In this document: piece after piece, positions 1 to 19,989 of the stretch
How positions within the stretch are numbered: the stretch's first letter is position 1
Layout: each line of letters starts with the position of its first letter
Source: Deltaproteobacteria bacterium
Lineage (GTDB): Bacteria > Myxococcota_C > UBA6777
NCBI GenBank assembly: GCA_002731275.1
Contig: PCBK01000053.1
Location: 100,275 to 120,263, forward strand
Length of the DNA stretch: 19,989 bases
Reading direction: 5' to 3'
Notes under the pieces: generated by a model
Seen by the model: the letters and a program-made list of their open reading frames with translations, nothing else
Told to the model about the DNA's origin: nothing
Database searches by the model: none
Position numbers and translations under genes: made by a program

Positions 1-263
1 TTTTTTGTCTGAATGTCGCCTTCACAGCGCTCTACGATGGGACCAATATTCACGCCTGGATTTCTGTGACCCCCGAAGGTCTATGGCGTCGTTACACTGG
101 TTGGAGGGAGTTTGTGTTGTGGGCTGATGTCTCATATGGCGTGTACAAAGATGGAACACTTCGTCTGTTTCGGGGGGAGGACGAATATTTTGAGCTGCCG
201 CTGTACACAGATGTTGATATCCTCGAAGAGATCGGCAACCATATCGAGCTACAGAGACATTGA
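1..263 (+). CDS. 3' end of a gene of unknown function (partial, continues upstream of the window)
   Basis: The frame of the listed 66..263 ORF has no stop back to base 3, so it is a C-terminal fragment. The track's 'M' at 66 is actually a GTG. No recognisable motif. Confidence 0.4.
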   Translation, partial: FCLNVAFTALYDGTNIHAWISVTPEGLWRRYTGWREFVLWADVSYGVYKDGTLRLFRGEDEYFELPLYTDVDILEEIGNHIELQRH

Positions 264-328
264 TGTTGTGTTAGTATCCCCACGACGTTCAAAACAGATA
301 CGAATATAACGAGGAAAAGGAGTCGTTG

Positions 329-1579
329 ATGGCGAAGGTGGCGTATACACTGGTGAGTTTGATTGGCCTTGTGGTGATACTCTCTTCTGCCAGAAATTAT
401 CTGATTCCGCTGTTGCTCGCGGTGTTGTTTTGGTATCTGATCCGCCAAGCGCGTCTGTGGTTGCGACGGTTCTCCTTTGTCGAGCGTTGGTTCTCCCACA
501 ACTTCCAGAACGTGCTCGCGTCGTTGATCTTGTTTGGTATCGCGTTCTTCTTGCTTCAGGCGTTGTTGAGCAATATTCGCAGCCTCAATGCTTCGTTGGA
601 TCTCTACCAAAAGAACATCGCGACGCTCAACGCCGAACTACTTCAATGGACCGGGTGGGACGCGCTCAAACAGCTCGCAGAGTACAGCAAGTCCTTTCAA
701 CTCTCGACGTTGATTCGACCGATCAGCAAGGCCGTCTTTTTTGTCGCTGGAAACGGTTTGATGGTCACACTGTACACGCTCTTTTTGCTGCTTGAGGAGC
801 CACGACTCGCGCAAAAGCTTGAGATGATGTTTAAAGACGAAGAAGATCTGAAGAGTTTTCGTCAACTCATCACCGAGATCGACTACACCTGCTCCCAATA
901 CTTGAACATCAAGACCATCATCAGTGTCCTCACGGCGATGCTCAATTACGCTATCTTGTGGGCGCTTGGGGTGAAGTTTGCCTTCTTGTGGTCCTTCTTG
1001 ATCTTTACGTTAAATTATATCCCCAACATCGGGCCTCTCATCGCGACGATTTTTCCGACGATCGCGGCGATGTTGCAGTTTGGCCATATCGCGCCTGGGT
1101 TGTGGGTGCTCCTCAGTGTAGGGACAGTCCAGACCCTCTCTGGGAATATCGTTGAGACCAAATGGCTCGGCGATTCGATGAATGTCAGCACGCTCGTCAT
1201 TTTGGTCACGTTGGTCTTTTGGGGCGCTGTGTGGGGGATTGTTGGGATGTTTTTGAGTGTGCCGTTGACGGTGATTTGTTGCATCATCCTGTCACACATC
1301 CCATCCACACGCCATATCGCGATCCTGCTCTCTGCCACAGGCAACGTCTGTTTTGGAATGATGCCTGGCACACAAACAGAGCAAAGACATGCTGCTCCCG
1401 GCCAGTCAGAGGCCGTCAAGACGAACACGGCGGTCAAAACGGACGTACAATCTGATGACGAACAAGAGACGACTCTTTCGGAGAGTGACAGGGAAGAAGT
1501 GGACCAACAACAATCTGCGTCGTCAAAAAAGACTGCAAACCGGAAGAAAAAGAAGAAAAAGCGCCGAGGAAAGAGATAA
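329..1579 (+). CDS. AI-2E family transporter (PerM/YdiK-like, UPF0118) with a Lys/Arg-rich C-terminal tail
   Basis: Multi-pass hydrophobic protein with the family-typical 'NYIPNIGPLIATIFPTIAAM' and 'FLSVPLT' segments. ATG at 329 is preceded by AAAGGAG with a 6-nt spacer, so the TTG at 326 in the track is unlikely. The C-terminus is an acidic linker followed by KKKKKKRRGKR. Confidence 0.8.
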   Translation: MAKVAYTLVSLIGLVVILSSARNYLIPLLLAVLFWYLIRQARLWLRRFSFVERWFSHNFQNVLASLILFGIAFFLLQALLSNIRSLNASLDLYQKNIATLNAELLQWTGWDALKQLAEYSKSFQLSTLIRPISKAVFFVAGNGLMVTLYTLFLLLEEPRLAQKLEMMFKDEEDLKSFRQLITEIDYTCSQYLNIKTIISVLTAMLNYAILWALGVKFAFLWSFLIFTLNYIPNIGPLIATIFPTIAAMLQFGHIAPGLWVLLSVGTVQTLSGNIVETKWLGDSMNVSTLVILVTLVFWGAVWGIVGMFLSVPLTVICCIILSHIPSTRHIAILLSATGNVCFGMMPGTQTEQRHAAPGQSEAVKTNTAVKTDVQSDDEQETTLSESDREEVDQQQSASSKKTANRKKKKKKRRGKR

Positions 1580-1675
1580 CAAGGCGAGACTCCTCAAAAA
1601 TGGCTAAGGTCATTCAAAGGAAAGTGATGGCCCTTCTCCGTTCACCGGCCTGATGGCTGAAAGGAACCCAGTCTA

Positions 1676-3274
1676 ATGGAAACGAATACAGCGCTTGTCT
1701 ACGTCTATTTGGCAATCGGGATATCGGTGTGGGGAGGGATGTTGTACATGCTCGTCGCATTGAGTCGCGACGCGCTCGCCGATAAAGAACAGGCAAAGAG
1801 CGTCAACGCGCTCGTCTTTGCTTTGTTTGTGTTGTCTTCTGTAGGGTTTGCGGGATGGTTTGCCTGGAAGACCTCTGCTCCTCATACAAGCACAGCCTCA
1901 TTTAAGGGGCCGTTAAAGGAGCGTTACTTCAAGAAGCTGTTGGTGTGTGTCCAGAAAGACAAGCTCCCGACACAGCAAACAGGCGATCTTTCCCGATTTG
2001 AGTGGCGTTCATTCCCTTGTATGAAGCGGATCATCAAGCATGGAACACCGAAACAAGTCGCCCAAGCCTGGAAGTCGATATTGACGAAACCTACACGGGC
2101 CTTTCACTTTTTGTTTGAGGCAGAGGGGCTTCGTCTGAACCCGGCCAAAGCGCTCTTTGGGCTCCTGCGTTCCTCTCACCAAGCGGCGACCCTTCAGGTC
2201 CTTCGTGATGGCCTACGTGATCATCATCCGATGGTCAAACATGCCGGTCATCGCGTCGCGATCTTGCATCTTCTGAAAGTCTATTCTCCCTCACTCTCCG
2301 GCTTGTTCAAGGCAATCCAGGCGCGCCCTGTTGATTACCAACATATTCTTGGAGAAGGGGCGTTCTGGCTCGCACAATCACAAGGCAATCAAAAGGTCTC
2401 TTCACTTTTGCAGAAGGCGATCAAGCTCTGTTTGACACAGAAAAAACAAATGCGTGTGTGTGAGTTGATGATGGAGCGACTCGTTCATTTTCGTCGTAGT
2501 GCTCGATTGTGGGGGGAGAAGCAAACTTCTGGTGACAAGCAAGATGTCGTCTCCTGGAAGATCAGCAGATGGCGTCCTGCGTTGTTACGTGAGAAGCGTT
2601 TGACGCAGCTGTTGCAAAGTGGCAGAGGTGGAACCTCCAACGAGAAGGGGAGCGTTGAGAATATCCGTCGTGTGTCCTTTACCAAGGGAAAAGAGGGACA
2701 AACGATCGTCAAAAGCCTTGGGAAGCTTGGGCAAGTACTCACAACACAGCAAAGAGATGTGCTGTGGAAGCAGCTCTCATCTGCAGATACGCGCTCTTTG
2801 GGGTGGCTTTTGTTGACGTTACCTGCGGGTGATCAGACGATGTGTGTGCGTCAGACGTGGTCGCTGCCTGCGCCTTCATGGCATAGAGCCAAAAAACCTT
2901 ATGATTCTGTTGCCTACTCGGTCGCCGAACGTTGCGAGCGAGCACATCGACTTCCTGTGGGGGTGACAACACAACTTCTCGACAAAAAGTGGCCTGCTGT
3001 TATCCGGGCTGGACGGGCGAGTGATTTCTACAAGGTGACATACGTCGACCACGGTAGCATCCTGATTCCTTTTTCGTCCTACCAGAGAAGTCTTGATGGG
3101 GCTTTGGAGACGATGCCTATCAAGCAAGGTCTCTGGCCGCGTCCTTCGGCAGGTCGTAGTGTGTTGTTGATCGGCCCACTTCCTGTTGGGGAGTATACAT
3201 TCTCGTATGGGGGGATCAAGCGCACTGTTGATGTGAAGGACGACAAGACCGAGCAGATCTCCTTCGCGAAGTAG
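1676..3274 (+). CDS. Hypothetical protein, N-terminal double-TM anchor plus a ~460-aa soluble domain
   Basis: Long ORF with good codon structure in a GC-rich background. Two hydrophobic helices at the N-terminus (LVYVYLAIGISVWGGMLYMLVAL and LVFALFVLSSVGFAGWFAW). No motif I recognise. Confidence 0.6.
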   Translation: METNTALVYVYLAIGISVWGGMLYMLVALSRDALADKEQAKSVNALVFALFVLSSVGFAGWFAWKTSAPHTSTASFKGPLKERYFKKLLVCVQKDKLPTQQTGDLSRFEWRSFPCMKRIIKHGTPKQVAQAWKSILTKPTRAFHFLFEAEGLRLNPAKALFGLLRSSHQAATLQVLRDGLRDHHPMVKHAGHRVAILHLLKVYSPSLSGLFKAIQARPVDYQHILGEGAFWLAQSQGNQKVSSLLQKAIKLCLTQKKQMRVCELMMERLVHFRRSARLWGEKQTSGDKQDVVSWKISRWRPALLREKRLTQLLQSGRGGTSNEKGSVENIRRVSFTKGKEGQTIVKSLGKLGQVLTTQQRDVLWKQLSSADTRSLGWLLLTLPAGDQTMCVRQTWSLPAPSWHRAKKPYDSVAYSVAERCERAHRLPVGVTTQLLDKKWPAVIRAGRASDFYKVTYVDHGSILIPFSSYQRSLDGALETMPIKQGLWPRPSAGRSVLLIGPLPVGEYTFSYGGIKRTVDVKDDKTEQISFAK

Positions 3275-3340
3275 TGGTGGGTTGTAGGCTGTCGCAAGTC
3301 AAAAAGAAGGTCGGAAGAAGAAACGCAGGAGAGAGGGGCG

Positions 3341-4636
3341 TTATTGTCTGTTGATAAGTCCCTGAATGGCGGTGAGTGCGTGATCTTGCTCGTCGGGATT
3401 TTGTTGCAGGACGTGGTTGTCACTGTCGATGATCTGAAGATCGACTTGGTCACCGAGTAATTCTTTGAGCGCGATGCTGGAGGATGGATCTGCGAGGGGA
3501 TCGTTATCTCCGTGGATGATGGAGATGTTTCCTTGGGGGCGGAGTCCGTGTTGGAGGAGTGTTTGCATCCGTTCGAGGTCTTCGTTGGCGGAGGACATGC
3601 TGCGAAGTTGTGCTCTTACATCGTCGAGGACGGCGGTTTGTGCGCCTTTTTGTGCGCCCACTTTGTCCGTGGTTAAGACGGGCACACCTGCGCTTGGTGC
3701 CTGGATACGGTTGAGCAGGGGGAGTTTACTTGCGAGCCCGAGGACTTCGTTGGTGAAGCTGGGTGTTGAGCCGAGGAAGGGAGCTTGAAGGTAAGCATCT
3801 ACTCCCTCAGGCATGGGAGCACCTTCGAGCTCGATCATGTCATTGTCATTCATGAGGATTGCGCCGAGCACACCTGGTCCTGCGCCCATACTATTTCCGT
3901 AGAGCATGACACCAGCGTCTGGGTTGTCTGTATACTCACTGTCTACGACCTGTTGGGCGAAGGCCGTCATTGCGGCGACATCTCTTGCGACACCAAAGCC
4001 ACTGTCGACGCGTCCTGGTTGGCCGTCACTTTGTCCTGCCCATTGATGGTCCATCACGATAACGTCATGACCTTCTTTGTTGAGTTGTTCGATCTGTTCG
4101 TAGAAGTTACGACCTGTCTCTTGAAACCCTGGAGACAACACGATGACTTTTCCACTTGGTGTGGAGGAGGGGGCAAATCGTTGGTAGAAGAGTTCACGGG
4201 GTGGGATCTCTTGTCCATCCACTTTTCCTGCGGCAGTGACGAAGCCTTCGGTTACCTCTGCCGGGGTACGTCCCATACGTTCGAGGGCGATGGCTTTTTG
4301 TGTCGCGAATAGCTCACCATGTTTGAGGCGTTCGAGGGGGAGCTGTGTAACAGGTTGTCCCCACTGTGCCTCTTTGGCTTCTCGGAATTGCTGTAGCGCA
4401 TTGACTTCATCGGTCGTGCTGAGCCCTGTACTGAAGCTCTGTGCGAGCTTGGAGGTGAGGGGGTTGCGTTCAAAGATGTTGCCGTGGCTGCCTGGAGATT
4501 GGTCTTCGTTGTTCCAAATCCCATCGCGGTTGCCTTGGACATCTGCGAGTTCTTTCATCGTCGCAGCGAGCTGTGAGCGACTTCCCCATCCTGCAGGTGC
4601 TGTGAATTTCAAGCCCATGTTGGACATCCTTTCCAT
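3341..4636 (-). CDS. alpha/beta hydrolase, lysophospholipase/monoacylglycerol-lipase-like, with a ~160-aa N-terminal extension
   Basis: GNSMG nucleophile elbow (GxSxG). An 'IIHGDNDPL' Asp region and a C-terminal 'DNHVL' His complete the Ser-Asp-His triad. An upstream 'VLSPGF..G..Y..I...L...G..VI.MDH...G.S.G' block resembles the MGL-type beta3/helix region. No signal peptide. The start could be one of three ATGs within the first 7 codons. Confidence 0.75.
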   Translation of the reverse strand: MERMSNMGLKFTAPAGWGSRSQLAATMKELADVQGNRDGIWNNEDQSPGSHGNIFERNPLTSKLAQSFSTGLSTTDEVNALQQFREAKEAQWGQPVTQLPLERLKHGELFATQKAIALERMGRTPAEVTEGFVTAAGKVDGQEIPPRELFYQRFAPSSTPSGKVIVLSPGFQETGRNFYEQIEQLNKEGHDVIVMDHQWAGQSDGQPGRVDSGFGVARDVAAMTAFAQQVVDSEYTDNPDAGVMLYGNSMGAGPGVLGAILMNDNDMIELEGAPMPEGVDAYLQAPFLGSTPSFTNEVLGLASKLPLLNRIQAPSAGVPVLTTDKVGAQKGAQTAVLDDVRAQLRSMSSANEDLERMQTLLQHGLRPQGNISIIHGDNDPLADPSSSIALKELLGDQVDLQIIDSDNHVLQQNPDEQDHALTAIQGLINRQ

Positions 4637-4823
4637 TTTTGTGTTGATAGAGATCGTTGTCCATCATACAAAGCGAAGCTGATTGTGCTACCTTTATTTT
4701 GCACGGTTTGGGATCGAAAAGTGACTTGTTGTCCGAGTACTTGTGACATTATGACTTCAAACATCACTGGAGGGGGAGCGCTTTCGAGAGCTTGCATATG
4801 CTTTTGTGGGGAGTGGAGAGCTC

Positions 4824-5180
4824 TCACTCAAACTCTTCTTCAAATTGTAGCTCCATGTGTGTATTGACGGGGTGATGTAGCTCTCCTGTGACCAATATCT
4901 TCATGCGGACTTCCGAAGAGGCTGGGATTTGGTAGTGTTCACGTAACAGCTCCTCAATACGATCAAAATACACTTTGTGTTTGCCAAACATCATGTACAC
5001 GCCAGCAGAAGCCTCAACATCCCCCTGAAATTCGGATGGTATGGACATTGGAACATACGCACTTTTACGCTCAAGGTTGTCGATCTGTTCGACGCCAAAG
5101 TGATTGCACAGGATATTGTGGATAAGATTGAAGTAGACGTTGATATCCACTTCTGCGGTTGCTTTGATCTTTGGGCTCAT
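4824..5180 (-). CDS. Small acidic hypothetical protein (118 aa)
   Basis: ORF with AAGAGG about 8 nt upstream of its ATG. About 16 Glu versus about 10 Lys/Arg, with an EEEFE C-terminus. Sits 187 bp upstream of the hydrolase on the same strand. A 10-bp perfect palindrome GAGAGCTCTC lies just past its stop. Confidence 0.5.
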   Translation of the reverse strand: MSPKIKATAEVDINVYFNLIHNILCNHFGVEQIDNLERKSAYVPMSIPSEFQGDVEASAGVYMMFGKHKVYFDRIEELLREHYQIPASSEVRMKILVTGELHHPVNTHMELQFEEEFE

Positions 5181-5568
5181 GTACCAAACCTCTTGGAGTG
5201 GGCTTTTGGAAGAGAAGATCTCCTAAAGAGTCTTTGATTTTCGACAAATATACAGTGGTGCGCCTTGAAGTTCAATCGGTCTGGACCTAAGCGGTCGCTG
5301 TTTCTTTTGTCTGATGCGAATAGTGCTTGACTTTTTCACATTCTCATGGCACAACCACCATGAAGTTTGTTGGATCAGCCAAACAAACAACAGAAGACCA
5401 ATTTGGTCACCACAAATGAAATCAGTTCGTTTCCAAAGTGTCTATCCTTCGCCGAGCCTCCTTGAGTGTCTTTGCCTTCGTTATACACCCCACTAAATGA
5501 AAATGATTTTAAATGTGCACAACAGATTTGTGTTGCTGACGTAGATGTCGCAATTTCAGGAGTTTTTG

Positions 5569-5904
5569 ATGAGTAAAAAATTATTTGTTGGTGGTATCAG
5601 CTGGGGAACAAGTGAAGATAAACTGAACGAAGTTTTCGGTCAGTACGGAGAGATCGAAGAAACAAAGATCATCACAGATCGCGAAACTGGTCGTTCACGC
5701 GGTTTTGGTTTTGTCACATTTGTCGATGGTGCTGATGCTGACAATGCAATCCAAGAGCTCAATGGTACCGAACTCGACGGTCGTAACCTCAACGTCAACG
5801 AAGCACGTGAGAGAGCTCCCCGCAGCAACAACAACTACGGTGGCGGCGGCGGTGGCGGCTACAACCGTGGTGGTGGTGGCGGATACAACCGTGGTGGTTG
5901 GTAG
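5569..5904 (+). CDS. RRM-domain glycine-rich RNA-binding protein
   Basis: RNP2 'LFVGGISW' and RNP1 'RGFGFVTF' motifs are present. The C-terminus is NNNYGGGGGGGYNRGGGGGYNRGGW. Start placed at the second ATG (MSKKLFVGG) because CAGGAG lies 6 nt upstream. The track's ATG at 5545 lacks a ribosome-binding site. Confidence 0.85.
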   Translation: MSKKLFVGGISWGTSEDKLNEVFGQYGEIEETKIITDRETGRSRGFGFVTFVDGADADNAIQELNGTELDGRNLNVNEARERAPRSNNNYGGGGGGGYNRGGGGGYNRGGW

Positions 5905-5919
5905 ATAGCTCCCCCCCTC

Positions 5920-5947
5920 TGAGACACACTCTCTGTCAGGTGTCTCA
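5920..5947 (+). terminator. Possible stem-loop terminator after the RRM gene
   Basis: TGAGACAC-(12 nt)-GTGTCTCA, an 8-bp perfect stem, starts 16 nt after the TAG. The downstream tract is C/T-rich rather than a clean U-run. Confidence 0.3.
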
Positions 5948-6249
5948 ACCTCTTCCTCACACTTCTTTCCTGTCATCCATCCAAATCATCTCCAAAAACA
6001 TCATCTCCAAAACATCGTGTGTGCTACATTCATGTGGTTACGTGGTTTCTTTGCGAAGCAACGAGACAACAGCGGTTTGACTTTTTCCGTAACTTTGGGC
6101 CTTGTGTTCGAACTTGTTGTCGTACGTTCTTTTCGCGAGAGCGACCACTTGGGGTGCACTGTTGTGTGTGGCGTCTTTCGCCAGACATGGTACGTGGCGC
6201 CTTTTTCCCCGATTTTGTCTGAGACAACTCTAGTCACGAAGGAGATCCC

Positions 6250-6912
6250 ATGAACGCAACCAAAACATCTCTCACCACTCACTGTTTGTCGCTCCTGTGT
6301 GGCTACGTCCTGCTTGTCAGTGTACCATGTGTCGCATTGGCAGATATTGCACCTCCTGTCGGATACATCGAGAAATGTACTGTCAAGAAGCAACAAAAAG
6401 CAGATGAAGTGTGTCGTTGGTGTCGCACCTATTTTCGCAAACCCAAGGCCTGTCAAAAGCGTTTCAAAACGACGGTGTTCAAGAAACGATGTCGCAAAGG
6501 TGGTGCGTCTGTTTGGAGTGAGTTGTGGTGTGCTCCCAAAAAAGCCATCAAACAAAAGGCCGCAACAAAAGAGCAGAAGTCATCGGCAGGAAAGGTCGAT
6601 CATTCCAAGCCTGTCGAGGTTTTGCGTACTGTGTTTCGTGCCGCACGAAGCAACGATACATCGCTTTTGGCCGGATTGTGCGATCCCAAAGGGGAGAATG
6701 ACGGCGACACACGTCGACTTTGTAAAGCGACGAGTAAAAGCCCACGCTGGAAGATGTTTAAGAAGTTCTTTGAGAAAGGGAGCACCAAAGGGACTGTCAA
6801 ATTCGTGAAGGGTAAGGCCTACATTCCATTTATGTTTGGACCCGATGGGAAAAAAGGCGAGACAATGGTGCTGATCAAACGCGATGGTAAGTGGTATTTG
6901 TATAGTTTCTGA
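6250..6912 (+). CDS. Secreted Lys/Cys-rich hypothetical protein
   Basis: AAGGAG 5 nt before the ATG. N-terminal signal-peptide-like segment (LLCGYVLLVSVPCVALA). The mature part is very basic with paired cysteines (CRWCRTYFRKPKACQKRFK...CRKGG...WC). Confidence 0.6.
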   Translation: MNATKTSLTTHCLSLLCGYVLLVSVPCVALADIAPPVGYIEKCTVKKQQKADEVCRWCRTYFRKPKACQKRFKTTVFKKRCRKGGASVWSELWCAPKKAIKQKAATKEQKSSAGKVDHSKPVEVLRTVFRAARSNDTSLLAGLCDPKGENDGDTRRLCKATSKSPRWKMFKKFFEKGSTKGTVKFVKGKAYIPFMFGPDGKKGETMVLIKRDGKWYLYSF

Positions 6913-6933
6913 GTCTTGGCGTTTCAGCCTGTC

Positions 6934-7760
6934 CTATTTGAGTTTTCTTGCGAGATACCAACTTCCTTTGCTTTTTGCGCAAAACCCCGACTTGATCGAT
7001 GTGCTTCCTCTCCACTTGCCACATCTTTTTGACTTGATAAAACGCAGAGGAGGGCGCGCCCAACAGATCGCCTTTCCGTTTTTGACACCGAGGAAGTGAC
7101 GTCTCCCTGGACATGTCGGTGTCGATGGTTTGGGGACGCCTGCGTTCTTGATTTGTCGTGCGAGATACCAGCTTCCTTGATGCTTTGTACAAAAGCCCGC
7201 TTTGATCGAAGTGCTCCCTCTCCAGCGTCCACAATGTGAAGCCGCGATAAAACGCAGCGGCGGTCGCGCCCAACAGATCGCTTTGCCATACTTGACGCCG
7301 AGCAGTGGGCGTCTGCCTGGACACTTCACGCCACCTGTATTGCGAGGCGTTGGCGCGCCTTTTCCTTTCAGCTTTCTGACGAGATACCATCCTCTCATAT
7401 CCTTTGTACAGTGTCCCGAGAGGATGCTCAACGAACCTCTCCATCGTCCACAATGCTTTGTCTGGATGAAGGTCAATGGTGCTTTGGCCAGACACAAAGG
7501 CTTGCCATATTTCTTGCCCATTTGATGACGTCTTCCTGGACAACTCACTCCTGATGAATTGGGGGCTCCTTTTCCTCTGAGTTTGCGGGCGAGATACCAA
7601 CCTCCCATACTTTTCACACAGTAGCCGGCCTTGATCATTCTGTTTCCACCCCAGCTTCTACACTTTCTCGCGAGGATCGTGGGTTTGGGCTTGAGCTGCC
7701 AACAGATCGCGCGTCCATTTTTCAAGCCGAGACGTGTCTGTCTGGGAGGGCACACTGTCG
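6934..7760. repeat. Tandem ~210-bp DNA repeat x4, coding, in the 3' end of the M19-like gene
   Basis: The landmark 'gcgagatacca(a/g/t)c' recurs at 6951, 7160, 7379 and 7589 (periods 209/219/210), with long near-identical stretches between copies. It gives many spurious overlapping ORFs in other frames. Confidence 0.85.
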
Positions 7761-9588
7761 ACGGGAGAAGGCTCCTTGCATAGAGCCCTTTGACTCTCAA
7801 GAGTGTCCCTCTCGGCTTTTTGGCACCAGGGCGTGGGCTGCGATTGTTTGCGTGAATACGTTCCCACATCTGCAAGAAGTTCTCCGCAGAGTGGCGGAGG
7901 TTGTTGATGTCAGCGCCCACACGTTTTAAGTCGAGAAAGAACTCACCGAGCACACCAATGTGTGAGAAGCCGATATTGTCGAAGGTTCGTCCTGTAGCAG
8001 TGTTACGTTGTTTGTGTTTTTGGTAATCCATCTCGCCCAAAAGAGCATTACATGTGAAGGATTTTTCGTCTTTGGCCTGTTGGATTTTTTTGAGCAGGAT
8101 GGGGAGCCCGATCGTAGCAAAGAGTCCAGCCTTGATGCCCAGACTTGCAACACCAAGCGCCGCTGGCGCGAGGAGGAATTTGACGAGAGGCGCGCCGATG
8201 ATGATGCCACCAGTGATCAACATCGGTTTGACTCTTTTGATCACTGCGTGAGCGGGACCATGTTTCCCGATGCACTTGGCGAGATAACTTCCGCCACAGG
8301 CGTATTGTCCAAAACGTGGGACGGTCATCGGGATGAAGCCGTTCAAATCGCTACCAATCCCGACATTTGCGCCCAGACCAAAGTGTGTGTAGTTGTACAT
8401 TTGTGCAAAGGAACGTGTTGATCCGTGACATGTGTTGGCGACCGCTTTGGATGTGTTACGTGGTCTGTAGCCGACCTGCTCCTTGTTTCCTGGACGAAGA
8501 CCGATCATCCCTCCTGTGCGCATGATCAGATCGATCTCTGTGCGACTAATCGCGTTGTGGTGCGCCATAATCTTGCTCTTGGAGGTTGGATCTTCACCGC
8601 TGCGATTCAGTTTGGCGACAGTCGTCTCTTTGATCCATGCGTGGGATGCAAACATCGGATAGTAGCGGTTGCGTCGGACGATATTGTAGGTGTCCCGGAT
8701 GCCTCTCATCGACAGGTGCGCGACATCGATCAGCAAGCGATGCTTCATCATCTCTCTGATCAAGTCTTTTCCCTGCCTTGTCAGCCCGAAGATATTGCGT
8801 CCATGACGATCCGTTCGAAACCCTCGACGGATTCCTTTGATGGCTTTTTTGGCGAAGGCGTCGCCGTATTTTTTCCGGCTCTTCAATGCTTCAAAGATCT
8901 TGAAGGGCATGGCGTGTAATTGTGCGCCACCAAAGCGGTTGTCCATCTCATGGACCGGCTGGATCGAACGCACGCCTGCCTGGACGAGTTTCTTGAGCTG
9001 TGTGCGCCAGGGGCCGTATGTGGGATCCATGAGGTTGGAGACTTCGAGGTGGAGGATGGCCGCGAGTTTTCCCTGACGGATCGCGAGGCGAGCTTCTTGT
9101 GGAGAGCGTACGATCCGGAACCAGGATCGGTGTTTGTGTGCAAAGCGTTTGACCGCGTTGATTTGGTGCCACACAGCGCGCATGTCAGCGCAGCGTTTTG
9201 TGAGCTTTTTATCTTTGTTCCACATCCTGCTCTTGAGTTTGCGGCGCAAAGAGGGTTTGAGGAATCTTCTCGCGACGTCGAGGATGTGACAAAGAGGTTC
9301 GTAGTTGACGATGGAGACCAGCATGATCTTCAAGCCTTCACGGTGGGCTTTTTTGAGCCATGTTGTGTGCATCGCCTGGTGTTGGATATTGCTCCAAATG
9401 GGTGTTCGTCTGGGGCGGTCGTCGTTTCTGCCTTCAAACCACTGTCCATTGTGTGCGAGATGGGCAAAGTGGTGCGCGTGAAGGTCGATATACCCGACGA
9501 CTTTACTTCTCCCTCGTCTGCGTGCGTCTACATCTTGTGGAGGGATGCAGATGAGCGTGAGCATGAATAGTAGGGTCCATTTGTGCAT
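6934..9588 (-). CDS. Secreted peptidase M19-like (membrane/renal dipeptidase family) hydrolase fused to 4 C-terminal ~70-aa Cys/Trp-rich basic repeats
   Basis: Signal peptide MHKWTLLFMLTLICIPP. 'IDLHAHHF' aligns with M19 (V/I)DGHxD. 'HNAISRTEIDLIMRTGGMIGLRPG' aligns with the M19 'RN..D..L.....GGV.G..F' block. 'GIGSDLNGF' aligns with the M19 GxGSDFDG signature. AGGAGA lies 6 nt before the ATG. The C-terminal ~270 aa are four repeats, each CP(G/P)RR..LG.K.GKAICWARPPLRFI...CG.WRGSTSIK.GFC.K..GSWYLARKLKGKGAP. Confidence 0.65.
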   Translation of the reverse strand: MHKWTLLFMLTLICIPPQDVDARRRGRSKVVGYIDLHAHHFAHLAHNGQWFEGRNDDRPRRTPIWSNIQHQAMHTTWLKKAHREGLKIMLVSIVNYEPLCHILDVARRFLKPSLRRKLKSRMWNKDKKLTKRCADMRAVWHQINAVKRFAHKHRSWFRIVRSPQEARLAIRQGKLAAILHLEVSNLMDPTYGPWRTQLKKLVQAGVRSIQPVHEMDNRFGGAQLHAMPFKIFEALKSRKKYGDAFAKKAIKGIRRGFRTDRHGRNIFGLTRQGKDLIREMMKHRLLIDVAHLSMRGIRDTYNIVRRNRYYPMFASHAWIKETTVAKLNRSGEDPTSKSKIMAHHNAISRTEIDLIMRTGGMIGLRPGNKEQVGYRPRNTSKAVANTCHGSTRSFAQMYNYTHFGLGANVGIGSDLNGFIPMTVPRFGQYACGGSYLAKCIGKHGPAHAVIKRVKPMLITGGIIIGAPLVKFLLAPAALGVASLGIKAGLFATIGLPILLKKIQQAKDEKSFTCNALLGEMDYQKHKQRNTATGRTFDNIGFSHIGVLGEFFLDLKRVGADINNLRHSAENFLQMWERIHANNRSPRPGAKKPRGTLLRVKGLYARSLLPSTVCPPRQTRLGLKNGRAICWQLKPKPTILARKCRSWGGNRMIKAGYCVKSMGGWYLARKLRGKGAPNSSGVSCPGRRHQMGKKYGKPLCLAKAPLTFIQTKHCGRWRGSLSILSGHCTKDMRGWYLVRKLKGKGAPTPRNTGGVKCPGRRPLLGVKYGKAICWARPPLRFIAASHCGRWRGSTSIKAGFCTKHQGSWYLARQIKNAGVPKPSTPTCPGRRHFLGVKNGKAICWARPPLRFIKSKRCGKWRGSTSIKSGFCAKSKGSWYLARKLK

Positions 9589-9699
9589 ATTGCGTCTCCT
9601 GTGTGGGTCTTTTTCGGATGATAGGTGCTCTGAGATGAGCTTCGTTCTTAGTGTCGACGCAAAACGTAAAAATGCACTACACGAGCCATTTTTGCCTTT

Positions 9700-10992
9700 T
9701 CATGCTTGTCGTGGGGGTTTGTTGATGGGCCAGAGCAGCGCGCCGAGGAAGAGTACAATAGACACGAGGAAGCTCCCGTAAAGATACTTATCCAACGCAG
9801 CTTGCGTGGGCTTTTTGAGTGTGATCTCCAAACGTCCGTCTTCTTTTTGGTACCAAACAGGGGTGCGTTTCGTTGGGGATGAATGTGGTGGGAGACAGCA
9901 ATATCGATGTCGTTGACCATCACTGTCTCGAAAGGTGATGGCGAGCTTCCCGTTTTTTATGGGGTGTGGAGTGGCCATTGATTCCGACCATATCGCACCA
10001 GTCAAAAGTGAGACGAGGAGGATCGCTCCGACAGAGATGAGCCAAAGGAGCGATGTGACGAGGATGGCAGGTCTGACCCAACCGCTGGCGATATGGTTCG
10101 CGGGGAGACGTATCTGACTTTCCAATACAATCGTCTCATCAAGCTCAGGCAGAGAGTCCAAAGGGAGGAGCTGGAGAGCGTTCCATGTGTCCATCGATGG
10201 TTTGGGGATGGATTGGGATGGGTCCCAGCCGAAAAATGAGACGTATGCAGCGTACAGCTCGGGGAAGAGAAAATTCAACTCGTGGGGACGTTCGAAAAAG
10301 TTCTCTACACTGACCGCCCAAAACTCCTGTCGTTCGGTTTTGCCGTAGGGATCCTTAAAAAGCTCCAAGCGCTCTAGAATGGCATACTCATCAGGTGTGG
10401 GTTCCTTTGTGTTCCAGACCGCGTGATATTGTGCGACAAGTCGTTCGATGTGAGGGCAACCTGGATCTCCCCAGGCGAGGCCATCGCGAAAATCGACGAT
10501 GTGTGCCAGCTCATGAATGATGAGATCGTGCCCATCATTGTGTCGTCTCAGGTCTTTGTCGGCATCTTTCCAGCACAACCAGACAGCTCCGTCGTAAGTT
10601 GCATACCCACTCACAACGATACCTTCGAATGTTGGACGGTTGTTGGTCAAGATGACCTTGTGGAGTCCTTCGAGGTGGTGTGAGTGGATGAGTGAGATAC
10701 GTGCTGCCGCTGCCGCGACCATGATGTACATCTCGTTCTTGAGTTTGAGCCCTTTGCCTGCAAATTGAACCCGCTTGAGCAGTCGCACCATTTCGTTGTG
10801 TAGGGTGTGTCTGAGATCTTTGGGGAGGTGTCTGTAAAAGAGTATTTTGCGGAGAATGACATTCCATTCCCGTGGGATCGTACCTTCTTGGAGCTTCTCT
10901 GCGCCGGGGTACAAAGAAAACACCAGCCGTTTTTTCTTCTTGGATCTTTTGGACATCGTTTTGTCGCCTTCTGTATTGTGTAGAGGTGACAT
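9700..10992 (-). CDS. Peptidase M90 (MtfA-like zinc metallopeptidase) with a C-terminal double-TM anchor
   Basis: 'IIHELAHIVD' HExxH zinc site, followed by 'EFWAVSVENFFERPHELNFLFPELYAAYVSFFGWDP'. This matches the MtfA/M90 hallmark E(V/F)FAV.SE.FFE.P..L....P.LY..L..FY..DP. Two hydrophobic helices near the C-terminus. Only 24 bp downstream of the sirtuin gene on the same strand. Confidence 0.75.
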   Translation of the reverse strand: MSPLHNTEGDKTMSKRSKKKKRLVFSLYPGAEKLQEGTIPREWNVILRKILFYRHLPKDLRHTLHNEMVRLLKRVQFAGKGLKLKNEMYIMVAAAAARISLIHSHHLEGLHKVILTNNRPTFEGIVVSGYATYDGAVWLCWKDADKDLRRHNDGHDLIIHELAHIVDFRDGLAWGDPGCPHIERLVAQYHAVWNTKEPTPDEYAILERLELFKDPYGKTERQEFWAVSVENFFERPHELNFLFPELYAAYVSFFGWDPSQSIPKPSMDTWNALQLLPLDSLPELDETIVLESQIRLPANHIASGWVRPAILVTSLLWLISVGAILLVSLLTGAIWSESMATPHPIKNGKLAITFRDSDGQRHRYCCLPPHSSPTKRTPVWYQKEDGRLEITLKKPTQAALDKYLYGSFLVSIVLFLGALLWPINKPPRQA

Positions 10993-11016
10993 ACTTCCAT
11001 TGGATACCAGTCCAAG

Positions 11017-11862
11017 TCAACAGTGTCTCTCGTCGTCGACCAATAGACGAAGGGCGCGGCTTGAGGTATCTGGGATGTAAAGGTCGACGAAAGGGGTGAG
11101 GGCGGTGGGTGTGGGGTTGATTTCGATCAATGTGGCTCCGGCCTCTCTCGCGATATGGGGAAGCTCGGCGACAGGATAGACTGTCGCTGAGGTGCCGAGG
11201 ACGAGCATGACTTTGTTGTGCTTCACCAGACAGATGGCTTCTTGCCATGTCGAGGTGTCGAGTGGGTCGCCAAAGAACACCATGTCAGGTCTACGAGCAC
11301 CACCACAAGATGGGCATGTGAAGAGATCTTGCTTGAGTTTTTTGAAGAGCTTGATCCTGCCGAGTGGTTGCCCTTCAAGTTCATTGAGGAAGGCGCGGAG
11401 AGCGTCTTTGCTGAGGGTGTCTTGGCGTTTACATGTTTTGCACACAGAGCGAAAGAAGTTGCCGTGTACTTCGACGACATGTTGACTCCCTGCGTCCTGA
11501 TGAAGCTGATCGACGTTTTGTGTGATGATGCCAGAGAGCAGGCCCTGTTGTTCGAGTGTTGCGAGTAATGTATGTGTGTCATTGGGGGTGGCTTGCACAA
11601 AGGTCTTGATCGTGTCTCGCAAGAAGCTCTGGAACCATTTGGGAAAGCAAGCGAATGTGAAGATGAGACCTGGAGTATGACCGAACAGTGAGGGAGGATA
11701 CTGTCTCCAGAGTCCATCTGTGCCCCGAAAGGTCGGGATTCCACTGTCCACAGAGACACCGGCGCCAGTGAGTACGCAGACAGGCCCACGTTCATGGATG
11801 ATTCTGAAGGCTTCTTTATGTTCGGTGAGAAGGTCTTTTGGTGGGATGTTGTGTGAGGACAA
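11017..11862 (-). CDS. cobB: NAD-dependent protein deacylase, Sir2/CobB family sirtuin
   Basis: Rossmann/NAD motif 'LTGAGVSVDSGIPTFRG'. Catalytic 'ITQNVDQLH...VVEVHG'. Zn ribbon 'CKTCKRQ...CPSCGG'. C-terminal 'VLGTSATVYP'. Start re-placed at an in-frame TTG, giving MSSHNIPPKD..., with AAGGAG 7 nt upstream. The track's longer ORF to 11952 also begins at a TTG but without a ribosome-binding site, and the extra 30 aa have no Met. Confidence 0.8.
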   Translation of the reverse strand: MSSHNIPPKDLLTEHKEAFRIIHERGPVCVLTGAGVSVDSGIPTFRGTDGLWRQYPPSLFGHTPGLIFTFACFPKWFQSFLRDTIKTFVQATPNDTHTLLATLEQQGLLSGIITQNVDQLHQDAGSQHVVEVHGNFFRSVCKTCKRQDTLSKDALRAFLNELEGQPLGRIKLFKKLKQDLFTCPSCGGARRPDMVFFGDPLDTSTWQEAICLVKHNKVMLVLGTSATVYPVAELPHIAREAGATLIEINPTPTALTPFVDLYIPDTSSRALRLLVDDERHC

Positions 11863-12030
11863 AGCTATGCTCCTTTGTATGTGTCGGTGTGTCTTTCTAC
11901 GATCTAGGGTGAGTCCGTGTGTTGGATCGTCAAGGAAAAAGTGCAAGGACAAAGAAGGGGGAGCGTTCCTTGCGAATGTGTAGGTGACTCCTTAACATGT
12001 GTATATTATTGTACTCATATGGAGGAGATT

Positions 12031-12996
12031 ATGAACGAAAAAGCCCCTGTTTGTGTTATTGGTTGTAGCGGATTCATCGGAAGTCATGTCACCGCGACGT
12101 TGCTGGAAAGAGGCTACTCTGTCCACGGTACGCTCCGCGATGCGAGTGATGAACGTACACATTGGTTGCGTGAGCGCGTCGCGTCACGTGCTAAGGATGA
12201 TGCAACACTTACATTCTTTTCTGCACAGATGAATGATCCAGAAGCGCTGACTGCTGCAATGAAGGGATGTGATGGTGTCTTCATGTGCGCAGGCACAGAG
12301 AAACAAGCTCCCGAGACCATCGAGATCATGCTCAGCGGTGTCCGTACAATCTTACAGACAGCCCGTTCATTAGGCATCAAAGACGTTGTGCTCACATCAA
12401 GTACAGGCTCCACAAACCCTCCAGGACCCGAACCCAACCCAAAAGTCGAGACGAAGCACTGGTCCGATCCGATGCAGCAGTTGTCTGTTGGGAAGTTCTC
12501 ACCAGCGGCCAAGACGTTGATGGAAGCGCTCGCGCTCCGTTTGATGGAAGAGTCTGAAGGCGCGCTACGTGTCTGCATCATGAACCCCTCTCTTGTCGCT
12601 GGTCCCGTGTACCAACCTGAGCTTGTGATGGGGATGAAGTTCTTGCGCTCGATCATTAAAAAAGAGCGTTGGGCCGACAGTATCCCGAATGGTTCGATGT
12701 CCGTGATTGATGTGAGAGACCTCGCGATGCTGCACGTCAAAGCCTACGAGAACAAAGAGGCAAGTGGTCGATACTTTGGGGTCAAGAAAAGTTGGTCCTG
12801 GCGTGACATCCTATCAACACTTTCACAAGTGTATCCTGCCTATACATTACCTGACGTTCCAGAGCCTGAAGAGCCTGCGCAACCGACGCAATTTGATCTG
12901 TCTCGCCAGGAGACGTTGGGTGTGTCTCTTCGGGATTTGCCAGAGATTCTTGAGGGTGTGATCGATGAGTTGACAGCTCGTGGTGAGCTGTCTTGA
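12031..12996 (+). CDS. NAD(P)-dependent epimerase/dehydratase, extended SDR family (cinnamoyl-CoA/aldehyde-reductase-like)
   Basis: N-terminal 'VIGCSGFIGSHV' GxxGxxG Rossmann motif. Start placed at 12031 (MNEKAPVCVIG) because GGAGGAG lies 5 nt upstream. The track's upstream extension is Cys-rich and lacks a ribosome-binding site. Divergent from the sirtuin gene with a 168-bp shared promoter region. Confidence 0.8.
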   Translation: MNEKAPVCVIGCSGFIGSHVTATLLERGYSVHGTLRDASDERTHWLRERVASRAKDDATLTFFSAQMNDPEALTAAMKGCDGVFMCAGTEKQAPETIEIMLSGVRTILQTARSLGIKDVVLTSSTGSTNPPGPEPNPKVETKHWSDPMQQLSVGKFSPAAKTLMEALALRLMEESEGALRVCIMNPSLVAGPVYQPELVMGMKFLRSIIKKERWADSIPNGSMSVIDVRDLAMLHVKAYENKEASGRYFGVKKSWSWRDILSTLSQVYPAYTLPDVPEPEEPAQPTQFDLSRQETLGVSLRDLPEILEGVIDELTARGELS

Positions 12997-13456
12997 TCAT
13001 CTCTTGGTAAGGCCGTTGGATGGAAAAAGCGTACGTAAGAGGGTCGGTGATGGAGTCTCAGGCAAGGCATGAGAAGGCGCAATCGCAGCGCTATTGCAAC
13101 GACGAATAACGATGCTTGGGGTTTCAGCAACAACCTCTACGGACGTTTCTTTTTCTGTATCCTTTTTTCCATTCGATGGCCTAAGTCTTTTCTGCCACCC
13201 CTATCCATCCAAATCCCCACCACATAGCAAATAAGACAGTCTGGAACCTACCCTGCAAAAAGTGTCCACGTATGAGGACACAGGACTGTGCAAGTCCATC
13301 TACACTTCCCTTTTCTTTCTTTGTATGGTTTTGTTTTACAAAAACATTTGTTTGTTGGATGAGTGGCGTATGGATTGCAGTAGACTGTTTTGTCCGACAC
13401 TCCAATTGTGCAGATTGCCGGTCTTTTGTCTTGGTCGTACCAAAAAAGGGTTTGTG

Positions 13457-14458
13457 ATGTTCAATCGATCTCGTGATATCTTGATGCTCTCAATGGCGTT
13501 GTTTTTTCTCGTCTCGACCTGTTGTGTGGTGTACGCGACACACACAGTCCTCTCCGAAGATGGGAAGTGGGTTGGGGGTGTTGTACGTCACGTGGTCTCG
13601 GATAAGGGGAAGGGGCATCCTGTTGTCGAGCGGCTCGTCGATCGTGTGACGGACAAGATCTTGTCGCGTGTGCTCGCCAAGGATGAGCGACTTCATGTGC
13701 TCCCGCTCGTCGAGAAGATCCTCGATCGGATCTTGCATCGTCTCGTGCAAAAACTCTTCTCAAACGAAGGGGATGTGTTGTTCAAGGGGATCGTCAAGTC
13801 TCCTGAGGTTGAGCACTTCATGAAGAAGGTTGTGGATCATGTCCTGATGAAGCGACAAACGCAGCTCGTAGCGGTTGTCAAAAAGGTCGCGCCTGTCGAT
13901 CTTGCGCGTGTGAGTCGGGGGGTTGTGAGCCATGTCCTGCGTCGAGAGCGCAAGCCACTGATTGCTGTTGTCTCTCGGTTGGTTGGGGAGCTGATGAAGC
14001 AGTCATCAGGTCGAGGTGGCGGGAAGGCGTTGGCGACAGCGGTGATCGATCGGGTGTTTGCAAAGCACCAAAAAAGCCTGACCGAGATCTTGCAGAAGGT
14101 CGCGCCGCTTAACCTCAAAACACTCACACAAAAACTCGTCCAACAGATCCTCAATCGCAACCGCAAAGATATCGCTGACATCGCCCAAAGTATCATTGTG
14201 AAGCTGACCAAGAAGATCCGCCAGGGGGATGTCGAGAAGCTGACCAAGAAGCTCCTCACACAAGTGATTCGTAGACACAAACAAGACATTGTTGATATTG
14301 TCAGGCGGTCCAACAAAACCAATCTTGAGAAGCTACTTCCTCGTGTCACCAAGCGCGTACTCAGGGAGAACAAGAAGCAGATCGTTTACATCGTGCGTGA
14401 GGTGTTAAGGGTCGATTTCGCGAAGCTCCTCAAGCAAACATTTTCCAAAAAGAAATGA
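13457..14458 (+). CDS. Secreted basic protein built of ~33-aa amphipathic helical tandem repeats
   Basis: Start chosen at MFNRSRDILMLSMALFFLVSTCCVVYA (signal peptide) rather than the track's 13262. The body consists of about 10 degenerate repeats such as (V/I)..(K/R)LVQQILNRNRKDI.DI.Q.II and KKLLTQVIRRHKQDIVDIVRR. An 18-bp near-identical DNA repeat 'aagctgaccaagaag' recurs. Confidence 0.65.
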   Translation: MFNRSRDILMLSMALFFLVSTCCVVYATHTVLSEDGKWVGGVVRHVVSDKGKGHPVVERLVDRVTDKILSRVLAKDERLHVLPLVEKILDRILHRLVQKLFSNEGDVLFKGIVKSPEVEHFMKKVVDHVLMKRQTQLVAVVKKVAPVDLARVSRGVVSHVLRRERKPLIAVVSRLVGELMKQSSGRGGGKALATAVIDRVFAKHQKSLTEILQKVAPLNLKTLTQKLVQQILNRNRKDIADIAQSIIVKLTKKIRQGDVEKLTKKLLTQVIRRHKQDIVDIVRRSNKTNLEKLLPRVTKRVLRENKKQIVYIVREVLRVDFAKLLKQTFSKKK

Positions 14459-15738
14459 ACAGCCCTTGTGGGTTTGCTTTCATCGATTCGCCCTGCGCAA
14501 AGCGGGTCTCCTCTGACAAAAAGGAATGCTCTATGTGGTCGATACTTTCATCCTCCCTCCATCTCCTCGTCATCCCTGTCTCTGCGGGCGTGATTGGGTA
14601 TGTGACCAACGTCCTCGCGATCAAGATGATGTTTTATCCCATCGAGTTTACGGGGAAGAAGCCGTACTTTGGTTGGCAGGGGATTATCCCCTCCAAAGCG
14701 ACGAAGATCGCCGGGGATGCCGTTGATATCGTGCTCGCACGTCTGATCAGCGTCACCGAACTTTACACGCGGCTTGATCCTGAAGAGGTCTCTAAAGAGC
14801 TCACACCTGTGCTCAACGAGCTGACCGAGGAGATCGTCGAGAAGGTCGTCTCTGAGGCATATCCAAAGGTGTGGGAGACGATGCCCAAGTCTCTCAAAAA
14901 GAAGACGTTCAACAAGATTCAAAAAGAGATCCCCCATATCATCGAACAAATCGTCGAGGATGTAGAGCTACATATCGAAGAGATCTGTGATGTAAAAGCC
15001 ATCGTGATCGATGCATTCGTGAAGGACAAGAAGCTGCTCAACGAGTTGTTCTTACGTTGTGGTTCAGAGGAGTTTAAGTTTATCGGTCAGTCCGGACTTT
15101 ACTTTGGGTTTTTGTTTGGCGTCCCACAGATGATCGTGTGGTACTTTGTGCAGCCATGGTGGTTGTTACCTGCGGCGGGATTGCTCGTTGGGTATGCCAC
15201 CAACTGGGTCGCGTTAAAGATGGTCTTTGAACCTGTGAACCCTGTGAAGATCGGTCCTTGGGAGTGGCAAGGGCTGTTTTTGAGACGTCAGTCTGAGGTC
15301 TCGGCTGAGTATGCGGAGGTCTTCGCCAAGGAGATCCTCAACGCCAAGAATATTATCAACGCGATTATTCGTGGCCCCGCATCAGACCGACTGTTTATGA
15401 TCATCCAACGTCATCTGAAAGAGGCGATTGATGACACTTCGGGGATGAGCAAACATTTTGTGCAGTTTGTGATTGGGACAGAGCGTTACATCGAGATGAA
15501 GAACAATATCTGCGATGGTTTGATGGATTCACTGCCTAATGAGCTCGGACGAATCCACACTTACGCGGACGAGGCGCTCGATCTCAAAAGAGAGCTGGAG
15601 GATGGCTTAAACTCCTTGAGCCCTGAAGAGTTTGAGGGGATTTTGCACCCTGTTTTCCAGGAGGATGAATGGATTCTGATCGTCGTGGGGGCGTTACTTG
15701 GGATGGCTGCGGGTTTTGCACAACTCTTGATGGTGTAA
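14455..15738 (+). CDS. DUF445 family (YjiN/YheB-like) membrane protein
   Basis: 'GYVTNVLAIKMMFYP...GWQGIIP' at the N-terminus and the second 'GYATNWVALKMVFEP' repeat are typical of DUF445. The ATG overlaps the upstream stop (ATGA), which suggests translational coupling. An alternative start at 14533 (MWSIL) is possible. Confidence 0.7.
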   Translation: MNSPCGFAFIDSPCAKRVSSDKKECSMWSILSSSLHLLVIPVSAGVIGYVTNVLAIKMMFYPIEFTGKKPYFGWQGIIPSKATKIAGDAVDIVLARLISVTELYTRLDPEEVSKELTPVLNELTEEIVEKVVSEAYPKVWETMPKSLKKKTFNKIQKEIPHIIEQIVEDVELHIEEICDVKAIVIDAFVKDKKLLNELFLRCGSEEFKFIGQSGLYFGFLFGVPQMIVWYFVQPWWLLPAAGLLVGYATNWVALKMVFEPVNPVKIGPWEWQGLFLRRQSEVSAEYAEVFAKEILNAKNIINAIIRGPASDRLFMIIQRHLKEAIDDTSGMSKHFVQFVIGTERYIEMKNNICDGLMDSLPNELGRIHTYADEALDLKRELEDGLNSLSPEEFEGILHPVFQEDEWILIVVGALLGMAAGFAQLLMV

Positions 15739-16020
15739 ACCCACACCAAAAGCGGTGTATTCCATGTTCAGTTACAAGCATAAGGGGCGAAAGACCTGGA
15801 CTGTTCTTGCGATGGTGACACATCATCATCACTTTTTGAAGCTACGAATGACGTATGACCACAGCATTCATCATCGCGTAGGGCGGATTTTTCTCGCAAA
15901 AGTCTTCAGGGATATGGGGCGGCTCATCAAAAACTCCACAAAACCATCACGCTAAACAATCGAGACCATCGAAGAAAATAATGGCGAGAGTTTTGTTAAG
16001 TCATGTGTTTGTTGGTTACT

Positions 16021-16511
16021 CTACGTGAATTCGGAAGGTGATATCTGCGTAGTTATTTCGTCTCTTTCCAAATCCTTCAACAACGACGGGTCCACGACAA
16101 AGGTCTTGCCTCTTTTGATAAGAGCAAATTCCTTGGTTGCGCTTGCGTGGGTGAGAAGATCTCGCAAAGATGCATCTCGTATCTTCTTTGAGTGTGTTGT
16201 TGCTGTGATTATGTTCAGTGACACGGTGTCACCCCAAAAATTCAGGTGTGGTGCTTTCTGGATGGGGATGAGCGCCTGTATGTGGGGTTTTGGGTTGAGG
16301 CAGCGACATTTTTTTGCACCGCAAGGTGTGTCAGGTATTGTTCGATCTCTGGGGTATCCATGGTCGTCGGGTGTCTTTTGTTGTGGAACAGGATGAATCT
16401 CTTGATCCAGCCGACATAGGTCTTTTCTGTTGCACGGGAGTACTGCTTCAGGCGGATGGTAGCTCGGACGCGTTCCAACAACTTTCTTTTGGGAGGTTCG
16501 GGGGAGTTCAT
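16021..16511 (-). pseudogene. intI: Integron-integrase-type tyrosine recombinase (IntI-like), frameshifted and 3'-truncated
   Basis: The intact N-terminal 89 codons (16511..16242) give 'LERVRATIRLKQYSRATEKTYVGWIKRFILFHNKRHPTTMDTPEIEQYLTHLAVQKNVAASTQN'. This matches the IntI SAM-like N-domain pattern (R.I..L.YS.RTEQAYV.WV..FI.FH..RHP.....EVE.FL..LA..R.VS.STH.QAL). The frame breaks right after ASTQN. A second frame (about 16230..16021) reads '...IRDASLRDLL...FALIKRGKTFVVDPSLLKDLE', resembling the box I/'GKG.K.R.VPL' patch region. The HxxR and Tyr-containing C-terminal third is absent in all frames downstream. Confidence 0.65.
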
Positions 16512-16599
16512 GTTTTTTTCTTTTCTGTTGTTTGGTTCTTGAGTGAGTTTTTTGTCTTGTGTATGGGCTTAAGCAACAGATGTGCCAGTTGGGGAGCGG

Positions 16600-16716
16600 T
16601 GGATATCCTGAATTTTTTCCCGATATCACACGATATCGATGGATATCGCGAATTAGTTCAAGATATCGCTTGACAGGTGTGCGATATCTGGACATACTCT
16701 GTCGATATCTGGACAA
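16600..16716. promoter_or_regulatory. Phased array of seven GATATC hexamers (two as the 13-bp direct repeat CGATATCTGGACA) upstream of intI, candidate attI/recombinase or regulator binding region. It contains a sigma70-like TTGACA-17-CATACT facing the cassettes
   Basis: GATATC starts at 16602, 16622, 16632, 16642, 16662, 16683 and 16704, with spacings 20, 10, 10, 20, 21 and 21 bp, about one or two helical turns. 'cgatatctggaca' occurs at 16682-94 and 16703-15. TTGACA at 16670-75, 17-nt spacer, CATACT at 16693-98 on the + strand. Confidence 0.5.
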
Positions 16717-16807
16717 CCATCGTGGATGTCACCTAAAAAGCGGACAAACATTGAATGAGTTCAATAGAATAACAAGTTAATTGTTTTATTGAAATTCAGG
16801 GTTTTAT

Positions 16808-16840
16808 TACTTGCATCAAAAAAAAAACGACATCAAAGTC
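16808..16840. terminator. Weak bidirectional hairpin (A10-ACGAC-atcaaa-GTCGT-ATTTTCTT) in the AT-rich leader
   Basis: 5-bp stem flanked by an A-run upstream and a T-run downstream. Could insulate the cassettes from intI-region transcription. The stem is short. Confidence 0.2.
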
Positions 16841-16977
16841 GTATTTTCTTCCATCGGAAAGTTGAAAAGCATGTAAATCTACCTTATATTTTTTTGCTTT
16901 ATAGGTAAAAATATAAAGGTCTACCCAAGGGAAAATTAGCGCAGGCTTACCATATCATCTTTGCTCCTAATAATATC

Positions 16978-17006
16978 TTGACAACAAAACTATATTCGGA
17001 TATTGT
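16978..17006 (+). promoter_or_regulatory. sigma70-like promoter for the ATPase gene
   Basis: TTGACA (16978-83), 17-nt spacer, TATTGT (17001-06). AAGGAGA sits at 17021-27, 6 nt before the ATG at 17034. Confidence 0.35.
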
Positions 17007-17033
17007 TGTGAGTGAAAAAAAAGGAGAACTTTT

Positions 17034-18317
17034 ATGTTCAATCCAGAAAACGGTTTTACTTCAGATGTAATAAAAAGTCCTGACAGGTTTGTAGGAAGAA
17101 CGAATCTTGTGATGAGTTGTCTTCGTGTTCTAAATTCAGAACATAGCCTGATCGTTATTTATGGCAAAAGAGGAGTAGGTAAATCTTCTCTACTTCGCCA
17201 AATCCAGCAAATTGCTACGGGAGATTTCACTCTCCCGAAAAAAATGAGTTTACAATACCTGATATCAGAAAAACAGAGGAAGTATTTAACGGTTTACTAT
17301 CAATGCGATTCATTAATTGATGGTTGTGATGAACTGCTACTAAGGTTAGTAAATGATCAAGATGGAGAAGATGGCCTTCTTCGACTCGTTCCGGATGATG
17401 GTAAAGAATTAGTAGAGTTTTCGAGAGCAAAAAGCGTAAATGCAGGTGCTGATCTAAAAATAGTAAAGTGGGGGACTCAGGGAGTTGAAACATCAAGGTA
17501 TGCAAGGACTGTACCTGGTGACGTTGTCCAAACATTTAGAAATTTTTTGAATTCTATTATCACACACCAGTTAAATAAGTATGGGAAAGACGGGATTCTT
17601 ATACTTATCGACGAGTTTGATGTGATTAAAAACAAACATGGAATAGGGTCATTGATAAAGTCCTTAACTTCAGACAAAATAAAATTTGCTATATGTGGTA
17701 TTGCAGATGATGTAAGTTCTCTTGTCGAGGATCATCACTCTGTCGAAAGGTTACTTGAAGAAGGTTCAATGCCTGTTCTCCAAATGCCACATAGTGAATG
17801 TTTGCAAATTTTAAACAGAGCAGAGGAACTTTTTGACAACGAAATTAAATTTGTAGGAGAGGCAAAGGAGAAAATATCTCAACTGAGTTCAGGTTACCCT
17901 TATCTTGTTCAACTGTTTGGTAAAGCGTGCATTCATGAATTAAATAAATATGGAAAAAGTGAGGTCGATGAGTTCGTATTGAATGCCGTACTTAATGCTA
18001 TAAAAAAAGGTGAAGCATTTCCCAGTCTTGAAACTAAATATCAAAGAGCCATTGGGAATTCAGAACAACGACAACTTTTGCTGCATCTATTGTCTGAAGA
18101 AGAAGATAATAGGGAGCAACAAGATTTGGAAATGGGATTGGTCTATTTGAAAAACGTTCGAAAAGAGGCTGTAGGTTTAGAAATAGAGAATATGGACCAA
18201 ATCATCCCAAGATTGGTAGATAAAAAATATGGACCAGTTTTAAGTAAAATTCGAAAAGGTGTATACGAATTCGTTGATCCTGTATTCAGAATATATGTGA
18301 ACCTCAGGGAATTGTAA
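17034..18317 (+). CDS. P-loop NTPase of the AAA+/ATPase_2 (PF01637-like, 'archaeal-type' orphan ATPase) class
   Basis: 'FVGRTNLVMSCLRVLNSEHSLIVIYGKRGVGKSSLL' matches the ATPase_2 N-terminal signature (F.gR..el..L.......vI.G.RR.GKTsLl), including Walker A. Walker B 'ILILIDEFD'. A sensor-like 'SGYPYLVQLFG' corresponds to the family's GG.PyyLq motif. About 38% GC with a strong ribosome-binding site. Confidence 0.75.
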   Translation: MFNPENGFTSDVIKSPDRFVGRTNLVMSCLRVLNSEHSLIVIYGKRGVGKSSLLRQIQQIATGDFTLPKKMSLQYLISEKQRKYLTVYYQCDSLIDGCDELLLRLVNDQDGEDGLLRLVPDDGKELVEFSRAKSVNAGADLKIVKWGTQGVETSRYARTVPGDVVQTFRNFLNSIITHQLNKYGKDGILILIDEFDVIKNKHGIGSLIKSLTSDKIKFAICGIADDVSSLVEDHHSVERLLEEGSMPVLQMPHSECLQILNRAEELFDNEIKFVGEAKEKISQLSSGYPYLVQLFGKACIHELNKYGKSEVDEFVLNAVLNAIKKGEAFPSLETKYQRAIGNSEQRQLLLHLLSEEEDNREQQDLEMGLVYLKNVRKEAVGLEIENMDQIIPRLVDKKYGPVLSKIRKGVYEFVDPVFRIYVNLREL

Positions 18318-18470
18318 GAATCAAGGAGCAACTTAGCGATGAACAAGTCGTTGGAGCGAACATGCCAGGGCACATTCGGTAAAGTCGTTTTCCTACACGA
18401 TATGAAGAGATCCTCAACTACACAAAGAGCCCTGTCATATGCGCTCAACTCAGGCGTTATGTTCTGAAGG
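18318..18470. repeat. attC-like cassette-boundary element, copy A (complete). The first ~75 bp are shared with copy B and the whole is a ~127-bp imperfect nested palindrome
   Basis: 18334-18393 is about 83% identical to 19750-19809, and both contain GTTGGAGCGAACATG. The outer inverted repeat is TGAACAAGTCGTTGGAGCG (18340-58) against CGCTCAACTCAGGCGTTATGTTCTG (18442-66). The inner inverted repeat is GAACATGCCAGGGC (18358-71) against GCCCTGTCATATGC (18429-42), 11/14 complementary. It lies immediately 3' of the ATPase stop. Confidence 0.45.
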
Positions 18471-18760
18471 AGAAAGAGTAAACGCCTGACATAGGCGCAA
18501 TATCAGCAGGAATTAGCTCAATAAAGGTTGCAATAGAAATTGCAAAAGACCTTAAAAATGCAACATCATCTCTTAAAGACGCTGAGGTTAAGCTGAAAAT
18601 AGCTGAGTTATTGGAAGCTATGTCTGAAGTAAAGTCGGCAAACACCAACTCCCTTAACATATTTAATGATAAATTTGTCACAGAGAGAGACTCTCTTAGA
18701 GAAAATAATCTACAAAGATATGGTTTAATGGTTTTTATCTAGAGCGTGTCGAAATTTGGC

Positions 18761-18789
18761 TTGAACTGTAATGCTTACCGTGATATAGG
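18761..18789 (+). promoter_or_regulatory. sigma70-like promoter with extended -10 for the EcsC-family gene
   Basis: TTGAAC (18761-66), 17-nt spacer, then TGaTATAGG (TG at 18781-82, -10 at 18784-89). AGGAGG at 18805-10, ATG at 18820. Confidence 0.4.
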
Positions 18790-18819
18790 ATGGAAAAATA
18801 ATATAGGAGGACCTGTGAA

Positions 18820-19638
18820 ATGAGTACTGCACTTTCACAATATGAGAGAACGGCATTGCAAGAGATCAATGATTGGAAAAGTCCTGAAGAGCAAACTTGG
18901 TTTGGTGCAATTGCCAATGCTGTGTCTTATCCTTTCGATTTGGCAGGAGATGCAGTCATGTCAATTCCAGGAGCACAGACTGCTGTAGAAAAAACTGTGG
19001 GAGGACTCATCTCTCTGCTTAATGATGCTGCACAGTGGAGTATTCCTGCAAACTCAGCTGTCGAATATTACAAAGGAAAAAAGCGCTCTGTAAACAATCG
19101 CAAAGATATTTTCAAACTTGATTTGGAAGAAATAGATGAAGCTATATCTTATACCGGAGCAAAGTACAGGGCTCTTGCTGCAGCGGAGGGGGCAGGAGCT
19201 GGGGCAGTAGGAGTTATTGGTATCCCCGTTGATATTGTAGCACTGGTTGCGATGAATCTGAGAGCGATAGGTGAATATGGAACCTACTGTGGATTTGATA
19301 TGTCAAAAGAACATGAGCGCCTCTTTGCAATGAGAATACTTGGAGTAAGTTCGAGCCCAACTGATGCTGCAAAACAGGTTGCCTTAGCTCAACTTACAAA
19401 AATAGGGAAAGAAGTTGCAAAAAAACAAACTTGGAAGCAATTGGAAAGGCATGGCTTTGTTCGATTAATTCAAGAGATTGCAAAATCACTAGGAATTCGA
19501 CTGACAAAAGCAAAGCTTGCTCAAATCTTACCAGGTGTTGGAGCCGTAATTGGAGGTGGATTCAACGCGTATTATACAGGAAAAACATGTACAACTGCAT
19601 ACTATATGTACAGGGAAAGATTTCTTTTGGAAAAGTAG
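18820..19638 (+). CDS. EcsC-family protein (PF12787-like)
   Basis: N-terminal 'LSQYERTALQEINDWKSPE' matches the EcsC 'E..AL.EI..W' pattern. There is a central Gly/Ala-rich 'AAAEGAGAGAVGVIGIPVDIVALVA' segment. The C-terminal 'LPGVGAVIGGGFNAYYTGKTCTTAYYMYRERF' matches the family's conserved 'IP.IGA.IGGG.N...T.......A...FR' tail. Identification is from memory of the family, not a search. Confidence 0.6.
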   Translation: MSTALSQYERTALQEINDWKSPEEQTWFGAIANAVSYPFDLAGDAVMSIPGAQTAVEKTVGGLISLLNDAAQWSIPANSAVEYYKGKKRSVNNRKDIFKLDLEEIDEAISYTGAKYRALAAAEGAGAGAVGVIGIPVDIVALVAMNLRAIGEYGTYCGFDMSKEHERLFAMRILGVSSSPTDAAKQVALAQLTKIGKEVAKKQTWKQLERHGFVRLIQEIAKSLGIRLTKAKLAQILPGVGAVIGGGFNAYYTGKTCTTAYYMYRERFLLEK

Positions 19639-19732
19639 AAAGAGAGTGTTCTTGATTACAAGTGAGAGATTTTGGATGTCACTACTCCTCTTTCACCATG
19701 AAAAGAATGAAAAGATAAATCGATTTGTAAGC

Positions 19733-19809
19733 AATACAATAAAGCAATTAAGCGGTGAACAAATCGTTGGAGCGAACATGTCAGGGCATAGTCGACAAAC
19801 CCATTTTCC
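19733..19809. repeat. attC-like cassette-boundary element, copy B, 3'-truncated by IS insertion
   Basis: Aligns with the 5' ~75 bp of copy A through '...cattttcc', then abruptly becomes GTAACCGGGCGAGC, the IS66-type terminal repeat. It is the only reason the 87-aa ORF 19550..19813 stays open. Confidence 0.45.
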
Positions 19810-19989
19810 GTAACCGGGCGAGCTAGAACGTCTTGAAAAGGAAATGAAAAGAAAAGAAGCAAGCTCCTTCAAAATATCAAACCGAAGGAGAAAAAATATG
19901 GCTTACAATCGTTCCGAACACTGGCGACCAATCATCGAGCAATTCGAAGTCTCTGGCCTTACGCAAAGTGACTTCGCCGAGCAACACGA
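19810..19989 (+). mobile_element. IS66-family insertion sequence, left end (IRL plus start of tnpA). It continues beyond the window
   Basis: GTAACCGGGCGAGC at 19810 resembles the IS66-family 'GTAAGCG...' terminal inverted repeat. 88 bp later, AAGGAG with a 7-nt spacer precedes an ATG whose product 'MAYNRSEHWRPIIEQFEVSGLTQSDFAEQH...' fits the IS66 TnpA accessory-protein N-terminus (W..II..F..SGL.Q..F....GI). Confidence 0.5.
19898..19989 (+). CDS. tnpA: IS66-family TnpA (orfA) N-terminal 30 codons, partial
   Basis: See the mobile-element entry above. Helix-turn-helix-like 'SGLTQSDFAEQH' segment. The ORF runs off the window end. Confidence 0.45.
   Translation, partial: MAYNRSEHWRPIIEQFEVSGLTQSDFAEQH

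Follow-up and report, generated by a model that had tools for sequence, protein, structure and literature searches.

The window, by which we mean the whole stretch of 19,989 nucleotides analyzed here, carries on its reverse strand an open reading frame for an 884-aa protein, the longest over the interval flagged by the first-pass annotation. The other reading frames that overlap this interval were rejected as shadow frames without support. The protein, which comes from an uncultured marine myxobacterium, has an exact match in NCBI HAA55576.1 (P0001 in our comparisons), which is filed as a "hypothetical protein" from a Myxococcales MAG. Its N-terminus looks like a Sec signal peptide, to judge by the sequence, and the N-termini of the homologues P0003, P0004 and P0007 are comparable. 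The parts of the gene and the neighboring features are collected in Table 1.

Table 1. Features of the gene for the 884-aa protein and of its surroundings (positions in the window; aa, residues of the encoded protein).
Feature	Position	Strand	Remarks
RRM_1 protein gene	5545-5904	+
Tandem repeat in RRM_1 protein gene	5844-5898		24-bp unit
Convergent neighbor	6250-6912	+	220 aa
Whole gene, putatively secreted M19-like metallohydrolase with four-module C-terminal tail	6934-9588	-	884-aa ORF
Stop codon of the 884-aa ORF	6934-6936	-
Module R4, core	6937-7113	-	aa 826-884; net charge +17; protein end ...ARKLK-COOH, as in single-copy homologues
Linker 3	7114-7146	-	NAGVPKPSTPT
Module R3, core	7147-7323	-	aa 756-814; net charge +12; copy used for the AlphaFold2 model
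Linker 2	7324-7365	-	GKGAPTPRNTGGVK
Module R2, core	7366-7542	-	aa 683-741; net charge +13
Linker 1	7543-7575	-	GKGAPNSSGVS
Module R1, core	7576-7752	-	aa 613-671; net charge +15
M19-type catalytic domain	7819-9501	-	aa ~30-590; Pfam PF01244, invariant residues, DPEP1 alignment, Foldseek
Hydrophobic insertion, ~45 aa	8089-8223	-	aa ~456-500; in a variable loop of the catalytic domain
Signal-peptide-like N-terminus	9520-9588	-	aa 1-23, MHKWTLLFMLTLICIPPQDVDA followed by RRR; read by eye from the sequence, putative cleavage site
Segment of lowered G+C	~16500-19989
STAND/AAA_16-type ATPase	17034-18317
EcsC-family protein	18820-19638

The gene converges with a neighbor whose reading frame ends 21 bp from its stop codon. 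The product of this neighbor exhibits a signal-peptide-like N-terminus, 11 Cys and a net charge of +31; it gave no Pfam or NCBIfam match, holds no copy of the module described below, and is not conserved beside homologues of the 884-aa protein. The window also encodes a bacterial RRM_1 RNA-binding protein (E = 1.6e-24) with a Gly/Tyr/Asn/Arg-rich C-terminal tail that is encoded by the short tandem repeat. In the last part of the window the G+C content drops from ~0.50 to 0.35-0.42, and this segment, with its STAND/AAA_16-type ATPase and EcsC-family genes, may be an acquired island.

No conserved gene neighborhood was found around eight homologous loci, and hence no hint to the substrate from that side. 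The only neighbor shared in any locus comparison was a ~200-aa reading frame that adjoins the M19-like gene in two Leptospirales genomes (L003, 5257-5925; L006, 6108-6725; 33% identity).

The M19-like catalytic domain

The Pfam profile Peptidase_M19 (PF01244) matched residues 34-324 with 76.2 bits against a cutoff of 26 (E = 3.4e-21), with the alignment covering profile positions 9-210 of 319 only. The putative metal-binding and catalytic residues are H37, H39, E182, H213, H291, H316 and D414. An alignment of 64 family sequences shows no variation at H213, H291, H316, E182 and D414 and next to none at H37 and H39. With phmmer, E182 and H291 align to a Glu and a His ligand (Glu125 and His198) of human renal dipeptidase DPEP1, whose binuclear-zinc ligands we take to be His20/Asp22, Glu125, His198 and His219.

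The general fold was supported by the full-length AlphaFold2 model, with a pLDDT above 90 across most of the barrel. When this model was compared with solved structures by Foldseek, all of the top 20 matches were M19 dipeptidases, among them GliJ, DPEP1, Sco3058 and PvdM (E from 4e-11 to 3e-8, TM for the target ~0.6). The protein shares with peptidase family M19 a PF01244 score above the cutoff, a barrel fold at E ~1e-10 and conserved Glu and His residues as putative ligands, a likeness that is confined to the catalytic domain. On the other hand, sequence identity to the M19 structures is merely 11-17%, and the domain is ~200 aa longer than in M19 peptidases because of insertions, one of them hydrophobic and unique to the 884-aa protein. 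The N-terminal metal motif also differs, being H-x-H (DLHAH) in place of what is presumably H-x-D in DPEP1.

Judged by its sequence, the catalytic domain appears intact and M19-like, and "secreted M19-like hydrolase" is a reasonable description of the protein. The first-pass annotation had gone one step further and called it a secreted M19-like dipeptidase. The M19-like domain and the signal-peptide-like start are in keeping with the first part of that name, whereas the label "dipeptidase" is not established, owing to the H-x-H motif and the large insertions.

The hydrophobic insertion (PMLITGGIIIGAPLVKFLLAPAALGVASLGIKAGLFATIGLPILL) was found only in the 884-aa protein and its alleles, and is missing from the closest homologues P0002, P0003, P0004, P0007 and P0014. 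In the AlphaFold2 model it forms helices, with low confidence at residues 460-482. It could be a membrane-inserting hairpin, albeit an odd element in a secreted enzyme.

The whole protein is strongly basic, with a net charge of +128 and a pI of ~11, and the catalytic domain alone has a pI of 10.8. Typical members of the M19-like family are acidic (P0014, for example, at -57). The clade comprising P0001-P0004 ranges from +74 to +128, and its members other than the 884-aa protein itself (P0002-P0004) lie at +74 to +90.

Anatomy and predicted fold of the repeat module

Four tandem Cys-rich copies had been placed after a catalytic domain by the first-pass annotation, and this arrangement holds, position included: the last 272 aa of the reading frame at 6934-9588 consist of four tandem modules, each with a 59-aa core, joined by Gly/Pro/Ser-rich linkers of 11-14 aa. 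Across R1-R4, 20 columns are invariant, the four Cys among them. Each core has, as was also proposed, four Cys and a net positive charge, with 12-17 Lys and Arg against 0-1 Asp and Glu, and the charge of the four-module array adds up to +57. Three Trp had been described as conserved as well, but R2 has only two. When 24 modules from eight proteins were aligned the invariant positions were reduced to the four Cys and two Gly, within the consensus C-P-x14-16-C-x7-I-x4-C-x4-G-x6-G-[YF]-C-x4-G-x-[WY]-[YF]-x-[AV]-[RW]-[KR]-L-K.

The copies had further been described as near-identical in DNA and the array as a recent expansion. Pairwise DNA identity among R1-R4 is 51-75%, and falls to 39-58% at third codon positions. 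Tandem Repeats Finder picked up R3 and R4 only, at 77%, and for this youngest pair the identities at codon positions 1, 2 and 3 are 0.76, 0.90 and 0.58. These values speak for old duplications under purifying selection and against a recent expansion. The closest relatives of each copy in the window are the other copies in the window, followed by the modules of P0002 and P0003, and it follows that the four-fold array arose within the lineage of the 884-aa protein itself.

The structure of one module was modeled with AlphaFold2 using R3 and the 24-sequence alignment, with a mean pLDDT of 94.6, a pTM of 0.75 and all five models above 92. The model consists of strands at residues 7-11 and 14-18, a helix at 28-31, and strands at 44-48 and 52-58. 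From this single model, built on 24 sequences only, the module is predicted to fold as a beta-hairpin, a short helix and a second beta-hairpin, with a conserved Gly at the turn of both hairpins. Each module probably has two disulfides, for which a C1-C2 and C3-C4 pairing is our guess. In the full-length AlphaFold2 model the repeats have low pLDDT, and the mutual arrangement of the modules can therefore not be stated.

No known family was recovered. A Pfam scan of the 278-aa tail gave no match at E <= 1, and individual scans of the 24 modules at E <= 10 produced seven one-off noise matches only. The NCBIfam scan returned nothing significant (best E = 0.27), a profile search of PDB sequences had no match at E <= 10, and a literature search brought up nothing relevant. 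Word-indexed homologue searches, whether started from the tail by itself or from the 24-module alignment, also gave no matches; this result is discounted because they missed the query's own entry P0001 as well. A Foldseek comparison of the module model with 350,542 chains gave a best E of 2.5 and a TM of 0.34, and no significant superposition was seen on solved small disulfide-rich folds (Sushi/CCP, FN1, FN2/kringle, PAN/apple, EGF-like and others), a negative result that applies to solved structures only and to a class of small domains that score low. As far as these tools reach, the module is an uncatalogued domain family with no solved-fold match, in agreement with the first-pass annotation, which could place it in no known fold.

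Occurrence of the module in other proteins

The four-copy profile was searched against 1.84 billion representative proteins, and of the 11 matches seven were judged true. The E values of 5e-16 to 4e-11 in unrelated proteins show that the repeat is no chance resemblance. The matches P0073 and P0075-P0077 were rejected as spurious; they are LRR-like and Bacteroidota "CWSTSPNPT...YYVRAY" repeats, in which per-domain scores of ~6 bits or less had been summed.

One module copy ends each of the two nearest homologues, P0002 and P0003 (52% identity to the 884-aa protein in the enzyme part), and the Leptospirales M19-like proteins P0007 and P0008 likewise have a single C-terminal copy. Genome collections were scanned as well, with a degenerate DNA pattern that encodes G[FY]C-x6-WY-x-[AV]-R-x-[LIV]-K. 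In species-representative genomes it gave three true loci, all in Leptospirales, and two chance matches, whereas in JGI metagenomes and viral contigs all ten matches were due to chance and contained in-frame stops. The Leptospirales genomes L004, L006 and L008, which comprise a Leptospiraceae MAG, a Leptonemataceae chromosome and a Spirochaetia MAG, each have a single copy at the C-terminus of an M19-like protein. A scan of the rest of the window revealed no copy outside the tail.

Larger M19-like proteins (P0070, P0072 and P0074) have four to six copies in tandem. In this group the modules most alike are those at corresponding positions of different proteins, which makes their array an old one. 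In P0072 (L012, residues ~1215-1325) and P0074 (L009, residues ~1055-1163) a further Cys-rich tail follows the array, made of short hairpin-like "CPxGY...C" units. These units are similar to the N-terminal half of the module and may be a hint to its origin.

The first-pass annotation had recommended that the repeat be searched alone for the catalytic domains it decorates. The partners turned out to be M19-like proteins, and in addition a second architecture: P0086, with Laminin_G_3 and RTX repeats, has one copy at its end. This copy is 57-64% identical to the Leptospirales modules, which indicates domain shuffling. The module domain exists as a unit, recurs in other proteins and is maintained by purifying selection, and on these sequence comparisons it is a real, autonomous and portable accessory domain.

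The homologues of the module in P0072 are neutral to acidic. That Trp richness and basic charge, both of which had been taken as defining features, characterize the domain as such is not supported. The strong positive charge belongs to the clade of the 884-aa protein, its catalytic domain included, and is not intrinsic to the module.

The role of the tail and its likeness to known systems

What stands at the C-terminus varies across the wider M19-like family, which is mostly from Myxococcota. In most members it is a Dickkopf_N-like Cys-rich module, and other occupants of this slot are F5_F8_type_C_2 (galactose-binding-like), dockerin and TSP3 repeats; a ricin-type lectin sits N-terminally. Such variation is what accessory modules for binding or targeting typically show, and it suggests a binding-type role for the module. 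The sole member of the P0001-P0004 clade that has no module is P0004, and it carries a Lys-rich tail (KKGVKKVKKGVKKGAKKVKK...) in the same position, suggesting that the job of the tail in this clade is cationic attachment. Since the P0072 modules are neutral to acidic, charge-based binding cannot be the ancestral function of the domain.

The reading we favor, with moderate confidence, is that the tail of the 884-aa protein consists of four independently folding copies of an uncatalogued extracytoplasmic domain, which serve as a multivalent polycationic tail for binding or anchoring. The Gly/Pro/Ser linkers would join four modules of +12 to +17 into a flexible chain, and this chain would hold a binuclear-metal M19-type hydrolase on an anionic surface or polymer. 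The cell envelope, a peptidoglycan-associated polymer, an acidic polysaccharide and DNA are candidate targets. Here we infer that the protein is exported, that the modules are disulfide-bonded and that they bind, and also what kind of ligand they would bind. A small, disulfide-stabilized extracellular module that binds and targets the peptidase had been suggested by the first-pass annotation; its occurrence on a second architecture adds that it is a portable accessory domain, while binding or targeting is our best inference only.

A bolder version, which we put forward tentatively and regard as possible but doubtful, is that the module has a new fold and is the first of a new class of bacterial domains that bind surfaces, glycans or polyanions and are shuffled among secreted proteins of Myxococcota, Leptospirales and others. 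In the present protein the four-fold array of +57 would then make an M19-type hydrolase surface-sticking and possibly prey-directed.

The module could instead be a C-terminal signal for sorting, secretion or attachment, comparable to T9SS CTDs and CTERM tags, and bind no ligand. In every single-copy protein it stands at the extreme C-terminus and ends in ...AR[KE][LI][KQ]-COOH, and it is found on two unrelated types of cargo, the M19-like enzymes and the LamG plus RTX protein. We nevertheless consider this unlikely, given that sorting signals are single-copy and the module occurs four times here and four to six times elsewhere, and that the arrays of P0072 and P0074 are not terminal, being followed by a Cys-rich region of ~110 aa. 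Moreover, the module has no C-terminal hydrophobic helix, no known sorting motif and no match to the NCBIfam sorting domains (MYXO-CTERM, PEP-CTERM, T9SS CTD), and most paralogues lack it and have other modules in its place.

Somewhat less probable still is that the cationic Cys-rich units are themselves effectors, defensin-like and acting by permeabilizing envelopes or neutralizing polyanions, possibly after release by proteolysis of the linkers, in keeping with a predatory lifestyle. The size of the unit (~59 aa with four Cys and a net charge of +12 to +17), the bead-like array with its Gly/Pro/Ser-rich linkers and a host within Myxococcota would suit such a role, but homologous modules elsewhere are neutral or acidic, and the usual state is one copy fused to an enzyme. 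The linkers have no obvious processing sites, and antimicrobial-peptide families were matched at noise level only (NCBIfam E = 0.58; single stray Pfam matches).

At least four independent assemblies contain the protein, with a length of 884 or 876 aa and with four copies in every case. It was recovered from two MAG lineages at NCBI (in one case on a 181-kb contig), as a gene from Tara Oceans surface water, and from an ENA assembly; the last of these is a separate allele, set apart by 17 substitutions, of which six fall within the repeats. No copy-number variation, which had been thought likely, was seen among these assemblies. An origin of the tract as an artefact of assembly, or as a very recent and unstable expansion, can be dismissed with near certainty: no evidence for it was found, R1-R4 differ by 25-49% in DNA, which makes mis-collapse or mis-expansion impossible, and the same four-copy architecture appears in all of the at least four assemblies, including the 181-kb contig, the Tara Oceans gene and the 17-substitution allele.

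The module is thus a candidate new domain family with a familiar general role, that of an accessory module on a secreted enzyme, and offers no conceptual surprise; nor does it bear on a long-standing open question. It is rare, with ~7 true clusters among 1.84 billion representative proteins, yet present in at least two phyla and two protein architectures. Defining the family, which merits a Pfam entry, would allow "hypothetical" tails to be annotated and would provide a small disulfide scaffold for structural study. Its ligand, once found, would indicate the site of action of the secreted M19-like hydrolases of this clade in Myxococcota and Leptospirales, which is still poorly understood.

Three known systems invite comparison with a binding or anchoring tail of this kind. 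Accessory modules on secreted bacterial hydrolases, such as F5/8-type-C, ricin-B lectin and dockerin, are likewise small, autonomous, sometimes in tandem and shuffled between enzymes, and paralogous M19-like proteins bear such modules in the same slot; the present module, however, has no sequence or fold similarity to them, is much smaller (59 aa) and depends on Cys. The Dickkopf_N-like domain (PF04706) of Myxococcota "membrane dipeptidase" proteins has the same C-terminal position on the same enzyme family, and is also Cys-rich and at times repeated (P0005, P0006, P0033 and P0048). It differs in Cys pattern and composition (CRFDAECxSGxCxGAGxCG), and its profile found no match in the module, whereas it was found in the paralogues P0005 and P0033. 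Finally, polybasic C-terminal tails for electrostatic attachment to surfaces have a counterpart in the nearest module-less paralogue, P0004, with its Lys-rich end. In the 884-aa protein, in contrast, the charge is predicted to be carried by folded, Cys-stabilized domains rather than by a disordered tail.

Follow-up and report, generated by a model that had tools for sequence, protein, structure and literature searches.

Remnant of a probable decayed chromosomal integron with an attC site interrupted by an IS66-like element in an uncultured marine bacterium

The intI stub and its truncation

The analysed window is a stretch of 19,989 nucleotides from the MAG of an uncultured marine bacterium ('Deltaproteobacteria bacterium'). 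Its right end holds an intI stub, two captured cassettes and two recombination sites, of which one is intact and the other interrupted. This locus is backed by dozens of independent contigs. The IntI-type stub faces away from the array, the cassettes lie on the opposite strand, and an attC in correct orientation follows cassette 1, in agreement with the integron ground plan claimed in a sequence-only reading of the window. The fall in G+C described there for the start of the cassettes is real; the content decreases from ~0.49-0.50 to 0.33-0.38 between 16400 and 16800.

The intI remnant (16287..16511, minus strand) comprises codons 1 to ~75 of an integron-type tyrosine recombinase and retains the N-terminal SAM-like domain only. 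It matches TIGR02249 ('integron integrase') with 74.6 bits at profile positions 1-66 of 315, which is below the whole-protein cutoff of 265 bits; the XerA score is 25 bits. PF13495 is matched with E 4e-24. The best solved structure is VchIntIA (2A3V), the Vibrio integron integrase (E 1.8e-13, versus 0.2 for XerA). These matches assign the leftward gene to the IntI type, as proposed for the open reading frame 16242-16511 (minus strand) from its N-terminus, and not to the phage or XerC/D type that had been named as the alternative. The closest full-length relatives of the stub are 62-66% identical, reach 408-502 bits on TIGR02249 and have attC arrays upstream.

The gene is a pseudogene through truncation and not through a frameshift alone. 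The IntI-type N-terminus ends at ...ASTQN, while the mechanical reading frame extends past the stub to 16242 in non-homologous sequence. Searches by tblastn with 11 full-length IntI proteins gave matches confined to 16287-16511. Between 15000 and 16700, neither a trace of the residues beyond 77 nor an open frame for the catalytic C-terminal domain was found; ~245 residues are gone, and with them the catalytic RHRY residues and the additional patch specific to IntI. In place of the remaining gene stands a tail (16182..16286) without IntI similarity. The gene had been called dead correctly, but a frameshift after ASTQN says too little about this loss. Comparable IntI stubs, short and with random ends, are numerous elsewhere. 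Retention of the stub as a small functional protein was considered and rejected: 6 nonsynonymous versus 4 synonymous codon differences, together with frameshifts in the copy on contig L003 (see below), point to neutral decay. The listed reading frame 16021-16716 (minus strand) is a mechanical artefact and no gene.

Cassettes, recombination sites and the IS66-family element

Cassette 1 carries the gene of a 427-aa P-loop ATPase of AAA/STAND-like type (17034..18317, plus strand; Pfam AAA_16, ATPase_2, nSTAND1). NCBIfam gave a weak match to the Sll1717-family ATPases, and the PADLOC matches are at the P-loop level only. Near relatives of this ATPase at seven metagenome loci (54-57% identical), no attC was found; these loci therefore give no independent proof that the ATPase cassette is mobile. 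Cassette 2 includes an open frame of 86 codons (18482..18742, plus strand), as read from the sequence, which has no canonical start codon before 18611 and only a weak Snf7-like coiled-coil match. It may represent a small gene, either decayed or of an unconventional type. The main gene of cassette 2 (18820..19638, plus strand) encodes a 272-aa EcsC-family protein (PF12787, E 3.4e-36). This protein matches the PADLOC candidate defence families PDC-S29 (E 4e-11) and PDC-S30 (E 1.5e-9), which may hint at a defence role. Together, the ATPase and EcsC cassettes would fit the idea, now current, that chromosomal integrons store defence genes in their cassettes.

The intact recombination site attC1 (18338..18462, plus strand, 125 nt) lies at the end of cassette 1. 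It consists of R'' GATGAAC, the 5-nt spacer AAGTC, L'' GTT[G]GAGCG (written out, GTTGGAGCG), 83 nt, L' CGCTCAAC, the 6-nt spacer TCAGGC and R' GTTATGT. This is the canonical box layout (R''-5 nt-L''...L'-5/6 nt-R', with L'' paired to L' and the central spacer unpaired), and it aligns over its full length to R2, a covariance model built for this analysis from 12 class 1 attC sites taken only from plasmids. The structure-based attC search proposed in the earlier reading, carried out with R2 in place of IntegronFinder attC_4, thus calls the site on the strand fixed by the cassettes. On the window, R2 matches attC1 with 24.9 bits (E 8.2e-5, full model) on the plus strand only, followed by a next best match of 9.8 bits.

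Held-out attCs were recovered by R2 (dfrA12, 41 bits; dfrA5, 29.7 bits; gcuF, 38 bits), with no other match above 13 bits across 98 kb of plasmid DNA. In the surroundings of IntI-like genes from 80 genomes (816 kb), 95 of the 103 matches had the canonical position and strand, with 23.6-54 bits, and at two other loci with a decayed intI the scores were 25.8-27.9 bits. The 24.9 bits of attC1 lie at the low end among true sites. An earlier mini-model, R1, made from trimmed attCs (48 positions), was unable to span long sites and was replaced by R2. Its failure on the window is uninformative, because it also missed the known long attCs of arr-3 and dfrA12.

The bottom strand of attC1 folds with -17.0 kcal/mol (z -1.87), compared to -13.7 kcal/mol (z -0.39) for the top strand. 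A bulged base (top G, bottom C) occupies the canonical L'' position, as in the attCs of blaVIM-2, cmlA1 and estX. The second extrahelical position holds a mismatch (A x G), which leaves one clean bulge instead of two, and only 3-5 bases pair between R'' and R' (GATGAAC versus GTTATGT). The spacers AAGTC/AAATC and TCAGGC occur identically in known attCs (HAD-type cassette, cmlA1, aadA16, aac(6')-29a). On model score and architecture, attC1 is a predicted recombination site. An inverted partial copy of its 3' end (L'-TCAGGC-GTT) is located 12 nt past R' (18474..18499, minus strand); it corresponds to the inverted repeat I7, whose arms 18440-18458 and 18481-18499 are 79% complementary. A search of 15700-19989 against Rfam returned no matches, which was to be expected, since Rfam contains no attC family.

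A second copy, attC2, is present as the left half only (19754..19809, plus strand; R'' GGTGAAC, AAATC, L'' GTTGGAGCG...). Its homology to attC1 reaches into the variable region and stops at 19809. The left parts of both copies lie in the 67-nt direct repeat D1 (18327-18393 and 19743-19809, 82% identical), which follows each of the two rightward reading frames. For the conserved 22-mer GTTGGAGCGAACATGNCAGGGC, the window has two occurrences, with 0.00 expected. A conserved palindrome had been described after both cassette genes. This holds for the first copy, an imperfect palindrome of 125 nt, but not for the second, which is cut by the insertion sequence. In exact-pattern scans, the left arm of the attC had no copy in GTDB representative genomes, and none in a metagenome contig collection that evidently lacks a known JGI contig and is a weak test. 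A protein search with a 42-aa reading frame spanning attC1, directed at other copies among called small reading frames, returned only the query itself. BLAST and regular-expression searches for the attC type in ~90 loci revealed only the 14-mer AACAAATCGTTGGA in common. The attCs of an Acidobacteriota integron share this 14-mer.

An insertion sequence, assigned to the IS66 family on partial evidence, cuts attC2 at 19809/19810 with its left end (19810..19989, plus strand), in accordance with the IS66 cap noted before. The element starts with GTAACCGGGCG; its end begins with GTAACC, and ends of the IS66 family begin with GTAA. Members of this family are organized as orf1 (HTH), an overlapping orf2 (TnpB_IS66) and an orf3 transposase. 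Here, orf1 begins at 19899; in longer contigs it matches HTH_Tnp_1 with 20.6 bits, and the start of an overlapping orf2 matches TnpB_IS66 positions 2-24 with 23.1 bits, both below cutoff on truncated sequence. The predicted 8-bp target duplication is CATTTTCC or nearby. No continuation of the array was found, as IS66 forms the end of every contig on which the stub, the attC1 reading frame or the EcsC gene occurs. In one MAG contig, the IS is corrupted and a YhcG/DUF1016 nuclease gene lies behind it, with no attC.

The intergenic region and the reading of the locus

Between the stub and the cassettes lies a phased array of seven GATATC and one GATGTC (16602..16730) in steps of 10, 20 or 21 bp, which makes up the repeat families D3, D8 and I1. 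The window contains 15 GATATC sites versus 3.0 expected, and seven of them fall inside 108 bp (16602-16709). The same BLAST and regular-expression approach found no such cluster in ~90 related loci. The region had been described as an attI-like repeat array. The repeat cluster is real, but its attI-like character is not borne out, as the repeats do not resemble integrase-binding boxes with their GTT cores. The array is conspicuous, strongly non-random and not accounted for by the integron model. It extends over a Pc-like promoter candidate and over the sequence upstream of intI. Its seven or eight helically phased sites could form a binding platform for an undescribed factor, a repressor or methylation-sensitive switch controlling the expression of integrase and cassettes, though this is quite unlikely. 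If true, the platform would be a regulatory layer undescribed for integrons, for which LexA and CRP boxes are known.

The Pc-like promoter candidate (TTGACA, 17 nt, CATACT; 16670..16698, plus strand) agrees with the consensus in 10/12 positions and points into the cassettes; it is put forward as Pc from its position only. Overall, promoter-like sites show no enrichment (11 versus 8.7 +/- 2.5 expected), and the scan lends no support beyond chance to the claim that the cassettes carry their own promoters. A candidate attI core (16750..16782, plus strand) is proposed from sequence resemblance and a weak R2 match, and the drop in G+C coincides with it. It offers two possible crossover points. The first lies between G16759 and TTCAAT inside the palindrome ATTGAATGAGTTCAAT, where GTTCA is complementary to the R'' boxes in both attC copies. 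The second lies between G16776 and TTAATT in AATAACAAGTTAATT (AATAACAAG/TTAATT, the slash marking the crossover). It resembles the simple site of class 1 attI1, CCTAAAACAAAG/TTAAAC (read from L021), and has a weak, R-box-only R2 match of 8.4 bits. Both points are better attI candidates than the GATATC repeats; neither is certain. Among the parts of a complete integron (functional intI, adjacent attI, Pc), intI is truncated, and attI and Pc are present as candidates only.

The locus is very probably the remnant of a decayed chromosomal integron whose second attC was cut by IS66. Originally, a leftward-encoded IntI integrase would have recombined folded single-stranded attCs with an attI just upstream of its own gene, and promoterless cassettes would have been stacked rightward behind a Pc promoter. 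Later, the integrase gene lost everything past ~codon 75, so that no catalytic domain is left. At least two cassettes remain, one with the AAA/STAND-like ATPase, the other with the small open frame and the EcsC-family protein. The former retains its canonically built 125-nt attC at the end; the attC of the latter was split in the variable loop by the IS66-family insertion. The array cannot be shuffled, because there is no integrase in cis. Movement would be possible only via another IntI of the cell acting in trans or via homologous recombination, and the array is presumably inactive today.

A reading without any integron would explain the stub as the relic of a phage- or Xer-type integrase and the palindromes as transcription terminators or as a duplicated gene 3' end. 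It gains from the two known copies of the palindrome, one of them partial, from the unsuccessful searches for relatives of the element, and from a top-strand fold that does not surpass shuffled sequences (z -0.39 for 18338-18466, -0.04 for 18330-18475). However, the stub is specifically IntI-like, and an independently built attC model covers the site over its whole length and in the expected orientation, with the spacers of canonical size (5 nt and 6 nt) and the flanking AAC/GTT; nothing comparable occurred in ~190 kb of control DNA. A T-run past the stem is absent, as opposed to a terminator, and the two reading frames upstream of the palindrome copies are unrelated, which argues against a duplicated gene end. 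This explanation is largely refuted and highly improbable.

An unlikely variant is that the module of stub, attI, cassettes and IS66 is a mobile unit or recombining segment that arrived already decayed, and is not sedentary. It is supported by contig L003, in which 16182-19989 recurs in a wholly different gene neighbourhood (LRR and WD40 proteins, a 41-bp tandem repeat); in addition, the IS66 element flanks the right side. The cassette side (16520-19989) is 100% identical in L003 over 3.47 kb, while ~9% of the positions differ in the stub region (16182-16519), where all differences are located. This pattern suggests a recent exchange of the cassette side, but homologous recombination between two strains explains it equally well. 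At the left edge of the common module, where the alignment breaks (~16182), neither an IS end nor an inverted repeat is visible, and the genes of the left flank are of ordinary chromosomal kinds (DUF445, M19 and M90 peptidases, SIR2, epimerase). L003 is also a single assembly, for which a chimeric join across a shared repeat is possible. Given the second left-hand context, the module of the decayed integron may not be strictly sedentary.

Comparison with known integrons

Lineage-specific attC types are already well known (compare PMC8352920). The novelty claimed for the locus does not stand, as cassette arrays that lack a functional integrase, have IS in the neighbourhood and occasionally lie near an intI pseudogene have been described before and are frequent; they form the class of the CALIN (PMC4889954). 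The locus is another case of this known class, a degenerate, CALIN-like integron. CALIN are attC clusters without a functional integron integrase; in the survey, 12% had IS within the cassettes, 38% had neighbouring IS, and 15/279 were near intI pseudogenes (Cury et al., 2016, PMC4889954). The locus shares with them attC cassettes without a working intI, IS in or beside the array, small size and cassettes of unknown function. Unlike the survey cases, the pseudogene retains the N-terminal domain only, and the published screen with a C-terminal profile would miss it. IntegronFinder defines CALIN by at least two attC within 4 kb and no integrase. Here, one intact attC and a homologous, IS-cut left half 1.4 kb away are present, and the default rule might discard the locus. 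Standard pipelines would probably miss it on both rules; therefore, surveys may undercount decayed integrons in uncultured marine lineages. Comparable remnants are already common in genome surveys, and current knowledge of the integron mechanism is unchanged. With its 75-codon stub and an IS in an attC loop, the locus is a well-documented case of integron death in the wild, with a cassette side that appears to be still exchanged between genomic backgrounds.

Sedentary chromosomal integrons, among them the superintegron of Vibrio cholerae with VCR-type attCs, are likewise chromosomal. The locus shares with them long attCs (~125 nt here) that resemble one another even in the variable region (82% identity here), cassettes that are AT-rich compared to the host backbone, and a cassette protein family that figures among candidate anti-phage systems (compare bioRxiv 10.1101/2024.07.02.601686). 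In contrast, the integrase is dead here, and two cassettes are visible, with every contig ending in IS. Such integrons are recognized by more than 19 attC or by presence in all genomes of a species, and by homogeneous attCs; the homogeneity found here is a comparison of two copies (82% identity).

Class 1 integrons differ in their attC boxes, with R'' RYYYAAC instead of GRTGAAC and R' GTTRRRY instead of GTTATGT, and the pairing of R'' with R' is weaker here. The upstream region carries the GATATC array instead of GTTA-type direct repeats. The layout R''-5 nt-L''...L'-6 nt-R', the identical spacers (AAGTC, AAATC, TCAGGC) and the bulged L'' base are common to both, and the second attI candidate, AATAACAAG/TTAATT, resembles class 1 attI1, TAAAACAAAG/TTAAAC.

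attC sites

The locus is very probably a degenerate integron, and not a complete one, because a catalytic IntI is lacking. Each of two rightward ORFs is followed by a direct repeat of 67 nt (82% identity), whose 22-nt core has two occurrences in the window (0.00 expected). The first copy is an intact attC site, attC1 (18338-18462, + strand). Read by eye, it comprises R'' GATGAAC (18338-18344, +), a 5-nt spacer AAGTC, L'' GTT[G]GAGCG, a variable region of 83 nt that extends the stem, L' CGCTCAAC, a 6-nt spacer TCAGGC, and R' GTTATGT (18456-18462, +). The second copy, attC2, is a left half (19754-19809, +) in which R'' reads GGTGAAC, the spacer is AAATC and the L'' arm is that of attC1. Its homology to attC1 reaches 22 nt into the variable region and ends at 19809, where GTAACCGGGCG... 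starts. Known cassettes have exactly the same AAGTC/AAATC and TCAGGC spacers (a HAD-type cassette, cmlA1, aadA16, aac(6')-29a), and the bulged G in L'' of attC1 lies in the same place as in blaVIM-2, cmlA1 and estX. The attC-like palindrome placed after each ORF by the sequence-only reading is thus intact after the first and cut to its left half after the second.

An attC covariance model was built from 12 class 1 integron sites taken from plasmids, with the R and L pairings alone specified. It recovers the held-out attCs of dfrA12 (41 bits), dfrA5 (29.7 bits) and gcuF (about 38 bits), and in 98 kb of plasmid DNA no other match scores above 13 bits. Searches of 816 kb around IntI-like genes in 80 genomes yielded 103 matches with E <= 0.01 (23.6-54 bits); by our count from the table, 95 show the canonical geometry, lying on the strand opposite to intI and upstream of it. 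At two other loci with decayed intI, attCs scored 25.8-27.9 bits. In the window, this model, own-built from class 1 sites, gives the attC call that the sequence-only reading had proposed to seek: the full model matches 18338-18462 on the + strand only (24.9 bits, E 8.2e-5), exactly within the boundaries predicted by eye, and the next match reaches 9.8 bits. Compared with true sites, attC1 scores at the lower end of the range, and its R''/R' pairing is short. Its bottom strand folds better (-17.0 kcal/mol, z -1.87) than its top strand (-13.7 kcal/mol, z -0.39). Of the predicted extrahelical bases one is a bulge, but the second position is a mismatch.

An inverted partial copy of the attC1 3' end (L'-TCAGGC-GTT) is located at 18474-18499, 12 nt past R', so that a pair of R'-like boxes point towards one another. 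Aberrant recombination may have left this copy as a scar.

Integrase remnant

The intI stub ORF (16242-16511, - strand) starts MNSPEPPKRKLLERVRATIRLKQYSRATEKTYVGWIKRFILFHNKRHP...LTHLAVQKNVAASTQN. Over its first 75 residues it matches the integron integrase profile TIGR02249 at positions 1-66 of 315 with 74.6 bits (cutoff 265 bits); the second-best family, archaeal XerA, reaches 25 bits. Pfam assigns the stub to Phage_int_SAM_4. Among solved structures the best match is 2A3V, the integron integrase of Vibrio cholerae (E 1.8e-13), with XerA at E 0.2 only. In GTDB genomes, the closest full-length relatives share 62-66% identity across the stub residues, score 408-502 bits on TIGR02249 and carry attC arrays upstream. 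On these grounds the stub is IntI-type and not XerC/D-like, in agreement with the initial assignment.

Homology to IntI is continued beyond the stub in none of the three frames. A tblastn search of 15000-16700 with IntI1 and ten full-length environmental IntI retrieved only 16287-16511, and residues beyond 77 were not found. Judged from these searches, the gene is truncated and not merely frameshifted; the earlier view of a dead intI without catalytic C-terminus stands, that of a mere frameshift does not. Public data contain very many similar short IntI stubs, which end at random points or carry internal deletions, and a transposase gene abuts the stub in two inspected examples elsewhere. The best 120 database matches to the stub are all IntI N-terminal fragments of 72-132 aa whose tails are heterogeneous; many come from Cyanobacteria, and some lie on Mb-scale contigs. 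Decay of intI to a stub seems to have occurred very widely.

Cassettes, attI candidates and promoters

The G+C content is roughly 50% up to about 16180 and 0.33-0.44 from about 16750 to the window end, which bears out the proposed drop at the cassette start. Ordinary genes occupy the left flank up to about 16180 (M19 and M90 peptidases, SIR2, an epimerase, DUF445). A 398-aa ORF adjoining DUF445 (13262-14458) is rich in repeated lysine-/valine-containing helical segments (…VLxRxxKxIxxIV…) and has no match in Pfam.

Cassette 1 (+, from about 16760 or 16777 to 18456) encodes a 427-aa P-loop ATPase (AAA_16, ATPase_2, nSTAND1), which resembles defence ATPases at the P-loop level only. No attCs were found in the loci of its relatives (54-57% identity). 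Cassette 2 (+, from 18457) comprises an 86-codon open frame (18482-18742) and a 272-aa EcsC-family protein matching the PADLOC candidate families PDC-S29 (E 4e-11) and PDC-S30 (E 1.5e-9). A defence role of the cassette genes may at most be inferred. The open frame is predicted to be coiled-coil-like, is preceded by a GGAG motif and contains none of ATG, GTG and TTG ahead of codon 44; it would be either a decayed gene or a gene with an unusual start.

The stretch from the intI start (16511) to the G+C drop contains seven GATATC and one GATGTC (16602-16730) in helically phased steps of 10, 20 or 21 bp, which overlap a Pc-like promoter as well as the stub's upstream region. This array is genuine and greatly exceeds chance (15 GATATC in the whole window, 3.0 expected). 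Its earlier label 'attI-like' is not accepted, because the array has no GTT core, differs from the GTTA-type direct repeats of class 1 attI1 and was not found in about 90 related loci searched. Two positions are better attI candidates. G16759|TTCAAT lies within the palindrome ATTGAATGAGTTCAAT, and its GTTCA is complementary to the two R'' boxes; GTTCAA is also present at 16656. AATAACAAG16776|TTAATT resembles the attI1 simple site TAAAACAAAG|TTAAAC, with a weak R-box match. TTGACA-17-CATACT (16670-16698, +), pointing into the cassettes, is a plausible cassette promoter (Pc). Promoter-like matches in 16100-19989 are not enriched (11 versus 8.7 in shuffles), so that neither Pc nor the promoters previously ascribed to the cassettes themselves are demonstrated.

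Right end, classification and possible second genomic context

The probable IS66-family element, recognized from the outset, starts with GTAA at 19810, and its HTH orf1 begins at 19899. In longer contigs an overlapping orf2 follows, the first 24 residues of which match TnpB_IS66; this is the IS66 gene order. The ORFs score under the cutoff solely because the sequences are cut. All contigs carrying the locus end inside the IS, which hides the right half of attC2 and whatever cassettes may follow. In one contig (L008, 11958-11995), a second sequence closely like the IS left end (GTAACCGGACGAGCGGGTACGTCTTTGAAAAA) lies in direct orientation inside orf2; IS copies could be nested there, or separate copies could have been joined in assembly. 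In the MAG contig (L001, 11080-12530), orf1 has been corrupted by deletions, and a YhcG/DUF1016 PDDEXK nuclease gene comes next, an arrangement that sets it apart from all the metagenome contigs.

Cassette arrays without a working integrase (CALIN) have been described as abundant; in the survey concerned, 15 of 279 lay near intI pseudogenes, and IS occurred within the cassettes in 12% and nearby in 38% (PMC4889954). By the formal CALIN rule the present locus qualifies by half, with one intact attC and one half site. Established topics also include attC types specific to a lineage and chromosomal cassettes rich in defence genes (PMC8352920; bioRxiv 10.1101/2024.07.02.601686). What the sequence-only reading observed is confirmed; its integron interpretation was largely right in kind, with some details wrong, and the novelty claimed for a chromosomal integron with lineage-specific attC was overstated.

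Dozens of marine metagenome contigs, and also MAG GCA_002720785.1 ('Deltaproteobacteria bacterium'), contain this chromosomal region in nearly identical form. In a contig from another sample (L003), 7368-11170 corresponds to window 16182-19989 beside unrelated genes, which would place the already truncated platform in two left-hand backgrounds if the contig is not a chimera. Over 16520-19989 (3.47 kb) the two are 100% identical; differences of roughly 9% are confined to 16182-16519 (340 bp), with indels breaking the stub frame and six nonsynonymous versus four synonymous codon changes. This pattern suggests either that the cassette side recently recombined between backgrounds or that L003 is an assembly chimera. 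A minor alternative, a module not strictly sedentary, would draw on the two contexts and the identical 3.47 kb, but a chimera joined across the shared segment could produce both. Just past the module, L003 (6680-7100) contains a 41-bp tandem repeat, GAGATAAGTCACTTCCAAAAAAAGCCAATGTTCGCTTTTTG, in 2.5 copies (TRF array 6823-6926), surrounded by more degenerate copies and with a small hairpin in each unit. ATGTTCGCT occurs both in this repeat and in the complement of the attC arm, which may be a coincidence.

Follow-up and report, generated by a model that had tools for sequence, protein, structure and literature searches.

The window (the whole stretch of DNA analysed, 19,989 nucleotides) carries an integron-like locus, in which the remnant of an integrase gene, read from the minus strand, is separated by an array of palindromic GATATC hexamers from an attI site and its cassettes. 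The elements on either side of the array are:

16287 to 16511, minus strand: intI remnant of 75 codons, encoding a SAM-like N-terminal domain (Pfam Phage_int_SAM_4, E 4e-24).
16735 to 16778, plus strand: attI proper, ending AACAAG/TT and holding the palindrome ATTGAA-TGAG-TTCAAT; with 1 change in 44 bp relative to allele L314, it is the most conserved stretch.
16777 to 18456, plus strand: first cassette, with a CDS at 17034-18317 for a 427-aa STAND/AAA_16-like ATPase, 330 bp from the array.
18338 to 18462, plus strand: attC of the first cassette, with R'' GATGAAC, L'' GTTGGAGC, L' GCTCAAC and R' GTTATGT.

The reading frame containing the intI remnant is 89 codons long (16242-16511, minus strand). 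Past the first 75 residues it shows no homology to integron integrases, and no integrase catalytic domain was found in any frame of 15740-16290, the 550 bp beyond the remnant. Since the homology ends at residue 75 and a catalytic domain was not found, the adjacent "intI" is, judging from its coding content, a truncated pseudogene, and not the intact integrase of an integron platform; in another allele, L309, the remnant carries frameshifting indels. The earlier note had placed the array upstream of intI: the location stands, the array being situated between intI and attI in an integron-like locus, while the gene itself is reduced to 75 codons.

The homology to intI stops right after the AASTQN codons (16287-16292, minus strand; the DNA ends ...CAAAAC at the break). 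A break at the AASTQN codon is also seen in unrelated intI-like ORFs from other environments (L036, L043, P0009, P0014-P0016, P0018 and P0027), two of which, P0014 and P0015, share a common foreign tail past it; most of 80 metagenome intI relatives continue normally beyond this point. Inside intI, the AASTQN codons might be a secondary site at which recombination or insertion recurs.

The attI crossover was located between G16776 and T16777 by comparison with L314, an allele whose sequence diverges right after the GTT at 16776-16778; the crossover is therefore G16776/TT, and attI has the array on its platform side. Both marks of an attI site are present, namely a G/TT crossover and different cassettes downstream of it in different strains. 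The array falls between the intI remnant and this crossover, with its GATATC sites 46-174 bp from G16776. The attC of the first cassette reads GATGAAC-AAGTC-GTTGGAGC...GCTCAAC-TCAGGC-GTTATGT, a 28-nt imperfect inverted repeat with the organization expected of attC. Its 5' half recurs from about 19754, in the attC of a second cassette, which encodes an EcsC-family protein (18820-19638). The G+C content drops from about 0.48 to 0.36 on the cassette side of the array. An Rfam scan of the window produced no match.

Several other features of the window were recorded. The EcsC-family protein (18820-19638) matches the PADLOC candidates PDC-S29/S30 (E 4e-11). The GenBank allele L001 departs from the window at 19906 onward and carries there, instead, a DUF1016 cassette, whose product (L001, 172-1206), a DUF1016/YhcG PD-(D/E)xK nuclease, matches PDC-S02 (E 2e-156). 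The cassettes look like anti-phage defence candidates. After the second cassette, at 19899-19989 and on into L307 (5866-6171), lies a 101-aa ORF with a weak match to HTH_Tnp_1 (E 6e-4, below the Pfam cutoff); many contigs stop near 19899-19989, consistent with a repeated insertion sequence. Far to the left, at 5545-5904, a 119-aa protein clearly matches the RNA recognition motif (RRM_1, E 2e-24), which is uncommon among bacterial proteins. The nearest relatives of the neighbouring DUF445 protein are found in Myxococcota and in Myxococcales MAGs.

The array itself is composed of the following elements, the palindromic ones being given without strand:

16602 to 16607, no strand: GATATC site 1, context gtgGATATCc; unchanged in allele L002.
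16622 to 16627, no strand: GATATC site 2, context cCGATATCa; unchanged in L002.
16632 to 16637, no strand: GATATC site 3, context CGATATCG; centre of the 66-bp dyad.
16642 to 16647, no strand: GATATC site 4, context tgGATATCG.
16662 to 16667, no strand: GATATC site 5, ending 2 bp before the -35 hexamer and within the local palindrome TCAAGATATCGCTTGA; intact in L314, GATCTC in L002.
16683 to 16688, no strand: GATATC site 6, within the 17-bp promoter spacer; GATATT in L314.
16704 to 16709, no strand: GATATC site 7, on the expected transcription start; intact in L314.
16725 to 16730, no strand: degenerate site 8, GATGTC, 21 bp past site 7 and in the same register; lost in L314.
16602 to 16667, no strand: 66-bp imperfect palindrome holding sites 1-5, with 33-nt arms that are 76% complementary and site 3 at its centre.
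16682 to 16723, plus strand: two 21-bp direct units (D2, 76% identity), each opening with the exact 13-mer CGATATCTGGACA.
16670 to 16698, plus strand: sigma-70-like, Pc-like promoter TTGACA-17-CATACT (10/12 match), inside the array and facing the cassettes.
16650 to 16661, plus strand: copy 1 of the repeat GAAT(T/G)AGTTCAA, GAATTAGTTCAA, adjoining site 5 in the array, with a core-like GTT.
16753 to 16764, plus strand: copy 2 of the same repeat, GAATGAGTTCAA, within attI.

The seven perfect hexamers claimed by the earlier note within 110 bp were all found in place, starting at 16602, 16622, 16632, 16642, 16662, 16683 and 16704, with spacings of 20, 10, 10, 20, 21 and 21 bp; together with the degenerate GATGTC, the eight sites span 129 bp. 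The window contains 15 GATATC in all, compared to 3.0 +/- 1.7 in dinucleotide-preserving shuffles, none of which, out of 200, reached 15. When the background rate is taken from the other 8 GATATC of the window (about 19.9 kb), 110 bp would contain 7 or more with a probability of 6e-14, which becomes about 1e-11 for the window as a whole. Helical phasing was evaluated by the Rayleigh statistic R, which is 0.97 for a helical repeat of 10.2 bp and 0.80 for one of 10.5 bp; when the repeat was scanned from 10 to 11 bp, a phasing as good as the observed one was reached in only 2 of 20,000 random placements. Both clustering and phasing are far beyond chance, and the claim that the sites lie on one face of the helix is borne out.

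The array was in part built by duplication. The 66-bp palindrome corresponds to two direct 31-nt units 40 bp apart (16597-16627 and 16637-16667; D1, 77% identity), and the exact 13-bp direct repeat pointed out previously is confirmed at 16682-16694 and 16703-16715, CGATATCTGGACA in both cases. The bottom strand of the 66-bp dyad is predicted to fold at -16.2 kcal/mol (z -4.3); an attC-like hairpin was considered and discarded for lack of the R/L box pattern, and the fold is attributed to the palindromic arrangement of the sites. The hexamer is the sole element common to all sites of the array.

A layout of this kind could have no present function at all, being either a by-product of tandem duplication, in units of 40 and 21 bp, or an operator orphaned by the loss of its regulator and drifting within an integron relic. 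The visibly duplicated units (77% identity for D1, 76% for D2) and the decay of the integrase into a pseudogene agree with such an origin, which is nevertheless considered quite unlikely on the following grounds. Within the duplicated units, no hexamer position differs (0/18), against 12 of the 34 remaining positions (35%; p 0.003), so that the hexamers stayed unchanged while the spacers diverged. GATATC also sits in at least four flanking contexts which duplication does not explain (that of site 3, and those of the site 1/4, site 2/5 and site 6/7 types), and the helical register is maintained across the boundaries of the duplicated units.

As reported in the earlier note, a -35/-10 pair aimed at the cassettes, TTGACA-17-CATACT, is found within the array at 16670-16698. 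Its physiological importance is uncertain, given two elements further downstream: a weak bidirectional terminator-like hairpin (A10-ACGACATCAAAGTCGT-T-rich) at 16827-16842, 50 bp into the first cassette, and a separate promoter-like sequence, TTGACA-17-TATTGT, at 16978-17006, just ahead of the ATPase gene. Because of this hairpin and of the promoter-like site of the cassette itself, transcripts starting within the array may not reach the ATPase gene.

The second repeat of the region, GAAT(T/G)AGTTCAA, contains a core-like AGTTCAA which resembles the crossover sequence AGTTAAT. Its first copy (16650-16661) becomes GAATGAGTTCAA in L002 and GAGTGAGTTCAA in L314, with a T-to-G change at 16654 common to both. 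These copies, and not GATATC, could be the integrase-type sites of the locus.

Natural alleles were used in order to evaluate which parts of the array are preserved. The ATPase cassette and the DUF445 gene are present on many contigs from independent marine metagenomes, most of which are identical to the window across the array. In L314 (3171-5291), the chromosomal backbone is nearly identical up to 16292, 16293-16646 is missing, and the match resumes at 16647-16778 with 88.6% identity, before the sequence passes into a different gene. This allele has therefore neither the intI remnant nor sites 1-4, possibly because of an unequal crossover between 40-bp units, and its first cassette encodes a 419-aa protein with no Pfam match. 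Five of its eight sites are lost, with site 6 reading GATATT and only two hexamers (5 and 7) intact, and both promoter and attI are retained; since these persist in spite of the lost sites, the full array is dispensable, at least in the L314 lineage. The changes are unevenly distributed, affecting 1 of 44 positions in the attI-proximal part and 14 of 88 in the array part (p 0.015); both promoter hexamers are unaltered, in an array part which elsewhere has diverged by 16%.

The L002/L315 allele (aligned over 13696-16672) does not differ from the window as far as 16555; past this position it has diverged by about 10%, with sites 1-4 kept. In L309, compared over 16182-19989, the left-hand context is different and the remnant shows 31 differences (about 9%), including the frameshifting indels, followed by complete identity from 16520 to the end of the window. 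As the array is intact where the remnant is frameshifted, any function of the array is independent of the adjacent integrase. The population structure is mosaic, and its breaks separate the start of intI from the array, as though array, attI and cassettes were exchanged together.

When L002 and L314 are considered together, changes are found at 2 of 49 hexamer positions and at 18 of 100 other array positions (Fisher one-sided p 0.014); adding the promoter hexamers to the first class gives 2 of 64 and a p-value of 0.003. The tests are based on few substitutions and two alleles. The numbers are small, and both comparisons, between alleles and between duplicated units, agree in direction, suggesting that the hexamers, together with the promoter, are what is preserved. 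Hexamers changing less than spacers are what is expected for protein-binding sites, and the same bias across alleles weighs against an array without function; the existence of site-loss alleles (L314 with its two perfect hexamers, L002 without site 5) is on the side of the latter.

The reading tentatively preferred here, to which slightly less than even confidence is given, is that of a cooperative operator for a putative dimeric DNA-binding protein gating the cassette promoter. We infer in this way the binding itself, the type of protein, and the repression that would follow from binding. Dimers would each read one 6-bp GATATC palindrome within a single major groove, as ribbon-helix-helix-type repressors do, and would align on one helix face along about 130 bp. 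Occupancy of sites 5, 6 and 7, placed at the -35 flank, in the spacer and at the transcription start, should shut off transcription into attI and the cassettes. The dyad of sites 1-4, nearer to the start of intI, may originally have covered also the divergent intI promoter region, and the high number of sites would make the response steep and switch-like. A usual helix-turn-helix dimer spans two major grooves and a ribbon-helix-helix dimer reads one; a reader of the latter type is proposed because a 6-bp palindrome seems too short for the former. The general idea of cooperative protein binding, advanced in the earlier note, thus holds up, with phasing, promoter overlap and the better conservation of hexamers over spacers in its favour; the part of it which concerned arm-type sites for IntI does not, as discussed below.

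No candidate gene for the binding protein was found in the 20-kb window, in its flanks, in the neighbouring cassettes or among the allele-specific genes. A literature search for GATATC operators returned no regulator recognising GATATC repeats, and we know of none. The IntI N-terminal fragment was considered as a binder and rejected, its ORF being frameshifted in L309, where the array is identical. LexA boxes were sought by eye, and the consensuses CTGT-N8-ACAG, GAAC-N4-GTTC and the Myxococcus-type CTRHAMRYBYGTTCAGS, which may not be those of this lineage, all matched at no more than about 60%. CRP/MrpC and ArgR boxes, also compared by eye, gave no convincing fit to the array.

Dam, acting with Lrp or OxyR at pap and agn43, provides examples of methylation switches with sites clustered over a promoter. 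By analogy with such Dam-dependent switches, sites clustered and phased over a promoter might form a methylation-sensitive epigenetic switch, in which an EcoRV-type adenine methyltransferase would compete with a binding protein, leading to heritable ON and OFF states of the cassette promoter. This explanation is regarded as very improbable: neither the window nor its flanks encode a methyltransferase or a restriction enzyme, and the switch would still require the same putative binding protein as the operator reading. Moreover, GATATC is not avoided, with 8 other sites in about 19.9 kb and about 1 per kb in related genomes, and a sequence undepleted in both gives no pointer to an EcoRV-like restriction system. 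On the opposite side, GATATC is a classical restriction-modification target (PMC4081073).

The occurrence of the array in other genomes was analyzed starting from 80 metagenome loci encoding relatives of the IntI N-terminal region, 51-73% identical. None of them had more than two GATATC upstream of intI, and their most frequent hexamer, whatever its sequence, occurred at most 5 times, compared to 7 here. Mild enrichment of a hexamer (p <= 0.035) was found in about 8 of 68 related loci, as against 1 of 54 control segments. The nearest relatives, identified through DUF445 orthologues 73-77% identical, have neither an integron nor the array at the syntenic locus. Conservation in relatives, on which the earlier note had made its proposal depend, was thus not observed, and the array is kept within the population of the species. 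Because of this absence, both at the 80 intI loci and at the syntenic locus of the relatives, the array is, as far as these sequences tell, specific to the population or lineage of this MAG, a restriction that also fits the view of a non-functional array.

A BLAST search of 16540-16800 against plasmid and phage records produced chance-level matches only. Pattern scans for phased GATATC triples identified 83 and 24 stretches in viruses, and at least 118 in prokaryotic genomes. Among the matches listed, most were exact tandem or coding repeats, and none of the genome stretches listed encoded an IntI relative; the occurrence of phased GATATC as plain tandem repeats in many unrelated genomes again agrees with an array devoid of function. 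In Bacillaceae (Virgibacillus, Oceanobacillus, Bacillus fonticola and others) and in a few other genomes, intergenic GT(C/T)GATATC or CGCGGATATC is found every 20 bp, at loci including L233, L207, L218, L240, L201 and L249, with spacers partly variable and, in some genomes, many copies. These intergenic arrays were examined as a clue to the binding protein, and discarded: they sit among housekeeping genes and pointed to none.

Some of the related intI loci contain repeats of other types. In L028, four copies of GTAGATCTAC at 41, 20 and 24 bp lie between -151 and -66 relative to the start of intI. The repeats of L029 are inverted, number six, have a period of 40-41 bp and end at GTTAGCT, and L048 has about 8 copies of TCCAAATGAYTTGGA every 21 bp. 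Paired palindromes are found in L031, and a 60-bp palindrome bounded by GATATC in L064 and L043; that of L064, where IntI is intact, ends 5 bp from GTTAGTT. A minority of related environmental integrons thus appear to carry phased arrays of their own between intI and a candidate GTT core. A sequence shared by the window and L028 beside their palindromes, CCTGAATT, was discarded, about 0.5 such coincidences being expected by chance.

The position of these arrays bears on a further explanation, in which the phased sites would form an accessory module for recombination, binding a host architectural factor, or an integrase provided in trans, so that DNA is bent or wrapped to assist or direct attI x attC synapsis, in the manner of DR1/DR2 of attI1 or of the accessory sequences of cer and psi. 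The array of the window fills the intI-attI interval and ends about 46-67 bp from the crossover G16776/TT, and those of L028, L029, L031, L048 and L064 occupy the same position, abutting the candidate GTT core. This role is judged unlikely. GATATC, lacking GTT/AAC, is unlike the attI core, the R and L boxes of attC and the repeats of the attI1 type (GTTACGC, GTTATGG), so that the arm-type or accessory IntI sites suggested initially find no sequence support; to our knowledge, no IntI protein possesses a distinct domain for arm binding. The integrase next to the array is dead and in decay, and the 44 bp proximal to attI are far better conserved than the array (1/44 versus 14/88). L314, which has a different first cassette, keeps two intact hexamers only, and even the mild hexamer enrichment is limited to about 8 of 68 related loci. 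Literature data are more favourable to an accessory module: attI1 contains two extra IntI1 sites favouring attI x attC recombination, and V. cholerae IntIA seems to require a host factor not yet identified (PMC8946536).

A broader proposal may be formulated from the same loci, and is considered distinctly improbable, namely that phased, lineage-specific palindrome arrays between intI and attI are a general, undescribed accessory module of environmental chromosomal integrons, each recruiting a cognate factor, encoded by the host or by the element, which would couple the activity of the cassette promoter to the accessibility of attI. If this were true, the arrays would be candidates for the "missing host factor" of sedentary integrons, and array, attI and cassettes would be swapped as a single module from strain to strain.

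What is understood of how chromosomal integrons are regulated, and of their need for host factors, comes from few models, class 1 and Vibrio cholerae, and involves LexA, CRP and nucleoid proteins. Here, the whole intI-attI interval is taken by a phased array of one short palindrome, arranged around the cassette promoter. In the operator reading preferred above, the array would point to a dedicated, switch-like control of cassette expression or of attI access, in an uncultured marine Myxococcota-like deltaproteobacterium. A protein found to bind it would represent a new type of input for integron control, and would help to explain why certain platforms are active in no host but their own. What limits the observation is that the local integrase is dead, that the motif is confined to one population and that no binder was found.

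Phased arrays are familiar from other systems. The cer and psi sites of Xer recombination have accessory sequences of about 180 bp next to a tyrosine-recombinase core, and parC is a multi-copy phased array flanking a promoter; by analogy, the present locus could be compared to either, as a phased region of 100-180 bp by a core site or as a phased array at a promoter. What sets it apart from them is that motifs for ArgR, ArcA or PepA are lacking, as is a rep or par gene. Iterons had been among the possibilities listed in the earlier note; the absence of a rep or par gene, of similarity to plasmids or phages, and of anything common to the sites other than a 6-bp core, where iterons and parC conserve units of 11-22 bp, does not allow the array to be placed among plasmid iterons or partition centromeres.

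[quoted passage not shown] As in attI1, the repeats analysed here are upstream of the simple site of attI, in the intI-attI interval, and the 21-bp distance of sites 6-8 is close to the DR spacing of about 19 bp. Here, however, the sites are 7-8, palindromic, without GTT, 46-174 bp away and beside a dead integrase, and no core-like 7-mer of the GTTRRRY type, directly oriented and at most about 60 bp from the crossover, was found among them.

The intI-attI interval is a hub of LexA, CRP, FIS, IHF and H-NS sites, with a LexA box at PintI, a CRP box in V. cholerae attIA overlapping the -35 of Pc, and FIS, IHF and H-NS sites in class 1 integrons (PMC8876359). The array shares with them its position, among protein sites between intI and attI which control the divergent promoters of integrase and cassettes; each of the known ones is a lone site, bound by a global regulator whose motif has been defined, and none is a phased multi-palindrome array.

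By analogy of architecture, the closest documented counterpart would be the ccdAB operator of the F plasmid. This operator extends across its promoter for 113 bp and offers eight sites, centred on GTATAC palindromes, to CcdA, a ribbon-helix-helix antitoxin; CcdA occupies them in chains that CcdB bridges, and the multivalent binding results in a digital switch (PMC5389731). Both have about eight sites, over 113 bp in ccdAB and 129 bp in the window, overlapping -35 and -10 elements, from whose number avidity and a switch-like response would follow, and in both the sites are built on 6-bp palindromes of the form G-(A/T)4-C, GTATAC there and GATATC here; many short palindromes, spread over more than 100 bp across a promoter, are thus present in the two cases. 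The genetic context is different: the ccdAB operator lies directly upstream of autoregulated antitoxin and toxin genes, whereas the array is on the platform side of attI, not within a cassette, has no adjoining regulator gene, and no ribbon-helix-helix or toxin-antitoxin gene was found in the window or its flanks. The array, known from sequence alone, has seven perfect hexamers, compared to one perfect and two imperfect GTATAC in ccdAB. Protein-binding sites in the intI-attI interval are already known as a kind, of which a phased palindrome array in many copies is a new variant.

Follow-up and report, generated by a model that had tools for sequence, protein, structure and literature searches.

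A repeat behind two genes of a marine bacterial MAG is very probably the left half of integron attC sites

In a 19,989-nt stretch of DNA from a marine MAG listed by NCBI as “Deltaproteobacteria bacterium” (the window, about 20 kb), two neighboring genes are each followed by a copy of the same short repeat. Is this repeat a DNA site, the end of a protein, or a structure in the transcript? An earlier note had described it as a conserved element of about 75 bp and had left the choice between an attC-like site and a conserved C-terminal peptide open. The analysis described here makes it very probable that the repeat is the 5′ half (R″-spacer-L″-loop) of attC sites that close the cassettes of a degenerate chromosomal integron. 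The element is of a known kind, an integron attC, and not new.

The two copies of the repeat are:
18327–18393, + strand: copy A, the left part of attC_A, found by aligning A with B and by a core scan
19743–19810, + strand: copy B, the left part of attC_B, with 82% identity to A and identical L″ and AAC

Copies A (18327–18393) and B (19743–19809) are direct repeats that align without gaps and share 55 of 67 bases (82%). The differences number 2 in 27 nt of the boxes and 8 in 29 nt of the loop. A 21-nt core with up to three mismatches occurs at no third place in the window (0/200 in shuffles). The two real copies of the earlier note are thus confirmed, but its limits were wrong, since the repeat covers the left attC half only. 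Its statement that the element sits exactly at ORF 3′ ends holds for A, which starts 10 nt past the stop codon of the ATPase gene, and not for B, which starts 105 nt past the EcsC stop. The sequences flanking A and B are unrelated, which argues against a larger segmental duplication, the case in which the earlier note would have denied the copies any bearing on cassette boundaries.

The repeat is also no imperfect palindrome by itself, as had been proposed. The 83-nt repeat, folded alone as DNA in both copies and on both strands, is no better structured than shuffled sequence (z of +0.41, −0.01, −0.30, and +1.50). The inverted partner of copy A lies 60–100 nt further downstream at 18430–18462, outside of the repeat. 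When the second copy is truncated, comparison of two copies yields only the left attC half and misses the palindromic partner. Beyond the window, an exact scan of genome contigs for a 20-base core returned one match, which lies inside a protein-coding region and is otherwise unlike the repeat; the same core had no match in metagenome contigs, and a 17-base box string had none in viral contigs. These public scans gave no further attC whose loop resembles those of A and B. Scans for tRNA, tmRNA, and Rfam families found nothing at the repeat, so an RNA-gene integration site can be ruled out.

The partner at 18430–18462 completes a site with the following parts:
18338–18462, + strand: attC_A, complete, about 125 nt, delimited by covariance model, bottom-strand fold, and box layout
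18338–18344: R″ box, GATGAAC
18345–18349: left spacer, AAGTC
18350–18356: L″ box, GTTGGAG, with one extra G
18444–18449: L′ box, CTCAAC
18450–18455: right spacer, TCAGGC
18456–18462: R′ box, GTTATGT

An extended stem and a loop fill the space between L″ and L′. In established integron biology, the active form of an attC site is a hairpin of its bottom strand: R″ is paired to R′ and L″ to L′, an unpaired spacer separates the boxes, and the ″ arm has extrahelical bases. The integrase IntI binds this hairpin and cleaves the R box, between the G and the TT of the top-strand R′, so that a cassette is excised or inserted.

A crude regular expression for AAC, GTT, and the L stem did find attC_A but returned 5 matches in place of 1.4 expected, and because this is near the chance rate we used a covariance model instead. 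The model is home-made, not that of IntegronFinder, and was built from 13 attC sites of class-1 plasmid arrays with no sequence from the window. Run over both strands of the 20-kb window, it gave a single significant match at 18342–18458 on the + strand (24.1 bits, E = 6e-4), aligned locally over positions 5–56 of 60; the next-best matches have an E of 8. Class-1 attC sites left out of training score 29.5–52 bits with the same model, and a background of about 0.8 Mb contains nothing comparable outside attC-like sites. With this sole match and an integrase remnant upstream, the attC-like reading of the earlier note was right in kind. Its delimitation was not: the repeat is the R″-UCS-L″-loop half of an attC of about 125 nt.

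The anatomy of attC_A agrees with the model. Its box layout, AAC-5 nt-GTTGGAG ... CTCAAC-6 nt-GTT, is that of the 13 reference sites. The unpaired spacers between R and L boxes, AAGTC in A or AAATC in B on the left and TCAGGC on the right, have the expected lengths (about 5 nt, and 5–6 nt) and are identical to spacers in the attC sites of blaIMP-45, cmlA1, and catB3. In the bottom-strand fold, 18347–18371 pairs with 18430–18455. The L boxes pair as GTTG[G]AG with CTCAAC, leaving an extrahelical base on the ″ arm, and 9 of the first 12 stem positions past GTTGGAG are paired. At 125 nt, the site falls within the length range of attC sites (about 57–141 nt); like them it is imperfectly palindromic, with a variable terminal structure (20–100 nt). 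Its fold as a whole is weakly better than that of shuffled sequences (z = −1.44).

In the R boxes, the conserved triplets are present, AAC at 18342–18344 and GTT at 18456–18458, both aligned to the R box of the model, as is AAC at 19758–19760 in B. Only these triplets pair; in R″ GATGAAC (GGTGAAC in B) and R′ GTTATGT, the outer GATG faces ATGT. Class-1 attC sites have T or C before the AAC of R″, whereas here it is G, so that the outer four R-box positions break the RYYY/RRRY pattern and remain unpaired. In R′, the four outer bases are part of the next cassette, and an xGAAC R″ also occurs in related environmental attC sites. Only the AAC/GTT triplets of attC are reported to be strongly conserved (PMC4889954). 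From this layout, the crossover would lie at G|TT, 18456/18457, with an uncertainty of 5 nt because a second GTT starts at 18461, and IntI is predicted to recombine attC_A through its folded bottom strand.

The surroundings of the repeat are those of an integron:
16242–16511, − strand: integron integrase remnant (delta-intI), the N-terminal 89 codons, from profile and tblastn matches
16760–16772, + strand: putative attI core, TAACAAG|TTAATT, the start of cassette 1, proposed by inference only
17034–18317, + strand: cassette 1 ORF, a P-loop/STAND-like ATPase of 427 aa with AAA_16 and nSTAND1 matches and a GC content of 0.35–0.39
18820–19638, + strand: cassette 2 ORF, an EcsC-family protein of 272 aa (PF12787, E = 3.4e-36)

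The remnant matches PF13495 (E = 4.1e-24) and the integron integrase profile TIGR02249 (E = 8.6e-21, profile positions 1–66 of 315). By tblastn, residues 2–79 of IntI1 from R100 match it at 16517–16290 with 42% identity (E = 3e-14). A search for the catalytic domain PF00589 gave no match in delta-intI, and the intact intI of a complete integron is therefore absent. Homologues of the fragment are all short and at most 73% identical; none is a close relative through which an intact array could be traced. The putative attI core is placed in the gap that separates delta-intI from the first cassette ORF, at a drop in GC from about 0.48 to 0.36, and resembles the attI1 core AAACAAAG|TTAAAC of R100.

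Taken together, the integron would read: truncated intI on the − strand, putative attI, cassette 1 (ATPase) with attC_A, and cassette 2 (EcsC) with attC_B. The site attC_A follows a cassette ORF and shares its strand, and delta-intI is divergent upstream of the low-GC cassette ORFs, which is the same layout as intI1-aadA1-attC in R100. Class-1 attC sites (the 59-base elements of aadA1, cmlA1, catB3, and blaIMP-45) likewise share the strand of the cassette ORF that they follow and have a divergent intI upstream. They share the succession R″ (..AAC), 5-nt spacer, L″, stem/loop, L′ (..AAC), 5–6-nt spacer, R′ (GTT..), and they have the extra base in L″ that is seen in attC_A and attC_B. In contrast to them, attC_A has a greater length (125 nt) and a loop of little structure, and its host is a marine MAG rather than a clinical plasmid.

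Read in this way, the low-GC block at 16.2–19.8 kb is a decayed integron, and the ATPase and EcsC genes are cassettes that were gained horizontally, one by one. In sedentary chromosomal integrons, such as the one with the Vibrio cholerae repeats, attC sites within one array are alike over their whole length, loop included. A and B show the same whole-length likeness at 82%, which would reflect attC conservation within one array, but here only two cassettes are visible and no functional integrase is present. The CALIN rule of IntegronFinder asks for at least two attC sites; with one intact attC left here, that rule might not call the locus. It resembles CALIN and degenerate integrons (PMC4889954) in having attC sites and cassettes beside an inactivated intI and an IS within the element. 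Cury et al. (2016) found intI pseudogenes near 15 of 279 CALIN; IS were present in 12% of CALIN, and among complete integrons the share was 23% (PMC4889954).

Copy B ends differently from A:
19754–19760, + strand: attC_B R″ box, GGTGAAC
19761–19765, + strand: attC_B left spacer, AAATC
19766–19772, + strand: attC_B L″ box, GTTGGAG, followed by the loop
19811–19989, + strand: left end of an IS66-family element, which starts with GTAACCGGGCGAGC and carries tnpA from 19898

As the earlier note had observed, homology of B with A stops at 19810/19811, precisely where the IS66-family element begins. The IS end cuts B short and A goes on, which bears out the claim that the repeat predates the insertion. 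In its full length, as present in an identical contig, TnpA matches NF047593 (IS66_ISAeme5_TnpA) with E = 4.7e-18 and 65.5 bits, above the cut-off of 28; behind it, the start of TnpB gives a weak match. An insertion in the loop would explain why only the left half of attC_B, 19754–19810, survives. Beyond the right end of the IS66 element we would expect an 8-bp target duplication, CATTTTCC, and then the right half of attC_B, ...CGCTCAAC-N5/6-GTT; the remainder of the site would comprise a loop of about 35–50 nt after CATTTTCC, and then ...GCGCTCAAC-N5/6-GTT. A covariance-model search with the left half alone matched neither B nor the left half of A, which served as control, and is uninformative. 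The IS1111-attC group and group IIC-attC introns target attC specifically, with fixed position and orientation. An attC interrupted by a mobile element is common to those cases and this one, but attC specificity of IS66 is unsupported because a single insertion is seen. Both attC sites are probably inert now, since attC_B is split and the catalytic domain of the local integrase is missing. Even so, attC_A could be acted on by an IntI provided in trans.

Does this type of attC occur elsewhere? The box string GAACAANTCGTTGGAGCG has about 118–119 matches in unrelated metagenomes, and these loci have nothing in common with A beyond the string. We considered that they might be chance matches and rejected this reading, since the covariance model shows many of them to be attC sites. 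At 13 loci, CTCAAC-N5/6-GTT follows within 150 nt, against 0.29 expected, and 15 loci are covariance-model matches that start at the string. The attC sites fetched with the string all have the matching right end CTCAAC-N5/6-GTT. We describe these sites, which come from soil, sediment, and other metagenomes, as an environmental class with a left side of xGAAC-AAnTC-GTTGGAGCGG and a right side of CCGCTCAAC-N5/6-GTT. Members occur in arrays (loci L070, L100, and L122) or beside divergent intI genes (L056 and L121). They share with attC_A the identical R″-spacer-L″ string, the L′ box, and the extra G of L″. Their loops and extended stems are unrelated to the sequence that A and B have in common with each other only, and GC is lower here (0.48). 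This environmental attC class is widespread, and its box string GAACAAnTCGTTGGAGCG is a marker for it that offers a cheap probe for cassette arrays.

The related sites also allowed the check for compensatory changes that the earlier note had proposed. Across 20 sites, 92.8% of the R- and L-box cells pair, and 7 of 13 pairs change on both sides; pairing falls to 22–44% in slid controls. Covariation scores 0.182, compared with 0.063 after shuffling, and none of 500 shuffles reached the observed value. The L helix is 99.2% paired, with changes on both sides in 4 of 6 pairs. In the stems adjoining the L box, each site's own partner pairs better than the partners of other sites (97 of 20,000 permutations reach the observed value). 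The R- and L-box pairs thus covary, in support of a structured site.

It is very unlikely that the repeat instead encodes a C-terminal tail common to both copies, (R/T)IK(E)QLS(D/G)EQ(V/I)VGANM(P/S)GH(I/S)R, or a translated mini-ORF, MNKSLERTCQG... Both peptide frames are indeed open across the repeat in both copies. The frame at 18278–18382 ends in RIKEQLSDEQVVGANMPGHIR and a stop codon, and that at 19550–19813 in TIKQLSGEQIVGANMSGHSRQTHFP and a stop codon, but coding is unsupported: the first has no start codon, and in B the peptide lies within or overlaps EcsC. For the mini-ORF, read from the sequence, the predicted Shine-Dalgarno signal exists in A, where AAGGAG stands 10 nt before the ATG of a 42-aa frame (18339–18467) that spans attC_A nearly exactly, whereas B has none. 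One gene caller did call the mini-ORF on another contig. Between A and B, each open frame shows 3 synonymous and 7 nonsynonymous codon differences, contrary to the synonymous bias expected of a coding sequence. In unrelated metagenomic attC sites, only the box string of about 18 nt is conserved, and the “peptide” downstream of it is wholly different. A six-frame composite query against 5.8 billion proteins gave no match at E up to 10; its power is low for short peptides, and it missed even the 42-aa ORF called elsewhere by the gene caller. The peptide readings are by-products of conserved recombination boxes, and the “conserved peptide” should stay unannotated as a gene.

It is highly improbable that the repeat acts in the transcript, be it as intrinsic terminator, REP-like repeat, small RNA, or another structure at gene 3′ ends. 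The position downstream of ORFs and a small local hairpin in A (18357–18379) would suit such a role, but on neither strand does the repeat fold better than shuffled sequence, and 18327–18393 and 19743–19809 contain no terminator-like site (GC-rich hairpin plus T run). Terminator-like sites in the region number 4, against 2.3 ± 1.6 in shuffles; Rfam returns a best E above 3 with nothing within the repeat, and the 20 kb hold two copies only. There is equally little to recommend the copies as attL/attR-type scars of another integrative element, or as relics of a segmental duplication unrelated to cassette boundaries: only two copies were found, and the block from 16182 onward has a different left flank in another contig (L003), which implies that some larger unit moved or rearranged, but A and B have unrelated flanks, the left end lacks a third copy, the sole recombinase remnant is of the integron type, and the attC model and the metagenomic attC family match, right half included.

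Within the attC reading, one further feature adjoins the site:
18481–18512, − strand: diverged inverted copy of the right half of attC_A, which forms a strong alternative hairpin with 18431–18458

It is unlikely, although less so than the rivals above, that attC_A is more than a recombination site, through a 42-codon ORF with Shine-Dalgarno sequence that couples ribosomes to the next cassette or through a “lock” by the 18481–18512 hairpin. If translated, the ORF could couple ribosomes to the downstream cassette like ORF-11 in attI1. The hairpin of 18481–18512 with R′ and its spacer could block the recombinogenic fold and so fix the cassette in place. A terminator scan at 18481–18512 gave weak terminator-like matches only. 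We also considered the hairpin at 18431–18510 as the attC itself and rejected it, because its 3′ end lacks a GTT and the AAC lies in an internal loop. As DNA, 18430–18510 folds with −16.1 kcal/mol (z = −4.57, 0 of 200 shuffles as good), much more strongly than attC_A as a whole.

The two copies of the repeat belong to attC sites of a degenerate integron, an already-known kind of element. Within the window, copies A (18327-18393) and B (19743-19809) are direct, 67 nt long and identical at 55 of 67 positions without gaps. A 21-nt core, allowed up to 3 mismatches, matches only A and B in the window (shuffles, 0/200). The segmental duplication that the earlier note had considered is absent: the flanks of A and B are unrelated in sequence comparison, so the repeat is not part of a larger duplication. 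The gene layout around the repeat is that of an integron, and between about 16.5 kb and the window end GC content is 0.35-0.42, down from about 0.5.

16242-16511, minus strand: delta-intI, integrase gene remnant of 89 residues at the left edge of the low-GC block
17034-18317, plus strand (opposite to delta-intI): P-loop/STAND-like ATPase ORF of cassette 1
18338-18462, plus strand: attC_A, the whole attC site
18820-19638, plus strand (opposite to delta-intI): EcsC-family protein ORF of cassette 2

Delta-intI matches the N-terminal SAM-like integrase domain (PF13495, E 4e-24). Its best NCBIfam match is TIGR02249 "integron integrase" (E 8.6e-21, profile positions 1-66 of 315 only), and IntI1 of plasmid R100 is 42% identical to the translation of 16517-16290 where they align. 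Since the integrase matches are limited to the N-terminal part, 16242-16511 is a truncated intI. The R100 control has the same layout, with aadA1 and its attC pointing away from intI1. The locus also fits the description by Cury et al. 2016 (PMC4889954) of attC arrays beside intI pseudogenes and of IS elements within integrons.

The intergenic region between intI and attI (16597-16723) is dense in GATATC motifs and contains a 37-nt palindrome and tandem 21-nt repeats (CGATATCTGGACA..., at 16682-16702 and 16703-16723). By analogy with DR1 and DR2 of attI1, these may be binding sites for the integrase, as accessory sites, or for a regulator. At 16760-16772, TAACAAG/TTAATT resembles the R100 attI1 core AAACAAAG/TTAAAC; because it is located at the GC drop, this may be the attI/cassette-1 junction. 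Among PADLOC's candidate defence families, PDC-S29 (E 4e-11) and PDC-S30 (E 1.5e-9) match the EcsC protein; the ATPase has only weak STAND/defence-ATPase matches. From these similarities, both cassettes may carry anti-phage genes.

The assignment of attC_A is supported by a covariance model built only from 13 reference sites, namely the aadA1 attC and twelve attC sites cut from annotated class-1 arrays (7 R-box pairs, 6 L-box pairs and the bulge). The 60-nt aadA1 attC is 100% identical in about 2,000 plasmids and directly follows aadA1 in R100. A search of the whole window on both strands without filters gave 18342-18458(+) as the sole significant match (24.1 bits, E 6e-4, local over model positions 5-56 of 60), with runners-up at E 8. 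Class-1 attC sites outside the training set scored 29.5, 30.7 and 52 bits, which places attC_A just under their range. In the minus-strand fold of 18310-18520, the core of A (18347-18371) finds its partner at 18430-18455, and local alignment recovers the same inverted match (score 22 versus a shuffle 95th percentile of 19-20). Hence, the attC reading of the earlier note was right as to the kind of element but not its extent, the palindromic partner lying beyond the repeat. Contrary to what had been proposed, the repeat by itself is no imperfect palindrome: both copies on both strands fold no better than shuffles (z +0.41, -0.01, -0.30, +1.50). On the plus strand, the parts follow in the order of an attC site:

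R'': GATGAAC
5-nt spacer: AAGTC
L'', stem and loop, L': GTTGGAGCG... ...CGCTCAAC
6-nt spacer: TCAGGC
R': GTTATGT

The spacers are identical to those of reference sites: AAGTC occurs in blaIMP-45 and TCAGGC in catB3 and cmlA1. The textbook R-box consensus is RYYYAAC/GTTRRRY; attC_A departs from it chiefly through the outer R box, where four positions (GATG versus ATGT) are unpaired.

The right half of attC_A has a diverged, inverted counterpart at 18481-18512, which pairs with 18431-18458 in a hairpin (18431-18510; -16.1 kcal/mol, z -4.57, 0/200 shuffles as good) far stabler than the attC fold itself. The hairpin arms TCAGGCGTT/AACGCCTGA match perfectly over 9 bp, but the AAC of L' is replaced. 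Such a hairpin would tie up R', in competition with the attC fold. An 85-codon open frame of coiled-coil appearance (PDIGAISAGISSIKVAIEIAKDLK..., 18485-18742(+)) begins within the inverted half-site. Its first ATG/GTG/TTG comes only at codon 43 and its only match is a weak one to Snf7 (E 0.0036); this may be a cassette gene that lacks its 5' part.

Judged by its sequence, copy B represents the left half of another attC site (attC_B), which the IS split. It consists of R'' GGTGAAC, spacer AAATC (as in cmlA1), an L'' identical to that of A, and then the loop of A at lower identity. As the earlier note observed, homology ends at the start of IS66 (last homologous base, 19810). A and B differ at 2 positions in the boxes (18338-18364) and at 8 in the loop (18365-18393). 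Given left halves alone, the covariance model matched neither B nor, as a control, the left half of A. Placement at ORF 3' ends holds for A, 10 nt past the stop, but not for B, 105 nt past the EcsC stop.

In established integron biology, an attC site recombines through its folded bottom strand: IntI attaches to the R and L boxes, and strands are exchanged at G/TT of R'. On that basis, crossover in attC_A would most likely fall at 18456/18457, a second GTT at 18461 leaving 5 nt of doubt. Given the truncation of intI and the split in attC_B, the array can probably no longer be rearranged, except by an integrase supplied in trans.

A scan of metagenome contigs with the box string GAACAANTCGTTGGAGCG gave 118 loci, which beyond the string have no similarity to A. 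At 15 loci, a model attC match starts exactly at the string, and for 13 of the 119 string matches CTCAAC-N5/6-GTT follows within 150 nt (0.29 expected). At L056 and L121 the site adjoins a divergent integron-integrase gene, with the 5' end of intI on the contig. These model matches, right ends and intI neighbours identify the left end of the repeat as the R''-spacer-L'' module that defines a class of attC sites widespread in the environment, which the string GAACAAnTCGTTGGAGCG appears to tag. Four short environmental contigs (L035, L070, L100 and L122) carry at least two attC matches each, 0.5-2 kb apart, and are thus cassette arrays; in L070, L100 and L122 the spacing is about 0.5-1 kb. Compensatory stem changes, proposed earlier as a check, were found: among 20 sites, both partners vary in 7 of the 13 pairs. 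R- and L-box cells are in standard pairs in 92.8% of cases (22-44% with partner columns slid), and the covariation score is 0.182 versus 0.063 in shuffles (0/500 reach it); because this alignment was fitted to the model, these counts lean towards structure. The L-box-adjacent stems prefer their own partner over those of other sites (97 of 20000 permutations reach the observed value).

The other reading of the earlier note, that the repeat encodes a conserved peptide, is not supported. The frames it named do run open through both copies, but each of the two has 3 synonymous and 7 non-synonymous codon differences. The frame of the proposed C-terminal peptide (18278-18382 in A, 19550-19813 in B) lacks a start codon in A and overlaps EcsC in B, and the Shine-Dalgarno sequence claimed for the mini-ORF MNKSLERTCQG... 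is present in A (AAGGAG) but not in B. A composite six-frame protein search of low power gave 0 matches. Finally, sequence past the box string is wholly different among metagenome attC sites, so that the idea of a conserved peptide loses its footing. A terminator or structured RNA element is disfavoured, as neither A nor B has a terminator-like site and Rfam has no match at the repeat.

At its right end the window runs into an IS66-family element, whose complete TnpA, on an identical metagenome contig, matches NF047593 (E 4.7e-18). Many Tara Oceans assemblies contain this same sequence, as does a MAG named "Deltaproteobacteria bacterium" at NCBI. In another contig (L003), 9154-12956 is 99.2% identical to the window from 16182 onward, covering delta-intI, both cassettes and the IS66 end. 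Its left flank is wholly different, with LRR and WD40 proteins and, at 8480-8900, degenerate direct repeats of about 40 nt (TTCCAAAAAAAGCCAATGTTCGCTTTTTGGAGATA...). The breakpoint at 16182 falls a short way past the intI remnant and close to a palindrome, GTGACACGGTGTCAC (16218-16232). In the MAG GCA_002720785.1 (contig PBIH01000038.1, 12860-13280), the IS66 region is either collapsed or a chimera: tnpA, intact in metagenome contigs, is scrambled past about 20 codons and followed by an unrelated YhcG/DUF1016 gene. The probable cause is misassembly around a repeated IS.
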